A stretch of DNA of 64,000 nt from NCBI GenBank assembly GCA_963705105.1, contig CAVPIW010000009.1:128001-192000 (forward strand), given 5' to 3'. Positions 1 to 64,000 of the stretch are shown one piece after another. The notes beneath the pieces were generated by a model. It was not told where the DNA came from. It did not search any database and saw nothing but the letters and a program-made list of their open reading frames with translations. The position numbers were made by a program, and so were the translations under genes. Source of the DNA: an uncultured Nitrospiraceae bacterium. Lineage in GTDB: Bacteria; Nitrospirota; Thermodesulfovibrionia; Thermodesulfovibrionales; Dissulfurispiraceae. Positions within the stretch are counted from its first letter, which is position 1; every line of letters begins with the position of its first letter.

Positions 1-183
1 TGTGGGCGTGTCGAGACAGCCGATGATGTTCATGAGGGTTGTCTTTCCCGAGCCCGAGGCGCCCATGATCGCCACGAACTCGCCTTCGCCCACCGCCATG
101 TTGACGCCCTTCAGCACGTCTACGTCGTCCTCTCCGATCCTGAAGGTCTTCTTGATGTCCTCCATCAGGCAGAGTACGGCCAT
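1..183 (-). CDS. ABC transporter ATP-binding protein, MacB/LolD-like (5' part; runs off window)
   Basis: Manual translation from ATG at 183: [61 protein letters not shown]; Walker A GASGSGKT; directly downstream of the adaptor gene. Confidence 0.92.
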
Positions 184-186
184 GGG

Positions 187-1395
187 CTATTTTCTGTTCT
201 GCTGAGCTTCGGGCTTCGTTTCCGTCGGCAATACGAGTTTCGTCGCGACCTGATCACCTTCGGCGATACCGGAAAGCACCTCCGTCCTCTCCTCGCCCCT
301 GATGCCGATCTTCACGTCCTTCTTCTCCACCTTGTTCGGGCCGGTGACCTTGAAGACGACCTGCTTGCCCCGTTCGAACTTAATTGCTGAATTCGGCACA
401 GTCAGGATCCCCTTCTTCTCGTCGAAGACCACCTTGACGTGCGTCGTCATCTCGGGCCGGAGAAACTGGGCGTCTTCGGCCGTGACCTTCACGATGGTCA
501 GATAGTACACGATATTGTCCTTGACGACGGGCTGGGGGTAGATCTTCTCGATCTTCCCCTGAAAGAGCCGGCTCGGATAGGTGTCGACGTAATATTCCAC
601 ATGATGCCCCAGTTTGACCTTGCCCACATCGGTCTCGTCGACATAGATCCACATCTCGAGACTCTTGGGATCGAGGACGGTGACGAGATTCGCCACCTGG
701 AGGCCGGCGACGATCGTCTCGCCCTCCTGGGCGGTCACATCGGAGACGATCCCGTCGATGGGCGCGTAGATCTTCGTGTAGGAAAGCCGCGTCTCCTGCT
801 GGCGCAACTGGGCCGTCGCCTCGTCGATATTCGCCCCGATGATCTTCGGCTGCGTCTCATATTCATCTTCAGCCCGTTTGAGGGCCGCTTCCGTTGCCTC
901 AAACTGGCTCCTCGACCTGTCCACGGCGTCCTTCGTCGTGTACTCCCGCTTCAGCAGCTCCTGCTCGCGTTCATGGGTCACCTTCGCGTACTCATATGTC
1001 GCCTTCGCTTCCCGGATCCGCTGCGGGTATGTCAGCTCGATCTGCCTGAGCGTGTTCTGCGACGCCGCAATGGCAGCCTTCTGCTGGTCGATGGCCTTCA
1101 GGACCTCGCGGTCATCGATGAGAGCGATGAGCTGTCCCGCTCTGACCTTGTCGCCGATCTTCACCTTCATGCTCACGATCGTGCCCGTCGCCCGGGCGCC
1201 GATCTTGACGACTGCGCCGACCTGGGGTTTAATGATGCCCGTCGCGACAAGCACCCCCCTGATATCGCCCCGCTCGGCCGTCGCCGACTCGATCACCTTC
1301 GTCTCGGGCTTCTTCAGGTATGTCCTGTACACGAACACCCCTCCGCCTGCGAGGACAACGGCGATGACGAGAATGATCAGGATCTTTTTTCTCAC
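187..1395 (-). CDS. Efflux periplasmic adaptor subunit (MacA-like MFP)
   Basis: N-terminal TM, lipoyl-like halves (VKIGDKVRAGQLIA; IYAPIDGIV), coiled coil, YVDETDVGKVKLG beta-barrel motif. Confidence 0.93.
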   Translation of the reverse strand: MRKKILIILVIAVVLAGGGVFVYRTYLKKPETKVIESATAERGDIRGVLVATGIIKPQVGAVVKIGARATGTIVSMKVKIGDKVRAGQLIALIDDREVLKAIDQQKAAIAASQNTLRQIELTYPQRIREAKATYEYAKVTHEREQELLKREYTTKDAVDRSRSQFEATEAALKRAEDEYETQPKIIGANIDEATAQLRQQETRLSYTKIYAPIDGIVSDVTAQEGETIVAGLQVANLVTVLDPKSLEMWIYVDETDVGKVKLGHHVEYYVDTYPSRLFQGKIEKIYPQPVVKDNIVYYLTIVKVTAEDAQFLRPEMTTHVKVVFDEKKGILTVPNSAIKFERGKQVVFKVTGPNKVEKKDVKIGIRGEERTEVLSGIAEGDQVATKLVLPTETKPEAQQNRK

Positions 1396-1473
1396 GAAAG
1401 GATCACCACTTCGCCGCGGGTATCACTTCCCGAACGGCCCGATATGCTCGCACTCACACTCACACTCGTCTTT

Positions 1474-2793
1474 TCACCGGTTCGCCAGTTCGAGCCTCTC
1501 GATACCGACGACCCGTTCGAGCTGGGACTTGGCGAGAATGACGGCGAGGCGTGATGCCACCAGCTGCTCCCGCGCCGTCGAAAGCTGACTTTCAGCCTGG
1601 ACGAGGGACAGGATGTCGCCCTTGCCGACCTTGTATTCGCCGTATGCCTGCGCGTAGTTCTGTTCCGCCTGTTTGAGCTGCTGGTGCGCCACCTTAAGCT
1701 GATTCCGCGTTGTGAGGAAATCCTCGTAGGCCTTGTCGACGTCGAGCAGGATGGTCCTCTTGGTATCGTTCAGCAGTTCCGCCGAAACGTTCTGCTCGAT
1801 GACCGATGACCGATACTGGTAGAATTTCCCGAGCTCGAAGATGTTCCACGTGGCGGTGAAGCCGAGCACCGTTTCCTCCGTGATCGCGCCGGTGCCCGTG
1901 GCGATCCCCGCAAGGCCTCCCGATGAACTCTGGTACGTGGCGTTCACGCCGAGGATGGGGAAAAAGGTGCTGAGGCTCAGCAGCCTGCTGCTCTCCGTTA
2001 TCTTGAGGGTGTTTTCCGCCTGCCTGATCTCGGGCCTTCCGAGGGCGATCTCATAGACCGCTTCCCTCGAAGGCGGCTGGAACTCCATGTCGAGAGAGCC
2101 ATGGAGCTCGTAGCGGTCCTGGAGCGGCTTGCCGATCAACGAGTTGAGGTCTGCATAGGCCTTGTTGAGGTTGCCCTCGGACTGGACGACGTTGAACCGT
2201 GACTGCTCGAGCCTCACCGATGCCTGGAGCACTTCGGACAGCCGCGCAACGCCGAACTTGTATCGCCCCTCCGCCACCTCGAAATCCTTCTGCGTGTCCT
2301 GGAACTGGAGCTTCCTCTGCTCGAGCGTCTCCTTCTGGGCCAGGGTGCTGTAGAAGGCACTCTTGACGCCGAATTCGAGATCGAGCATATTCGTCTTGAG
2401 TAGCTCTCTGTCGCTTTCGAGGGTGAGCCGCGAAATCTCCCTGTTGGCCCTCCTCCGGCCCCCGTCGAACAACGTGTAGGAGGCGGTCACATCGTACAGG
2501 CGGGTGTTGAATTCCTCCGGCGATGTCATATGGCGCTGCTGGACCGTCGATGCGTCGACAGAGGGGAAATAGGGGCCGAGGGTCGATTTGTACAGTTCCT
2601 GGCTCGACTGGACGCGGAAGGCCGCCGCCCTGTAAAAGGGGACATGCTCCCGCGCCATACTAATCGCTTCCTCGATCTTCAGGGCCTGGGCATGAACGGG
2701 AATGATGAGAAAGAGAAGGATGAGAAGGATAATCGCCTCCCGAACCTTATCAGCTGCCCTTATCAAATCTCTGTGATGTCCTGGCGTCTTCAT
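1474..2793 (-). CDS. TolC-family outer membrane efflux protein
   Basis: Signal peptide, two OEP repeats (YTLFDGG; WNIFELG); operon with MFP and ABC genes; start uncertain. Confidence 0.9.
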   Translation of the reverse strand: MKTPGHHRDLIRAADKVREAIILLILLFLIIPVHAQALKIEEAISMAREHVPFYRAAAFRVQSSQELYKSTLGPYFPSVDASTVQQRHMTSPEEFNTRLYDVTASYTLFDGGRRRANREISRLTLESDRELLKTNMLDLEFGVKSAFYSTLAQKETLEQRKLQFQDTQKDFEVAEGRYKFGVARLSEVLQASVRLEQSRFNVVQSEGNLNKAYADLNSLIGKPLQDRYELHGSLDMEFQPPSREAVYEIALGRPEIRQAENTLKITESSRLLSLSTFFPILGVNATYQSSSGGLAGIATGTGAITEETVLGFTATWNIFELGKFYQYRSSVIEQNVSAELLNDTKRTILLDVDKAYEDFLTTRNQLKVAHQQLKQAEQNYAQAYGEYKVGKGDILSLVQAESQLSTAREQLVASRLAVILAKSQLERVVGIERLELANR

Positions 2794-2912
2794 GTTGATC
2801 CTTACCAGTATAGCCCAAAGCCTCCCGCCGCGTCTAACCGCTTACGCGATCGATTGAGTGACAGTGTGAGTGTGAGTGTCAGTGAGAGGATGCTGTGTCT
2901 CATCGAGAATCG

Positions 2913-2936
2913 GTCATCCCGGCTCGTCCGGGATCT
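2913..2936. repeat. REP-like GTCAT palindrome (half unit)
   Basis: gtcatcccggctcgtccgggatc, the same as the left arm at 59386. Confidence 0.55.
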
Positions 2937-2957
2937 CTCCTAAAGACGGCCCTTGCA

Positions 2958-3078
2958 GTTGCATGAAAAGGCGGGCCGAAGCGCTCTGAAAGACAGTGTA
3001 AGTAACAGTGCGAGTGTCAGTGAAGGGTTCGCCTTTTTTCAGTCTTTTGCCCGAAATGGTCTGTGGGAATGGGCAACC
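2958..3078 (+). repeat. MITE-like repeat, subfamily A, partial copy (right end missing)
   Basis: gttgcatgaaaaggcgggccgaagcgctctgaaagacagtgt... matches the left end of copies at 44720 and 62382. Confidence 0.75.
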
Positions 3079-3134
3079 ATATGAGACTGATTCTCTCGTG
3101 AATAGCAGAAAGAAAATGCTCCTGCCACTGACAC

Positions 3135-4322
3135 TCACACTTTATTATTTATCTGTGCGTTGACGATCTCGGAGATTTTTTTAAGTGGGTTGCCTGTATT
3201 CTTTGAAATGGCAACGAGGTCGTCGAACTCCGCCGTGGCGGAAACGACGACATCGCCCCGTTTTGCGATCTTCACCCGCACATCGCCGAATTCCGTCGTC
3301 ACCGTTCGTATCTCACGATCGAGCGTCGACCGCTGCCAGGAAGAGAACCTCACCCCGAGGGTCGTTGTCTCCCTGAACAGGAGGTCGATGAGCGCGGACC
3401 TGTCGGCTTCGCGGCAGAGGACCGTCATCCTTGTCCCCGGCCTGCCCTTTTTCATAATGATCTGATCGAGCGAGACATCGAGGGCGCCCGCACTGAACAG
3501 CATCTCCATGACGGGCCCGTAGAACTGGGGGTTCATGTCGTCGATGTTCGTCTCAATGACAGTGACGGATTCGCCGGACCCGGGGCCGGGCTGACGAATA
3601 ACCGATTCGCCGGTGATCAGCCTGAGGACATTGGGGCTGTCGCTGAAATCCTTGTTCCCTGCCCCGTAGCCAGTCTGAACGATTGTCATCTCCGGACAGG
3701 GGGAGGGAACGGCGCCGAGTCCCTTCAGGAGCGCCGCGCCCGTCGGAGTGGTGAGCTCGCAGGACACGCCGGAGGAGTAGACGGGATAACCCTTCAGGAG
3801 TTCCACCGTGGCCGGCGCCGGCACGGGCAGAACGCCGTGTGACGTCTTCACCGTTCCGCTTCCGACGTTGACCGGAGACACGCAGAGCCTTTCGATCCCA
3901 AGGAGGGAGAGGCCGATGACCGTGCCGAAGATGTCGACCAGGCAATCGACGGCGCCCAGTTCATGAAGGTGAATGGCGTCGAAAGGCTTTCCGTGCACCT
4001 TCGCCTCGGCCTCGAAAAGCCCCCGGAATATGTGAAGACCCCTCTCTTTCATCTGTGGGGTCAGACTTGCAAATTGCGCAATCTCGACAATATCCTTCCA
4101 GGTCCTCGCTTCCGCCTTGCTCTCCCTGTCAAGAATGACGTCCACCTTCGTCGCGGCGATGCCGCACCGCGTCACAGGCCTGATGGAGAGTTCGTATCCC
4201 GCGATGCCGAGCTTTGCCAACTCCTGTTGCAGCGCTGCGCCGTCGACCCCCGCATCGACGAGGGAGCCGAGGAACATGTCTCCGCTGATGCCGGAGAAAC
4301 AATTAAGATAGGAGATTATCAT
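3135..4322 (-). CDS. larC: Nickel pincer cofactor biosynthesis protein LarC
   Basis: CFSGISGDMFLGSL, AEAKVHG..IHLHELGAVD, VPAPAT, ELTTPTGAA, ETNIDDMNPQ, MKKGRPG motifs. Confidence 0.93.
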   Translation of the reverse strand: MIISYLNCFSGISGDMFLGSLVDAGVDGAALQQELAKLGIAGYELSIRPVTRCGIAATKVDVILDRESKAEARTWKDIVEIAQFASLTPQMKERGLHIFRGLFEAEAKVHGKPFDAIHLHELGAVDCLVDIFGTVIGLSLLGIERLCVSPVNVGSGTVKTSHGVLPVPAPATVELLKGYPVYSSGVSCELTTPTGAALLKGLGAVPSPCPEMTIVQTGYGAGNKDFSDSPNVLRLITGESVIRQPGPGSGESVTVIETNIDDMNPQFYGPVMEMLFSAGALDVSLDQIIMKKGRPGTRMTVLCREADRSALIDLLFRETTTLGVRFSSWQRSTLDREIRTVTTEFGDVRVKIAKRGDVVVSATAEFDDLVAISKNTGNPLKKISEIVNAQINNKV

Positions 4323-4438
4323 GTCCTATTGTACATCATCGCCACAGGGATCGTCTGACCGGATCGACGGGGAGAGTGATTCCGCGATGCCTTTCGGTTT
4401 AATATATTGACAGGACGGATAGGAAAAGGTGACGGAAA

Positions 4439-4978
4439 ATGAAGATAGTTGCTGATCGAACAATCAACGGGAAGACGATTCGCCTCGTCCTTGGCGACAT
4501 TACGGAGCGGGACACTGACGCCATCGTGAATGCTGCGAACTCCTATCTGCAGCACGGCGGTGGGGTAGCCGGGGCCATCGTCCGGAAGGGGGGGCAGATC
4601 ATACAGGACGAGAGTGACAAAATCGGTTTTGTCCCTGTCGGCCATGCCGCGATCACGACGGCAGGGAAACTGCCGGCAAAGTATGTCATCCATGCCGTCG
4701 GACCGAGGATGGGAGAGGGAGATGAAGACAACAAGCTGAAAAGTGCCGCCTGGAGCAGCCTGCAACTCGCCTCCGAGAAGGGCTTGAGGAGTATCGCCAT
4801 GCCGGCCGTCAGTTCCGGCATATTCGGCTTTCCCAAGGACCGCTGTGCTGCCATCCTCGTCGGAGAAGCAACGAGGTTTTTAGAGGCGAGGAGCGACTCT
4901 GCCGTCGAGATTATCGAGTTCTGCCTCTTCGATGAAAATACCCTCTCCCATTTTCAGCGCGAATTTGATAAACTATAA
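4439..4978 (+). CDS. Macro domain protein (O-acetyl-ADP-ribose deacetylase/YmdB-like)
   Basis: GDIT, AIVNAAN, GGGVAGAI, VIHAVGP, PAVSSGIFGFP motifs. Confidence 0.93.
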   Translation: MKIVADRTINGKTIRLVLGDITERDTDAIVNAANSYLQHGGGVAGAIVRKGGQIIQDESDKIGFVPVGHAAITTAGKLPAKYVIHAVGPRMGEGDEDNKLKSAAWSSLQLASEKGLRSIAMPAVSSGIFGFPKDRCAAILVGEATRFLEARSDSAVEIIEFCLFDENTLSHFQREFDKL

Positions 4979-5016
4979 AGTCATTGAACATCGTCTGTGT
5001 CAGACGCTTCCTTGAT

Positions 5017-5088
5017 GCCGGGATAGCACAGTGGTAGTGCAGCTGATTCGTAATCAGCAGGTCGACGGTTCGAATCCGTTTCCCGGCT
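5017..5088 (+). tRNA. tRNA-Thr (CGT); CCA not encoded
   Basis: gccggga...tcccggc acceptor stem, D-loop TGGTA, anticodon arm gctga-ttCGTaa-tcagc, T-loop GGTTCGAATCC. Confidence 0.96.
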
Positions 5089-5275
5089 TTTTTCTTTTCA
5101 ATGACTTGCGCTGCCATATCCTTTGTCCATTCACCGAGACTATGCAGTAAATCTTTTACCCTCTGAGCCGCATTCTTCGCCTCGAAGAAAATTTTTATTT
5201 CAGGGCGGGAAACATAACCACCATCTCTGTTATCGCAGAGACGACTGCGCAAGGTGCTGACAGGCCAGATAATTG

Positions 5276-5304
5276 TTGACGAGACAATTAAAATGGATTA
5301 TACT
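5276..5304 (+). promoter_or_regulatory. sigma70-type promoter of the AAA ATPase gene
   Basis: TTGACG-N17-TATACT, overlapped by the inverted repeat tggattatactcc/ggagtaatatcca. Confidence 0.6.
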
Positions 5305-5340
5305 CCATATTAATTTAATTATTCAGGAGTAATATCCATA

Positions 5341-6501
5341 ATGCAGGTATTGCCGCGATTGCTGCAGATCAAGTTGCCGGAAGGTCAGTCCGCCTTCCTG
5401 TGGGGGCCGAGGAAGACAGGCAAGACAACATTTCTCAAGACCGCGTTCCCGGGTAGTCTTATCTACGATTTACTCCAAACCGACCTTTTCCTCGACCTCG
5501 TCAAACGCCCGTTTCTGCTGCGGGAGCAGCTCCTTGCCGCACCACCGGAGAAGCTGAAAGAGCCTGTCATTATCGACGAGGTGCAGAAGGTGCCTCATCT
5601 GCTCGATGAAATTCACTGGCTCATCGAAAACAAGGGCCTGCGTTTTATTCTGTGCGGCTCCAGCGCCAGGAAACTGAAGCGGGGAAAGGCGAATCTGCTC
5701 GGTGGCCGGGCCTGGCGCTACGAGATGCACCCGCTCGTCTCGGCGGAGGTGTCTGACGTCGACCTGATCAAAGCCCTCAACCGGGGGATGATCCCCGCAC
5801 ACTACATGCAGGAGGAATACCGGAAGTCTCTGCAGGCCTATGTGCGGGACTATCTCAAGGAGGAAGTGTTTGACGAGGGATTGACCCGGAATATCCCGGC
5901 CTTCTCGCGGTTTTTCGACGCCATGGGCTATTCTCACGGAGAGCTGACCAACTATGCGAACATCGCCCGGGATTGCGGCGTCGATGCAAAGACCGTCAAG
6001 GAGTATTACCAGATCCTCGTCGACACACTGCTGGGCACGATGATCGAGCCCTACAAAAAGCGGCAGGACCGCAATGTGATCATCAGGGCCGGCAAGTTTT
6101 ATCTGTTCGACGTCGGCGTCGCCGGGGCGATCACCCACCGCCGGATTGCCGCAGAAAAAGGAGAGGAGTTCGGCAAGGCGTTCGAACATTTCATCCTGAT
6201 GGAACTCCTTGCCCATCGTGCTTACAGGGAGCTGAACTACAATGTCAATTTCTGGCGGACGACGTCAGGACTGGAAGTGGATTTCATCCTGGGACAGGGA
6301 GAAGTGGCCGTCGAGGTGAAGGGGGCAAGCAGGATCGACAACGCGGACCTGCGTCCCCTCAAGAGCTTTATCCGGGAGTACCGCCCGTCCAGGGCCTTCG
6401 TAGTCTGCAACGAACGGGCTCAGCGTATTCATGAGGACATTCGCATTGTGCCGTGGCGTGATTTTCTGAAAATGCTGTGGAGCGGGGACATCATATCGTA
6501 G
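5341..6501 (+). CDS. AAA+ ATPase (AAA_14) with DUF4143-type C-terminus
   Basis: Walker A GPRKTGKT, Walker B IIDEVQK, CGSSA, KFYLFDVGV, FWRT..LEVDFI..VEVK PD-(D/E)xK-like tail. Confidence 0.88.
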   Translation: MQVLPRLLQIKLPEGQSAFLWGPRKTGKTTFLKTAFPGSLIYDLLQTDLFLDLVKRPFLLREQLLAAPPEKLKEPVIIDEVQKVPHLLDEIHWLIENKGLRFILCGSSARKLKRGKANLLGGRAWRYEMHPLVSAEVSDVDLIKALNRGMIPAHYMQEEYRKSLQAYVRDYLKEEVFDEGLTRNIPAFSRFFDAMGYSHGELTNYANIARDCGVDAKTVKEYYQILVDTLLGTMIEPYKKRQDRNVIIRAGKFYLFDVGVAGAITHRRIAAEKGEEFGKAFEHFILMELLAHRAYRELNYNVNFWRTTSGLEVDFILGQGEVAVEVKGASRIDNADLRPLKSFIREYRPSRAFVVCNERAQRIHEDIRIVPWRDFLKMLWSGDIIS

Positions 6502-6927
6502 AGTCCCCATTGCCGGAAAGGTGAGGAAACTCACCGCACCGATTACCCGCCTTCTGCATCGTGTCGAAGCATCTACGCCTGACATCGAGATCGCTTGTCA
6601 GCAGTGGATACTGAAACTGTCATGCCGCCTGAAAAATCCATGTCTGCTTTTCCTCCTGGCGGGGTTGCCGTCTGCGCGGGGAAGATGGGTGGCTGTATCC
6701 ATATTGTTCCGCTGCTTCCCGCGCATCTCTATCCCTGTCCCCGTGAAGATTACCTTCAGTTCAGGCCTGTGTGTTTATTAGCAAAACTCATCAACCTACA
6801 AGAATTTTTCATTGGACAGGTGCCCGACAATGTGATATTCGTTGAATAGGAAGTGAAGGATCCCGATTCGATCACGCCGTCCCCGGTCGAGGTTGTATTA
6901 ACGTGTCAGCTATAGAAGGAGGATACC

Positions 6928-7878
6928 ATGTTGAAGAGTCTGGTCATAAGTCTGATGGCTCTGATTATCGCAGCGGGCCCCGGTTTCGCGCAGATAATGC
7001 CCGTCCCGACCGGTGAGGGGTACTTTGAGTATGATCCGACTGAGACCGGCGTCGTGAGCGCCGACCCTGCTCAGGCAAAGCCCCTTTCTGTCGGTCCTGT
7101 TGCAAAGGGCGGCGAGAACATAAACATCAGGGTGAGCCTGCCGGCGTTTTCGGCGCCCGTTGACATCTATGTCGCACTGCATGCCCCGGAGGTTCATCCG
7201 GACATCTTCCTGCTCCGGCCCGACAATACCCTCCGCCCGTCCTCGGGCGATCTCGTGCCCTGGAAGGCGAATACTCTGGGGCCGATCGACGAGAGCCTCT
7301 TCGGTGACATCCCGAGTTCCTTACTCCCGGAGGAGATCTATTACCTTTACCTAATGGTCACGCCTGCGACGGCAGCGCAGCCGGCATCCGCCGCACGCGC
7401 GGCGGCAGCGTCCTTCAAGTACAATGCGTGGCGATCCGTTGCGCCCAACTCCCGCATCTTCGGTCAGCTCGGGTTCTTTTACGGGTACAACTTTCCCCAA
7501 GCGAATCTCAGTGTCGAGGGAGGCGACTTCTGTTTCTTCTGGGTAGACAAAAACAATGTCGTGCATGGCACGAGCACGGGCATCTTTTTTCCCAAGGGTG
7601 GCGGCGGCGACAAGGATTGTCCCTGGACGATTACAGCTGGGGTGAATGTCGATGTCCTGGGAGGCAGACTTCTTAAAACTGACGGGCAGAGAACACTTGA
7701 GCTCCAGATCGGGCATCAAATATCCGAGGAATGGACAAACAAGTGTCCGGGGATTCCGCCTATACCTATTCAAAACGCAGGCACAAATTCATTTGCGCTG
7801 CCTTTTGAGAACGGGGCGAGCCTGGTCTCCGACTCACTCCTTATCGACATCTTCCTGTCGATATTCCGCGATCGGTAA
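6928..7878 (+). CDS. Secreted hypothetical protein with N-terminal shared domain 'X'
   Basis: RBS ggagga, signal peptide, ~135-aa domain similar to segments of 7927..10125 and 56669..57221. Confidence 0.8.
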   Translation: MLKSLVISLMALIIAAGPGFAQIMPVPTGEGYFEYDPTETGVVSADPAQAKPLSVGPVAKGGENINIRVSLPAFSAPVDIYVALHAPEVHPDIFLLRPDNTLRPSSGDLVPWKANTLGPIDESLFGDIPSSLLPEEIYYLYLMVTPATAAQPASAARAAAASFKYNAWRSVAPNSRIFGQLGFFYGYNFPQANLSVEGGDFCFFWVDKNNVVHGTSTGIFFPKGGGGDKDCPWTITAGVNVDVLGGRLLKTDGQRTLELQIGHQISEEWTNKCPGIPPIPIQNAGTNSFALPFENGASLVSDSLLIDIFLSIFRDR

Positions 7879-7926
7879 AGAAATGGTCTGAGAGGGCGGA
7901 CTCTCAAAGCGCCGGGAGGCATGTCT

Positions 7927-10125
7927 CTACCAAGTTTCTGCCTTCCAGCATCCGGACCCCGGATATTTGCCTTCGCATGTCCAGGTCCCTTTCATTTGAT
8001 TGCACGCCGGCGCATTAAGGGTTGCAGTAACTGTGCAGGTGTTGACCTGCGTCTTCCTCTGAAAAGTGATAATGTTTCCATTCAGAGTCCATGGTCCCTC
8101 CCGTTGAGCGCCTACATCCTGGACACGAAACATGTGATCGGCAGAGAAAAACCAGGGCAACGGCACATAGTGATCGTCTCCGCTGCAACTAGCAGTTTTG
8201 TATTCCGTCACGAGCCAGGTACGGGCGACCGAGGCTTCGGAGCAGGCGCTTGCCGGCGTGAACTCCACCTCACCGTAGGCCGGCGCTTTTACTATCTGAT
8301 ATCCATGCCAGGCAACGTCCTCGACGAACCAGCTTGCAGCTCCGATGATGTCCATGAAGAAATTGAAGAGCTCTATTCCTATGGTCCCGCTCCACGCGGT
8401 CGGGATAATCGCAGCGGCTGAAACCAGGCAGTTGACTATGTCATATGCAAAATCCTGACACAATGTCTTCCTGAAAAACTCTACGGTCGCCGCGTCCGCC
8501 TCCTCGAGCTTCACATAGTCCATGGTGTCCAGGTTGAAATAAAGGTCGGAAATGACATCGAAGCACTTCGTCGGCACCGCCGCCAGGAAGGTCTTCGCGC
8601 TTTCATTTGCCATCCACATCATGTCCAGCCGGTTCAATTTCTCGTAGAGCTCCTTGTCCTTCCGGATCGCTTCCTGTCTCCCCGCAACCGTTATTTTCTT
8701 ATGAATAATGTCCGGAAGCGACGATAGGGTCGCGCCATATGTCTCCAGGGTGCCGGCGCTCAATTGAACGTTAATCACGCGGTCGAGCGACTGCATGCCG
8801 ACAAACCGGAAGAGGTTTGTGTCAAGCGTTTTGTCGGAAGGCACCAGGAAGAACGGGCCCTGTCCGGTGGACGTCTTGACGGCGGCCCAGCGATGAAATT
8901 TATTCTCGGCAGTTGCATAGTCGGCATTGACTCTGTCGACATAGATACCCGTGCCCATATCGCACTTATCCCGAACGGCAAGGGGGGCGCAGTCCGGAGT
9001 CAGAAGTGCTCTGAAATTTGCCGCTGCCCGCACCGGTTCTGCGTTCGCGCCGACCATGAAATACCCGACGGCCCGGCGGGAATTATAGTCGGACAATTCC
9101 GCCACACCCATTGCCGGGTGATAGAGGTAAGGCTTGTTGTCTTTCCGGATGCCTGTAAGACCGCTGTCCGGCGCCGGGCTCTTGTCCTGATACAATTTGC
9201 CCTGATGGAAGATCATCGCACCGGGTGCAACGAGATCGCCGCCGAACGAGCCCACCGACCCGTCACGGACGACAAGGGTGTACGTGTCCCACAGATAAAA
9301 CGCATCCAGCCTTCCAGCCGGGGCCGCAACAAGGTAGAAAAGGTAGACGCCCTGGGGGAGGGCCGATGAGTCGAACTCCCCGAAGGGGACCTCGTCCAGC
9401 GGTCCCGTCATGGCCCTCTTCCACGGCAGGACGCCGGCAGTCGCCGGCTTCAGGCTGTAGTCCTGATGCAGCAGGTATATGTCGGGACTCAGTCCCGGGG
9501 CGTACACGGCAAAGTACAAGTCGACTGCTCCTGCAAATGCGCCGAGACCGACCTTGACACTGAGCTTGTCCGGCGCCCCCGCCGATGGTCCGACCGCCAG
9601 GGGTCTTGCCGCGGCTGCATCGGTGCTCTTGACAGGTGCGTCAACGGGCTTGTAGGAAAACTGCACCGTCGCGGTCGGAAAAGGCATGCCCGCGCTCGGG
9701 ATGACATACGTCGCGGTCAGTGTGAAGTGGGTCGTGACGCTGTTGAGATTGAGTCCCGCGATATACCACCTGCCCGGCCTTAAGGGGGGATTGCTCGCGG
9801 CGGTCAGGGTGATGGATTCGCCGGGACCCGTCGATTCCGACCGGGCGTCGGCATTCGCCGAAAGCTCCTCAATCGTGCCTCCCGTGAGACGGTCCCCGAA
9901 CTTCATGTACAGGTCGATGTCGCCGCTCCCGTTCGTCACCGTCACCGTGAACGCCGTCGCCCCCGCCGGGACATCGATGTACGCGTTTGCGTATGTGAGA
10001 GGGTTCAGAAATGTGTCGAATGGCACGCCGTTCTGGAGCTGCGTGTCAGCAGCCCATGAGAGGACAGGCAGGAGAGCGCTTAAGAAGAGAATTCCAAAGA
10101 GACGCAATATGAAGCATGACATCAT
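7927..10125 (-). CDS. Secreted protein: PPC-like domain + domain 'X' + unknown Cys-containing C-terminus
   Basis: RBS ggagga before ATG 10125; signal peptide; YIDVPAGATAFTVTV..GDIDLYM..GESITL..GRWYI is PPC-like. Confidence 0.8.
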   Translation of the reverse strand: MMSCFILRLFGILFLSALLPVLSWAADTQLQNGVPFDTFLNPLTYANAYIDVPAGATAFTVTVTNGSGDIDLYMKFGDRLTGGTIEELSANADARSESTGPGESITLTAASNPPLRPGRWYIAGLNLNSVTTHFTLTATYVIPSAGMPFPTATVQFSYKPVDAPVKSTDAAAARPLAVGPSAGAPDKLSVKVGLGAFAGAVDLYFAVYAPGLSPDIYLLHQDYSLKPATAGVLPWKRAMTGPLDEVPFGEFDSSALPQGVYLFYLVAAPAGRLDAFYLWDTYTLVVRDGSVGSFGGDLVAPGAMIFHQGKLYQDKSPAPDSGLTGIRKDNKPYLYHPAMGVAELSDYNSRRAVGYFMVGANAEPVRAAANFRALLTPDCAPLAVRDKCDMGTGIYVDRVNADYATAENKFHRWAAVKTSTGQGPFFLVPSDKTLDTNLFRFVGMQSLDRVINVQLSAGTLETYGATLSSLPDIIHKKITVAGRQEAIRKDKELYEKLNRLDMMWMANESAKTFLAAVPTKCFDVISDLYFNLDTMDYVKLEEADAATVEFFRKTLCQDFAYDIVNCLVSAAAIIPTAWSGTIGIELFNFFMDIIGAASWFVEDVAWHGYQIVKAPAYGEVEFTPASACSEASVARTWLVTEYKTASCSGDDHYVPLPWFFSADHMFRVQDVGAQREGPWTLNGNIITFQRKTQVNTCTVTATLNAPACNQMKGTWTCEGKYPGSGCWKAETW

Positions 10126-10194
10126 CGTATCCTCCACCCGACCCGGGTAATGCGATGGTTTAACTTCTGGGTTATAGATATCCATTAACTAATG

Positions 10195-10210
10195 AGCAAT
10201 ATCGATGCCT
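10195..10210 (-). promoter_or_regulatory. sigma54 (-24/-12) promoter
   Basis: Minus strand aGGcatcgatattGCt (GG-N10-GC), about 70 bp upstream of the ATG at 10125. Confidence 0.7.
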
Positions 10211-10259
10211 GTCACGTATCTTATTGATATTCTGAATAGTGTTCGGCCTGTCTGCGATG

Positions 10260-10368
10260 GAGTGTAAAGATCACCGACAGGTCACTTTAGAGATGTTGTC
10301 CCGCAATGCAGCGTTTTGAAGGCCTCTCGGTTCGTCATTGTGGGGGGAGAGTGTAAAGATAACCGACA
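10260..10368. promoter_or_regulatory. Two TGT-N11-ACA enhancer-like sites
   Basis: gagTGTaaagat(c/a)accgACA at 10260-10279 and 10349-10368, 19/20 identical. Confidence 0.65.
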
Positions 10369-10819
10369 CCGGCGAACGTCACTCTCTTCACCTGTATGTA
10401 TCAGCTTATGACATTCTTACCTGACTACAGGTCCGCCCGGTCTCAGGCACCCGGAGCGACAAACGGTCATTCCTGAAGGAGACCGACGACTTCGAGAAAG
10501 GGGAAAAGGTGAAAATCCGTAACACGGGGGCAGATTCGCCGGATCGTGTTCCGTGGATGTCAGCGTCCCGGCCAATACGTATTCCGAGACTGTCCATGGC
10601 GGCAAAGGGCATCCCTTTTCAGGCAGGCTTGATTTCTCACGTCAGTACCAAATATCATATTCCGAGAAGCTGACGGAGTACCGCGTTACAGAAAACCGCC
10701 CCAGTGACCGTTCCCGCGGTTTTTGCGACATCTCCTCACTGACTTCGACAACCGGCCGGGACCATTGTCCCTTCGACAATGAGCCTTCACGTACGAATAT
10801 CCCTTTCAAGGAGGACAGG

Positions 10820-11149
10820 ATGTCAAAAAGGATTTACGTGGGAAATCTTCCCTACCAGGCTGATGAGGAAGCGCTGAAAGAAATCTTCGCCGCTATCGGG
10901 GAAGTGCAGTCAGTGAGGATAATCAAGGATGAAACCGGGCGTTCCAAGGGATTCGGGTTCGTCGAAATGACGTCGGACGATGATGCCGACTCGGCCATTT
11001 CCTCTCTTAACGGCACCCCGTTCATGGGCAGGAACATCGTCGTCAACGAAGCGAGACCGCAGACCGGCAGGGGAAGACCGGGCGGTCCGGGCGGCGGAGG
11101 ACAGAGAAAGGGCTACGGAAGAGGCAGGGAATCGGAATCGTGGAGATAA
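10820..11149 (+). CDS. RRM RNA-binding protein with Gly-rich tail
   Basis: RNP2 IYVGNL, RNP1 KGFGFVEM, VVNEARP; RBS aggagg before ATG 10820. Confidence 0.95.
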   Translation: MSKRIYVGNLPYQADEEALKEIFAAIGEVQSVRIIKDETGRSKGFGFVEMTSDDDADSAISSLNGTPFMGRNIVVNEARPQTGRGRPGGPGGGGQRKGYGRGRESESWR

Positions 11150-11309
11150 GAACGGGCCGGACCCTGTAAGACCAGCCGCTCAGAGGCCCGAAGGTCGTCT
11201 CCGTCATGGAGCCCGGATCGGGCACGTGCGGTGAGGATGACAGCGCAAAGAGGAGTGACACGCGCCTGTCAGGAAGGGGGAACAGCACGCATGGTAAAAG
11301 GGGGCTGCC

Positions 11310-11537
11310 TTGGCTAAACGCGCAGGAGCATACAGAAGCGAGAAGAGAAAAAAGGAAATATTGCGTCAGAAGAAACAGGAAGAGAAGAGACTGAAGCGTT
11401 TTAAGAAAGAATCCGGGGAGGAAGAGACGGAAGGGGCGGAAGGGTCGACGCCTGAAAGCGGCGAGCAGGCGGAATCATCCGAGGAGTCATCAACCTCATC
11501 GCCGGAGGAAACGGGAAATCAGAAGGAAGAATCCTGA
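11310..11537 (+). CDS. Small charged hypothetical protein
   Basis: TTG start after aggggg; basic N-half, acidic/Ser-rich C-half. Confidence 0.6.
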   Translation: MAKRAGAYRSEKRKKEILRQKKQEEKRLKRFKKESGEEETEGAEGSTPESGEQAESSEESSTSSPEETGNQKEES

Positions 11538-11649
11538 TAAGACCGCGCTCCTGCATGGCCGGTCTTATCAGGAAAGGAATGACTCGGGGATGAGTTCTCA
11601 CTCCTGATGCATCATCAGTTCTCCCGTCGTTGCTCACCGTTTTTTCTTT

Positions 11650-12831
11650 TCAGCTCCTCTGATCGATTGCGTCGTAGGAACACCCGTAGAGACCGCAGTA
11701 GTATCCCACATAATCGGACTCGGGACGATAGAGGGCCGGCTTTTCCTGGGCATCGCCGAACTTCTCCTCTATGATGTGGGCGCACCATCCCGCAGACCTT
11801 GAGATGACAAAAAGGGGTGTCATGAGGTCGCCGGGTATCCCCATGAGGTGATAGAAGAGGGCGCTGTAAAAGTCGACATTCGGCTTGATCGTTGTCTTGC
11901 CCCTCCGCTCGAACTCCGTGATCGCCGTTTCTTCGATTTGTGAGGACAGCCGGTACCACCGTTCCCGGCCGAGCCTTTTGCCAAGATCGAGAGACATCCT
12001 TTTGAGGACGTTGGCCCGGGGATCGTTTGTCTTGTAAACGGCGTGTCCCATCCCCATGATCTTGATCCCCTGGTCCAGTTGCCGCCTGACCCATCCCGGA
12101 ACGTCGGCTTCACTCTCAAGATCGAGCAGCATCTTCACGACCTGCGCATTGGCGCCTCCGTGCAGACTGCCCGAGAGGGCGCCGATGCCCGCCGCGACGC
12201 CTGCGTACATGTGAGCGCGTGTCGAGACGACTTCACGGCATGCAAAGGTGGAGGCATTGAAGGTATGGTCGGCGTGAAGGATAAGACAGACGTCGAACCC
12301 GCGGGCCGCTTGTTCATCCGGTTCCGCCCCCTGGAGGAGCCAGAGAAAGTTGCCGGCATGGGATAAACTCCCGTCAGGACGGAGGGGCTCCAGCCCGTTC
12401 CGTATCCGGTGCCAGGCGGCGACGAGGACGGGCAGGCGCGCGATGATCCTGACGGCCTTCCGCATGTTCGCATCCCGCGAATCATCATGAAGGTCGGGGT
12501 CGGCCATGGCGAGGATAGGGATCGAGGCCTGCAGCACATCCATAGGGTGAGCATCGCGCGGCCATTTCGACAGGCTCTCGGTGACGAAGGCGGGTACCTC
12601 TCTCGCCCCGGCGAGCTGCGAGGAGAATTCCTTCAACTGTGCGTCGCTCGGCAAAAGGCCGTGCAGCAGCAGATAGGCCGTTTCTTCGAAGGTCGAGTTT
12701 TCCGCAAGGTCTTCGATCCGGTATCCCCGGTAGATGAGCACGCCCTGCTCACCGTCGATGAAGCTGATTTTCGTGTCCGCCACGGTGATGCCCCGCAGCC
12801 CGACGTTTTTGAACTTCACTTCTTCACTCAT
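11650..12831 (-). CDS. gltA: Citrate synthase
   Basis: GLRGI, LIYRGY, HADHTFNAST, LHGGAN, MGMGHAVY..DPR, NVDFYS. Confidence 0.93.
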   Translation of the reverse strand: MSEEVKFKNVGLRGITVADTKISFIDGEQGVLIYRGYRIEDLAENSTFEETAYLLLHGLLPSDAQLKEFSSQLAGAREVPAFVTESLSKWPRDAHPMDVLQASIPILAMADPDLHDDSRDANMRKAVRIIARLPVLVAAWHRIRNGLEPLRPDGSLSHAGNFLWLLQGAEPDEQAARGFDVCLILHADHTFNASTFACREVVSTRAHMYAGVAAGIGALSGSLHGGANAQVVKMLLDLESEADVPGWVRRQLDQGIKIMGMGHAVYKTNDPRANVLKRMSLDLGKRLGRERWYRLSSQIEETAITEFERRGKTTIKPNVDFYSALFYHLMGIPGDLMTPLFVISRSAGWCAHIIEEKFGDAQEKPALYRPESDYVGYYCGLYGCSYDAIDQRS

Positions 12832-12844
12832 ACCTCCCCCTTTT

Positions 12845-14806
12845 TCATGATGCTCCCGTCGATTTTGAGGACCGTCTCAGCTCGTCCCTGACGTAATTGA
12901 GAGTGCCCCCGGCAAGCAGATGCCTCCGCTCCAGGACCGACACATCGAGCAGGGTCACAACCGTGAAGCCCCCAACGACAGCGGGTATTTCCCTGTCGCC
13001 CCTTTCGATCCGTCTTCTCACCTCGGGGAAGGTAATGATCGACCCCTCGGGTATGCGGTCGTAATCATCCCTGTCTCTGAAGACAAGGGGAAGAATGCCG
13101 AAATTGCAGAGATTCGACCGGTGGATGCGGGCAAAGCTCCTGGCTATCTTCACCCGGACGCCGAGGTACCGCGGCGCCAGCGCGGCGTGCTCCCTGCTGG
13201 ACCCCTGACCGTAGTTCTCACCACCGATGACGACAACGTTCTTTTTATCACGGCACTTTTGGTGGAAATCGGGATCAACGGGCGAAAAGGTATACACGCT
13301 TATTGCATCGATGTTCGAGCGGAGGGGAAGGATCTTGTTGCCGGCAGGCAAAATCGTGTCCGTCGAGATGTTGTCTCCGACCTTGAGCACGACCTCGGCC
13401 TCCAGGGTCTCCGGCAGGGCATCGAGCTCGGGTATCGGTTTTATATTGGGCCCCCGGACTATTTCCGTATGCCTGAGATTTTCGGACGGGAAAATAATGG
13501 ACGACTCATCGACGATGTATGGTTGCGGATCGCTGATGCGCGGATAGTTCATGTCTTTGCCCAGATCACGGGGGTCCGTGATGACCCCTGTCAGGGCCGC
13601 TGCAGCGGCCGTTTCAGGGGAGCAGAGGAAGACACGATCGTCTTTCGTGCCTGAGCGGCCGGGAAAATTTCGGGGAAAGGTCCGGAGGCTCACCTGTCCC
13701 GTTCCCGGGGCCTGCCCCATGCCGATGCACCCGAGGCAGCCGGGCTCATGGATGCGCGCCCCCGCCGTAAGAAGAGCGACGAGTCCGCCCTGAGCCGCCA
13801 CGTTGATCATGACCTGCCGGCTTCCGGGGTTGATGTGCAGCGACACGTCATCATGGCAGTGGCGACCATCGAGGATCTTCGCGACGACCATGAGATCGCG
13901 GAAGGATGAGTTGACGCTGCTGCCGACGATGACCTGATCGACCCTGATGCCCGAGACCTCCCGGACGGCAACGACGTTCCCCGGAGAAGAGGGTTTGGCG
14001 ATAAGTGGGTCGAGCTTTGAAAGATCGATTTCATCGTGCTCATCATAGGCTGCTCCGTCGTCCGCTTCAAGACCGATCCAGCTCCCGCCCCGTCCCTGTG
14101 CCTGCAGGTAGGACTTCGCGTTTTCGTCGGAGGGAAAGACGGTTGACGTGGCGCCGAGTTCGGTCCCCATGTTCCCGATCGTTTCCCTGTCCGTTGCCGA
14201 CAGGCACTTGACGCCCGGTCCGTAATACTCGATGATCTTTCCGACACATCCCCGCACGTCGTAGCGCCTCAGCATCTCGAGGATGATGTCCTTTGCGCTC
14301 ACCCAGGGAGGCAGCTCTCCCGTCAGCCGCACGCCGAGCACTTTCGGACAGGGCAGATGATAGGGGTATCCTGCCATGGCCAGGGCGACATCGAGTCCGC
14401 CGGCGCCGATCCCGAGCATCGATACCCCGGCGGCTCCCGGCGTATGGCTGTCGGCGCCAAGGAGTATCTTTCCCGGCACACCGAAACGCTCCATGTGCAC
14501 CTGATGGGACACCCCGTTGCCGGCGCCGCTGTAAATGATCCCGTAGCGGGCTGAAGCGGTCTGGAGGTAGCGGTGGTCGTCTGCGTTCTTGTTGTCCGTC
14601 TGGAGGATATTGTGGTCGACGTACTGCACGGCAAGGCCGATGCCGATACTGTCTATGCCGAGGGCCTCGAACTCGAGCAGCGCCATTGTCCCCGTCGCAT
14701 CCTGAAGGAGGGTCTGGTCGATGCGAAGGGAGATCTCGGTGCCGGGGACAAGCTCTCCCCCGGCGAGGTGTGACCCGAGGACCTTCTGGGTGAGGTTTTT
14801 CTTCAT
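12845..14806 (-). CDS. Aconitate hydratase
   Basis: QDATG, DHN, GADSHT, GSSVNS, CLGCIGMG, NRF-like PRNFPGR, GDNISTD, NYGQGSSREHAA; operon with citrate synthase. Confidence 0.92.
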   Translation of the reverse strand: MKKNLTQKVLGSHLAGGELVPGTEISLRIDQTLLQDATGTMALLEFEALGIDSIGIGLAVQYVDHNILQTDNKNADDHRYLQTASARYGIIYSGAGNGVSHQVHMERFGVPGKILLGADSHTPGAAGVSMLGIGAGGLDVALAMAGYPYHLPCPKVLGVRLTGELPPWVSAKDIILEMLRRYDVRGCVGKIIEYYGPGVKCLSATDRETIGNMGTELGATSTVFPSDENAKSYLQAQGRGGSWIGLEADDGAAYDEHDEIDLSKLDPLIAKPSSPGNVVAVREVSGIRVDQVIVGSSVNSSFRDLMVVAKILDGRHCHDDVSLHINPGSRQVMINVAAQGGLVALLTAGARIHEPGCLGCIGMGQAPGTGQVSLRTFPRNFPGRSGTKDDRVFLCSPETAAAAALTGVITDPRDLGKDMNYPRISDPQPYIVDESSIIFPSENLRHTEIVRGPNIKPIPELDALPETLEAEVVLKVGDNISTDTILPAGNKILPLRSNIDAISVYTFSPVDPDFHQKCRDKKNVVVIGGENYGQGSSREHAALAPRYLGVRVKIARSFARIHRSNLCNFGILPLVFRDRDDYDRIPEGSIITFPEVRRRIERGDREIPAVVGGFTVVTLLDVSVLERRHLLAGGTLNYVRDELRRSSKSTGAS

Positions 14807-14994
14807 TGCCTCTCCGGGGACTCCGTATTTCACTTTCATTCTATCACAAAAAAGCTAAAGCTGTGATAACAATGTGAACAGGGCTCCTGAGGTGCAGGCG
14901 AGAGAGGACAGAGTGAGGGAGACCGGCCCTTTCCGGCTCCAGATCCCCCTGATCCCGGGTTGACGTCTCTGATTGCTGTAAGCGGGGGATACCC

Positions 14995-15792
14995 TTAGGA
15001 TGAAGGCACCCTGATTGTGTACCGGTACGGAGGCGTCTTGCCGGTCTGCAGGGCAGGATTAAGATTCCTTATTTCTTTAACGGTCGTGCTGTGCTTTTTT
15101 GCGATTGTTGCAAGATGGATGGAGCTGTCGGTGACGATTTCCCGGTGGGCCTTCTTTTTTTCAGGTTCCGGTCCGTCCGTTTCGATCCCATATCGTTCCG
15201 GGTCGTTTGCGATCGTATAGGCGGCCATGAGGTAGGGCACATACCGCTTGGTAATCGGCGAGAAGCCCCGGGCGGTGTATATGTCCGAGACTCCCCGGAG
15301 CTTGCCGGCCCCCGCATTGTATGCGATCAGGGTGAGGTCCCAGGAGCCGAACATGGAATAGAGGTCCCTCAGGTATGCCGCGGCGGCGTAGGTTGATTTC
15401 ACCGGGTCTTTGCGCTCATCGACATACCGGTCGATCCTGAGGCCGTAGCTCCGGGCGGTGCTCCTCACGAACTGCCAGAGGCCCGCCGTACCCCCCGGAC
15501 CGATGGACCAGGGAGAATATCCGCTCTCGATCATGGGCAAGTAGGCGATCTCTGCGGGGATGCCCTTTTCGCTGAAGATGCCCTTGACCATGTCGATATA
15601 ATGGTATGAATTTTCGAGACGGACCTTGAAGGTCTCGGGGATTTTTTCGGCGAAGAAAACGATGGCCCTGTCGTAAATCGAGCTTGTGTGCTCGGCATGG
15701 CGAACGTCGTGAAGCTCCTGTGCGGCGCCGGCTGCAAGGGGCGTCCACAGGCAGCCTAGCATGAGGCAGAGAGATATGAAAATTTTTGTCAT
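14995..15792 (-). CDS. Lytic transglycosylase (MltD-like SLT + LysM)
   Basis: LPMIESGY, AGLWQF, AYNAG; C-terminal LysM (IAKKHSTTVKEIRNLN). Confidence 0.9.
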   Translation of the reverse strand: MTKIFISLCLMLGCLWTPLAAGAAQELHDVRHAEHTSSIYDRAIVFFAEKIPETFKVRLENSYHYIDMVKGIFSEKGIPAEIAYLPMIESGYSPWSIGPGGTAGLWQFVRSTARSYGLRIDRYVDERKDPVKSTYAAAAYLRDLYSMFGSWDLTLIAYNAGAGKLRGVSDIYTARGFSPITKRYVPYLMAAYTIANDPERYGIETDGPEPEKKKAHREIVTDSSIHLATIAKKHSTTVKEIRNLNPALQTGKTPPYRYTIRVPSS

Positions 15793-16089
15793 GGTTTACC
15801 TCCGGATTTAGGACCTGCCGAAGCAGACTGAACTAATTGATACTAATGGATATTAGTCTTGGTGTATGTTTTTCTGGGCATTCTACTATAACCATTCTTT
15901 CCCTCCATGTCAACCCTAAGGGAACGAAGAGTGTCACAAAAATCTCCCTCTCTCGTTTTTTCAGAAATTCACGGGAAGCTATCCGGTCAAGATTCATCTG
16001 GTATAATTTAACTTGTACGGGGACGATGCGGAAACGGCATGTCGGAGAGTTCAGCATCTCACTCGGAAACGACAAGGAGGGACAGACAG

Positions 16090-16503
16090 ATGGGACTTCT
16101 CGATGACATTGTTCAGGGTGCGCTGGGAGGCCGGCAGGGCGGCGGAGAGGGAGGAAGCGGTCTGCTCAATATGGTGATGGGCCTCATCAACAGTCCCCAG
16201 GTGGGAGGACTTGCAGGACTTATAAACATGTTCACGAACAAGGGACTCGGCGATGTCGCCTCGTCCTGGGTCAGCACCGGCGAAAATATGCCCATCTCGG
16301 CGGAACAACTACGTAATGTGCTCGGCAGTGATCAGATCGAACAGATCGCCGGCCAACTGAATATACCCGGTCAGGACGCCCTGAGCGGGTTGACGAGCAT
16401 GCTGCCGCAGGTCGTCGACAAACTCACCCCTGACGGGCAGATCCCGGACGAAGGCGCGCTCGACCAGGGCCTCTCCCAGTTGAAGGAAAAGCTCTTCGGG
16501 TAA
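16090..16503 (+). CDS. YidB/DUF937 family protein
   Basis: MGLLD, GGLAGL, SSWVSTGENMPIS, LPQVVDKLTPDG. Confidence 0.9.
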   Translation: MGLLDDIVQGALGGRQGGGEGGSGLLNMVMGLINSPQVGGLAGLINMFTNKGLGDVASSWVSTGENMPISAEQLRNVLGSDQIEQIAGQLNIPGQDALSGLTSMLPQVVDKLTPDGQIPDEGALDQGLSQLKEKLFG

Positions 16504-16595
16504 GCATTCCGCCGGGCCGGCGAGAATGAACGGCAAGGGATCAGGGGGCATGAGGCAAGCCCCCCTGCCTTTGTTATGCATCTGTGAGGTATTAC

Positions 16596-17954
16596 TTACA
16601 GCACCCCCCGGTAGACTCTGTCGACCTTCCTGAAGATGCCCTCCCAGTTCATGGGTGCCAGGTGGCAAAGGACCGCGCCATGCCAATCGGGTTCGTCGCC
16701 GGCACAGCGATGAATCTGCCTGGTGATGGCTGCGGCAAGGTCTTCGACAAATGCAGGCAGTCCTGACGGGTCGGGCTCGTCAGGGCCTATGAGCGGCGGC
16801 AGTTGAACGCGATCAACGACGCCGAGGACGTCGAGGTCTCCGGGCAGCCAGTGATCCATACCCGGCAGGTCCGTCACGACGACACGGCAGCAGGAGGCGA
16901 GTGCCTCGAGCACCACGAGAGGAAGTCCCTCGTAGAAGGACGGCAGCACGAAGAGGTTGGCCTCTCTGAGCATATGGGCGAGCACCTCCTGGTGCACGGC
17001 GCCGAGAAAAACGACCGACTCGCCGTGCCGGGCCGCCTCCTCCTGTATCACCTTTCCCTCGTCTCCCCCGGCGGATCCGGCGAGGAGCAGTCGAATTTTT
17101 GTTCCCTGGGGAAACCGAACCCTGTCGAGCGCCTCGATCAGCCAGGGGACGCCCTTTGCCCTGCTGATCTTTCCCGCGTAGACGATATCGAAGGTCTTTG
17201 TCTGCTCCCCGTCGGACCATGAAAACTCGGGAGGACAAAAGATGTCGTCCCTGTACCCCGCGCCGACGACTTCGACGGCGTCAGTGCTGATGCCGTAACG
17301 GCTGATGATGCGCTCCCTGTGCTCTGCGTGAAGGGCCATGACCCGGTCGACCCGTGAACAGGCGGGGATCACGAACGGCGCAAGGTGAGGGGCGAGGTCG
17401 AGCTGCCGCAGTTCCGTCCCGTGACATGTCGTCACAATGGGGGTTTCCGGGAAAAGGACGCGCGCAAGGGCCGTCACGAGCCAGAGGTGATGAGAATGAA
17501 TGATGTCTGGGCGGAATTTCTCCTTCATATGCTTCAAAACGCCCCCGAAGGCATCGAGGTAGAGGTCGAGCATGTCCACGGTGAAGGCTGAAAACCGCGT
17601 GCTCTCGTAGGGCATGACATCGCTCATACCTGCCACGGAAAAGGGCAGGTCCGGGCCGCCGAACCTGACTGCATGCACGCGCGATTCTTCCAGGTGGGGC
17701 AAAGCGGGCATGACGGCATCGGCGGGGATGCCCGCGATGACCCTCTGCACGTACCCGGCCCGCGCCGCGTGGTGGACCATGGCCTGCAGATAGACGCCGC
17801 TGCCGGTCTTGCCCGGTTGCTGGGAGAGGAGATGGAGGATGCGGAGGGTCTGCGTCGCGCCGCCCTGCCGGTGCAAGGGGCGCTCAGCGCCTCCCGCATT
17901 CAGGAGGCGCCACGCCGGTGAACCCTGCACAGGCCAGTTAGCGGAGATCATCAC
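16596..17954 (-). CDS. Glycosyltransferase family 4
   Basis: YAGKISRAKG, FVLPSFYEGLPLVVLEALAS; true start may be downstream. Confidence 0.88.
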   Translation of the reverse strand: MMISANWPVQGSPAWRLLNAGGAERPLHRQGGATQTLRILHLLSQQPGKTGSGVYLQAMVHHAARAGYVQRVIAGIPADAVMPALPHLEESRVHAVRFGGPDLPFSVAGMSDVMPYESTRFSAFTVDMLDLYLDAFGGVLKHMKEKFRPDIIHSHHLWLVTALARVLFPETPIVTTCHGTELRQLDLAPHLAPFVIPACSRVDRVMALHAEHRERIISRYGISTDAVEVVGAGYRDDIFCPPEFSWSDGEQTKTFDIVYAGKISRAKGVPWLIEALDRVRFPQGTKIRLLLAGSAGGDEGKVIQEEAARHGESVVFLGAVHQEVLAHMLREANLFVLPSFYEGLPLVVLEALASCCRVVVTDLPGMDHWLPGDLDVLGVVDRVQLPPLIGPDEPDPSGLPAFVEDLAAAITRQIHRCAGDEPDWHGAVLCHLAPMNWEGIFRKVDRVYRGVL

Positions 17955-17960
17955 GACACC

Positions 17961-18776
17961 TCATCCGAATAGACGGCAGTCCGCGCAATGTGCCGCTCTG
18001 CAAATCCCTGCGATGCCCTGGTGGCAGAGGGCGAAATCGTACTTCAGGGGGTCTCGGGGATCGAGGCGCCTCAGGGATTCGGTGATGTCCAAGGCCATTT
18101 TCCAGTCCATGCTCCTCCTGTTCGTCAGGCCGATGCACAGGGCGATCCGGGCGATGTGCGTGTCCAGGGGGATGACAAGTCCATTCTTTGGGATGCCCTT
18201 CCAGATACCGAGGTCGATGTCCCGGTCTCTCACCACCCACCGGAGGAAAAGGCTCATCCTCTTGCAGGTACTGCCGTTTTCCGGCGACGGGAAAAACTGG
18301 AGGAACCCGGGGGGGCGCACGTCCGCTCCATAGACGGCAGAGGTGTCGATCGTGAGAATGGACCGGACGAACCCGGTCATCGCCCTCTCCGTGGTCACGT
18401 CGCCGGGACGGAAATGAGCCATGAAAAGGGCCTCCAGGCTGCCGTAGCTCCTCAGAACCATGGCGACGACGTGAAGGAAGCAGGTGATATCGTCGGTGTT
18501 GTTAAAGCGGTATTTCAGGTCTGACGAGAAACGACGGAGGTCACGGCGGTCTGCGTTCCTCAAAGCCTCATGGGGACTTCCTCCCATCCGGGACAGGATC
18601 GCGCCGACGACGGGCTTGAAGAGATCGACCCTACCGTATGCGAAGGAAGAGGCTATGAATGCCGCGATTTCGGTGTCCGCCCGGTTTGTGTACCGGTGGG
18701 GGAATTCAATGGGATCCTGCCGGAGCCGGCCCTCGAAGTCGAATGTCCTGTAGAGCCTGTCCAGCCGCCGCTTCAG
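17961..18776 (-). CDS. TIGR02757-family protein (probable CTG start)
   Basis: DPIEFPHRY..EIAAFIASSFAYG lies upstream of the first ATG (18587); STCKR..LFLRWVVR, DLGIW, IPLDTH, DPLKYDFAL. Confidence 0.85.
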   Translation of the reverse strand: MKRRLDRLYRTFDFEGRLRQDPIEFPHRYTNRADTEIAAFIASSFAYGRVDLFKPVVGAILSRMGGSPHEALRNADRRDLRRFSSDLKYRFNNTDDITCFLHVVAMVLRSYGSLEALFMAHFRPGDVTTERAMTGFVRSILTIDTSAVYGADVRPPGFLQFFPSPENGSTCKRMSLFLRWVVRDRDIDLGIWKGIPKNGLVIPLDTHIARIALCIGLTNRRSMDWKMALDITESLRRLDPRDPLKYDFALCHQGIAGICRAAHCADCRLFG

Positions 18777-18794
18777 GGACGTGACCGTAACGCC

Positions 18795-19292
18795 CTACCG
18801 GTAATTGACGAACTGGATGTGAATGCCGAAATCCGTTTCCTTGAACTTGGCAATGATCGCCTGGAGGTCGTCGAGCTTCTTTCCCCGCACCCTCACCTGG
18901 TCCTTCTGGATCTCGGCCGTCACCTTGAGCTTCATGTCCTTGATGATCTTGACCATCTCCTTGGCCTTCTCGGTGGGGATGCCCTGCTGGAGCGAGATGA
19001 CCTGCCTGACGGTGTTTCCGGCGGCCTGCTCAATCTTCCCGTACTGGAGGGCCTTCAGGGCGACGCCTCGCTTCACAAGCTTGGTCTGGAGGATGTCGAC
19101 GACGCTCTTCAGCTTAAGGTCATCGTCAGAAATGACAGTCAGCTCGCTTTTTCCCTTGTCAAGCTCGATGTCGCTCTTGCTTCCCTTGAAATCGAAGCGC
19201 TGACCTATCTCTTTCATCGCCTGGTTGACGGCATTCAGGACCTCCTGGAGATCCACAGTGCACGCGATGTCAAAGGTATGTTCTTCCGCCAT
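18795..19292 (-). CDS. yajQ: YajQ-family nucleotide/c-di-GMP-binding protein
   Basis: FDIACTVDLQE, RFDFKGS, QGIP..AK, IQKDQVRVRGKKLDDLQ, QFVNYR; RBS ggagga. Confidence 0.95.
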   Translation of the reverse strand: MAEEHTFDIACTVDLQEVLNAVNQAMKEIGQRFDFKGSKSDIELDKGKSELTVISDDDLKLKSVVDILQTKLVKRGVALKALQYGKIEQAAGNTVRQVISLQQGIPTEKAKEMVKIIKDMKLKVTAEIQKDQVRVRGKKLDDLQAIIAKFKETDFGIHIQFVNYR

Positions 19293-19313
19293 TGTCTCCT
19301 CCCTTTTCGATGA

Positions 19314-19499
19314 TCACGCGGTCGGCTTCCGCGACGTTTCCTTCATACTCTCCGCCGTCAATCGCAATAATTCCCGCGGATCGGGCTTGCAGACGGGACA
19401 GAACGGTTCCCCCAGGTCCAGGAGGCACACATGCCCTCATTCCGGACAGCAGATGCAGGCATGGACAGGCTCCCGGCAGACCGGACAGAGATCGGACAT
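19314..19499 (-). CDS. Putative small Cys-rich selenoprotein (61 aa; TGA at codon 21 read as Sec)
   Basis: MSDLCPVCREPVHACICCPE(U)GHVCLLDLGEPFCPVCKPDPRELLRLTAESMKETSRKPTA; TGA at 19437-19439; hairpin follows. Confidence 0.75.
19395..19436 (-). promoter_or_regulatory. Bacterial SECIS-like hairpin
   Basis: After UGA: GGGCA...CUCCU-GGACCU-GGGGG...UGUCC; G-initiated apical loop 17 nt from UGA. Confidence 0.6.
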
Positions 19500-19505
19500 G
19501 ACGAA

Positions 19506-19514
19506 ATTATACCA
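19506..19514 (-). promoter_or_regulatory. Extended -10 promoter (leaderless transcript)
   Basis: TGgTATAAT 6 nt upstream of ATG 19499; no SD. Confidence 0.65.
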
Positions 19515-19712
19515 CAGAGAGCGGCCGTGCGGCGGTCCCGCCCCGAGGGTGTTCATTTTCTCGCCTTTTCTTCGATAAATGATAGAGGAGCCTCATGCAG
19601 GCAGCAGGATTAATGCGTCCATGAATAAAACATTTGTAAAACCTATGCCGTTCCGTATTATGATACTGTGTGTACCGGTTTATCATCCCCGACAAAAGCA
19701 GGTGCGGTCCGT

Positions 19713-21749
19713 TTGAACACTGAACTGAATGATATACAATCCCTGATCAGGTCCCTCGCGGAGATCCAGCATACCATCTCGGAGATCGGCGACCTTTCCT
19801 TTGCATCCTACGACAGCCGGGGCGTTCAACTGTTGCCCCCGAGACGTGAAGACCGGTTGACGAGCACCATTCGCTCTCATCCCGTCGGAAGGGAGGAATA
19901 CGACAAGTACATCTCCCAGGGCGTCAAGAGGGCCGTTTTGCGGAAAGAGGCATCCATACTGAGAGGTCCTGCGAGCCAGCATAACATCTTCATCCCCGTT
20001 GATGTGAGTGAAGCACGGTTCGTCCTTGTCAGCAGTCCTTTCTATGTCTCGAAGCAGGATTTTGACGACTTTCTCAGGAGGAGGGGGCGGATCCCCGATC
20101 TTGCGTCGGGAAAGGAGGCCTTCCCCCCGCGCTGCAAGCTGAAGGATTCCGACTCGGCGCAGCAGGTGGCGGTCCACGTCAAGAAGCTCTTCGAGACCCT
20201 CCTGACGAGCGTCTATGAGCGGAACCAGAATTCCAGGCGGTATCTGTGGACGAAAACACTGATCGACGTGCTGCTGAACATGAAGCTGCCCCTGCCGATC
20301 GACGACGCCCACAGAATGATCCTTGACGCAATCCTCTTTCTATTCAGCGTGAACACCGCATCCATCATGGTGAAGAGGGGTGTGCACTTCGAGACGGTCC
20401 TTGCTCTGGGCAGCATGAAAAACGTCGTCGGATCTTTCAGGGTCCACGAGGATTCGCCGGCCCTGGCCCTGTCGGTGAAGAAAATGATCCAGACATCGCT
20501 CGTCAACCCGAAGGAGATCCTCAGCCTCGGACTCGCCGACGAAATCAAATCGGTCCATGTCTTTCCCCTTTCGTCTCACACCTTTCTTCACGGTCTGATC
20601 ATGATCTTCAACTCCAGGGTGTCACGTGACGAAGCGCAGAGCATACTCGAATTCTGCAGGCTCTCGAGCCTGATCCTGAAAAACCTCTCCATCGAAAACG
20701 ACTGCGACCGTTATGTCAACAATCTCACCATGCTCAATGTCGCCGTCTCAAAGATCGACCCCCGGCTCAACGATCCCGCTTCCCTCCACAGGCAGATCGT
20801 GATGACCGCTACGGATCTCCTGCAGGCCGAGAAAGGCTCCCTCATTCTGCCTGAAAACGGGGATCTCGTTATCAAGGCCGTCCGGGGCATCAACGAATGG
20901 CTGACGCATAACATCCGCCTGAAGCCGGGAGTGGGCATTTCCGGCATCGTGTTCAGGGATGGCCGGCCGATGCTCGTACGGAACGTCGACAGGATCGAGA
21001 TACCTGACTACAGACCACGTTTTCACTACCGGAAAAAATCGTTCATCAGCATGCCCCTGCAATTCTCCTCCGAAACGATCGGCGTCCTCAACATAACGGA
21101 CAGGCTTCACGGCGACGAGTTTACCGAACAGGACCTCAACATTTTGAAACACTTCGGCACCTATGCATCTATCGCCCTGAAGGTGTTCAGCTATCACCGG
21201 CTGGCCGAGCAGATGAAGGAACTCTCCATCACCGACCATCTGACGGGCCTTTACAACCGCAGGTACCTCCAGGAGCGGTTCAGTGAAGAGATCCACCGCT
21301 CCGACAGGTACAAGCTTTCATTCTCCGTCAGCCTCATTGACATAGACGACTTCAAGCTATTCAACGACAGCGAAGGTCATCTTGCCGGCGATGGCGTCCT
21401 CCGGGACCTCGCCCACATCGCCCGGGAGAACTCGAGGGCGAACGACGTCATCGCGAGGATAGGCGGAGAGGAGTTCGCGATCCTCATGCCCCAGACGGAC
21501 AGGGACGAGGCCTTCCTCGTGTCTGAGAGGATCAGGAAAACCATCATGGAGACCCTGACCCAGAACTGGAAAAAATTCCCCCGGTCGTCGGTGACGGTCA
21601 GCATCGGCATATCGACCTTTCCCCATCACGGCAAGACTGTCCAGGACATGATCGAAAAGGCCGACCTCGCCCTCTACCGCGCCAAAGCGACGGGGAAAAA
21701 CAGGACCGTCATTTTCGAGGAAGAACTCAGGCGAAGAGAGATTCCCTGA
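19713..21749 (+). CDS. Diguanylate cyclase (sensor/GAF + GGDEF)
   Basis: DHLTGLYNRR, DIDDFK..ND..GH..GD, RxxD I-site (RAND), GGEEF; GAF domain upstream; start uncertain. Confidence 0.92.
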   Translation: MNTELNDIQSLIRSLAEIQHTISEIGDLSFASYDSRGVQLLPPRREDRLTSTIRSHPVGREEYDKYISQGVKRAVLRKEASILRGPASQHNIFIPVDVSEARFVLVSSPFYVSKQDFDDFLRRRGRIPDLASGKEAFPPRCKLKDSDSAQQVAVHVKKLFETLLTSVYERNQNSRRYLWTKTLIDVLLNMKLPLPIDDAHRMILDAILFLFSVNTASIMVKRGVHFETVLALGSMKNVVGSFRVHEDSPALALSVKKMIQTSLVNPKEILSLGLADEIKSVHVFPLSSHTFLHGLIMIFNSRVSRDEAQSILEFCRLSSLILKNLSIENDCDRYVNNLTMLNVAVSKIDPRLNDPASLHRQIVMTATDLLQAEKGSLILPENGDLVIKAVRGINEWLTHNIRLKPGVGISGIVFRDGRPMLVRNVDRIEIPDYRPRFHYRKKSFISMPLQFSSETIGVLNITDRLHGDEFTEQDLNILKHFGTYASIALKVFSYHRLAEQMKELSITDHLTGLYNRRYLQERFSEEIHRSDRYKLSFSVSLIDIDDFKLFNDSEGHLAGDGVLRDLAHIARENSRANDVIARIGGEEFAILMPQTDRDEAFLVSERIRKTIMETLTQNWKKFPRSSVTVSIGISTFPHHGKTVQDMIEKADLALYRAKATGKNRTVIFEEELRRREIP

Positions 21750-21815
21750 CCCTCCCGCCTTTCCTTCCCTTCGCCTTTAAAAGAGGGATAATCTTTGCGT
21801 TGGACCTCGAATAAG

Positions 21816-21935
21816 ACGCGGCGAAGATGACGTACATTTTTCGAGGACAGCCCCGCGGAACCCGAATATATCGTCACCGTCCCGGGCGTCGGATACATGC
21901 TCCGGGATCAGACTGAACAGGAGGCGCAGGAATGA
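21816..21935 (+). pseudogene. C-terminal relic of an OmpR-family response regulator
   Basis: RRR*RTFFEDSPAEPEYIVTVPGVGYMLRDQTEQEAQE*; resembles the winged-helix end; stop overlaps next ATG. Confidence 0.6.
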
Positions 21936-22294
21936 TCTACCTGGTCGTCCGCATTCTGGCCAATGCAATCGCCATCAGTCTCGCCGTCAAGCTCATCGAC
22001 GGCATTACCTTCACCGGACCGTGGTGGAAGATGATCGTCACCGGCGCCGTCTTCGGGGTCGTGAACGCCCTCATCCGCCCTATCGTGAAGCTCTTCACCT
22101 TTCCCCTGATCATTCTCACCCTCGGGCTCTTCACGCTCATCGTCAACGCACTCATGCTCGGACTCACCGCCTATCTCTCCGATGCCTTCGGCCTCGGCCT
22201 GTCTGTTGCCGGGTTCTGGCCGGCCTTCTGGGGGGCCCTCGTCATCAGTATCGTGAGCTTTCTGCTCTCTCTCGTCACAGGACGCGGAGAATGA
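21932..22294 (+). CDS. 4-TM phage holin family (DUF360/YvlD-like) membrane protein
   Basis: GVVNALIRPIVKLFTFPLIILTLGLFTLIVNALM, FWPAFWGALVIS. Confidence 0.88.
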   Translation: MIYLVVRILANAIAISLAVKLIDGITFTGPWWKMIVTGAVFGVVNALIRPIVKLFTFPLIILTLGLFTLIVNALMLGLTAYLSDAFGLGLSVAGFWPAFWGALVISIVSFLLSLVTGRGE

Positions 22295-22455
22295 CGGCAG
22301 AGAAGCCAGTGATATTTGTTGACATTTGCCCATAAATCTGATATCTGATAAATACGGACAAGGGCGGGACGGCTATACCGGAATTTTCAGCACCGGGAGG
22401 CCGTTTCCACGTGGCGCGTTCACGATAACCATGCTCCTGGAAAGAGGCGACGGCA

Positions 22456-23403
22456 ATGAATTTACTGAAAGAAGCTGCGAAATTCATCGGCTGGCTTTCG
22501 GGTTCAGTCGCCGGAATCGTGGCGCTTCTCACCGCCTGCGGTTATTTCATCACAATGGCCAACCTTCATGTCCTCGGTTTGGACCTTCTTTTCATAGACT
22601 ACAGCGCCGAATTCTACATCCGGAGGGGAGGCCATTTTTTCCTTTTCGCGGCGCTCGTCCTCCTGGAGAAGGTGTTCCTGCCCCTTCTGACGATCATTGT
22701 CCCGGCGGTTTCGGCGGTATTTCTTGTCTTTCTCGCGGTGCGCCGGAGGTCATGGTTTCAGCACCTCCGAAGCCGTTTCGTTGGTACGCAGAAAAAGGCG
22801 GGTACCTGGACGACGGCCTGCAAAGTGTTCGTGTACATCCTTCTTGTCGTCCTCTTTGTTTACCAGCTCGCCGGCAGACTCGATCTCTTCGTGACGCCCC
22901 TGAGCATCTCCGGCGTGCTCTACAGCGAAGACATGACGGGGGGTTCACAGGAGGAGAGATTGATGAAAGAGTGGATCGTGAAGGGCGAGACGTCAAAACT
23001 GAGAATGCATTTCTCTGATGTCCTCATATCCGTCATCCTCGCGGGTGCCCTGCTCCCGGTCGCCTGGTGGGCTACCTCCGGCTTCAGATTGCGGGCTCTC
23101 CTCATTGCGCCCTTTGTGATCATGTTCCTCGTCTACCTTTTGCTCTTTCCACGGGTGTATGGTGTCCTCATTCTTCCCTGCGAGTTTGCGCCCGTCGTCA
23201 TCAGCACAAAGGACGAAATCCCTGCGGGCCGGGGTTCGCCTTTATACCTCATCAACAAGGGAGGAGATGATTTCGTTCTGTGGAATGCCAAAGAAAGAAA
23301 ACTCCTCTGGATTGCGAAGGATGAAGTGAGAACGGTTGAGATCGGCCGGAGCAGGTCCATCTTGAGAGAACCGGACAGAAACAGTGAGAAGACAGGAAAG
23401 TGA
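22456..23403 (+). CDS. Hypothetical multi-pass membrane protein
   Basis: Several hydrophobic segments plus a small C-terminal soluble domain; GTGA overlap with next gene. Confidence 0.75.
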   Translation: MNLLKEAAKFIGWLSGSVAGIVALLTACGYFITMANLHVLGLDLLFIDYSAEFYIRRGGHFFLFAALVLLEKVFLPLLTIIVPAVSAVFLVFLAVRRRSWFQHLRSRFVGTQKKAGTWTTACKVFVYILLVVLFVYQLAGRLDLFVTPLSISGVLYSEDMTGGSQEERLMKEWIVKGETSKLRMHFSDVLISVILAGALLPVAWWATSGFRLRALLIAPFVIMFLVYLLLFPRVYGVLILPCEFAPVVISTKDEIPAGRGSPLYLINKGGDDFVLWNAKERKLLWIAKDEVRTVEIGRSRSILREPDRNSEKTGK

Positions 23404-24992
23404 GGCGGAACATGAGATGCTTCGACAGGATTGGATGGTTATGCGGGGCTGTGATCGGTCTTCTTCTCTGTGGTTGTGCAGGCATGCAGACGGGACCGGA
23501 ACCGGGTGCATCCATAGGGACTCTCCACGTCGTTTTCGGCACAGAGGTCTATGTCAACGGCAAAGAGGCCTTTGACGGGAGACCCATTTACGGCGGCGAT
23601 GACGTGGCAACGGGATCAGGCGCCGGTGTCATCGTGAATTTTCCCGACGGCGGGTTCATACAGCTCGATGAGCAGACTGATCCGACGATACGGGAGCTGA
23701 TCGAGCAGGGCAAATGCGTGATTCTTGCCTTTTTCAGATACGGGAGGGCTTTCGGGGCGACAGGGCGAGATTGCGCCATCAGCACGAATGACCCCAACCT
23801 TGCATCCATTACTGGCGGGACACAGTTTAACCTGGAAATAGGAGGCGACCGTTCAATACTGACCGTTATCCGGGGCACGATGCGCCTCCGGCTCGCCGAT
23901 GGAGAAAGGGCGGTCCACGCCGGGCAGCAAGTCGCCGTTTCTCGTCATTATCTGATAGGTATACGCGATCTGTCCCCGGAAGAGCTGCGTCGCGTCACGT
24001 CCTGGCGCCAGAAGAGACCCAAGCCGGGGGGTTGGTGCTGTGACAAAGGAAAGGTGTTCCACAGTGATCCCGAAAGCTGTCAGCGAGGGGGAGGGACTTT
24101 CTTTGCCGATGAGCGGTCCGCCTATGATAAGTGTAAAACGCCCTTGCCTGATAACAAGCGGGCTTTCTGTGAACAATACGCGGAGAGGGCAGTCAGTCAG
24201 AACAACGACAATCTCCGGAGAAAGTGCGGTTACACAGGTGTGCGATGGCAGTCGAACTTCGATGCTCACTTCAATTGGTGCATGACGACCGACCCCGCTT
24301 CCGCCGAATCGGAGACGCGGATTCGGGAAGCGGATCTGAAAAGGTGCAGGCCCGCCGAGTCGATTGATGGCGGTCCCGTGCCGGAAGGACATCCACCTGA
24401 TGACAAGCCGGGATGGTGCTGTGACGACGAAAAAGTCTTCCGGAGCGACCGGGAAAACTGCAAACGAAGGGGCGGGACTTTTTTCGTCGATGAGCGCACT
24501 GCGCGTGACAAGTGCAAAACAACCCTGAAGGACGACAAAAGACCGTTCTGTGAAGAATACGCCAGGAAGGCAGTCAGTCAGAACAAGGAAAACCTCAGGA
24601 GAAAATGCGGCTATTCGGGACAGCGATGGCTGTCGGACGACAATGCTCACTTTAATTGGTGCATGGATGTTGACGGGGCGGCCGCCGAGGCGGAGAGGCG
24701 CAGCCGTGAAGCGGACCTGAAAAGATGCGGGTCAGGAGGCTCCAAGCAGCAGGACGGAATGGAAAAGGGGATAGACCGACCGGGATCGGATTACAGAGAT
24801 TTTGACCTTAGGAAAGCCGATCCGGCCCTCTGCCGGGACGCTTGCATGAAAGACGCCGAATGCAGGGCCTGGACCTATGTGGAGCCTAACTCTGCCAAGC
24901 CGCGGGCGCATTGCTGGCTTAAGAAAGCGGTTCCTCCGGCCCGGAAAGACAGATGCTGCGTTTCAGGGGTGAAATTCACCGGGCCGGAATGA
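23400..24992 (+). CDS. Lipoprotein: FecR-like domain + two Cys-rich repeats + PAN/apple domain
   Basis: Lipobox LCGC; FecR-like (VATG..G..V.FPDGG.IQLDEQT, GTQF, VIRG); PAN motif DRPGSDY..C...C....CRAWTY..CWLK. Confidence 0.82.
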   Translation: MRRNMRCFDRIGWLCGAVIGLLLCGCAGMQTGPEPGASIGTLHVVFGTEVYVNGKEAFDGRPIYGGDDVATGSGAGVIVNFPDGGFIQLDEQTDPTIRELIEQGKCVILAFFRYGRAFGATGRDCAISTNDPNLASITGGTQFNLEIGGDRSILTVIRGTMRLRLADGERAVHAGQQVAVSRHYLIGIRDLSPEELRRVTSWRQKRPKPGGWCCDKGKVFHSDPESCQRGGGTFFADERSAYDKCKTPLPDNKRAFCEQYAERAVSQNNDNLRRKCGYTGVRWQSNFDAHFNWCMTTDPASAESETRIREADLKRCRPAESIDGGPVPEGHPPDDKPGWCCDDEKVFRSDRENCKRRGGTFFVDERTARDKCKTTLKDDKRPFCEEYARKAVSQNKENLRRKCGYSGQRWLSDDNAHFNWCMDVDGAAAEAERRSREADLKRCGSGGSKQQDGMEKGIDRPGSDYRDFDLRKADPALCRDACMKDAECRAWTYVEPNSAKPRAHCWLKKAVPPARKDRCCVSGVKFTGPE

Positions 24993-25236
24993 AAGGTCAA
25001 TAGCCGGGAGACCCTTTCGTGGAATGGACAGAGACTCCGGGGGATGAATTGTGGGGGCCGTTCCCCGATAGGCCCGAAGCACATATCCGGCGTGTTTTGC
25101 CCTGTCTTTTCCTGCAACTATAGCCTACAAGGTAAATCATAATCATAACTATTGACTTTTCAGAGCCTTTCTGTAAAAATGGACGATTGAAGCAGCGCAA
25201 TCTTCCATCATACGTCACAGCAAGGAGGCCGGTATC

Positions 25237-26997
25237 ATGAGACAGACGCCCTATCAACGGATGGTTCAGCGGACCCCTCTGTTCGCGATGCTTGTCGTGT
25301 CCCTCGTCGCGCTCGTCGCGTGCGGAGGGGGCGGCACAGGCAGCAACAACCTCATTGCAGTGCAGGTTTCTTCTCAAAACGGAGGGACCTTCACGAACAA
25401 CCCGAACAACCCCGATATCACGATCACGATCCCGCCGGGGGCTTTAAGCAGTGATGCGAACCTGACAGTCGACCGTGTCGATGCGCCTCCAGGTACGGGA
25501 GCGAACCAGATCGCCGCAAGCTCTGCCTATGCAGTCAGCATCAGGGGCAGCGGCACAGTCACCCTGAGGGAACCCCTGTCGATCGAGATCAGGGTGAATC
25601 CTGTTCCCGAACACCCCCAGCTCGGAGAAATCGCCGTGCTCGAAGGGGCAAGCTGGAACAGGCTCCAGTCCAACTTCTTCAAGGCATCGGGCCGCTCCGT
25701 CGTCTCTCTGACGACGAGGACGAGCGGCACCTTCCGCGCCGTTCACAGGAGCATTCAGCAGGCGACAGGCCCGGGCGTCGCCACCGGCTTCAACGTGTTC
25801 ATGTACGAAACTTTCGGCAACGAGGCCTTTTTCGGCAATGTGGGACTCCACACAGTGCTGAACAATGTCTCGCCTGCGAATGCCGTCGCCCTTGGAGCCC
25901 AGGTGGACATCGACCGGGTCCCGGCCTCCATCGCCGCATTCCTCTCCGACCCGAATGTCCCGGCTGCCGACAAAGCAGCGGCCCTCCAGGACCCCGCGAC
26001 GACGAGGGCGCTCGTCAAGGCCGGCGCGGTCGTCGGCGTGAAGGGTTTCTATGCTTCGAACGATCCGAATGACACGACTCTCGTCCGGGCCGGCATCACC
26101 TGTGCTCTCTGTCATGTGCTTGTGACGCCGACGTCCTTCCCCGGCGTCGGGACACTGCCCGTCGGGAAACTCAACATCGACGGTGTGCCCAATACAAAGA
26201 TCGATGTAGGAGCGATCCTTGCATTTACGCCCTTTGCGACCGGCGCGGGACAGTCCGTCGTCGACCTGCTCAACAGCTGGGGACCGGGGCGGTTCGACAT
26301 CCGTGCCTTGCCCGACAATCCCCTCGAAGATAACGTGAACAATCCGACCAAGATCCCTGCTCTGTGGAACTTCATCGACCTCTCGTCGCAGGGATATCTG
26401 ATCGGATGGGACGGGCTGTTCAAAGACAACGGCACGACGAACAACGCTCTTGCAAGCATCACCGAGGTCGCCTATGACCTGCCGATGCACTCCAATGGCG
26501 CCTTCGGCACTGCAGCAGGGACGCTGCCGCCTGAGCTGAGCGTCACACCGCCTGCCGATCTCCTCAATGCCCTTGCGCAGGCGGAAACGGACACCCCCGG
26601 CAACGATGTCGTGCCTCTCCAGAAGCTGCTGGATGTCCAGACATGGATGAGAAGCCTGGCGAGCCCGAAACCGGGGGCCTTTGACGAAGCGAAGGCGCTC
26701 CAGGGCTTCAGGCTCTTCCACGGGAAGGCGAACTGCGTCACCTGCCACCGCACAGCCGACCTCACGGGCCCCGGCCTCTTCACCGACATCACGGCGACGG
26801 CGCCGACGGGAGGGCTGGCCGGCGGCGTGCGGATACCGGGGCTGAGAGGGATATCGCGGACCGCACCGTACTTCCACGACCACAGTGCCCGCACCCTCGA
26901 CGATGTCGTCGCGCGCTTCGTCGCCCGGGGCAAGCAGGTGCCTGCACTGACGGCCGACGAGCAGAAAGCTGTTGTGGAGTATTTGAAGAGCCTGTAA
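25237..26997 (+). CDS. Diheme cytochrome c lipoprotein (peroxidase/RoxA-like C-terminus)
   Basis: Lipobox LVAC; CALCH and CVTCH; IPGLRGISRTAPYFHD..TLDDVV. Confidence 0.82.
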   Translation: MRQTPYQRMVQRTPLFAMLVVSLVALVACGGGGTGSNNLIAVQVSSQNGGTFTNNPNNPDITITIPPGALSSDANLTVDRVDAPPGTGANQIAASSAYAVSIRGSGTVTLREPLSIEIRVNPVPEHPQLGEIAVLEGASWNRLQSNFFKASGRSVVSLTTRTSGTFRAVHRSIQQATGPGVATGFNVFMYETFGNEAFFGNVGLHTVLNNVSPANAVALGAQVDIDRVPASIAAFLSDPNVPAADKAAALQDPATTRALVKAGAVVGVKGFYASNDPNDTTLVRAGITCALCHVLVTPTSFPGVGTLPVGKLNIDGVPNTKIDVGAILAFTPFATGAGQSVVDLLNSWGPGRFDIRALPDNPLEDNVNNPTKIPALWNFIDLSSQGYLIGWDGLFKDNGTTNNALASITEVAYDLPMHSNGAFGTAAGTLPPELSVTPPADLLNALAQAETDTPGNDVVPLQKLLDVQTWMRSLASPKPGAFDEAKALQGFRLFHGKANCVTCHRTADLTGPGLFTDITATAPTGGLAGGVRIPGLRGISRTAPYFHDHSARTLDDVVARFVARGKQVPALTADEQKAVVEYLKSL

Positions 26998-27016
26998 GAC
27001 CTGATCTGTGTAATCC

Positions 27017-27045
27017 GGGGGCGGCAATCGTCGCCCCCCTCTTTT
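27017..27045 (+). terminator. Rho-independent terminator
   Basis: gggggcggc-aatc-gtcgccccc followed by ctctttt. Confidence 0.65.
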
Positions 27046-27105
27046 GTTGTCCTCGTTTCCACGTCTCTCTGCAAGCTCCTGAAATATGCACAAGTAATCC
27101 TTGCA

Positions 27106-27310
27106 GTTGCATAGAAAGGCGTGGCGAAGCGCCTCAAAGCCTTGCTGAAGGCGACGATACGCCTCGTCAGGTTTGTGTTTCAGGACTCCACTCTTTGTGT
27201 CATCGACCATAGACGTATAGGCCGTTTTTCGTTTTGATACAGGTGTCGCCGCAGCAAGGTTTTCGGCGCATACGCCCTGCCTTTCCCGGAAGTGTATTGC
27301 AACGATAAGG
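27106..27310 (+). repeat. MITE-like repeat, subfamily B
   Basis: ~50-bp imperfect TIRs (gttgca..aaaggcgtggcgaagcgc..ccttgctg / cagcaagg..gcgcatacgccctgccttt..tgcaac); inverse copy at 55603. Confidence 0.85.
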
Positions 27311-27326
27311 TAATGTCCCATGCTTT

Positions 27327-27385
27327 GTCATTCCGGCTCGTCCGGAATCTTTCTGGGGGCAAGACTCCCGACAAGCGGGAGTGAC
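27327..27385. repeat. REP-like double-hairpin palindrome
   Basis: gtcattccggctcgtccggaatc...gactcccgacaagcgggagtgac. Confidence 0.7.
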
Positions 27386-27468
27386 GGGATATAGGTCATG
27401 TATATGCAGGAATCAAATATTTCGGATTCGAGAGATGGATACAATCAACGATAATCCTCTGGGGAAGG

Positions 27469-28824
27469 TTAGCTCTCAAGCGGCAGGCTAATCTCCACGA
27501 CGAGGCCGCCGTCCGCCGCATTGGAGGCCGTCACTGTGCCTCCGTGCAGCCTGACGGCGCGTTCGGTGATGGCAAGGCCGATCCCGGTCCCTCCGGTTTC
27601 CCTGTCCCGGGAATCGGCGACGCGGTAGAAAGGCCGAAATAAATTGGAAAGAGCTTCTTCAGGAACACCCCTGCCGTGGTCTCTCACCTTACATATCGCG
27701 CGCTCAGGTCCCGCTTTCCGTTCACTGTGAAGGGTCACCTCGACCGTTGAACCCTCCGCCGTATACCTGACGGCGTTCCGGACGACATTCTCGACAGCCC
27801 TGCGGAGCATCTCTTCGGACGCGGTGATCATCAGGTCGCCGCCGGGGACGAAGTTCACGGACCGGCCCCGGCTCCTCGCCTCGAAATCGGCGTCGTCGAC
27901 GACTTCCCTCACGAGCAGTGAGAGATCGAATGACGTCTTGTCCAGCCTCTCCGCGCCGCTTTCGAGGAGCGTGAGTGTCGTCAGCTGGCCGATGAGGTCG
28001 TTGAGACGCTCCGATTCCCGCTCCATGCGATCCAGGGCATCCTCCGCCCCGGGGCCCGCATGGCGGCGCGCCAGCTCCAGTGCGACATTGAGGCGGGCGA
28101 GGGGAGAACGCAGCTCGTGAGAGATGTCCCTGAGCAGCCTCCGTTGCGCCTGGACAAGGGACTCGATCCGTCCGGCCATGTTGTCGAAGTCACGTCCCAG
28201 ATCAGCAATCTCGTCCCTCCGCCTTCCGAAGAAGGGTCCCACGCGCGTCTCCAGTGCCCCTCCGGCAAACTGCCGGGCCGCCTTCTGCAGGTGCAGGATC
28301 GGCGCAGTCAGGGAGCGGGCGAGGAGATAGCAGACGATGCCGGCGACAACGAAGGTGACGGACAGACGGAGGCCGAGGTGGCGGGGATCAAGCATATTTT
28401 CCAACGGCGTGGGGCGGGGCACCTCGGCGAGGATGACGTAGTTGTTCTCCAACGGCAGGGCGAACCACAATCCCCTCCTGCCGGGAGCGACCTGGAGTTC
28501 TCCGGTCACCGCCGCCGTGGACGCGAGTTGTTCGCCCCTGCCGGGAGCGGGACGGCCCGAAAGAGATCCCTGGTCTCTCTTATAGAGGAAGGCGGGCATA
28601 CGCGCCTCCCGTTCCAATCGTGCCGCCTCCTCGGAAAGTCCCGTGACTCCCCGCGATTCATAGGCGCTGACCAGCGACCTGCCGGCTTTCAGAACCTGTT
28701 TTTCGTGACGGGCCCGGGCGGAGGCCATCGGGTCCGTCGTCAGAGCGATGACGACGCCGGCGGCGCCGATGAAGGTCATCGCAAGCCAGAACCAGAGAAA
28801 TATCTTTACGAAGAGACTCCGCAT
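27469..28824 (-). CDS. cpxA: Sensor histidine kinase, CpxA-like
   Basis: MRSLFVKIFLWFW, HAMP, DISHELRSPLARL, ENVVRNAVRY, GGTGIGLAI. Confidence 0.85.
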   Translation of the reverse strand: MRSLFVKIFLWFWLAMTFIGAAGVVIALTTDPMASARARHEKQVLKAGRSLVSAYESRGVTGLSEEAARLEREARMPAFLYKRDQGSLSGRPAPGRGEQLASTAAVTGELQVAPGRRGLWFALPLENNYVILAEVPRPTPLENMLDPRHLGLRLSVTFVVAGIVCYLLARSLTAPILHLQKAARQFAGGALETRVGPFFGRRRDEIADLGRDFDNMAGRIESLVQAQRRLLRDISHELRSPLARLNVALELARRHAGPGAEDALDRMERESERLNDLIGQLTTLTLLESGAERLDKTSFDLSLLVREVVDDADFEARSRGRSVNFVPGGDLMITASEEMLRRAVENVVRNAVRYTAEGSTVEVTLHSERKAGPERAICKVRDHGRGVPEEALSNLFRPFYRVADSRDRETGGTGIGLAITERAVRLHGGTVTASNAADGGLVVEISLPLES

Positions 28825-28825
28825 A

Positions 28826-29545
28826 TCAATGTTCCGCTTCACCCGACCGCTGCGGGAGCGAGTAGAGGTATCCCACGCTCCGGACCGTCTTGACACGCTC
28901 AGTCCCGTCAACCTCATGGCCCAGTTTCCTGCGAAGGCTGCTCACGTGCACGTCGAGGCTGCGGTCATAAGGAGAGAGGGCGCGTCCCAGGACTTTCCTG
29001 CTCAGGTCCCGCCGTGTCACCACCTGGCCTGCCATGCCGAGCAGCTCCTCGAGCAGACTGAACTCGACCGACGTCAGTTCCACCATTTCGCCGGACCGTT
29101 TCACCGTCCTCGTCGTCGTATCCAGTTCCACGTCACCAACGACAAGGCGTGCCGGGGAAGCGCCCGGCTGCACCGGCGCCGCCTGTTCAGAGCGGCGCTG
29201 GACGGCGCGAATGCGTGCCACCAGCTCCCGGGGGTTGAAGGGCTTCGGCAGATAGTCGTCGGCGCCCATCTCAAGACCGACGATGCGGTCGACATCATCG
29301 CCGCGGGCCGTCAGCATCAGGACGGGAATGCGGGACCTGTCGCGGATGCGGCGCAGCACCTCGAAACCGCTGATGCCCGGGAGCATCACATCGAGCACCA
29401 CGAGATTATGCTCTCCCGAAAGCGCCCGCTCGATACCGGGCACCGCATCGAATACCGCTTCGACATCGAACCCCTCCGGCTTCAAATAGTCTGAGAGCAG
29501 TTCGCAGAGCTCCCTGTCGTCGTCAATGACCAGTATGCGGCCCAT
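28826..29545 (-). CDS. cpxR: Response regulator, CpxR-like (OmpR family)
   Basis: IDDD, LDVMLP, MLTARG, GADDYLPKPF, DRSLDVHVSSLRRKL; TAGAAT 6 nt before ATG suggests a leaderless mRNA. Confidence 0.88.
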   Translation of the reverse strand: MGRILVIDDDRELCELLSDYLKPEGFDVEAVFDAVPGIERALSGEHNLVVLDVMLPGISGFEVLRRIRDRSRIPVLMLTARGDDVDRIVGLEMGADDYLPKPFNPRELVARIRAVQRRSEQAAPVQPGASPARLVVGDVELDTTTRTVKRSGEMVELTSVEFSLLEELLGMAGQVVTRRDLSRKVLGRALSPYDRSLDVHVSSLRRKLGHEVDGTERVKTVRSVGYLYSLPQRSGEAEH

Positions 29546-29580
29546 AGATCTATTCTACCCCGAAAAGACGGGACGATGGT

Positions 29581-29626
29581 GTAAAGAATTGTAAAGCGCG
29601 GCCTGAGAAACTTTACAATTCTTTTC
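29581..29626. promoter_or_regulatory. Two inverted CpxR boxes
   Basis: GTAAA-gaatt-GTAAA at 29581-29595 (+) and GAAAA-gaatt-GTAAA at 29612-29626 (-), between cpxR and the Spy-like gene. Confidence 0.8.
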
Positions 29627-29747
29627 CTTTCTTGATGGAACCTTCACCCACACTTAAAAAAATATTCGGTACCATAAAAGCATGAACGAGGAACACGTGA
29701 AAAGAGGAGGTGATTCCGATGTAGAACGATTTCTTCGAACCATATTT

Positions 29748-29880
29748 GATGGATTCGTAATAAGCCGTCATACCCGCGAACGCGGGTATCCAGATTTCGA
29801 TAATCTGACTGAATATACTGGATTCCCGTCTGCACGGGAATGACAGACGAGCGCTGTGTCAGGCTTTTTACGAGGGCGTC
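29748..29880. mobile_element. 133-bp non-autonomous element with TIRs, internal REP-like palindrome and 6-bp flanking duplication
   Basis: gatggattcgtaataagcc / ggctttttacgagggcgtc; ATATTT on both sides. Confidence 0.65.
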
Positions 29881-29928
29881 ATATTTCATGTCTGCAAAAA
29901 TACAGGCTTCGAAAAAAAGGAGGTTTCA

Positions 29929-30396
29929 ATGAAAACGGAGATATTGGAAGAATCGGTCCTGGACATCAGGATGACGTTCGGAAAGGCCCTGGTCGCTGCA
30001 TTGTGTGTTCTCATGGTTGCCTGCCTGGTCTTCATACAGACGGCCTCTGCACAGGACAGGGGAAGGCCGGGCAAGGCCCCGTCCCCGGAGCGCGTCATGG
30101 CCAAACTGACGGAGCGCCTCAACCTGACTGAGGCGCAGCAGGCACAGATGCAGCCGGTCATACAGGATGACATGAACAGGCACCGCGAGGTCATGACAAA
30201 GGCAAGGGAACAGGAGATCAGGGACCGCGAGGCCGTAAGAGAGCAATTTGAGGCGATTGACAAGGAAACGGATGCAAAGCTGGCGACGATCCTTTCAGCC
30301 GAACAGATGAAGGAGTTCCAGAAGATAAGGGAAGAGCGCCGCGCGAGGATGCATGACAAGCGTCACCGCGGCGGACCGCCCCCCATCGGCGGGTAA
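29929..30396 (+). CDS. Spy/CpxP-like periplasmic protein
   Basis: Signal peptide, LNLTEAQ and ILSAEQ (LTxxQ) motifs; divergent from cpxR. Confidence 0.82.
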   Translation: MKTEILEESVLDIRMTFGKALVAALCVLMVACLVFIQTASAQDRGRPGKAPSPERVMAKLTERLNLTEAQQAQMQPVIQDDMNRHREVMTKAREQEIRDREAVREQFEAIDKETDAKLATILSAEQMKEFQKIREERRARMHDKRHRGGPPPIGG

Positions 30397-30504
30397 TGCA
30401 GCCGAACAAGGATGGGCCGGGCTCGACACATGACAGCCCGGCCCTCCCTGCTCAGACATTCAGGATTGACCTATTTGCTCCGGCAATTAAATACCTGAAA
30501 CACT

Positions 30505-30577
30505 GTCATTGCCGCAAGCGCAGCGCGTCGGCAATCCTTCTGAAAACGAAAAAGGATTCCGGACAAGCCGGAATGAC
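30505..30577. repeat. REP-like double-hairpin palindrome
   Basis: gtcattgccg...cggcaatcc...ggattccggacaagccggaatgac. Confidence 0.65.
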
Positions 30578-30684
30578 AGACCGCAACACTCTTTAAGTGT
30601 CAAATTGCCAGGTCATAAAATTGGAAATAACATGAGAGGCATTCTGCAATGATTAATGAATACAGGGTAAGGAAGGAAGCATTG

Positions 30685-32136
30685 ATGTCCCGGTTCAGGC
30701 GGATGGCATGCATTGCTCTGACTCTTGCTGCGTTGTCCCTGGCGGGGTGCGCTACTGTCGGACCCGATTATGTCCGGCCCTCCCTGCCGGTACCAGACAC
30801 GTGGAATACAGGATCCGCGAGCGTCTCCCCCTCCGCCAGCGCCGATACGAAGATACTGTCCCAATGGTGGTCGACGCTCGGAGATCCCCTGCTGACAAGT
30901 CTCATCGAACGGGCTGTTCAGAGGAACCCGGACTTGCGTGAGGCCTCGGCCCGTGTCCGCGAGGCCCGGGCACGCCGGGGCATCAGTGAAGCGGCGCTGT
31001 TTCCGGTCGTCGATATGTCGGGAAACGTCGTGAAAAGCAGCGGCAGCGAAGAAACCGGGGGTGGCGCCGAAAGGGACCTGTACTCGGCAGGTTTCGACGC
31101 CCGGTGGGAGATAGATCTTTTCGGCGGGAGACGCCGTGACGTGGAGGCGTCGCAGGCCGATCTGGAGGCAAGCACGGAGGACCTGCGTGACGTGCTCGTG
31201 ACGCTGATCGGTGAGGTGGCCCTGAACTATGTCGATGTCCGCTCCTTTCAGGCCCGTCTTGCCATCGCCGTAGCGAACCGGACCGCTCAATCTGACGCCT
31301 ACGACATCACCCGCTGGCGCTTCGAAGCCGGGTTGACAAGCCGTCTCGATGTGGACCAGGCAAGATACAATCTCGAAAACACGCAGGCGCAGATCCCCCC
31401 GCTCAGGAGCGGGCTTGAAAGGGCCACGAACCGTCTTGACGTGCTGCTGGGGCTCCATCCCGGCTCCCTGAAGGAGGAGCTGTCCGGGCAAGAACCCATT
31501 CCGGTCCCGCCGCAGGAGATGCTTGTCGGAGTCCCCGCCGACATCCTGCGGAACAGGCCCGATGTGAGGCGGGCCGAACGCCGTTTGGCGGCTCAGACCG
31601 CCCGGATCGGCGTTGCCACGGCTGAACTGTATCCCAAACTCACCCTGACCGGATCCATCGGTCTTGAAGCGCTCTCATTCGGAAAACTCTTCTCCTCCGG
31701 CAGCCGCACCTACGGGTTCGGCCCCGCTTTTACATGGAACATCTTCGATGCCGGCAGCATCCGGAAGAATATAGAGGCGCAGAATGCGCTTCAGGAGCAG
31801 GCGCTCATACAGTATGAATCGGCGATCCTCGGGGCACTCGAGGAGGTCAACAACGGGCTTGTCACATATGCCCAGGAGCAGCTCAGGCTCCAGTCACTCA
31901 CCGAGGCTTCACGGGCGGCGGCGAGTGCCGTTGAAATAGCTCAACTTCAATATGCGTCGGGGGTGATCGATTTCCAGGTCGTCCTCGATGCCCAGAGGTC
32001 CCTCCTGTCATTCCAGGACCAGCGCGCCGTGAGCGAGGCAGCGGTCACGGCCGATCTCATAAGCCTGTACAAGGCCCTTGGAGGAGGCTGGACATCCCTT
32101 GCCCCGGAGGCAACTGAAGCCGGGGCAACACAATGA
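30685..32136 (+). CDS. NodT-family efflux outer membrane lipoprotein
   Basis: LAGC..VGPDY.RP, WEIDLFG, RPDVRRAE, LYKALGGGW. Confidence 0.93.
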   Translation: MSRFRRMACIALTLAALSLAGCATVGPDYVRPSLPVPDTWNTGSASVSPSASADTKILSQWWSTLGDPLLTSLIERAVQRNPDLREASARVREARARRGISEAALFPVVDMSGNVVKSSGSEETGGGAERDLYSAGFDARWEIDLFGGRRRDVEASQADLEASTEDLRDVLVTLIGEVALNYVDVRSFQARLAIAVANRTAQSDAYDITRWRFEAGLTSRLDVDQARYNLENTQAQIPPLRSGLERATNRLDVLLGLHPGSLKEELSGQEPIPVPPQEMLVGVPADILRNRPDVRRAERRLAAQTARIGVATAELYPKLTLTGSIGLEALSFGKLFSSGSRTYGFGPAFTWNIFDAGSIRKNIEAQNALQEQALIQYESAILGALEEVNNGLVTYAQEQLRLQSLTEASRAAASAVEIAQLQYASGVIDFQVVLDAQRSLLSFQDQRAVSEAAVTADLISLYKALGGGWTSLAPEATEAGATQ

Positions 32137-33446
32137 GGAGTCACTTCATGAAAAACACGGAAACGGAACAGTCGGCGGATGTCGCCACACAACTAAAACT
32201 TCAGGGGTCCCCGATGCAGCGCCGGAAACTGAAGGGTCCGTTGATCTGGATCGCCATTATTGCACTCGTGATCGCCGTCGCAGGCATCGCGCTGATCATG
32301 AGGAACGGGAACGATAAGGTGCAGTACAAATCGCAGGCGGCGGAGCGAGGAAATCTCGTCGTGACCGTATCTGCAACGGGCACATTGAAACCCACCAACC
32401 AGGTGGACGTGGGCAGCGAACTGTCGGGTATCGTGAAAACCGTCGAAGTCCGCGATAATGACCAGGTGAAAGTCGGCCAGGTGCTGGCGCGGCTCGACAC
32501 GTCAAAGCTCGAGTCGCAGGTGCTGCAGACGAGATCCGCCCTGGAATCGGCACAGGCGAAGGTGCTTCAGACGAAGGCGAGCGTGCAGGAGACGGAGGAA
32601 AAGCTGGCCCGTTTTGCCAGGGTTCGCGAGTTAAGCGGCGGCAGGGTGCCTTCCCAACTGGAGATGGACGCGGCGAAGGCCGCCCTCGAACGGGCCCGGG
32701 CCGACGAGGCCGCCGCCAAAGCGGCCGTCTCTCAGGCCCAGGCCACCCTGGACGTCAACCTGACGGACCTTTCGAAGGCGGTGATCCGCTCCCCGATCAA
32801 CGGAGTGGTGCTCAAACGGTCCGTTGAGCCGGGGCAGACCGTGGCCGCCTCTTTTCAGGCGCCCGTTCTCTTCACACTGGCGGAAGACCTTGCCGAGATG
32901 GAGCTTCACGTAAATGTCGACGAGGCCGACGTGGGAAAGGTGCAGAGCAGACAGGAGGCGACGTTTACCGTTGACGCCTATCAGGACAGGAGCTACCCCG
33001 CCCGCATATCGACGGTACGCTTCGGCTCACAAACGGTCGAGGGCGTCGTGACCTATGAAACCGTTCTGAAGGTGGACAACACGGACCGGTCGCTCCGGCC
33101 GGGGATGACGGCCAACGCCGTCATCACGGTCAACAAAATCGAACAGGCCCTTCTCATTCCGAACGCTGCGCTGCGATTCTCACCGCCGGCGCAGCAACAG
33201 GGCGGGTCTTCCGGCAGAGGAAATCTGGTCTCCAGACTCTTCCCGCGGCCGCCTGCCGGTCCGTCGAAACAGAAAACGGATGAAAATGTGAACAAGGCGC
33301 AGAAACGGGTCTGGATCTTGCGGAACGGACAGTTAGAGCCGGTCACCGTGACAACGGGGGCAACCGACGGTATCATGACCGAAGTGACGGAAGGTCCCAT
33401 CGAACCCGGCACAGCCCTGGTGATCGACACAGTCACCGGGAAGTAA
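32133..33446 (+). CDS. Efflux periplasmic adaptor (MacA-like)
   Basis: VGSELSG, IRSPINGVV, GQTVAASFQAPVLF, VDEADVG, LRPGMTA. Confidence 0.93.
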   Translation: MRSHFMKNTETEQSADVATQLKLQGSPMQRRKLKGPLIWIAIIALVIAVAGIALIMRNGNDKVQYKSQAAERGNLVVTVSATGTLKPTNQVDVGSELSGIVKTVEVRDNDQVKVGQVLARLDTSKLESQVLQTRSALESAQAKVLQTKASVQETEEKLARFARVRELSGGRVPSQLEMDAAKAALERARADEAAAKAAVSQAQATLDVNLTDLSKAVIRSPINGVVLKRSVEPGQTVAASFQAPVLFTLAEDLAEMELHVNVDEADVGKVQSRQEATFTVDAYQDRSYPARISTVRFGSQTVEGVVTYETVLKVDNTDRSLRPGMTANAVITVNKIEQALLIPNAALRFSPPAQQQGGSSGRGNLVSRLFPRPPAGPSKQKTDENVNKAQKRVWILRNGQLEPVTVTTGATDGIMTEVTEGPIEPGTALVIDTVTGK

Positions 33447-33451
33447 GGACG

Positions 33452-34177
33452 ATGACATCCACTGACGGAAAAGGGATTCATCCCCTCATAGAGATGAAGG
33501 GGGTGACAAAGGTCTACGGGACGGGTACGGCCGCCATGATGGCGCTGCGTGGCGTCGATCTGTGCATCGAGGAAGGAGAGTTCGTCGCAGTGATGGGGTC
33601 CAGCGGCTCCGGCAAGAGCACATGCATGAACATTCTGGGTTGCCTGGACACCCCCACGGCGGGAACGTATACCTTCAAAGGTGTTGATGTCGGGGGTCTT
33701 TCGCGCGATCAAAGGGCTCTGTTACGCCGCCATTATCTCGGCTTTGTGTTTCAGGGATTCAATCTCCTGAACCGTACTTCGGCGCTGGAGAACGTGGAGC
33801 TGCCCCTGATCTACCGCAACTTTCCTGCGGCGGAGAGACGTGAGCGGGCACGACAGGCCCTGGAAGCGGTGGGCTTGAAAGGCTGGGAGACCCATAGTCC
33901 CGGCGAACTTTCCGGTGGACAACAGCAGAGGGTCGCCATCGCCCGTGCCATCGTCACGCGGCCGGCCGTGCTGCTGGCCGATGAACCCACGGGGAACCTG
34001 GACACGGCCCGCAGCAGGGAAATCATGGACCTGCTCACCTCCTTCAACAGTGATCAGGGGATCACCATCGTCATGGTCACCCATGAGCATGATATGGCCG
34101 CTTATGCGCGGCGCATCGTCCGCTTCGTCGACGGCATGGTGGAAGGGACCGGAAACGACCGGGAGGCTGCCGCATGA
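33452..34177 (+). CDS. ABC transporter ATP-binding protein (MacB-like)
   Basis: [36 protein letters not shown]. Confidence 0.95.
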
Positions 34178-35379
34178 TCGGCAATGCCCTGCAACTGGCC
34201 CTGAGGGAAATACGCCGCAATGCCATGCGTTCTTTTCTGACGATCCTCGGCATCGTCATTGGCGTCGCCTCTGTCATCGTCATGGTGACCATCGGCAGCG
34301 GGGCGACGGTCCAGGTGGCGCAACAGATCTCGAGCATGGGAAGCAACCTGCTGATCATCCGGGTGGGACAGAGCATGGGGCCGGGACAGACAGCCGGCGC
34401 CACACCTTTCAAGGAAGGCGATGCCGAGGCGATCAAACGGGAAATCGCCTCGATAAAAGCTGTCGCGCCCTCCTCGTCCCGTTCCCTGATGGCCATATTC
34501 GGGAATGAAAACTGGTCAACGAATGTAACGGGCACCGACAACGAGTTTCTCAGGGCCAGGAACTGGTCGATCAAGGCGGGCCGCGAGTTCACGGGCGGCG
34601 AACTCCGTTCCGGCGCGGCTGTCTGCATCATAGGAGCGACGGTGCGCGAGAAGCTCTTCGGCGGTCAGGATCCCCTGGGCAGGGAGCTCCGCCTGAAAAA
34701 TCTCTCCTGCGAGGTGACAGGACTGCTCGAAGCCAAAGGCCAATCGGCAATGGGGACGGATCAGGACGATATCGTGCTGATCCCGCTGCGCGCTTTTCAG
34801 CGCCGCATTTCAGGCAATCAGGATGTCGGCATCATCCAGGTGTCGGTCATGGACGGTGCGTCAACGGAGAAGGTCCAGAGGGATCTCGAGAGGCTCCTGC
34901 GCGAGCGGCGCCACATCTCTCCCTCGGAGGAGGACGATTTCAATGTGAGGGACATGAAAGAGATCGCAAAAACGCTCACCGGGACAACGCAGGTGCTTAC
35001 CGCCCTGCTCGGCGCCGTCGCCGCCGTCAGCCTCCTCGTCGGGGGCATCGGCATCATGAACATCATGCTCGTGTCCGTCACGGAACGCACCCGGGAGATC
35101 GGCATCAGACTGGCCATCGGCGCATTGGAGCGCGAGGTGCTGATGCAGTTCCTCGTCGAGGCCGTGGCGCTCTCCTCCTTCGGTGGCATCGTCGGCATCG
35201 TGCTGGCCCTTGCCGCATCGGTCGTGCTCACCGGCATGCTGCAGGTCCCGTTTATCTTCAACGCCGGCATCGTCGTCGTCGCATTCCTGTTCTCAGCCGC
35301 CGTGGGCGTCGTGTTCGGCTTTTTCCCGGCCCGCAAAGCGGCGAGACTCAACCCCATCGACGCGCTAAGGCACGAATAA
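34174..35379 (+). CDS. ABC transporter permease (MacB/FtsX-like)
   Basis: [54 protein letters not shown]. Confidence 0.95.
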   Translation: MIGNALQLALREIRRNAMRSFLTILGIVIGVASVIVMVTIGSGATVQVAQQISSMGSNLLIIRVGQSMGPGQTAGATPFKEGDAEAIKREIASIKAVAPSSSRSLMAIFGNENWSTNVTGTDNEFLRARNWSIKAGREFTGGELRSGAAVCIIGATVREKLFGGQDPLGRELRLKNLSCEVTGLLEAKGQSAMGTDQDDIVLIPLRAFQRRISGNQDVGIIQVSVMDGASTEKVQRDLERLLRERRHISPSEEDDFNVRDMKEIAKTLTGTTQVLTALLGAVAAVSLLVGGIGIMNIMLVSVTERTREIGIRLAIGALEREVLMQFLVEAVALSSFGGIVGIVLALAASVVLTGMLQVPFIFNAGIVVVAFLFSAAVGVVFGFFPARKAARLNPIDALRHE

Positions 35380-35504
35380 AAAAGGGGGCACACCGATGTG
35401 TCCCTGTTTCTAACTGTAAGGTGTACCTAATGACAAGCATATGGATAGACTTGACCCTGACCCCTTGTCGAGGTTAACAGGATACACAATTTATACGTTG
35501 AATG

Positions 35505-35527
35505 ATGATAGCAGATAATGCTATCAT
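35505..35527. promoter_or_regulatory. Probable hicAB operator
   Basis: Perfect inverted repeat ATGATAGCA-N5-TGCTATCAT just upstream of hicA. Confidence 0.65.
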
Positions 35528-35529
35528 GA

Positions 35530-35787
35530 TTGATGAAGGCAAAACATCGGCACGTGCTCGAAGCCATCTTCTCGACTCCCACCCGAAGCGGAATTGTGTT
35601 CTCTGAAATAGAGGCGCTCATTGTCTCCCTGGGCGGCGAAGTGCGGGAAGGGGAAGGCTCACGGGTCGTCTTTGAGATAAAGGGCGGCCGGCAGTATATG
35701 CATCGCCCCCACCCGGGGAAGGAGGCGAAGAAATATCAGGTGGAAGAACTGCGAGCGTGGTTCGTTAAGCTGGAGGTCAAACCATGA
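35530..35787 (+). CDS. hicA: HicA-family toxin
   Basis: EGEGSRV, HRPHPGKEAKKYQV; ATGA-coupled to hicB. Confidence 0.9.
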   Translation: MMKAKHRHVLEAIFSTPTRSGIVFSEIEALIVSLGGEVREGEGSRVVFEIKGGRQYMHRPHPGKEAKKYQVEELRAWFVKLEVKP

Positions 35788-36125
35788 TGAACGTCATGAC
35801 ATACAAGGGATACAAAGCCCGTGTTGAATTCGATCCGCGGAACAGTATTTTCGTGGGGCGAGTTTTGGGAATGGAGGACAGCATCAGTTTCCATGGTGCG
35901 ACGGTCGCCGAGCTGAAAGAGCGTTTTGTTGCAGCGATAACCCACTATATAGCCGACTGCAAGGCAACGGGGCGCAAGCCTGAAAAACCGGCCTCGGGCA
36001 AGGTGCTGCTCCGCATCCCGCCCGAAGTCCACGCCAAGGCCCTCATTGTGGCCCGGGCATCAGGCAAGAGCTTGAACCAGTGGGCTTCCGAGGTCTTCGC
36101 AAAGGCTGCTCACTCTGCCAGATGA
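35784..36125 (+). CDS. hicB: HicB-family antitoxin
   Basis: [36 protein letters not shown]. Confidence 0.92.
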
Positions 36126-36155
36126 GCTGAGATGTCCAATAGGGTCCTGGGCGCC

Positions 36156-36249
36156 CCTGTTCTCGGCCGCTGTGGGGGTCGTGTTCGGCTTCTTCCCGGC
36201 CCGCAAAGCGGCGAGACTCAATCCCATCGACGCACTGCGGCATGAATAG
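36156..36249 (+). repeat. Diverged duplicate of the permease 3' end (35286-35379)
   Basis: 94-bp direct repeat encoding the same LFSAAVG...ALRHE*; 10 differences, all synonymous. Confidence 0.9.
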
Positions 36250-36319
36250 ACACATCGCTTCGTCTAAAAAATGGGGACAGCGCCCAATAAAAAGAGGTCG
36301 AACCCCCAATTTAAATGGT

Positions 36320-36381
36320 CGCTGTCCCTAATTATTTCAGGTCTCTTACCCGCTGTCCCTAATTATTTCAGGTCTCTTACC
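36320..36381 (+). repeat. 31-bp tandem duplication
   Basis: cgctgtccctaattatttcaggtctcttacc x2, at the truncation point of the istA fragment. Confidence 0.9.
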
Positions 36382-36516
36382 CGAGGGCGGCCCCCCTCTC
36401 TCTATCGCCCGGCTGATCGTCTTGGGATGCACCCCAAGCTCCGCGGCGATGTCCTTGATATAGACGCCCTTGTCCCTTTGTGTGGTAATATCCATCCAGT
36501 CCTCCTTGTTGAGCAT
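36382..36516 (-). pseudogene. IS21-family transposase (IstA) N-terminal fragment
   Basis: MLNKEDWMDI...GVYIKDIAAELGVHPKTISRAIERGGPP HTH; RBS aggagg; truncated. Confidence 0.75.
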
Positions 36517-36599
36517 CCGGCACCTCCTTCGCAGAAGGTACCTTACCATGCCCGGCTTGGAGGACATCTTAGTCCGGCGTTTTGTGGACTATATCATTC

Positions 36600-36995
36600 G
36601 GCGCTGACACCGATTGGGTGTTGGGCCAGTTCGGCAAGAGGAGAAACAGGGCGCAGAGGGAGTATCAGCAGTTTGTTCATGCGGGAATCGGTCAAAAGAC
36701 CATCTGGAGCGATGTCCGTCGCCAGGCAATCCTGGGGGAAGATGGCTTCATTGACACAATGACGGAGTACCTCAACAGGCACAGGGACATCGCCGATATC
36801 CCCCGCAGTCAGCGATTTGCGAACCGGCCGTCTTTAGAGGCGATATTTGATGAGTCGACGATACCTGGCAGGCGGGAACGGGACTCTGCGATTGTTAAGG
36901 CTGTCGAGGAGTACGGATACCGCCAGCGTGAGGTGGCTGATCACCTGGGCATGTTCTTCACGTCGATAAGCCGTATCCTGAAGGCCAAAAAATGA
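36600..36995 (+). pseudogene. C-terminal fragment of a Y1/RAYT-like transposase (HTH tail)
   Basis: TDWVLGQFG...YQQFV..G, ILG...F, IPRSQR, YGYRQREVADHLG..TSISRI; catalytic HUH region absent. Confidence 0.65.
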
Positions 36996-37114
36996 AATGG
37001 GCAATCAAAGGGACGTTCCCGTCGCTGCTATAGAGCAATCGTCAAGATCGAGGATCTCCTTCTTTTCGTGTCTCTTCGGGCGCGGTATAATTCAAAAATG
37101 TTAAACTGCATATT

Positions 37115-38414
37115 ATGGGAACATCATTGAAAACTATCCATAAAATAGTTCACGGTGACAGCAGGCAGATGAACCTGCTGGCTGATAAATCGGTCCATCT
37201 GGTCATCACTTCACCCCCATACTGGCAACTAAAGGACTACGGCACAGAGGATCAGATCGGCTTTCACGAAAGCTATGAGAGCTATATCAATAATCTGAAT
37301 CTTGTATGGAAAGAATGCCATCGGGTATTGCATCCGGGGTGCCGGCTTTGCATCAACATCGGCGACCAGTTCGCCCGATCGGTCTATTATGGCCGATACA
37401 AGGTGATACCCATAAGAACCGAGATCATTAAATTCTGTGAAACCATAGGATTCGACTATATGGGCGCCGTCATCTGGCAGAAAGTTACCACGTGCAATAC
37501 GACCGGCGGCGCCACAATAATGGGAAGTTTCCCCTACCCCCGAAACGGCATTTTAAAGCTGGACTATGAATTCATTCTCCTTTTCAAGAAACAAGGGGTT
37601 CCGCCGGTCCCGACGAAGGAACAAAAAGAACATTCCGTAATAACGACAGAAGACTGGAACACGTATTTTGCAGGGCACTGGTACTTTGCCGGGACAAAGC
37701 AGGACGGTCACATTGCCATGTTTCCGGAAGAATTGCCTGCGCGTCTGATAAAGATGTTCTCCTTTTGGGGGGAGATCGATTTTGGACCCGTTTCTGGGCA
37801 GCGGCACGACGTCGCTTGCCGCCCGCAATTTAGGCCGCAACTCCGTCGGCTACGAAATCAACCCGGGATTCATTTCAATCATCAGAGAGAAGCTGAATGT
37901 CGATCAGCCGGACCTTGCAGGCACAGAATACGTGTTTCAAAATGACAGAGTAAAAACCGACCTGAATGAAGAAATTGAAAAGCTTCCCTTCATTTTCAGA
38001 GACCCTCATAAACTCGACAAGAAGATTGACCCGAAGAAGCTTCAGTTCGGGTCAAAGATTGATAGGGACAGCGGCGACAGGGAAGTCTATTATTCCGTCA
38101 AAGAAGTGATCAGTCCCGAGTTGCTGAAACTGAACAACGGCCTGGTTATTCGGCTTATCGGGGTAAAGGAAAAACAAACCGCAAACGGGCAGGCTATCGA
38201 TTTCCTGACTGAGAAAACAAAAGGGCAAAAGGTGTTCATGAAGTTTGATGATCAGAAATATGACGACAGAAACAACCTGCTCTGCTATCTTTACCTGAGC
38301 AATAAAACGTTTATCAATGCCCATTTGATCAGGGACGGCTTGGCGGATGTTGACGTCTCATCCGATTTTCGATACAAAGACAAGTTTCTGAAGCTCGGAG
38401 CACAGAATGGCTAA
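37115..38414 (+). pseudogene. N4/N6 DNA methyltransferase (beta class) with C-terminal SNase-like domain, +1 frameshift near 37767-37778
   Basis: TSPPY in the first frame; DPFLGSGTT and IRLIGV..KVFMKFD..LLCYLY..FINAHLI in the next frame. Confidence 0.85.
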
Positions 38415-38526
38415 AGAGTGGATTCTGAATAGCGCGATGAACCGTTTCCAATTGAATTTCAAACGGAACGTCGGCCCGACATCCGAAAGCATACGGCAAT
38501 GCTCACCGCAATGTTGCTTCTCATAG
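38407..38526 (+). pseudogene. Truncated restriction endonuclease (MjaI-like, from recall)
   Basis: MAKEWILNSAMNRFQLNFKRNVGPTSESIRQCSP overlaps the MTase stop and ends after 39 codons next to the relE-like gene. Confidence 0.6.
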
Positions 38527-38535
38527 CTACACAAA

Positions 38536-38862
38536 TCAAGCGTTCAGTAATCGCCGCTGAAGGAGCGACTGCATGTCACGACGGCCGTCGACAATCAGCA
38601 GGACAAAGACATTCTTATCAATAACGCGGTAAATAATGCGGTAGGGTTTGAAAAAAATCTCCCGGTATTCGCGAATCCCTAGCGCGAGAAGTTCCTTGGG
38701 GTAAACACCCCCGTCCGGGAATTCGGACAACCGGGAAAGAGCTTTTTCGATTTGTGTTAAGACGTAGTCGGCCTTTCGGGGCGTATCATGCAGAGCGATG
38801 TAACCATAGAGTTCCTCAAGATCACGTGCTGCATCGCCGGTCAGCAAAACAATGAAGGGCAT
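38536..38862 (-). CDS. RelE/ParE-family toxin
   Basis: A.RDLEEL..YIA, LSEFP..G, YREIFFKPYRIIYRV, DGRRD; TGATG-coupled. Confidence 0.9.
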   Translation of the reverse strand: MPFIVLLTGDAARDLEELYGYIALHDTPRKADYVLTQIEKALSRLSEFPDGGVYPKELLALGIREYREIFFKPYRIIYRVIDKNVFVLLIVDGRRDMQSLLQRRLLNA

Positions 38863-39137
38863 CAGCGCATCTCCCACCGCTCCCGAAGACGCTTTATCAC
38901 ATCCTCAGCCGGCGAAACGCTGCCTTCTTCAACCTGCCGCATCCCGAGTGCCAGGATTTTCAGGAGGGCCATTGTCTGCTGGGTTTGCTCGTAGCTGTCG
39001 ATGTCTTGTATGACCACCTTGGCTTCGCCGTTCTGGGTAATGATCATCGGCTCCTGTTGTCCGGCAAGGCTCCGTACGATTTCTGCGGCGTGGGCCTTCA
39101 GGTAGCTGATGGGCCTGATCTGGCGTGACAGTTTCAT
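38862..39137 (-). CDS. Phd/YefM-family antitoxin
   Basis: IRPISYLKAHAAEIV, PMIITQNGEAKVV. Confidence 0.9.
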   Translation of the reverse strand: MKLSRQIRPISYLKAHAAEIVRSLAGQQEPMIITQNGEAKVVIQDIDSYEQTQQTMALLKILALGMRQVEEGSVSPAEDVIKRLRERWEMR

Positions 39138-39445
39138 GAGAGCGCCTCCATTTCCGAAGTATGACATAATTTAGTCCATAAACAGGTCGTCTGTCAAGGA
39201 CAGCTTTGCATTCTGCAAGAACCTGCTCCTTCGGCTGTTTTCCCAACGGGATGATGTTCGGACTTCTTGAAAAGGGGGCGCGGGAGCCGGGCAGGCGGGC
39301 CTACACGTCGATCAAGACCCATCCGCAGAAAACAAAGGTGCGTCTTTCGGGCCGTGTTGTCATGAAGCGGAAGGAAGGCTTCGCCGAGTGGCAACTGCTT
39401 GAGGACAACGGGAATTGGAATAGGAAAAATACAACCCATCCCATC

Positions 39446-39757
39446 TCAAATGTCGAGGGCAAAGCGGATTGCGCGGCCGACGTCGGCCATTTTTGCACGC
39501 GGCAGGGAAGCGATCAACGCACCTATTTTCGTCTTCGAAACCGTCTGCAGGTGATCACAATTGACAGCACAATCCTGGGGCATGCCCTCGGCTTTCGAGA
39601 GAAAGACTTCAGACGGTATATTGCGGACCGTCGTTGTGACGGGAGCCACGGTCACCTCACCGAGGTATTCCAACACGGAATCCCGCGTCAGTATGAGAAC
39701 AGGACGTTTCTTATCGGGCGCCCGGAATTTGTACCAGCGTATTTCGCCGTGTTTCAT
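39446..39757 (-). CDS. PemK/MazF-family toxin
   Basis: GEIRW, KKRPVLIL, VTVAPVTT, AVNCDHLQTV. Confidence 0.9.
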   Translation of the reverse strand: MKHGEIRWYKFRAPDKKRPVLILTRDSVLEYLGEVTVAPVTTTVRNIPSEVFLSKAEGMPQDCAVNCDHLQTVSKTKIGALIASLPRAKMADVGRAIRFALDI

Positions 39758-39987
39758 TCATCACCCCAGGCCTGCTCAGCCTCCCAGAGGGAAAACTCAT
39801 CGTCGGTTGTCGGGTATCGTTCATACCCGCGGCGATGCTTGCGCTCAAGCTGCTCAAGGCTATAACGGGCGAGCGCGTCGCGAAGCGCCTTTCTTGTGAA
39901 AGCAGAGCGGCTTGTGCGGAGTTCCTTTGAAACCCGGTCGACCGCCTTAACAAGATCATCATCAAGGGTCATCTGAACGGTCTTCAT
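39754..39987 (-). CDS. Ribbon-helix-helix (CopG-like) antitoxin
   Basis: MKTVQMTLDDDLVKAVD..SRSAFTRKAL; coupled to the toxin. Confidence 0.88.
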   Translation of the reverse strand: MKTVQMTLDDDLVKAVDRVSKELRTSRSAFTRKALRDALARYSLEQLERKHRRGYERYPTTDDEFSLWEAEQAWGDE

Positions 39988-39996
39988 ATCGCACCT

Positions 39997-40036
39997 CGCA
40001 ATGTGGCTTCTTATAGCTATAATATTCCACATTGCG
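39997..40036. promoter_or_regulatory. Probable operator of the RHH-MazF operon
   Basis: CGCAATGTGG / CCACATTGCG 10-bp inverted repeat upstream of the antitoxin. Confidence 0.55.
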
Positions 40037-40122
40037 GGGCCTGTCAAATAGTTTTGACAGCAGGAGGGTCAGGAAACACGGACGGACGGGCAGACTGAAA
40101 CGATTCTTCGCTTTCATCGGAA

Positions 40123-40314
40123 TTACAAAATCTCCTTTACGCGTCCTACCTCGCCGCTTTCAAGGCGGACCTTGATCCCGTGCGGGTGGGCCGGTGAATT
40201 CGTCAGAATGTCTCTTACGATCCCCTCCGTCAGTTTCCCTGTCCGCTGATCCTTTTTCATGACGACCGAAACACGAAGTCCCGGTCTTATGTCGCACCTT
40301 TTCGTTCCATCCAT
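40123..40314 (-). CDS. YwbE/DUF2196 family protein
   Basis: KKDQRTGKLTEG.V.DILT.S..HPHGIKVRL..G.VGRV. Confidence 0.9.
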   Translation of the reverse strand: MDGTKRCDIRPGLRVSVVMKKDQRTGKLTEGIVRDILTNSPAHPHGIKVRLESGEVGRVKEIL

Positions 40315-40448
40315 ACAATAGTCTCCTGCCGTGAGAAGTCCTTCTGATTATACACCGATAGGAAAAATAGCAGCAGCAAAAAAGGGGCAGCGTCCAATAA
40401 AAAAATCCGGCGCCAATCAAACGTGGGGTGTCCCTTTTTTGGGTACTC

Positions 40449-41633
40449 CTACCCCGTGTCGGGATCGGGCAGATATCTGAGAGAATGGAGGATCTGTGCG
40501 ACACTTAATGCCGTCAGAATCCCCAGGATCGCAATCCCGCTGAGAACGGCGCCAAGGGCGCCGACTGCGACGGCAAGGAAAGCCAGGGCGTAGTGCGGAA
40601 GGGCGAAACGCAATGCCTCACGAGGCGGCTTGCCCGGGTATGAGGAGAGAAAGATCGTATTCAGCGAAAACATGCAAACCCCGGCAGAGGCGCAGACAAT
40701 CCATGCCTCCTGGGCAGGCATCATCTCACGAGGCGCCAGCAGCATCAATTTCTTGATACCGACAGCCACGGAGGCGATGCCCATGGTCAGCGGCAAGTGT
40801 GAGTAAAGCCATTGCTGATACGCCCTGACATGATTTCTCGAGGTGAGTTGTCTCGTTCCGGCGCCCCTGACTCCCTCAAAGTATCCCCACCAAAGGGTGA
40901 AGGCGATAATCAATCCCATGACCCCGGAAGCGCCGACGACCAGCGTCAACCGGTCCGCTCCGATGCCCATGACGACGCCGACCACGGCTTCCCCGATGAC
41001 GATGATGGTAAAGAGACCGAAACGCTCGGGGAGGTGCATAAGATGGGGAGGGAACCTGGCATGGAGTTGTCCGGCTGTAACAGGGGCCAGGAAATCGACG
41101 GCCATCGCCAGATACCACATAAGGAAGCGGTGCGGCGCCGGTATCAGAACCGATGCCGCCCACAGGGTGGCTGCGCCCCCGAAGCCGATCATGTACCGGT
41201 TGATGAGGGGGCGGACATGGGGTATGTGCCTTCCGGCCCGAAAGTATTCGGCCACCAATATGTAGCGCACCGCTGCATAGGACAGGGCGAAGCCTGCCGA
41301 GCTTTTGCCGAGGGCATCGGGCAGGTGCACAATGAGCGACGCGACGGCCACGATCTGCAGCATGGTGATAAGCCTGTGCACGAGGTCGTCGGAATCGAAA
41401 CGGGTCAGATAGAAGGTGTGGCCGACCCATGCCCACCAGACCGGTACGAAGAGAATGGAGAAATGCAGCAGTCCCGTCGGTGAGTAGTCTCTGTGCAGAT
41501 TCCCGGCGAGCTGTGAGACGGCCGCGACAAAGACAAGGTCATAGAAGAGCTCCAGCCATGTCGCGTGGCGTTCACTTGCCTCGCCGGCTGCGGTCCTCAG
41601 CCTCGGCGGTCTGATGAGTCCCTTCCTCAGCAT
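40449..41633 (-). CDS. Low temperature requirement protein A (LtrA) family
   Basis: ATWLELFYDLVFV, WWAW, HLPERFGLFTIIVIGE, WW.YF, YSHLP. Confidence 0.92.
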   Translation of the reverse strand: MLRKGLIRPPRLRTAAGEASERHATWLELFYDLVFVAAVSQLAGNLHRDYSPTGLLHFSILFVPVWWAWVGHTFYLTRFDSDDLVHRLITMLQIVAVASLIVHLPDALGKSSAGFALSYAAVRYILVAEYFRAGRHIPHVRPLINRYMIGFGGAATLWAASVLIPAPHRFLMWYLAMAVDFLAPVTAGQLHARFPPHLMHLPERFGLFTIIVIGEAVVGVVMGIGADRLTLVVGASGVMGLIIAFTLWWGYFEGVRGAGTRQLTSRNHVRAYQQWLYSHLPLTMGIASVAVGIKKLMLLAPREMMPAQEAWIVCASAGVCMFSLNTIFLSSYPGKPPREALRFALPHYALAFLAVAVGALGAVLSGIAILGILTALSVAQILHSLRYLPDPDTG

Positions 41634-41665
41634 GTCAGTTTATTGTATGTTCTCTTTGTTCTCTG

Positions 41666-42535
41666 TCATTTCGGTGATTTGACGACGCCGAACGGGTCAG
41701 GCACGACCTTCTGGTTGGCGTTGCTCCAGAAGTTATCCATCGTCAACCCGTATTCCGGCAGGTGGTCGTGAAAAATAGCCCCCGCAGCTTCAGCGGTAGG
41801 CCGCTTCCAGTCATACTGCAATTCCGCCAGAAGGGAAAAAACGCTCACCAATTCGGCTCCTGCGCGAGCCATCCTGCTCATGGCGGCTTCTGCTTCGTAC
41901 CTGCTCCAGGCGCCCGTGGCATCCACGACGGGGAACACCTTATAGCCGTCCTGAAGGAGGGATAGAGTGGGGAATGCGGTGCAGGTGCCGATGGTGACAC
42001 CGGCGATGATGATATGATCGCGACCTGTCTTCGTGACCAGCTCCTGCAGGGTCTTCCGGACCGTCGGGTCCTCGTATGCGTTGATGATCCCCGTGCGGCG
42101 GTAAATCGGCTCGTTGGGAAAGAGTGCTTTCAGCTCGGGGAGCAGGTCACCGTTTTGCCACTGAGCGTTGCTGGTCGTCAGGAGAACCGGGATGGCGAAG
42201 GTTTTCGCGAACCTGCCGAGGGCCACCACGTTGTTCTTGTACTCCGCGAGGGAGGTATAGTCCCGTGCGCCTGACATGAGACCGACCTGGTGGTCGATGA
42301 GGAAAAGAATCGAATTCTTCGGCGTTGGACGATCGTAAACGTAGCGGCCGAGTTTGTGTGCTTCGGCAGCAGCCGTCACCGGTGGAACCGGCTCCGTCGT
42401 CGTCGGGCTGACAATATCCGCGGGCCGCTGTTGAGCCTGTGTTTGCTGGCCAATCGCCGTCCCGTTGAATGGGGCCAGCAACATACAGCTTAGAAAAATG
42501 ACAATAAGTGATGCCATCGATGCAAAGCGTTTCAT
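41666..42535 (-). CDS. Isochorismatase-family (YcaC-like) hydrolase with signal peptide
   Basis: LIDHQVGL, RRTG.INAY, AGV...C..FP.LS, VVDA.G, AELQ.DW; RBS aggagg. Confidence 0.85.
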   Translation of the reverse strand: MKRFASMASLIVIFLSCMLLAPFNGTAIGQQTQAQQRPADIVSPTTTEPVPPVTAAAEAHKLGRYVYDRPTPKNSILFLIDHQVGLMSGARDYTSLAEYKNNVVALGRFAKTFAIPVLLTTSNAQWQNGDLLPELKALFPNEPIYRRTGIINAYEDPTVRKTLQELVTKTGRDHIIIAGVTIGTCTAFPTLSLLQDGYKVFPVVDATGAWSRYEAEAAMSRMARAGAELVSVFSLLAELQYDWKRPTAEAAGAIFHDHLPEYGLTMDNFWSNANQKVVPDPFGVVKSPK

Positions 42536-42670
42536 GGTCTTCCTCCTTCGTGATGTCTCCCAAAGCCGGAGGGGCTCACCCTCCCTTTCCGGCCATAGGG
42601 AATGCTGTTTTCTGCCTGTTTCAATACCCACGGTATGGTTTTATCCATGCCGTATCCCCCCTCTGATCTT

Positions 42671-43471
42671 TCAGTGAAAAGCATAGGCATCCATGGCAAG
42701 AACGCCGTAGGCATAACTCCTGTGCAGCGTGGCGGAACCCCCGCCGTTTCCTGCGCCCATGGCGACAAAGAGGGGCATGAAGTGCTCCGGAGTCGGATGA
42801 TTCCTGGCAGCGTGAGGGAGGAGTTCCCGCCACCGCACAAGATCCCCGGCACGGCCGGCGGCAAGCCATCTCTCCACCCTGTCCGCAAAGGCTGAAACAT
42901 ACGGCGGAGACTCGCTGTCTATCGGATACATCCCGAACTCACCAAGGTTATGCGTGAGCCCGCCCGATGCGAAAATGAGCACGCCGCGCTCCGTCAACGG
43001 TCTGAGGGCCTTCCCGATTTCCAGGTGCCGTTGTGGATCCATGTGGGCGTTGATGGTCATCGAAACAATGGGGACATCGGCATCCGGGTACATCAGACTC
43101 AGAGGGATCCACATCCCATGGTCAATGCCCTTTTGAGAAGATCTCTCCACGTCGATGTGCGCGTCCTCAAGCAATTCTATCACCGTCTCGGCGACGGAGG
43201 CTGAGCCGGGAGGTTCGTAACGGATGTCATAGAGCTGTGACGGGAAGCCCCAGAAATCGTAGACCTGATGGAGTTTCTCCGCGCTGCTGACGACAACCCC
43301 GTCCGAAACGGAGTGTGCCGAGAACGCAATGATCGCTTCAGGCCTCCCGAGGCTCTTTCCGGCCTGTGTCAGAAAGGTTCGAACGGGCAGGTCCTCGATG
43401 AGGAGTGTCGGTGCGCCGTGAGAGACGAATATGCTTGACACCGGTTTCATGGCTTGTATCCTCCTCTTCAT
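42671..43471 (-). CDS. Class III extradiol dioxygenase (DODA/YgiD-like)
   Basis: FVSHGAP, SAH, YDFWGFP, DHG.W.PL..MYPDAD.P, SGGLTHNL, HPTPEHF.PL. Confidence 0.92.
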   Translation of the reverse strand: MKRRIQAMKPVSSIFVSHGAPTLLIEDLPVRTFLTQAGKSLGRPEAIIAFSAHSVSDGVVVSSAEKLHQVYDFWGFPSQLYDIRYEPPGSASVAETVIELLEDAHIDVERSSQKGIDHGMWIPLSLMYPDADVPIVSMTINAHMDPQRHLEIGKALRPLTERGVLIFASGGLTHNLGEFGMYPIDSESPPYVSAFADRVERWLAAGRAGDLVRWRELLPHAARNHPTPEHFMPLFVAMGAGNGGGSATLHRSYAYGVLAMDAYAFH

Positions 43472-43581
43472 TCCGAAGTCTGCGGTCGGTCACGGCATCA
43501 GCCGATACGACCTTCTTCCTTTCTACTATAACCCCCGGAGTGAGCGAAGCGGTAACAACTATGCGCAAAAAACTGGTACTT

Positions 43582-44397
43582 TCAGGCCCGAAAGGCCTCT
43601 CTCTTGAAGGCGCTCGGCGTGAGGCCCGTGAATCTCCTGAATACCCTGGTGAAATAGGAATGCTCCTCATACCCGAGATCAAAGGCGATTTCCTTGATGT
43701 TCATATCGGAATAGAGAATCAGCCGCTTTGCCTCGAGAATGCGGCGCTCTTCAATCGCCTCAGCGGCAGTCTTGCCGAGAAAAGCCTTGACGATCTGATT
43801 CAGCTTGCGCAGCGAAATCCCCAACTCGCGGGCATAGAATCCGGTGGAATGATTGTCCCGGTAATGCTCTTCGACGGCGGCGTTCAACTGTTCCCATAAT
43901 TTCCACTTGCCGGTAACGGCGGGATGCCGCTTTTCGAGGGCGGCATAGGTGAGTTCCTCGATCTTTGCTGCGAGTGCCTGCACGATAAACCTGATGGTTG
44001 TTCTGTGATGCTGGTTGAAGTTCACGTATTCCTTTGCTATGAGAGAGAAGAGACATTCAATAAACGGTATCTCCCCTTCAGGCGCCGTGACGCGTGAAGG
44101 CCCGAAAAACTGACTGAACAGAATAGAAGACTCGGCCGGCAGGAAACTGTCATGAAAGCGGGCGACGCAACACTGCACTTCTTCAGACGGGTCGAATCGG
44201 TGCATCCGACCCTTTGGGACGATGAGTAACGTGTTCGCCCGGATTTCTACCCTGTCGTCATCCAGAAGGTGATGCGCCGTCCCTTTTCTCACCCATATGA
44301 TCTCCTGGTATTCGTGGCGGTGCGGCGGATTGGCGCCTGCCAGGATGCCTGCAATGCCTTCCCGGTCAAGGAACAAATACTGAAAATCACCCTCCAT
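43582..44397 (-). CDS. AraC-family transcriptional regulator
   Basis: Cupin HRHEYQE; C-terminal HTH IKEIAFDLGY...YFTRVFRR.TGLTPSAF. Confidence 0.92.
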   Translation of the reverse strand: MEGDFQYLFLDREGIAGILAGANPPHRHEYQEIIWVRKGTAHHLLDDDRVEIRANTLLIVPKGRMHRFDPSEEVQCCVARFHDSFLPAESSILFSQFFGPSRVTAPEGEIPFIECLFSLIAKEYVNFNQHHRTTIRFIVQALAAKIEELTYAALEKRHPAVTGKWKLWEQLNAAVEEHYRDNHSTGFYARELGISLRKLNQIVKAFLGKTAAEAIEERRILEAKRLILYSDMNIKEIAFDLGYEEHSYFTRVFRRFTGLTPSAFKREAFRA

Positions 44398-44521
44398 TTG
44401 CTCGCGGTCCGGCGGTGCTTCCGAGAGCGCGGGGGGGTGCCTTCTGGACCTTCTTAGTTCTCCCGGTCATTATTTCAATAATATCATAATGCTATAGGGA
44501 CACATCGATGCGTCCCTATTT

Positions 44522-44710
44522 TTATGCGTACTGCCCGGCGACGTATCCGGAGGACCAGGCCCACTGGAGGTTGAACCCGCCCAACGGGCCGTCACGTCCG
44601 CGACCTCTCCGACGAAGAAGAGACGGGGACCTTCTTCGCCTCCATGGTCTTGAAAGCTCGTCCGTGTCGATCCCACCGATTTTGACCTCAGCCTTCTGAT
44701 ACCCCTCCGT
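44522..44710 (-). pseudogene. 3' relic of a HI0933/YhiN-family flavoprotein
   Basis: TEGYQKAEVKIGGIDTDEL / KTMEAKKVP / LFFVGEVADVT / LGGFNLQWAWSSGYVAGQYA* across frameshifts. Confidence 0.85.
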
Positions 44711-44719
44711 TCCGCGGGG

Positions 44720-44897
44720 AAAGGCGGGGCGAAGCGCTCTGAAAAACAGTGTCAGAGTGAGTGTCGGTAAAAAGGCTCACTTTCTCGACTATCGGCCTGA
44801 AACGCAGTCTTTGTCCCGCCACAGGTGTCGCCGCAGCAAGGTTTTCGGCGCATTCACCCCAGCCCTGCCTTTCCGGAATGCGTATGCAGCGATAAGG
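44720..44897 (+). repeat. MITE-like repeat, subfamily A
   Basis: Highly similar to 62382-62574. Confidence 0.88.
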
Positions 44898-44902
44898 TTT
44901 GA

Positions 44903-45412
44903 TCAGTTCAAGCGGTCCGAAATCCGATTGATGCCCACCTGGGCGCACTCGTCGTCGATATCCGCCCCCGGTGCGCCTCCCACGCCGATGCCGCCGATCA
45001 CCTCGGTGCCTGAGCGAATGGGGAGCCCCCCGCCAAGGATGAGCACGTCGGCAAAGTCGCGGAGACCCTCGACTGTGGGGTCAGCGGCAATACGCTGGGA
45101 AAGCAGGAGCGTGCTTGACCGGAATGTGACGGCCGTCAGGGCCTTTCTCCTGCTCCCGTCAGGAGTACCAGGTCCCGCGCCGTCGTCCCTGATGAGGACC
45201 TTCGTGATGCCTGACCTGTCGACAACGGCCACGGAAACGCTGAACCCCCTTGCGATACAATCCTGCATTGCCGCCACGGCCGCCTCGGCGGCGAGAGCGA
45301 GTGAAATCTGCTTTTCGTTCAGCACCTGCGCCCCCGCAGGAGAGACCGACATGAGGATGAGGACTGTAAGCAGGCAGACAGGAACGGCAAGACTTTTCAG
45401 GAATCTTTTCAT
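44903..45412 (-). CDS. GlcG/HbpS-family heme-binding protein, secreted
   Basis: Signal peptide, VSVAVVDRSG, RKALTA, GGLPI...VIGGIGVGGA..D..CA. Confidence 0.9.
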   Translation of the reverse strand: MKRFLKSLAVPVCLLTVLILMSVSPAGAQVLNEKQISLALAAEAAVAAMQDCIARGFSVSVAVVDRSGITKVLIRDDGAGPGTPDGSRRKALTAVTFRSSTLLLSQRIAADPTVEGLRDFADVLILGGGLPIRSGTEVIGGIGVGGAPGADIDDECAQVGINRISDRLN

Positions 45413-45724
45413 CGTAAACCTCCCCCAAAATCTATATTGCGAGCCGTTAACAACGGCTTCTCTCATTATAGCCTTCCCCGGACGGAGCCGCAAGAGACAC
45501 GTCCGGCATCTGCCGGTCTTTGCGGAAAGATGACCAACACCGGCGTGACATGCGTAACATCTCGACCTGCATGGAACATTTGAATCAATTGTGTATCACA
45601 TATCATTCAGGAGTGCGATGGTCGAGAGTGCAAAATGCAATAATATCAAGTGGTTGAAAATGTGGTATGTATCTTGATAAGATATCACAAACGTTTTTCG
45701 AAGGGGAATCACAGAGTGCCTCCG

Positions 45725-46033
45725 GTGAAACATGTAACGGCGTGGCTGGCTTGCATCATGATCCTGTTTTCGGGCTTGCCGCTTCATATTGCCGTCCAGC
45801 CCGACGGCGACGGAACAGCGACGCGCATCTTGACTCTCGACGTCTGCCGCGCGTCCGGCTCGGTTTTTCATGAAAGCCCGGATATCACCTGTCTCAATGA
45901 GATACAGATCGATCTGACGGCATTCATCAGCGAATTCCCTTTGAATGAAGCGTTAAATACAGTCTGTATCCCTCTCCATGCCCGCCGTATAGAGCATCCA
46001 CCCCGTTTTCTGACCTCATTCCTCCAGGCATGA
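45725..46033 (+). CDS. Small hypothetical protein (DUF2946-like)
   Basis: Hydrophobic N-terminus, TLDVC, C-terminal IEHPPR; upstream of the cytochrome gene. Confidence 0.5.
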   Translation: MKHVTAWLACIMILFSGLPLHIAVQPDGDGTATRILTLDVCRASGSVFHESPDITCLNEIQIDLTAFISEFPLNEALNTVCIPLHARRIEHPPRFLTSFLQA

Positions 46034-46124
46034 CTTGAGTCATCAGGACTTTGAGGGCCTTGCCCCAATTGTCCGCGATACCGCTGCGTATCGATTTCAG
46101 AAAAGCCGTTTTTCATGGAGGATT

Positions 46125-47213
46125 ATGATGAAGAAAATGTGGTGTATCGTTCTTGCAGCCGTCGCCGCCCTTGTGCTGGCTGCTGCGGTCGATTCGGAGG
46201 CTCTCACGTCAAAAGAACTGTTAGGCCGGTTTCTGTATTTCGATGAAAATCTTTCGAACCCCGCCGGACAATCCTGCGCATCCTGTCATCATCCGAGGGC
46301 CGGCTGGGCCGATCCCGACAAGTCCCTGCCCGTGTCAGAGGGCGTGATACCAGGCCGATTCGGGACCCGGAATGCCCCGACGGCGTCCTATGCGGCCTTC
46401 AGTCCCGGTTTCGGTTTCGATGCGGTAGAAGGATTGTGGGTCGGCGGCCAGTTCTGGGACGGAAGGGCGAAGGATCTCGTGGAGCAGGCGAAGGGACCGT
46501 TCCTGAATCCCGTGGAGATGAACAACACAAAGGATGGCGTCGTCAATGCCGTTCGCGTTTCTCATTACGCGTGGCTCTTCAAGCAGGTGTACGGCCGCAA
46601 TGCATTGAAGGATGTCACGACGGCCTATGACTTCATCGCCGATGCCATCGCCGCCTTTGAGAAGACCGATCAGCTCAACAGGTTTACATCCAAATTCGAC
46701 TACTTTGTCAAGGGCAAGGTGCAGCTAACGGCCCAGGAGCTGAACGGCCTCAACCTGTTCAACGATCCTGCCAAAGGAAATTGCGCCGCCTGTCATCCCA
46801 GCACATCAGCAGACGGCATCACCCCGGCGCTCTTTACAGACTTCACCTATGACAACCTGGGCATACCGCACAATGACGAGATCGACCAGCTCGTGGGATC
46901 TGTCGTCCCACCCGATCTCGGGCTCGGCGTCACAGTCAACGACCCAGCAGAGAACGGCAAGTTCAAGGTCTCGACCCTGAGAAATCTGGCAAAGACGGCT
47001 TCCTATGGACACAACGGGTATTTCAAGACGTTGAAGGAGATCGTCCATTTCTACAATACGAGGGACGTCGCTGCGTGGCCCCCCGCTGAATACCCCGATA
47101 CGGTCAACAACACCGAGTTGGGCAACCTCGGGCTGACCCCGGCGGAAGAGGACGCGATCGTGGCTTTTCTCATGACACTGACGGACGGGTATTTCTGTAC
47201 GACCTGCCGGTAG
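46125..47213 (+). CDS. Diheme cytochrome c peroxidase/MauG family
   Basis: LG..LYFD.NLS, CASCH, RNAPT, QFWDGRA, NPVEM, CAACH, GKFKV.TLRN, YGHNG. Confidence 0.92.
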   Translation: MMKKMWCIVLAAVAALVLAAAVDSEALTSKELLGRFLYFDENLSNPAGQSCASCHHPRAGWADPDKSLPVSEGVIPGRFGTRNAPTASYAAFSPGFGFDAVEGLWVGGQFWDGRAKDLVEQAKGPFLNPVEMNNTKDGVVNAVRVSHYAWLFKQVYGRNALKDVTTAYDFIADAIAAFEKTDQLNRFTSKFDYFVKGKVQLTAQELNGLNLFNDPAKGNCAACHPSTSADGITPALFTDFTYDNLGIPHNDEIDQLVGSVVPPDLGLGVTVNDPAENGKFKVSTLRNLAKTASYGHNGYFKTLKEIVHFYNTRDVAAWPPAEYPDTVNNTELGNLGLTPAEEDAIVAFLMTLTDGYFCTTCR

Positions 47214-47258
47214 AGTGACAACGGACGGGGCATGTCTCTCCGGGCATGCCCCGTGTTC

Positions 47259-47693
47259 TCAAAAATATTGCAGTCCTGACTCGAATGCCTCCTTCGTGAT
47301 CGTGAACGTCCCGTTTTGCCTGCTGCCCTTCAGACGGATCGGGTAACAGCCGCCCAATCCCGTCTTCAGGTCCTCGATGGGGTAACTCACATTGCAGTAT
47401 TTGCACACCATGCGCCCGTTTTCGTAACGAAAGCCGAGTCTTTTCCTGTAGCACTGCTTGCAGGCGTCGAAATAGGACCGGACGTCATCGCCGATTCTGA
47501 TCAGGAAGAAATCGACCCTCGTGTTTTCGATCGTCACGGAATAAAAGGCGGGATCCCTTTCGGGAAGTCCGCTCACATCGATCGTCGCTCTCGATCCATC
47601 ATATGGCGCCGGCGTGTAGCCCTTCCTGTTGCTGCAGGACAAGGTCAGGAAGGGGATCATAAGGACAAGAAAAATGCGAACGGTGAGATTCAT
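47259..47693 (-). CDS. DUF2318 Fe-S-containing lipoprotein
   Basis: Lipobox TLSC; FDACKQC, CKYC, GGCYPI. Confidence 0.82.
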   Translation of the reverse strand: MNLTVRIFLVLMIPFLTLSCSNRKGYTPAPYDGSRATIDVSGLPERDPAFYSVTIENTRVDFFLIRIGDDVRSYFDACKQCYRKRLGFRYENGRMVCKYCNVSYPIEDLKTGLGGCYPIRLKGSRQNGTFTITKEAFESGLQYF

Positions 47694-47771
47694 GACTCAT
47701 TGTAAATCACTTGTTCGCCCCCTAGCAACGGGCGGGACGCATCAACGTCGTCGTCGCCACCGCAGGATTCA

Positions 47772-47949
47772 CCGTATCGCTGCAATAGGACACCCGGAAA
47801 GGCGGGGCGTATGCGTCGAAAACCTTGCTGCGGCGGCACCCTTGCCTTGCCATGAAGATAATTTCGAGCCGACGGCTGAAAAAATTGCTGACACTCACAC
47901 TGACACTGACACTGTTTTTCAGAGCGCTTTGCCCCGCCTTTAAAGCAAC
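47772..47949 (-). repeat. MITE-like repeat, subfamily A (inverted)
   Basis: Reverse-complement match to 44720 and 62382 copies. Confidence 0.85.
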
Positions 47950-47971
47950 CGAAAGGTAACGCCTTTGAAGT

Positions 47972-49693
47972 TTACATCTTCGCGGGCGCTTTGACGCCGA
48001 GGATGGCCAGTCCGTGGCGGAGGACAATGCCGATGGCGGAACAGAGGGCGAGGCGCGCTTTCGTCAACTCCCCGTCGTCGGTGATGACCCTGTGTTTGTG
48101 GTAATAGGGATGGAACATGCCCGCCAGTTCCTGCAGGTAGAAGGTAATCTTGTGCGGCTCGTGAGACAGGGCGGCGTTTTTAAAGACAAGGGGGTAAAGG
48201 AGGAGCTTCTTGACGATCCGCATTTCCTCGTCGTTGAACAGTTCTCCGTTGAAATCAGTTCCCGCTGATTGGCGACCGCCGGTTGCCGGCTGTCCTTCCG
48301 TCTCCCGGCTTTTTTCAAAGATGCTGTTGATCCGCGCATGGGCATACTGGACGTAGAAGACGGGGTTCTCCTGGGACTGGGCCTTCGCGACATCGATATC
48401 GATATCGAGATGGCTGTCCGAGCGGCGCGTCAGGAAGAGAAACTTCGTCGTGTCAGCGCCGATCTCGTCCATCACCTCCCGCAAAGTGATGAACTCGCCG
48501 GCCCGCTTGGACATCTGGACGGGCTTGCCTCCCCTCAGGAGGGACACCATCTGGGCGAGAAGCACCCGGAGCTTTTCCCTGGGGTGGCCGAGGGCCTGGA
48601 TGACGGCCTGGACCCTCGGGATGTAGCCGTGATGGTCAGCCCCCCAGATATCGACGATCTCGTCGTAGCCCTGGTCCACCTTCCTGCGATGGTAGGCGAT
48701 ATCGGAGGCGAAATACGTGTACTCACCGTCCTGCTTGACGACGACCCGGTCCTTGTCGTCGCCGAAGGCCGTAGAGCGGAACCACGTGGCGCGTTCCTTT
48801 TCATACATATACCCGCTCACCGTGAGGTCCTCGATGGCCTGGCTCACTTCGCCCCTCTCGAACATCTCCCGCTCGCTCTGCCAGACGTCGAAGGTGACGC
48901 CGAAATCGTCGAGATCCTGCCTGATAGTATCGAGCATCCGCGTGTAGGAGAAGTCGATGACGAGGCCGGATATCTCTTCGAATCCCCTCTCGACGAGGGC
49001 GTTGCCGTGCGCCTGGATGAGTTCCCGCGCCAGGTCCTCGACGTAATCACCCCGATACCCGTCTTCAGGAAAGGGGTATTCGATGCCCAGGAGTTCGTTG
49101 TACCGGGCGAAGACGGATTGCCCGAGCAGGCGCACCTGTCGGCCTGCATCGTTGATATAGAATTCCTTCGTGACGTCATATCCGGCCTCTTTCAGCAGGT
49201 TCGACAGGGCGGACCCCAGGGCCGCACCCCTGCCGTGACCGAGGTGGAGCGGGCCCGTCGGATTGGCGCTGACGAACTCGACCTGAATTTTTCTGCCCTG
49301 GCCTATGTCCTCGAAGATGAAGGCATCCTGCTCGGAGAGGAGTCTTTTCAGTTCGCCGGAAAGGAAAGAACGTGTGAAGGCGACGTTGATAAATCCAGGC
49401 CCTGCAATCTCAACCTTTTCGAACATCCCGGCATTGTGCATCGCAGCGACGATGTCCGCGGCGATCTTCACAGGAGGCCTCCTGAGAGTCCTCGCAAGAC
49501 CCATGGCGAGAGGGGTCGACAGATCGCCGAAGCTCTCCTCCTTGGGGATCTCGATGCCCGCTTCCCAGGTCCCTTTTTCGACGCCTGCCTGCTCGAAGAC
49601 CCGCTCCAGCGCCTCCCGTAGAACCGCCCTGAATGCCCTTTCCATAACTAACAAGTTTACGGGTCCCCTTCTCCCGTTGTCAACCGACGACAA
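47972..49693 (-). CDS. argS: Arginine--tRNA ligase
   Basis: AGPGFIN, EFVSANPTGPLHLGHGRG, WGADHHGY, MSKRAG, NPVFYVQYAHAR. Confidence 0.97.
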   Translation of the reverse strand: MSSVDNGRRGPVNLLVMERAFRAVLREALERVFEQAGVEKGTWEAGIEIPKEESFGDLSTPLAMGLARTLRRPPVKIAADIVAAMHNAGMFEKVEIAGPGFINVAFTRSFLSGELKRLLSEQDAFIFEDIGQGRKIQVEFVSANPTGPLHLGHGRGAALGSALSNLLKEAGYDVTKEFYINDAGRQVRLLGQSVFARYNELLGIEYPFPEDGYRGDYVEDLARELIQAHGNALVERGFEEISGLVIDFSYTRMLDTIRQDLDDFGVTFDVWQSEREMFERGEVSQAIEDLTVSGYMYEKERATWFRSTAFGDDKDRVVVKQDGEYTYFASDIAYHRRKVDQGYDEIVDIWGADHHGYIPRVQAVIQALGHPREKLRVLLAQMVSLLRGGKPVQMSKRAGEFITLREVMDEIGADTTKFLFLTRRSDSHLDIDIDVAKAQSQENPVFYVQYAHARINSIFEKSRETEGQPATGGRQSAGTDFNGELFNDEEMRIVKKLLLYPLVFKNAALSHEPHKITFYLQELAGMFHPYYHKHRVITDDGELTKARLALCSAIGIVLRHGLAILGVKAPAKM

Positions 49694-50103
49694 TTTGCCC
49701 TATCCTTGCACCGGTCCGCGGAAAAGGGGGAGCGAAGAAGCCGCAGCACAGGTCATTAGTCATTGAGTCGTTATCAAGCCATCAGCCGGCAGTCGGAGCA
49801 AGGCCGGGAACAGCCGGGCGGGAAGGCTGATGTGGTGAAAAGCCTTTCCGCATCTTCTGATTTCGGGCGTTCTGAGAGCGGTTTCTGCGATACCTTTCCC
49901 TTTAAAGAGGGGGATGCAGGGGGGTGTCGTGAGGTTTACAATAAATTTACAATCATTGACTTCACTTTTACTGCATTTACGTTTAGAATTACTGTATCAC
50001 TGTTCCGGGTCCGGATAATACGGTTCATATAAAGGGTTTTCGAGATGGAAAGAGGCGGAGTACACACGTATGGATTTGTCACAATGCTCAGCAGGAGGTG
50101 AAT

Positions 50104-51756
50104 ATGGGCAAGCGGTTTTACCTGGCACTCATGGTTTTCTTCCTTGTCCTGGCGGTCGGACCTTACCAGTCCGCTTTCGGGGCCGCGGAAAAGAAGGCGG
50201 AGCCGAAAAAGGCGGCTGCGGAGAAGCAGGCTGATGTGAACGCCTGTTTCGGCTGCCATGCCGAGATCAAGGATTTTCACGCAAAGGGCAAGCACGCGAA
50301 AGTGAACTGCGTCAACTGTCACGCAGACCTGGACAAACACCTCAAGGACCCGTCGGCGAAGCCGGTGACAAAGATGGACCTCGCGACCTGCGGCACGTGT
50401 CATAAGGAGCAGTATGAATCCTTCGTCGCCATGAATCTCGAGTCGAAGGCGAGGGTGGAAAAGTCGACCTTCAAGAGCAGGTCTCCCCTCTTCGACAAGC
50501 TCATGATGCCCCACGGCTTCACGAAGGAGCATTCCGAGCCGAGGAGCCACGTCTTCATGCTCTTCGACCACCTCATCGTCGACAGGGCCTTCGGCGGGAG
50601 ATTCCAGCCCAAGGACTGGACGAAGATGATCGATGCAAAGGGCGCCGAGACGTCGCTCTGGACGGTCCTTGTCGACAAGGAACCGTCGAGCTCGGATCAA
50701 AAGGTCTTCATGCCGCAGACGGCCACGGCAGCCAACCCGGTCTGTCTCAACTGCAAGACCATGGACCACATTCTCAAGTGGAAGTACATGGGAGACAAGG
50801 ACCCCGCAGCGAAGTGGGACAGGACCTCCAAGGTCGTCGATTTCGTCAGGGACCTCAAACACCCCATCAATTGTTTCATGTGCCATGACCCTCATTCCAC
50901 CCAGCCGCGCGTCGTCCGCGACGCCCTCATCGAGGCCGTCGTCGACAGGGGCGAGGGCACCTACCCCTATGACAAGGAGAAGAGCAAGAAGACGACGATC
51001 AAGAAGGTCATGTTCCGCGACTTCAGGGCCATAGGGCTCCTCAGCCGGCCGGATTCGGTCTTGATGTGCGCCCAGTGTCACGTCGAGTACAACTGCAACC
51101 CGGGACATAACCCGGAGACGGGCGAGGCCGTCGGCATGGCGGACAGGAGGACGAACCTCTTCCAGTGGGTAAACGTCTTCGATTACAACAGGAAGATGGA
51201 GCAGTTCAAGTTCAAGGACTTCAAGCATGCCGTAACGGGCGCCTCCCTCTCCAAGATCCAGCACCCCGAGACGGAGACCTTCTGGGGGAGCAAGCACGAA
51301 CGGGCGGGAGTCGAGTGCAAGGACTGCCATATGCCGAAAGTGAAGAAGGGGGCCAAGTCTTACACCTGGCACGGCCAGCGCAGCGCGCGGTACATGAAGA
51401 AGGATACCTGCGTGAAGTGCCATCCCAAGTGGACGGACCAGGAGGCTGAGTACCAGATCGACGCCATCCAGAACTACATCCGCGGCAAGCTGAACAAGGC
51501 GGAGTTCTGGCTCGGCCAGTTCATCGATGCGTACGCAAAGGCGAAGAAGGCGGGCGTCCCCGAGGACACCCTCAAGGAGGCCCGGAAACTCCACGACACG
51601 GCCCAAACATACTGGGAATGGTGGACGGCGGAGAACTCCGACGGGTTCCACAATCCCGAAGCGGCGCGGGAATCGCTGACGCGCTCCATCGATGCGTCCC
51701 AGAAGGGCATCAAGCTCCTCACCGACGCCATGGCGCCGAAGGCTGCAGCGAAATAA
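50104..51756 (+). CDS. Octaheme cytochrome c nitrite reductase (NrfA family, ONR type)
   Basis: 7 CxxCH plus [34 protein letters not shown]. Confidence 0.9.
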
Positions 51757-51933
51757 TCAATCGAAAAGAGGCGGGGCCTGTCCCCGCCTCGATCGCTTCT
51801 GTCGGTCTGCCTGCGCGTCTGAGCCCGCCGGTTGCACAATGAAGTTTTTTTGACTGCCGACTCCCGACAATCGACTCAGTCCTGACCGACACAGACGCCG
51901 ACGCTATCAAATGAAGTACAATAAGAAGCCTCC

Positions 51934-54900
51934 ATGCTCATGAAGCCGGAACATCGATTCTTCATCGCCATTGTGCTCGGGTCTGTCGCGGTACTTGCAC
52001 TGCTCGCTCACATCCTTCTGCCCGTTTTCATCGATTCCGATGCGCTCAAGAGTGCAATCGAGAAAGCCCTGCTCGGGGGGACCGCCGGGCAGGTCAGCTA
52101 CAGAAACCTCACCGTCGGCCTCCTCCCCTACCCGAACCTGTCCGTCACACGGGCGCGCATCAGCATCCCCGGTGAGGCCGAGGGATCGATCCAAAAGGTC
52201 ACCGTCGCCCCAAGAATTCTTCCCCTTCTGTCCGGAAAAATTCAAATACGCTCTCTGAGTCTTGACCGTCCTGTCTTCCGCGTCCATCTCCCCGAAGAGG
52301 ACGAGGAACCTCTGACGCGTGACGCCCTGGAGCGGAAGCTCCGCAATGTGCTCGGTCTCCTGTCCGCCAGAGTACCCCGCGCATCCCTCTCCATCTCCGG
52401 CGGAGACATTGAACTGTACAGGACGAAAAAACGGCTTGTCGCACTCCGTGACATGGATGCGGATCTCCGGTTACCGCCGGAATACCTAACCATACGCCTT
52501 TCGTGCAAACCTGAACCGTCAGGACAGGTCGTCCTGGATCTCCGGCTGAACGCGCAGGACCTGTCGGCGGAAGGGCACCTGTCGGCGACGGACATCCCCT
52601 ATCACGATATGTTGAAAGATCATCTCCCGTCAGGCCGTTGGAAGATCGGCAGGGCGACGGGAGACGTGGAGGTGAAATTCAGCTCAAAGGGCATGCAGGC
52701 CGTCACAGCGGTCATCACGGCAAAGAACCCTCACCTCGATCTGACAGGCGGTGAGGAGGGCGTGACGATACGCGGGATCATCCTCAGGAGCGCCGTTCAC
52801 GTCAGCGGTGACGATGTGTCGGTCACCGTTGATGAACTGGATCTTCAGGAACCGTCCCTCAGGGTTGCAGGGCGACTGATCTCCGATGCTCAGGGATCGC
52901 GCCTCGAACTGAACGGAGCGGACGTCGATGTGCAGGCTGTCCGGACCGCAGCGTTGTCCCTGGCGGCAGACGTGCCGGCGACGCAGAACATCTTCCGCAT
53001 CCTCAGGGGAGGACAGGTGCCGCGAATCAGCTTTAAGACCGACGGCCCTTCGATCTCCGCCCTGGGCGCGACGGAAAACATCTGGATCGAGGGGTCCCTG
53101 AGGAACGGGAAAATCTCCGTCCCCGACGCAAAGCTCGACATGGACGAGGTGAACGGAGAAGCCCTGATATCGGGCGGCATCCTGAAGGGAACGAAGCTGC
53201 GGGCCCGTCTCGGGACCGCCCTCGGCAGCGACGGGACACTTCGACTGGGACTCAAAGGTGAAGATGCCCCCTTCCATCTCGACATCCGCGTCGAGACCGG
53301 CATGACGGAACTGCATGCCCGCCTGATGCAGTTCGCCAGGGATCCGGCATTCAGGCAGGAACTGACCCTCATCAGACCTCTGTCGGGCAAAGTGCGGGGA
53401 AGGCTGATCCTCGGCGACAGCCTCCTGACGATGGAACCGGTTGTGCATGCGGAGGCATTTGATGTCGCCGCCGCATATGACCGTGTTCCCTATGCACTGG
53501 CGGCACAGGGAGACACAGTATCCTACACGGGCAAATCCCTGACCGTCGGAAACGTGAAGGCTTCGATCGGCAAGTCATCCTTCAGCGGCGTTTCAGCCAC
53601 CTTCGGTCTGAGCGGAAAGAAGGCCTTTTCCCTTTCGACGGGTCCCTCGTCCGTCAGTTGCTCCGAGATCTTCCGCTGGATTTCTGCAGAATGGGCGAAG
53701 GATCTTCCCGTGAAAAATCTGACCGGCAGGATCAGAATCGACGAGGGTCACGTTGAGGGGGAAATCGACACACCCGGGAAATGGCGCTATGATCTGAAGG
53801 GCACGGCCGAAGAGGTGACAGTCGACGCGGAGGACCTGCCCTCCGCCCTGACCCTTGTCAGCGGGGCGTTTCACGCCGACAATGCATCGCTCCGGTTTAC
53901 GGATGCAGCGATCCGCAGCGACGATTCCTCACTGAAACTGACGGGCCTCTTCAACGGTTACCGGGACGGGCTACAGGGCGTGGATATCAAAACAGAAGGG
54001 ACCCTGGGAGAGGAGTCGACGGCCTGGATCGAAAAGACCATCGGTATGCCGGCTGCGTTCCGTCTTCACGGGCCATTGACGTTCACGCCCAGCCGCATTG
54101 CATGGGAACGGGACGAGAGCGCGGTCTTTGACGGATCATTCGTTGTGAGGGGTGGTCCGCAGGTCAGGCTCGATGTCGCATGGCAACCGGAGCGCCTTGC
54201 CGTTAAGACACTCGCGATCCGTGACGGGCAATCCGATGCGCGCCTATCCGTCGATCACAGCGGGGATTCTCTCAATTTCTCCTTCGCGGGACTGCTCACC
54301 GGGAAAACCGTCGATGCCCTCCTGCAGGAAAACCCTTATCTCACGGGGAAGATCAAGGGAGACCTGAAAACCCGCATCCCCTGGGGAGACTACCAGTCCG
54401 CCTCGGTGACGGGGAAGATCGAGGGGGACGGCATCGTCCTTCCTGCGGGTAAGGACATCAGGACGTCCATCGACTCGATCGCCGCGGAGGGGTCCGGCGG
54501 GAGCATCTCCGTTTCTTCGGCAAGGATCACCGTGAACGAAAAACCGGTCTCCCTGAGCGGCAGCATCAGCGCTTCTGAAAGAGGGTTCGTCACCGACCTG
54601 GATGTTTCGACCCCCGCCATCAACTGGAAGGAAGTACAACACCTCTTTTCCGCGGAGAGAAATCAGGTGAACGCCTCCGGGGACAAGAGAACGAAAATCC
54701 CTCCCGTCCTCGGAACGGTGCGGTTCAGCACCGGCAGGGCGACCTTCGGCTGGCTCGATGTGGCCCCCCTGAAGGCATCGGTTTTCATGGATGAAGAGCA
54801 TACCCGCATCAGGACCGCTGAGGCTGTCGTCTGCGGACTCTCCGTCACCGGCGGCGCCGATGTCGGTTCCTCCGGGATCTCCTTCGACGCCGTCATCGAT

Positions 54901-55539
54901 GCAAAGGGCGCCGATCTCCACAGGACCGTCACCTGCCTCTCCAGGGAGAAGTCCGATATGATCGGCACATTCGATCTCTCGGCCCGCCTGAAAGGATCGG
55001 GCAAGGCCGATGAGCTGGCCCGTTCCCTGCGGGGTGACCTGATCTTCGAGACAAACAGGGGAAGGATCATCGCTTCACAGGTCCTGTCGCGCGTGCTGGC
55101 CCTTCTCAGCGTGACCGAGGTCTTCAGGGGCAGGATCCCCGGCCTGGGCGGCAATGGGCTGGAATATAACTCTTTCACAATAAGGGGCAACATCGGGGAC
55201 GGCAATCTCATTATCACGGAGGGAATCATGGACGGAAAAACGCTGGATATCGTCGGCACGGGGACGGTCGGTCTCGTGGAGGGCGACCTTGATATCCTGA
55301 TCCTGGCGGCGCCGCTCAAAACAGTCAACGCCGTCATCGATAAAATACCGATCATCAGGGAACTCCTCGGCGGGACGGTCCTGTCCGTCCCCATAAAGGT
55401 GACCGGCTCTTACGGAGACCCTCAAACCGCCCTCGCCCATCCCACAGCCGCGACGGGACTCGCCGGTCTCCTGATAAAGACCGTCACCCTGCCCGTCAAA
55501 ATTCTCGATCTCCTCACGCCGGACCGGAAATCCCCGTAA
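51934..55539 (+). CDS. AsmA-like protein
   Basis: N-terminal TM, repeating beta content, C-terminal G..PQ AsmA_2-like region. Confidence 0.8.
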   Translation: MLMKPEHRFFIAIVLGSVAVLALLAHILLPVFIDSDALKSAIEKALLGGTAGQVSYRNLTVGLLPYPNLSVTRARISIPGEAEGSIQKVTVAPRILPLLSGKIQIRSLSLDRPVFRVHLPEEDEEPLTRDALERKLRNVLGLLSARVPRASLSISGGDIELYRTKKRLVALRDMDADLRLPPEYLTIRLSCKPEPSGQVVLDLRLNAQDLSAEGHLSATDIPYHDMLKDHLPSGRWKIGRATGDVEVKFSSKGMQAVTAVITAKNPHLDLTGGEEGVTIRGIILRSAVHVSGDDVSVTVDELDLQEPSLRVAGRLISDAQGSRLELNGADVDVQAVRTAALSLAADVPATQNIFRILRGGQVPRISFKTDGPSISALGATENIWIEGSLRNGKISVPDAKLDMDEVNGEALISGGILKGTKLRARLGTALGSDGTLRLGLKGEDAPFHLDIRVETGMTELHARLMQFARDPAFRQELTLIRPLSGKVRGRLILGDSLLTMEPVVHAEAFDVAAAYDRVPYALAAQGDTVSYTGKSLTVGNVKASIGKSSFSGVSATFGLSGKKAFSLSTGPSSVSCSEIFRWISAEWAKDLPVKNLTGRIRIDEGHVEGEIDTPGKWRYDLKGTAEEVTVDAEDLPSALTLVSGAFHADNASLRFTDAAIRSDDSSLKLTGLFNGYRDGLQGVDIKTEGTLGEESTAWIEKTIGMPAAFRLHGPLTFTPSRIAWERDESAVFDGSFVVRGGPQVRLDVAWQPERLAVKTLAIRDGQSDARLSVDHSGDSLNFSFAGLLTGKTVDALLQENPYLTGKIKGDLKTRIPWGDYQSASVTGKIEGDGIVLPAGKDIRTSIDSIAAEGSGGSISVSSARITVNEKPVSLSGSISASERGFVTDLDVSTPAINWKEVQHLFSAERNQVNASGDKRTKIPPVLGTVRFSTGRATFGWLDVAPLKASVFMDEEHTRIRTAEAVVCGLSVTGGADVGSSGISFDAVIDAKGADLHRTVTCLSREKSDMIGTFDLSARLKGSGKADELARSLRGDLIFETNRGRIIASQVLSRVLALLSVTEVFRGRIPGLGGNGLEYNSFTIRGNIGDGNLIITEGIMDGKTLDIVGTGTVGLVEGDLDILILAAPLKTVNAVIDKIPIIRELLGGTVLSVPIKVTGSYGDPQTALAHPTAATGLAGLLIKTVTLPVKILDLLTPDRKSP

Positions 55540-55602
55540 CAAAATCACCATAATGACAGTGCCAGCGCGAGTGTCAATGTCGGTTCAATGAAAAAGACTT
55601 AA

Positions 55603-55806
55603 CCGTGTCGTTGCATAAGCCCACCGGAGAGGCGGGGCGTATGCGCCGAAAACCTTGCTGCGGCGACTCCTGTATCATAACGAAAGACGAGCTATACGCC
55701 AATGGTCGATGACACAAAGAGCGGAATCCTGAATGACGAACCTGACGAGGCTCATCGTCGCCTTCAGCAAGGCTTTGAGGCGCTTCGCGCCGCCTTTTCA
55801 TGCAAC
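55603..55806 (-). repeat. MITE-like repeat, subfamily B (inverted)
   Basis: Reverse-complement match to 27106-27310. Confidence 0.85.
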
Positions 55807-56072
55807 AGATAAAGTTAACCTGTCCGCCTGCACAACGAAGGCAGATGCGTGAAACGATAAGGGTTAAAGTGACTACCGGCAAAAGTGAATGATTATCCAT
55901 GCTCACGTAACACCCTGAATTTATGATATTGTTTCGGGCAAGCCGCTATCGGCCACAAGAAACATGTCCCGCGACCCATACAATCGCCCCATATCCGGCA
56001 GGGGGAGGAGAAGTTCACCAGGGACAGGTTCTTGCTCACATTTTCAGCCAGTTACGTCCTCACCGGAGTGTT

Positions 56073-56087
56073 TGGCATCTTTCTTGA
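56073..56087 (+). promoter_or_regulatory. sigma54-like promoter (TTGA variant)
   Basis: TGGCAT-ctttc-TTGA about 56 bp upstream of ATG 56144. Confidence 0.45.
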
Positions 56088-56143
56088 ATGGAAAGTCCCG
56101 TCTGAAGATCTGAAGACAATAGATCGAAGATCAGGGAGGTAAC

Positions 56144-57221
56144 ATGAGAAAAAGAGCATTCAGCATCCTTATTGTCCTGTGTCTTATCATGGGACTGGCC
56201 GGCAGCGCCTTCGCAGTCAGCAGCTATGTGACGCCCCTTTCGAACCTGTATGGCGTCAGCGCCTGCACCACCTGCCACACCTCTGTCCCGGCATTGAATG
56301 CCTACGGGCAGCAGTTCGCAGCAGTGCCCAATCACAGCGCAAACGCGACAGCGGCATTGACCCAGATCGGGCCGCCTCCGGGAGTAACACCACCACCGCC
56401 GCCGCCACCGGCAGCCTGCACCTATACATATTCTGCATGGGGCGCCTGTGACGCCGGAGGCACGCAGACAAGAACGGTGATCTCCTCGACACCGGCGGGA
56501 TGCACGGGCACTCCTGTGCTGAATCAGGCCTGTACACCACCGGCTCCGACGCCGACGCCGACGCCAACCCCGACGCCGACGCCAACGCCGACGCCAACCC
56601 CGACGCCGACGCCGACCCCAACACCGACCCCGACTCCTGCTCCTGAGCCTCCGCCCGTAGGCGCCAAGATGCTCGTGCCGACGCAGAAGGCGGTGTTCTT
56701 CCATTCGCCCGTCGTTGAGCCGCTTCTCAGTGACACCCCGAGCGCCGCGAAGCCCATAGGAATCGGGCCAGTAGCCATCAGGCGGCGACACACTGGAGAT
56801 CAGGCTCGGACTGGCCGACTTTGCGGGGCCTGTCGACATCTCCTTTGGGATCTATGCGCTTGCCGTCGATCCCATCGATGTCTTCTTCCTGGATAACCGG
56901 AAGAGCTTCAATCGCATTTCACGGAGCCTCCTCGAGGCCGCCCTCGATGTGAACACCGCCGCAAGGACAGGTGCAGGCAGAGAAGACGAAGATGATGATG
57001 GCGACGTTGATGAAGACGATGACGATGAGAAAGTGAAGAACGAAGCGCACAAGCGGATGGTGTGGATGTCCGGTGTCACATCTCTCGATGAGAGCATCTT
57101 CGGAGCGATACCGGTCGACAATCTGCCCGAAGGGCTCTACACACTGTTGCTCAAGGTGTCGCCTGCAGGCAGGCAGAACGCCTATTACCTTTGGGCTACG
57201 GCCTTTGTGATCAACAAGTGA
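56144..57221 (+). CDS. Secreted monoheme cytochrome c + TSP1-like module + (PT)15 linker + domain 'X'; +1 frameshift at ~56777-56780
   Basis: RBS ggagg, signal peptide, [23 protein letters not shown]; after one extra base the frame continues [20 protein letters not shown]...[12 protein letters not shown]. Confidence 0.8.
56546..56635 (+). repeat. Coding hexamer repeat (Pro-Thr)15
   Basis: ccg/a-acN x15. Confidence 0.95.
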
Positions 57222-57244
57222 AGAGACAGTAAAGATTGGAACAG

Positions 57245-57277
57245 CAGAGAGGGGGCCCCAGGGCCCCCTCTCTGTTT
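57245..57277 (+). terminator. Rho-independent terminator
   Basis: cagagagggggcc-ccag-ggccccctctctg then ttt. Confidence 0.75.
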
Positions 57278-57344
57278 GTGACCCCAGGGCTCTATCGCTA
57301 TTTCAACTGCCGGGATTCAACCGGATCAAGTACCCCACACGTTA

Positions 57345-57525
57345 CCTTATCGTTGCAATACACGCCCGGGAAATGCGGGGCGTATGCGGCGAAAACCTTG
57401 CTGCGGCGACACCTTAACCGTCCCATGAGAATCATTTCAGGCCGACGGTTAAAGAAGTGAATCTTATACTGACACTCACACTGACACTGTTTTTCAGAGC
57501 GCTTCGCCCCGCATTTCCATGCAAC
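57345..57525 (-). repeat. MITE-like repeat, subfamily A (inverted)
   Basis: ccttatcgttgca...ctgtttttcagagcgcttcgccccgc..tgcaac. Confidence 0.88.
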
Positions 57526-57539
57526 AAGGGTTATTCAGT

Positions 57540-59306
57540 TCACGCATCCGGAGAGTCCTTCCGCCCCTCATTCTCGGGCTTTACGCCTTCCTTCTCCAGC
57601 CTCTCCGCAGGCGCGTCGAACCAGTGTTCCTTCGGGACGAAGGTGGCCTTGCTCCGATCAGCCTCATAGTGCGGCGACATGATCTGGACGCCGTACTCAT
57701 TGAAGGCGTCCTGGATGTTCTTGTGAAGAGCGGAATAGAGACGATTCATTCCTTCGGTCTTGTCGGTGTAGACGTTGAGCTCGTATGACACAAAAAAGTC
57801 GTCGAGCGATGTCTGGAGGACGAAGGGCTCCGGCTGCCTCAGCAGGCCCGGTGTCCGGTCCGCCGCCAGCAGCAGCAGGCCATGCACCTGACGCCACGGA
57901 GTGTCGTAGCCGATGGTGACGGAGGTGTGGAGGATGAGCCCCTTCTCCTTCGCCAGGGTGCTGTAATTGATCACGGCGCTGTTCAGGATGACGCCGTTCG
58001 GCACGGCGACCTCCTCGTTCTTGACGGTCCGCAGGCGCGTGACGGCCATCTTCATTTCCGTCACATCGCCGACGATGTCGCCGATCTTCACCCTGTCGCC
58101 GATCTTGAAGACCCTCCGGTACGTCAGCGCAACGCCTGCAATGACATTGGCGATCGCCGACTGGGACCCCAGAGAGAACAGAATGCCGACGAATATCGAT
58201 ATGCCCTTGAATGCAGGGGTATCCGAACCGGGTATATAGGGAAAGGCGATGACGGCGACGAAGGCGAGGACGACGAAACGGGCAAGCCTGTATGTCTGCT
58301 GCGCCCATTCGGGATAGAACCCCGCGATTGTGATGGTCCCCTTCTCGACGCCGGAAAAGAAGATCTGCATGAGCTTAAAGACATACCGCGTGATGACGAT
58401 GAGGACGGCCAGGAATATGACGTTCGGGATATGGGCGAGGATGCCGTTGCCGATCACCTTCAGCGGGATGAGCACATATCCGAGAAGTTTTGCCGAAATA
58501 GGCCTCGTCCACGGAAAGAAGCTCAGAACGGTATTGAGGAATACATACACGGCAAGGACGATCAGGGTTATGCGGATCAGGCGGACAGCCGATACGAGAA
58601 GCTCTGCGAGTCGTTCCGCCTGCACGAGTTCGAGGGATTTGATATGGATCGAGCCGATCCTTGCCTTGTACCTGGTTTCGATGACACTATCGATCTTTCT
58701 GAAGAGCTTCCTTATGACAACGATGGCAGCAAAGAGAACCAGGGCCGCAATGACTGTATAGAGCGCGCCGTAGAGGATGCTTTCACGACTGTAGGATTTC
58801 CTGTAATTATCGACTGCGCTCCTGATCTTCTGCGCGTATTCCAACGCGAGATCGGGCCTCGCACGGCCAACTGCACGGGCATCCCCGTCTGTGACAGCGA
58901 GGACGTGCTTGTCTCCAAACAAAATATCACTGCTGATATCGGACTCTTCGATGATGATTGCGCCGGGATCGAGTGTATAGTCTTCGGCATACCTGTGCAG
59001 GCGCTTGCCGATCTCCTTTGCGCGTTCCTCGGGCGTGTACCCCTTTATGCCGCTGTAAATGAGCAGGACTTCCCTGTCCTCGAGTATGACAGGCACACCT
59101 TTTGTTTTTTCCTCCTCCCGCGGCTGTGCAGTCACATCTTTCTGGGGGGCATACCTTCTTGCGGCCTCAAGGGGCCCATGAGGGACAGCCGTCACTATGA
59201 TACAGACGATCAGAACCCGCAACAGGACCGCACTCGCTACAGACATCCATTCTGTCGTTCTCATCACGATCCTCCTTCGCCGGCGTGTGTCCGTCATTAT
59301 ACCCAA
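57540..59306 (-). CDS. MscS-family mechanosensitive channel
   Basis: SLGSQSAIAN.IAG, FKIGDRVKIGD..GDV, VPN, V.IGYD.PW, FNEYGVQIMSP; start uncertain. Confidence 0.92.
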   Translation of the reverse strand: MGIMTDTRRRRRIVMRTTEWMSVASAVLLRVLIVCIIVTAVPHGPLEAARRYAPQKDVTAQPREEEKTKGVPVILEDREVLLIYSGIKGYTPEERAKEIGKRLHRYAEDYTLDPGAIIIEESDISSDILFGDKHVLAVTDGDARAVGRARPDLALEYAQKIRSAVDNYRKSYSRESILYGALYTVIAALVLFAAIVVIRKLFRKIDSVIETRYKARIGSIHIKSLELVQAERLAELLVSAVRLIRITLIVLAVYVFLNTVLSFFPWTRPISAKLLGYVLIPLKVIGNGILAHIPNVIFLAVLIVITRYVFKLMQIFFSGVEKGTITIAGFYPEWAQQTYRLARFVVLAFVAVIAFPYIPGSDTPAFKGISIFVGILFSLGSQSAIANVIAGVALTYRRVFKIGDRVKIGDIVGDVTEMKMAVTRLRTVKNEEVAVPNGVILNSAVINYSTLAKEKGLILHTSVTIGYDTPWRQVHGLLLLAADRTPGLLRQPEPFVLQTSLDDFFVSYELNVYTDKTEGMNRLYSALHKNIQDAFNEYGVQIMSPHYEADRSKATFVPKEHWFDAPAERLEKEGVKPENEGRKDSPDA

Positions 59307-59385
59307 ACCTTCATCCTGCAGGGAACAAAGAAGAAATCAATGAAAGACAATTTTCTGGTGAAGACGCCAATTTGAGTCCCTATCT

Positions 59386-59444
59386 GTCATCCCGGCTCGT
59401 CCGGGATCCCTCTTAAAGAAAGATTCCCGACAAGCGGGAATGAC
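59386..59444. repeat. REP-like double-hairpin palindrome
   Basis: gtcatcccggctcgtccgggatc...gattcccgacaagcgggaatgac. Confidence 0.7.
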
Positions 59445-59625
59445 GTGAAAGGGAGAGGGCACCAAAATATGGCTACCGGCTCCTTCAACGACACTGTCAC
59501 TGACACTATTATTCATCTGATATAATGGACGAGCGGAAAGGGGAATAAAGGCTTTGCGTGAGAAAGCAGTTTATGCAGTGGCATGGTATGCAACTCCACG
59601 AGGACTATGACGCAAGGAGGGGAAC

Positions 59626-62367
59626 ATGACGCAGGGCGAACAGGGAGCGGAACGGAAGAGGCTCGCTGAATCGTCGGACAGGGAGGTGCCCTGGAAGATG
59701 TGGGGCCCCTATCTGAGCGAGCGCCAGTGGGGAACGGTCAGGGAAGATTACAGCGACAACGGTGACGCCTGGAATTACTTCACCCATGACCAGGCGCGGT
59801 CCCGTGCCTACCGCTGGGGAGAGGACGGCATCGCCGGCATCTCCGACGACAAACAGCAGCTCTGCTTCGCCCTCACCCTCTGGAACGGCAGGGACCCCAT
59901 CCTGAAGGAGCGGCTTTTCGGCCTCACCAATACCGAGGGGAACCACGGCGAGGATGTGAAGGAATGCTATTTCCACCTCGACAGCACACCGACCCACTCG
60001 TACATGAAATACCTCTACAAGTATCCCCAGGCCGCCTTCCCCTATGACGACCTCGTCCGCGTCAACCGCGGCAGGACGCGCCTCCAGATGGAATACGAAC
60101 TTATCGACACGGGGGTTTTCGATGACGACCGCTACTTCGACGTCTTCATTGAATACGCGAAGGAATCGCCCGAAAACATCCTCATCCGTATCACCGCCGT
60201 CAACAGGGGACCCGACCCGGCGGCACTGCGCCTGCTTCCCACGCTCTGGTTCCGGAACACCTGGCACCGCACACCCTATGCCGAACCGCCCGTCCTGACC
60301 GGTCTCAGGGGGATCAGGGGAGGCCAGGCGGTCTCGGCTCGACACCCCCGCCTGGGAGAGCGGTTTTTCTACTGCGAGGTGGCGGATTCGCTGCTCTTCA
60401 CGGACAACGAGACGAACAACGCCCGCCTCTTCGGGACACTCAACACTTCGCAATATGTCAAGGACGGGATCAACGACTTCATCATCAGAGGGAATGAAAA
60501 AACGGTCAACCCCGACAAGACGGGCACGAAATCATCGGCCCTGTACCTCCGTGAAATCGCTGCCGGTGAAAAGTTGGTAGTGCGCCTTCGCCTCAGCGAC
60601 AGGTCATATCATGAGAGAGATGAAGACCCCTTCGGCGCCGCCTTCGACGACCTGTTCCCGCTCAGGATCGCTGAGGCGGACGAGTTTTACCGGTCCCTCA
60701 CGCCTCCCTCATTGAGTGACGACGCCGCGCAGGTTATGCGGCAGGCCCTGGCGGGCATGCTCTGGACCAAGCAGTATTATTATTTCGACCTCGACATATG
60801 GCTCGAAGAGCACGACGCAAACCCCCTTGCCGGAGGCAGGCATCCGAACATCCGGAACAGGCAATGGTTCCACATGATGAACGACGACATCATCTCCATG
60901 CCCGACAAATGGGAATACCCCTGGTATGCCGCCTGGGACCTCGCCTTCCACAGCATCGCGCTCAACATCGTTGACCATGACTTCGCCCGCGAGCAGCTTG
61001 ACCTGATGCTCCGGGACCTCTACCTCCACCCGAGCGGACAGATTCCCGCCTATGAGTGGAACTTCGGCGACGTCAACCCACCCGTGCATGCCTTTGCGAC
61101 GCTCGTGAACTACTTCGTGGACAAGGAAAGGTCCGGCATCGGAGACGTCAATTTTCTCAAGAGCGCCTTTCAGAAACTGCTCATGAATTTCACATGGTGG
61201 GTGAACCGGAAAGATCCCGAGGGCAGGAACATCTTCAACGGCGGTTTCCTCGGTCTCGACAACATCGGCGTGTTCGACAGGAGCGCACCCCTGCCGACGG
61301 GCGGCCGCCTCGAGCAGGCCGACGGGACGGCATGGATGGCCATATTCTGCCAGAACATGTTCGAGATCGCCCTCGAGCTTGCCGTCCACGAACCTTTCCA
61401 TGAAGACATGGCCCTGAAATTCCTCGAGCACTTCCTCATCATCGCCGGGGCAATGGACAGGGTCGGCATTCACGGCGACGAACTCTGGGACGAGGAGGAC
61501 GGGTTCTATTACGACGTGCTCCGCATGCCCGACGGCACGGCGCACCGCATCAAGGTGCGGTCCCTGGTGGGCCTCCTGCCCCTCTGCGCAACAACAGTCG
61601 TATCGGCAGACATCGCCGAGCGGTTTCCCCGTCTCGCCGAGCGGGTCAAACATTTCATCACCAGGCACCCCGAGCTCACGGCGAACATCGCAAAGCTGGG
61701 CCGCAAAGGTGTGAAAGGCCGGCGCCTCATCGCCGTTCTCAATGAAGAAAAGCTGCGCCGTGTCCTCGCGCTCATGCTCGATGAAAACAAGTTCCTGAGC
61801 CGATACGGGATACGGTCGCTGTCACGGCATCATCTCGACAATCCCTTCACCTTTGACGTGCAAGGTCAGAGGTATGAAGTCCGGTACCTCCCGGCGGAGT
61901 CCGACACGGGCATGTTCGGCGGCAACTCCAATTGGCGCGGCCCCATCTGGTTTCCCGTGAACATCCTCATCCTCCGGGCCCTCATGCAGTTCTATTCATT
62001 TTACGGAGATGACTTCAAGGTTGAGTGTCCCACCGGGTCAGGCAGGATGATGACGCTTTTCGAAGTGACCAGGGAGATCACGACGAGGCTCGTCAGCATC
62101 TTCGTCCGCGATGAAACGGGGAGAAGGGCGGTGTACGGAGGAACAGCGAAATTCCAGACCGACCCGCACTGGCGTGATTGCATCCTCTTCTACGAGTACT
62201 TTCATGGCGACAACGGCGCAGGCCTCGGTGCGAGCCACCAGACCGGATGGACCGGTACGGTGGCTCGCCTGATCCAGATGCTCGGCTCCCTCGACGCAAA
62301 GGCGGTGCTGGAAGGCGGGTTCCGGCCCGGAACGGGGATGTTCAGACGCGACACGGAAGGGCAGTAG
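59626..62367 (+). CDS. GH63-like glucosidase
   Basis: WGPYLSERQWGTVREDYS, SMPDKWEYPWYAAWDLAFH, FGGNSNWRGPIW, EYFHGDNG.GLGASHQTGW. Confidence 0.9.
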   Translation: MTQGEQGAERKRLAESSDREVPWKMWGPYLSERQWGTVREDYSDNGDAWNYFTHDQARSRAYRWGEDGIAGISDDKQQLCFALTLWNGRDPILKERLFGLTNTEGNHGEDVKECYFHLDSTPTHSYMKYLYKYPQAAFPYDDLVRVNRGRTRLQMEYELIDTGVFDDDRYFDVFIEYAKESPENILIRITAVNRGPDPAALRLLPTLWFRNTWHRTPYAEPPVLTGLRGIRGGQAVSARHPRLGERFFYCEVADSLLFTDNETNNARLFGTLNTSQYVKDGINDFIIRGNEKTVNPDKTGTKSSALYLREIAAGEKLVVRLRLSDRSYHERDEDPFGAAFDDLFPLRIAEADEFYRSLTPPSLSDDAAQVMRQALAGMLWTKQYYYFDLDIWLEEHDANPLAGGRHPNIRNRQWFHMMNDDIISMPDKWEYPWYAAWDLAFHSIALNIVDHDFAREQLDLMLRDLYLHPSGQIPAYEWNFGDVNPPVHAFATLVNYFVDKERSGIGDVNFLKSAFQKLLMNFTWWVNRKDPEGRNIFNGGFLGLDNIGVFDRSAPLPTGGRLEQADGTAWMAIFCQNMFEIALELAVHEPFHEDMALKFLEHFLIIAGAMDRVGIHGDELWDEEDGFYYDVLRMPDGTAHRIKVRSLVGLLPLCATTVVSADIAERFPRLAERVKHFITRHPELTANIAKLGRKGVKGRRLIAVLNEEKLRRVLALMLDENKFLSRYGIRSLSRHHLDNPFTFDVQGQRYEVRYLPAESDTGMFGGNSNWRGPIWFPVNILILRALMQFYSFYGDDFKVECPTGSGRMMTLFEVTREITTRLVSIFVRDETGRRAVYGGTAKFQTDPHWRDCILFYEYFHGDNGAGLGASHQTGWTGTVARLIQMLGSLDAKAVLEGGFRPGTGMFRRDTEGQ

Positions 62368-62381
62368 ACGGCAGTCAGTGC

Positions 62382-62574
62382 GTTGCAGTGAATGAAGAGG
62401 CGGGGCGAAGCGCTCTGAAAAACAGTGTCAGTGTGAGTGTCAGTAAAAAGGCTCACTTTTTCGACCATCGGCCTGAAACGCAGTCTTTATCCCGCCAAAG
62501 GTGTCGCCGCACCAAGGTTTTCGGCGCATTCACCCCAGCCCCGCCTTTCCGGGGGCTCTGCTTCAACGATAAGG
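62382..62574 (+). repeat. MITE-like repeat, subfamily A
   Basis: Highly similar to 44720-44897; lies between convergent genes. Confidence 0.88.
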
Positions 62575-62579
62575 AGTAG

Positions 62580-63101
62580 TCAGTCCCGAATCGTCACCAT
62601 GATCCTCTCGCTCACGGGTTGTCCGTCCACGCGGAGGGAAAGACCGATGCCGTTATCGCCCTTCGGGATGAGCCCGCAGTTGATGCCCTTCTTCCCGGGC
62701 CTGACGCTTTCCTCTCCGATGGGCGCATAGCTTATGAGTTTGGCGGGGCAGATGTTCCTGGAGAGCGATTTCCCGGCCTCGATGATGTCGTTGGGTATGG
62801 TCTTGCTCTTGATGCTCTTGGGGTCGATTTTCTCGTAATAAAAGAGCCCCTTCGTCTTTCCATCATGGATGTACCGTGTCTTGTTCCAGTCGATTTCGAC
62901 GGATTTTGCGGACTTATTGGTCACGGTCAGCCGGAATCCGTCGAAGATGGTCTCATCGCTCTTCGTCGGCTCGAACTCGATGGTGTAGGACGGCTTGTCG
63001 ATCTTTCCGATTTCGGGCGAGCTCGTCCAGGTTTTCGACTTCGCATAGACGGGAATGATCGTGAGGAAGACGCACAGCGTGCAGGCCATCAACGTTCTCA
63101 T
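62580..63101 (-). CDS. Secreted hypothetical protein
   Basis: RBS aggagg, signal peptide, F.L.V.NK....EIDWNKT.Y. Confidence 0.75.
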   Translation of the reverse strand: MRTLMACTLCVFLTIIPVYAKSKTWTSSPEIGKIDKPSYTIEFEPTKSDETIFDGFRLTVTNKSAKSVEIDWNKTRYIHDGKTKGLFYYEKIDPKSIKSKTIPNDIIEAGKSLSRNICPAKLISYAPIGEESVRPGKKGINCGLIPKGDNGIGLSLRVDGQPVSERIMVTIRD

Positions 63102-63246
63102 AGATTCCTCCTTCGGACGCAACATTGTTCAGTCAATTATTCATTATAGAATAAACCTGCAAAAGAAATAGTGGCAGTGTCTGTGTCGGTGTCAATGAAG
63201 GAATCGTTTTCCTCATCGATAGGAACCTCGCTGCTTCCCCGTCCGT

Positions 63247-63305
63247 GTCATGCCCGCCTGACGGGAATCACTCTTCAGGAGAGATCCCGGACAAGCCCGT
63301 ATGGC
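63247..63305. repeat. REP-like double-hairpin palindrome (degenerate)
   Basis: gtcatgcccgcctgacgggaatc...gatcccggacaagcccgtatggc. Confidence 0.5.
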
Positions 63306-63421
63306 AGATCCCGACGTCTGTATTCATTAGACTGACGCAGACACTGCCGTTCGACTGCCTCAGCGTTGCCCCTTTCTTTACGACTGTATTATACTCATGA
63401 ACTAACTTAAAGGAGGAGTAA

Positions 63422-63907
63422 ATGGTAAAGAATCTCGTTTCTATTCTCTGTTCCGCTTTTATCGCGATTGTAATGGTCTTAACGGCTGTCCCCGTATTTG
63501 CCGAGGACAAGCCCGCCGACAACATGGACATCGTCAGGGAGAAGATACGGGCCGACAAGAAACTGCTCGTCTCGGAGGTCATGGAACTGACGGAAAAAGA
63601 GGCCGCCGCGTTCTGGCCCGTCTACGACGCCTATCAGAAGGACCTTCAGAAGATCAACGACCGGACCCTGGCACTCATCGACGTGTACGCGAAAAACTAC
63701 AAGACAATGACGGACGACATGGCGAAGAAACTCCTCGATGACATGATGAAGATCGAGGCGGACCGCCAGAACATGAGGAAAGCACATCTTCCGAAGTTCC
63801 AGAAGGCCCTCTCGGCCAAGAAGGTTGCCCGCTATTATCAGCTCGAAAACAAGATCGAAGCGGTGGTGAAATACGAACTGGCGAAGGCCATTCCGCTGAT
63901 GAAATGA
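63422..63907 (+). CDS. Periplasmic helical hypothetical protein (Spy-like)
   Basis: RBS aggagg, signal peptide, MELTEKEAAAFWPVYDAYQ, ARYYQLENKI. Confidence 0.8.
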   Translation: MVKNLVSILCSAFIAIVMVLTAVPVFAEDKPADNMDIVREKIRADKKLLVSEVMELTEKEAAAFWPVYDAYQKDLQKINDRTLALIDVYAKNYKTMTDDMAKKLLDDMMKIEADRQNMRKAHLPKFQKALSAKKVARYYQLENKIEAVVKYELAKAIPLMK

Positions 63908-63974
63908 CGACGGTCTCGCACTAGACTGCACAAGGTCGCCCTCCCCCTCGAAGGGGGAGGGTACCATCAATAGA

Positions 63975-64000
63975 CCTTATCGTTGCAACACACTCCCGGG
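63975..64000 (-). repeat. MITE-like repeat end (cut by window edge)
   Basis: ccttatcgttgcaacacactcccggg matches the conserved end of the family. Confidence 0.75.

Follow-up and report, generated by a model that had tools for sequence, protein, structure and literature searches.

Bacterial genes decoded through SelB and a bacterial SECIS element (bSECIS), such as fdhF and selD, share a recognizable layout: an in-frame UGA, then a stem-loop with a G-led loop, and orthologues that carry a Cys codon. A 2026 catalogue places prokaryotic selenoproteins in 119 families (PMC13188914, Table 1), and the same paper describes the bSECIS by an apical loop of 3-9 nt, an upper stem of at least 4 bp, a spacing of 16-37 nt from UGA to loop, a G in the first two loop positions and a minimum free energy (MFE) of -7.5 kcal/mol or lower (PMC13188914). 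Two described groups of small proteins resemble the one considered below. The first, NF041197 or "dual CXXC motif small (seleno)protein" (CxxC_Se_CxxC; OS_HP3 / hypothetical protein DW), consists of proteins of ~55-60 aa that contain a single Sec besides CxxC pairs, laid out as CxxC ... GU ... CxxC with the Sec outside any knuckle. The second comprises FmdB-family zinc-ribbon proteins with UxxU (TIGR02605), entered in Table 1 of the catalogue as predicted selenoproteins (PMC13188914); by that prediction they are an earlier example of Sec taking a ligand place in the zinc knuckles of a small zinc-ribbon protein.

Here we describe a locus within a 64,000-nt stretch of DNA from an uncultured Nitrospiraceae bacterium; the whole stretch is called the window, and positions refer to it. 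Conservation among related sequences indicates that this locus is very probably a genuine, unannotated selenoprotein gene of 61 residues, belonging to a previously unnamed family in anaerobic Nitrospirota. It shares the layout of fdhF and selD and differs from them in that the protein family is new here and the mRNA is apparently leaderless.

A small gene with an in-frame UGA

A reading of the minus strand from ATG 19499 through an internal TGA, proposed earlier from the sequence alone, was reproduced exactly, terminal stop included (Table 1). The predicted product, MSDLCPVCREPVHACICCPEUGHVCLLDLGEPFCPVCKPDPRELLRLTAESMKETSRKPTA, packs 8 Cys, 1 Sec and 1 His into 33 residues, and gene callers overlook the ORF because the Sec codon resembles a stop. 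Homologues begin M-x(2-4)-C, which favours this ATG over the one upstream at 19556; with the upstream frames also unconserved, a longer N-terminus from ATG 19556 was ruled out.

Table 1. Positions of features at the locus, numbered along the window
Feature	Position	Strand	Remark
yajQ (DUF520/UPF0234)	18795..19292	-	Pfam DUF520, 3.1e-61; immediately downstream
yajQ Shine-Dalgarno AAGGGAGGAG	19296..19305	-	within 21-nt gap after the stop of the putative selenoprotein gene
Putative selenoprotein CDS, 61 codons	19314..19499	-	ATG 19499-19497; terminal TGA 19316-19314
In-frame TGA, codon 21	19437..19439 (19439-19437)	-	predicted Sec as the second ligand in a CPxCG-type knuckle (CPEUG)
bSECIS-like hairpin	19396..19436	-	directly 3' of UGA
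Hairpin lower stem	19436-19432 with 19400-19396	-	
Hairpin upper stem, 4-5 bp	19425/4-19421 with 19412/3-19409	-	
Apical loop UGGACCU(G), 7-8 nt	19420-19413	-	begins 16 nt past UGA
Extended -10 TGGTATAAT	19506..19514	-	ends 6 nt before ATG; no Shine-Dalgarno between

Of 90 distinct homologous loci, most of them from Thermodesulfovibrionales, 70 have TGA in the column of UGA21 and the other 20 a Cys codon (TGC in 15, TGT in 5). From a wider search that found 184 loci the best 80 were used, and two weak matches without the family motif (L039 and L041) are excluded from all counts. Searches of 41 related genomes gave 24 matches, 22 with one in-frame TGA and 2 without; the gene is also carried by a relative whose genome is complete on a single contig (G008, locus L021). 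In a sample of the phylum 90 of 401 genomes matched, with an in-frame TGA in 75 of 96 among the matches listed. The Cys homologues thus place Cys exactly at the TGA column, inside the CPECG knuckle that the sequence-only reading had predicted there. That reading had also held that coding continues past the TGA, and conservation proved even stronger downstream of it than upstream: the residues that are invariant or nearly so (alignment A3) are C5, C8, C15, C17, C18, U21, G22, H23, C25, D28, G30, E31, C34, P35, C37 and P39, those after U21 being invariant or conserved in at least 90%. The same stretch varies synonymously, with TGT (40) and TGC (24) at C34, CCT (34), CCG (20), CCC (8) and CCA (2) at P35, and GTC, GTA, GTG or GTT at codon 24. 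Since residues past the UGA are conserved while third codon positions vary, translation appears to read through UGA21, and the alignment shows that the frame is under protein-level selection across it.

The TGA itself was compared with possible TGC or TGT, as the earlier reading had suggested, and is retained in contigs from three studies (X1 record 2, X2 record 13, X3 record 18), none with a listed difference at 19437-19439, although one of the runs may be the source sample. X3 record 18 shows 0 differences over 19318-19466. The agreement of the three studies rules out an assembly error at this codon.

Family placement and the predicted metal site

No Pfam or NCBIfam model matches the protein, and no like family stands among the 119 in Table 1 of the catalogue (PMC13188914), which bears out, within the compass of that table, the earlier impression that this is not a named family. 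In titles and abstracts, a literature search for selenoproteins in Thermodesulfovibrio returned nothing on this protein, and one combining zinc ribbon, selenocysteine and bacteria found nothing relevant. Cys-form proteins are present in public protein sets, where they are called "hypothetical". NF041197 has a member elsewhere in the same genome (G000:C5:511198-511356, 49.4 bits against a cut-off of 40 bits), but the 61-residue protein did not match this model with E values of up to 10 allowed, and a search of the genome at E up to 1 misses the locus; membership was ruled out, the locus falling short of the curated 40-bit cut-off. The two also differ in design, the window protein carrying its predicted Sec inside a CPxCG-type knuckle, in second place, and having nine Cys/Sec residues. 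The FmdB model (TIGR02605) likewise gave no match in the NCBIfam scan, and its motif and length differ.

Among solved structures, the family profile finds its best match, a marginal one, in the zinc ribbon at the C-terminus of archaeal RNA polymerase subunit B (4qiw_B, E 3.8e-4; 3qqc_A, 1.1e-3). Both proteins have two knuckles, C-x2-C-G-H ... C-P-V-C, ~12 residues apart, and the 4qiw_B alignment puts C18/U21 and C34/C37 on the two knuckles of the ribbon. Small CPxCG zinc-finger proteins are comparable two-knuckle proteins. Unlike the polymerase ribbon, which is matched only over residues ~15-45, the window protein has Sec in place of a ligand Cys, and an extra CxxC, a CxC and His/Cys residues, which suggest a second site. 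We infer, at lower confidence than for the gene itself, that the product is probably a two-site metal-binding mini-protein with Sec within the CPxCG-type knuckle. It would be small and mostly built of loops: C18-x2-U21 and C34-x2-C37 would form the two knuckles of a zinc-ribbon-like site, in which Sec may serve as a metal ligand and/or as the reactive half of a CxxU redox pair, and C5, C8, C15 and C17 (plus H23/C25) could make up the second site. The earlier description, a small metal-binding or redox selenoprotein, is thus supported in its selenoprotein part, while the metal-binding or redox role is a putative one.

An AlphaFold2 model of moderate quality (pLDDT 70.9, pTM 0.40) found no Foldseek match in the PDB at E 0.001 or better and no VIA-align match with Z >= 2 among 48,161 chains, and the best ESM Atlas scores (0.88) all fell to unnamed clusters, which are leads only. 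A RING or C3HC4 zinc finger was rejected (PF13920 E 0.76, 10.1 bits against a cut-off of 27; Foldseek RING rows at E >= 5).

The metal could instead be iron. A real Sec protein might bind an Fe-S cluster rather than zinc, with Sec as a cluster ligand in a ferredoxin-type motif and the product acting as a tiny electron-transfer protein. The segment C15-x2-C18-x2-U21-x3-C25-(P26) does fit CxxCxxCxxxCP, weak profile matches to photosystem I PsaC (E 0.013-1) cover exactly that stretch, the host anaerobes are rich in Fe-S proteins, and some of the predicted selenoproteins in the catalogue have their Sec within an Fe-S motif (PMC13188914). We nevertheless regard it as unlikely. Despite the spacing, no Pfam Fer4 family was matched at E up to 10, and membership among 4Fe-4S ferredoxins was rejected; residue 26 is Pro in only 22 of 65 Sec forms, Leu being commoner; C15 and C18 both have exceptions (P0009, P0003, L100), while C17, not a part of the ferredoxin spacing, never varies; and the strongest solved-structure match is the zinc ribbon described above.

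Transcription, neighbouring genes and fusions to TadA

Of 80 homologous loci, 57 have an exact TATAAT 4-12 nt ahead of the start, compared with 42 of 7,020 control ATGs. Among the 63 loci that have at most one mismatch to the -10, 31 also show the TGn extension; SD-like motifs are confined to 8 of the 80. A two-hexamer promoter scan did not report the TGGTATAAT site, as it has no -35 match. The -10 so close to the start, together with the lack of a Shine-Dalgarno sequence, suggests an mRNA that is leaderless or nearly so, and the placement of TATAAT across loci supports the sequence-only reading on this point. Transcription from the extended -10 would begin at the AUG or no more than a few bases from it. 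Among titles and abstracts, our literature search found no account of a leaderless mRNA for a bacterial selenoprotein.

Downstream, no terminator-like site on the minus strand turned up in the consensus scan between the putative selenoprotein gene and yajQ, and the two are probably co-transcribed; translation of the first would stop 21 nt before yajQ, carried on the same transcript. Contigs of one metatranscriptome run (X19) cover yajQ in part but do not reach the small ORF. Across 86 distinct loci, yajQ follows at a distance of no more than 200 nt in 21 and behind a PsiE-like gene in four more, and in five of the 21 (L033, L035, L036, L040 and L098) it overlaps the stop of the small ORF by 8-11 nt; the neighbouring genes otherwise vary and include nfeD, rarA/mgsA and psiE. 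The earlier placement of the gene at the head of a yajQ operon is therefore true of only 25 of the 86 loci, so yajQ is a frequent, not a defining, neighbour. YajQ is known to bind c-di-GMP in a few proteobacteria, and its role is otherwise poorly understood. A predicted complex of the L091 Cys form with its own YajQ and two Zn, computed with an alignment for each, scored 0.00 (mark 0.32), which speaks neither for nor against binding, and a literature search pairing YajQ with selenocysteine found no paper.

A second association concerns TadA, the tRNA adenosine-34 deaminase. All 12 of the longer homologues (12/12) carry the Cys form of the module at the N-terminus of TadA, and TadA-fused loci are also found among the homologous loci (L096, L101, L103 and L113). 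These fusions share a GHICSLD signature and look like one clade, and every one is a Cys form; no TadA-fused module with Sec was seen among them. In the window's genome the fusion protein maps to two genes, a TadA core (C9:59878-60315) and the small ORF. Unlike TadA with its N-terminal extension, the window has the module as a gene of its own, with the predicted Sec; tadA stands on the same contig at a distance of ~87 kb. Since the only fusions found join the Cys module to TadA, the free protein may be taken as a detachable accessory module that acts on or together with RNA- or nucleotide-handling proteins (TadA, perhaps YajQ).

The position of the gene could also be explained by a selenium-sensing leader, in which passage of UGA21, set by the supply of Sec-tRNA, governs how well the coupled downstream gene (yajQ and others) is translated and the peptide matters little. 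The ORF is short and apparently leaderless, it comes first in operons before several unrelated genes, and the stop overlaps described above would suit such coupling to yajQ. We consider this very unlikely, given that ten ligand-type residues and others are conserved as protein across a bacterial class and beyond, and that the module has been fused into TadA as a domain. Cys forms, which are unable to sense selenium, keep both the sequence and the neighbourhood (L036 and L091 stand before yajQ), and in the window yajQ lies 21 nt away with a strong Shine-Dalgarno of its own.

Decoding of UGA21

Of the selenocysteine machinery that the sequence-only reading had named for checking, the genome encodes selB (362.6 bits, above cut-off), selD (317.4 bits, itself with one in-frame TGA) and tRNA-Sec (69.2 bits; called SeC by ARAGORN, anticodon tca). 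Of the 41 related genomes, 40 have selB above cut-off, among them those with Cys forms (G009, G028), so that presence of the machinery does not separate Sec from Cys forms.

The hairpin directly after UGA21 falls within the published bSECIS values, its loop starting U-G-G at a spacing of 16 nt and its MFE lying between -14.2 and -14.4 kcal/mol. Its stability is nonetheless no better than chance: against a mean of -15.75 kcal/mol for 200 dinucleotide shuffles, -14.4 kcal/mol corresponds to z +0.49, and 134 of the 200 fold at least as well. Searched against Rfam, 19200-19700 showed no match with E values of up to 1 allowed. Because the fold energy of the window is at chance level, the case for a SECIS rests on relatives. 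Across the alignment, 89.2% of cells in the stem are paired in register, compared with 44-54% when the partner is slid. All four upper-stem pairs are kept in 58 of 65 Sec forms and in 4 of 20 Cys forms (Fisher 1e-8, a value that is overstated as the lineages are not independent), loop G27 in 65/65 and 11/20, respectively, and mean MFE is -16.4 kcal/mol in Sec forms and -10.7 in Cys forms. Covariation in the stem is weak, with changes mostly one-sided and 23-29 of 500 shuffles reaching the observed values. Conserved amino acids dictate much of the stem sequence. In the same genome, the UGA of other selenoprotein genes (selD, the NF041197 member) is likewise followed at a short distance by a G-led apical loop. 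The SECIS proposed earlier is thus present as a hairpin of fitting geometry, and it is comparison among relatives, not the fold of the window alone, that argues for it. SelB with Sec-tRNA(Sec) would bind this hairpin, and selenocysteine would be inserted at UGA21.

Read-through of UGA21 might also proceed without SelB, a near-cognate tRNA (Trp, Cys, Arg or Gly) inserting an amino acid other than Sec. The unexceptional energy of the window hairpin would fit this, as would a few database homologues with R, W or A at the column (P0008, P0020, P0027). We judge it highly improbable: SelB is present in the organism and in nearly all the relatives searched, the hairpin and loop-G features are kept specifically in UGA forms, and UGA is also the ordinary terminal stop of the same ORF. 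Moreover, Cys is the only common alternative at the column, and alternation of Sec and Cys at one column is a hallmark of Sec/Cys pairs. There is next to no chance that UGA21 is a true stop, or the locus a pseudogene or assembly error, with a 20-residue peptide or nothing made: standard gene callers do end here, and public protein sets show only C-terminal fragments for Sec forms (P0030, P0032, P0101), but 70 distinct loci keep TGA with an intact, conserved downstream frame, the variation at codon 24 means that there is no conserved restart codon, the Cys-codon orthologues are full length and contigs from the three studies agree on TGA.

Implications

We have good confidence in the explanation as a whole: a selenoprotein gene, decoded through a SECIS, on a leaderless mRNA, encoding a metal-binding module with an accessory role toward TadA and perhaps YajQ, the function being the less certain part. 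The selenol would make the metal site of this module more redox-responsive. A bolder form of the idea, which we offer as a long shot, is that the Sec-ligated mini-domain is a redox- or selenium-responsive regulatory subunit of TadA, perhaps of YajQ, tying tRNA editing or signalling to selenium, and that it furnishes the first described leaderless mRNA for a bacterial selenoprotein.

The family would add to a catalogue of ~119 and appears widespread in Thermodesulfovibrionia and related anaerobic Nitrospirota, where it is missing from annotation; hundreds of genome annotations would be put right by an NCBIfam or Pfam model built from the present alignments. With Sec as a ligand in a classical zinc knuckle, the protein would be a natural test case for selenium in a structural or redox metal site, and the locus appears to pair a SECIS with an apparently leaderless mRNA. 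The TadA fusion and the frequent placement before yajQ provide testable handles on both proteins. If the regulatory idea is true, the selenium or redox status of the cell would be coupled to A34-to-inosine editing or to second-messenger signalling in anaerobic Nitrospirota.

A conserved in-frame TGA in a small cysteine-rich gene

On re-reading the sequence, we found in place every element that the sequence-only reading had named—the ATG, the in-frame TGA, the -10 element, the hairpin, and the yajQ ribosome-binding site. With TGA read as selenocysteine (U), the product is MSDLCPVCREPVHACICCPEUGHVCLLDLGEPFCPVCKPDPRELLRLTAESMKETSRKPTA. No Shine-Dalgarno motif lies between TGGTATAAT and the ATG, and the 21-nt gap between the stop and yajQ holds AAGGGAGGAG.

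Features of the candidate selenoprotein locus (window positions)
Feature	Position	Strand	Basis or remark
Selenoprotein ORF, 61 codons	ATG 19499-19497 to stop TGA 19316-19314	minus	sequence reading
In-frame TGA, codon 21 of the ORF	19439-19437	minus	sequence reading
-10 element TGGTATAAT	19514-19506	minus	6 nt ahead of the selenoprotein ATG
yajQ	19292-18795	minus	Pfam DUF520, 3.1e-61
GAF-GGDEF diguanylate cyclase	19668-21749	plus	divergent from the selenoprotein-yajQ operon

A six-frame protein search covered 41 related genomes, with the window's own among the 22 that matched; of the 24 matches, 22 carried an in-frame TGA and two lacked it. Scanning species-representative genomes gave 184 relatives, the best 80 of which were fetched, nearly all of them Nitrospirota or Thermodesulfovibrionales MAGs. 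A motif script matched 98 of 104 loci, or 86 distinct ORFs once 12 duplicates were removed, and the codon at the Sec column was TGA in 66, TGC in 15, and TGT in 5. Four of the six loci missed by the script were TGA forms with small motif variants; loci L039 and L041, which have no family motif, were left out of the counts. The column thus holds TGA in 70 of 90 distinct loci and a Cys codon in 20, which supplies the Cys-containing homologues that had been proposed as a check. In an even sample of the phylum, 90 of 401 genomes had a match at E ≤ 1e-5, and an in-frame TGA fell within 75 of the 96 listed matches (counted per match). Matching genomes belonged to the window's class and to another family of the phylum, in which 26 of 64 genomes matched; in two large families, none of the 75 and 28 genomes searched gave a match.

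Conservation does not stop at the TGA. Among 88 sequences, C5, C8, C17, U/C21, C34, and C37 are invariant, and C15, C18, G22, H23, C25, D28, G30, E31, P35, V36, and P39 are at least 90% conserved, so that residues 3' of the TGA—where the sequence-only reading had taken lack of conservation as grounds for rejection—are at least as conserved as those 5' of it. Under these fixed residues third codon positions are free (C34, TGT 40 and TGC 24; P35, CCT 34, CCG 20, CCC 8, and CCA 2), and a fixed protein with varying synonymous sites is what a single frame translated straight through the TGA leaves behind. Codon 24, GTG in the window, was considered as a conserved restart codon and rejected, since most relatives have other Val codons (GTC 29, GTA 20, GTG 9, GTT 3). 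Nor is the TGA an assembly slip: contigs from three studies, one run of which may be the source sample, span it and retain it, with no listed change at 19437-19439.

Some copies depart from the pattern. In one locus (L040), F stands in place of C25, the C-terminal CPVC knuckle is gone, and a long unrelated tail follows; a Cys form (L115) is interrupted by TAG, in frame, at codon E31. Both are possibly decaying. At the Sec/Cys column, three database homologues (P0008, P0020, and P0027) show R, W, or A, which could be genuine substitutions (CGA and TGG each differ from TGA by a single base) or the product of translation under another genetic code.

Selenocysteine machinery in the genome

The window's assembly (4.23 Mb, 99.4% complete) encodes the machinery that had been suggested as a further check: selB (362.6 bits against a cut-off of 242), selD (317.4 bits, with its own in-frame TGA), and a tRNA-Sec (69.2 bits; called by ARAGORN as SeC, anticodon tca). 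Related genomes have selB above the cut-off in 40 of 41 cases. By gene content, then, the organism is predicted to be able to make selenoproteins. Outside the window, selD (G000:C11:79300-80208, L009) is itself a selenoprotein gene; a GGUCC-GUC-GGACC hairpin follows its TGA, which falls at roughly residue 11. The same genome holds a member of NF041197, the 'dual CXXC motif small (seleno)protein' family, at G000:C5:511198-511356 (L124:1489-1662; 49.4 bits), with one in-frame TGA, a CxxC...GU...CxxC layout, and a G-U-led hairpin after the UGA.

A hairpin retained in UGA forms

Judged by itself, the hairpin in the window does not stand out—with a minimum free energy (MFE) of -14.4 kcal/mol, it is matched or bettered by 134 of 200 dinucleotide shuffles (mean -15.75)—and the case for a SECIS element comes from comparison. 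Across 65 distinct Sec-form segments aligned without gaps, a GG.CA/UG.CC lower stem and a variable middle stem lead to a C(C/U)CC/GG(G/A)G upper stem closed by a loop starting U-G-G. Paired cells amount to 89.2% in register and to 44-54% with the 3' partner slid by 1-3 columns. Covariation is weak, which is no surprise given that conserved residues dictate most of the stem bases: at one upper-stem pair we counted U-G 31, C-G 17, and U-A 11 times, and the observed scores were reached by only 23-29 of 500 shuffles.

Hairpin features in Sec and Cys forms
Feature	Sec forms (65)	Cys forms (20)
All four upper-stem pairs formed	58/65	4/20
Loop G27 kept	65/65	11/20
Leu27 codon = CTG	61/65	8/20
Mean MFE (kcal/mol)	-16.4	-10.7

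The two forms differ in upper stem (Fisher p 1e-8) and MFE (Mann-Whitney p 2e-6), p-values that are overstated given related lineages. Cys forms are spread over several GTDB families and genera, so the hairpin has probably relaxed more than once. It fits the bSECIS constraints quoted in PMC13188914: a loop of 7-8 nt, an upper stem of 4-5 bp, G at loop position 2 and again after it, 16 nt from UGA to loop, and MFE < -7.5 kcal/mol. A short apical loop led by G likewise lies close behind the UGA in the selD and NF041197 genes of the same genome. By comparison of the two forms, the SECIS-like hairpin appears specific to UGA forms.

Leaderless arrangement and gene neighbourhood

Among the 80 distinct loci whose start codon is clear, an exact TATAAT ends 4-12 nt ahead of the start in 57, most commonly at 5-7 nt, and six more have it with one mismatch; at the same position the exact hexamer precedes just 42 of 7,020 other ATGs of these loci. 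A TGn extension is present in 31 of the 63 loci with a -10 element (at most one mismatch), and Shine-Dalgarno-like motifs in only 8 of 80, mostly those lacking the element. Since a -10 element so placed would put the transcription start at or beside the AUG, the conserved promoter implies leaderless translation, as the sequence-only reading had suspected. One Sec-form homologue (L026/L090) lacks an ATG, GTG, or TTG ahead of the first Cys; its frame reads I-E-I-C in place of the M-E-I-C of relatives, which would point to ATT as the start codon of a leaderless mRNA. One genome (G024) has two paralogues (L022 and L042), one with the TATAAT/leaderless arrangement ahead of psiE-yajQ and the other with a Shine-Dalgarno motif, adjoining an opposite-strand DUF6866 gene.

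The placement at the head of a yajQ operon holds in the window, but across loci the neighbourhood is mixed. With little downstream sequence at some loci, neighbour counts are lower bounds: yajQ lies within 200 nt downstream in at least 21 of 86 distinct loci (overlapping the stop by 8-11 nt in five of the 21) and behind a PsiE-like gene in at least four more, and other next genes include nfeD (at least 7), rarA/mgsA (at least 7), and the PsiE-like gene. In Xanthomonas and Lysobacter, YajQ-family proteins are described as c-di-GMP effectors that work with a LysR-type regulator (PMC4199771, PMC6988422); the divergent GAF-GGDEF gene fits this theme, and the pairing may be meaningful. On the minus strand, yajQ is followed by a DUF2400 gene (17961-18587) and a GT4 glycosyltransferase. 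DUF2400 also follows yajQ in a distant relative (L024:2171-3016), which suggests a conserved pair. The window's DUF2400 ORF matches the Pfam model from position 44 onward only, so the gene may in fact begin further upstream than the ATG given for it.

An unnamed family with a metal-binding signature

Pfam and NCBIfam scans, with U read as C and E up to 10, gave nothing meaningful, and neither motif nor description appears among the 119 families and subfamilies of Table 1 in a 2026 review of the prokaryotic selenoproteome (PMC13188914), compared by table entries; as far as these sources go, the earlier statement that no named family applies is upheld. The nearest by name, NF041197, matches its own member rather than this locus and differs in layout. 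Searching 1.84 billion cluster representatives with a profile returned 31 proteins, one of them false and the rest Cys forms or C-terminal fragments. A 5.8-billion-sequence set held 89 such proteins, almost all without a Pfam domain on record, the named ones being 'hypothetical protein' or, twice, 'rubrerythrin' (JGI). Literature searches found no papers on YajQ with selenocysteine and, by title and abstract, nothing relevant on leaderless selenoprotein mRNAs or bacterial zinc-ribbon selenoproteins.

Eight Cys, one Sec, and one His fall inside 33 residues. The AlphaFold2 model (pLDDT 70.9) is mostly loops with a C-terminal helix (41-54), a pattern typical of metal-held folds; neither Foldseek nor VIA-align found a structural match for it. 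At E 3.8e-4, the best profile match among solved structures was to archaeal RNA polymerase subunit B, in its C-terminal zinc ribbon, whose two knuckles align with C18-x2-U21-G-H and C34-P-V-C37. Sec would be a metal ligand, with C5, C8, C15, C17, H23, and C25 left for a second site. The spacing C15-x2-C18-x2-U21-x3-C25-(P), together with weak PsaC matches in the profile search, also recalls a 4Fe-4S motif, a less likely rival assignment of the cofactor. Besides the zinc-knuckle alignment, C18-P-E-U21 forms a CxxU pair, of a kind that PMC13188914 describes as common in redox selenoproteins.

The one clear functional lead is fusion to TadA, the tRNA adenosine-34 deaminase: every longer homologue detected, 12 in all, has the Cys form joined to the TadA N-terminus, as do loci L096, L101, L103, and L113. 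Searched against the window's genome, a fusion protein splits between a TadA core (C9:59878-60315, 55% identity) and, about 87 kb away, the selenoprotein ORF (63% identity, one TGA). The fusions (these four loci with P0018 and P0102-P0112), from some Nitrospirota, carry a common GHICSLD signature and probably form a single clade.

The initial observation is confirmed, and the conserved TGA column, the Cys forms, and the sel machinery support its interpretation; on this comparative evidence the locus is very probably a genuine selenoprotein gene that annotation has missed, and its family has no name. The recoding mechanism itself would be standard; the novelty would lie in the family, in where Sec sits within a zinc-knuckle-type motif, in the leaderless arrangement, and in the link to TadA.
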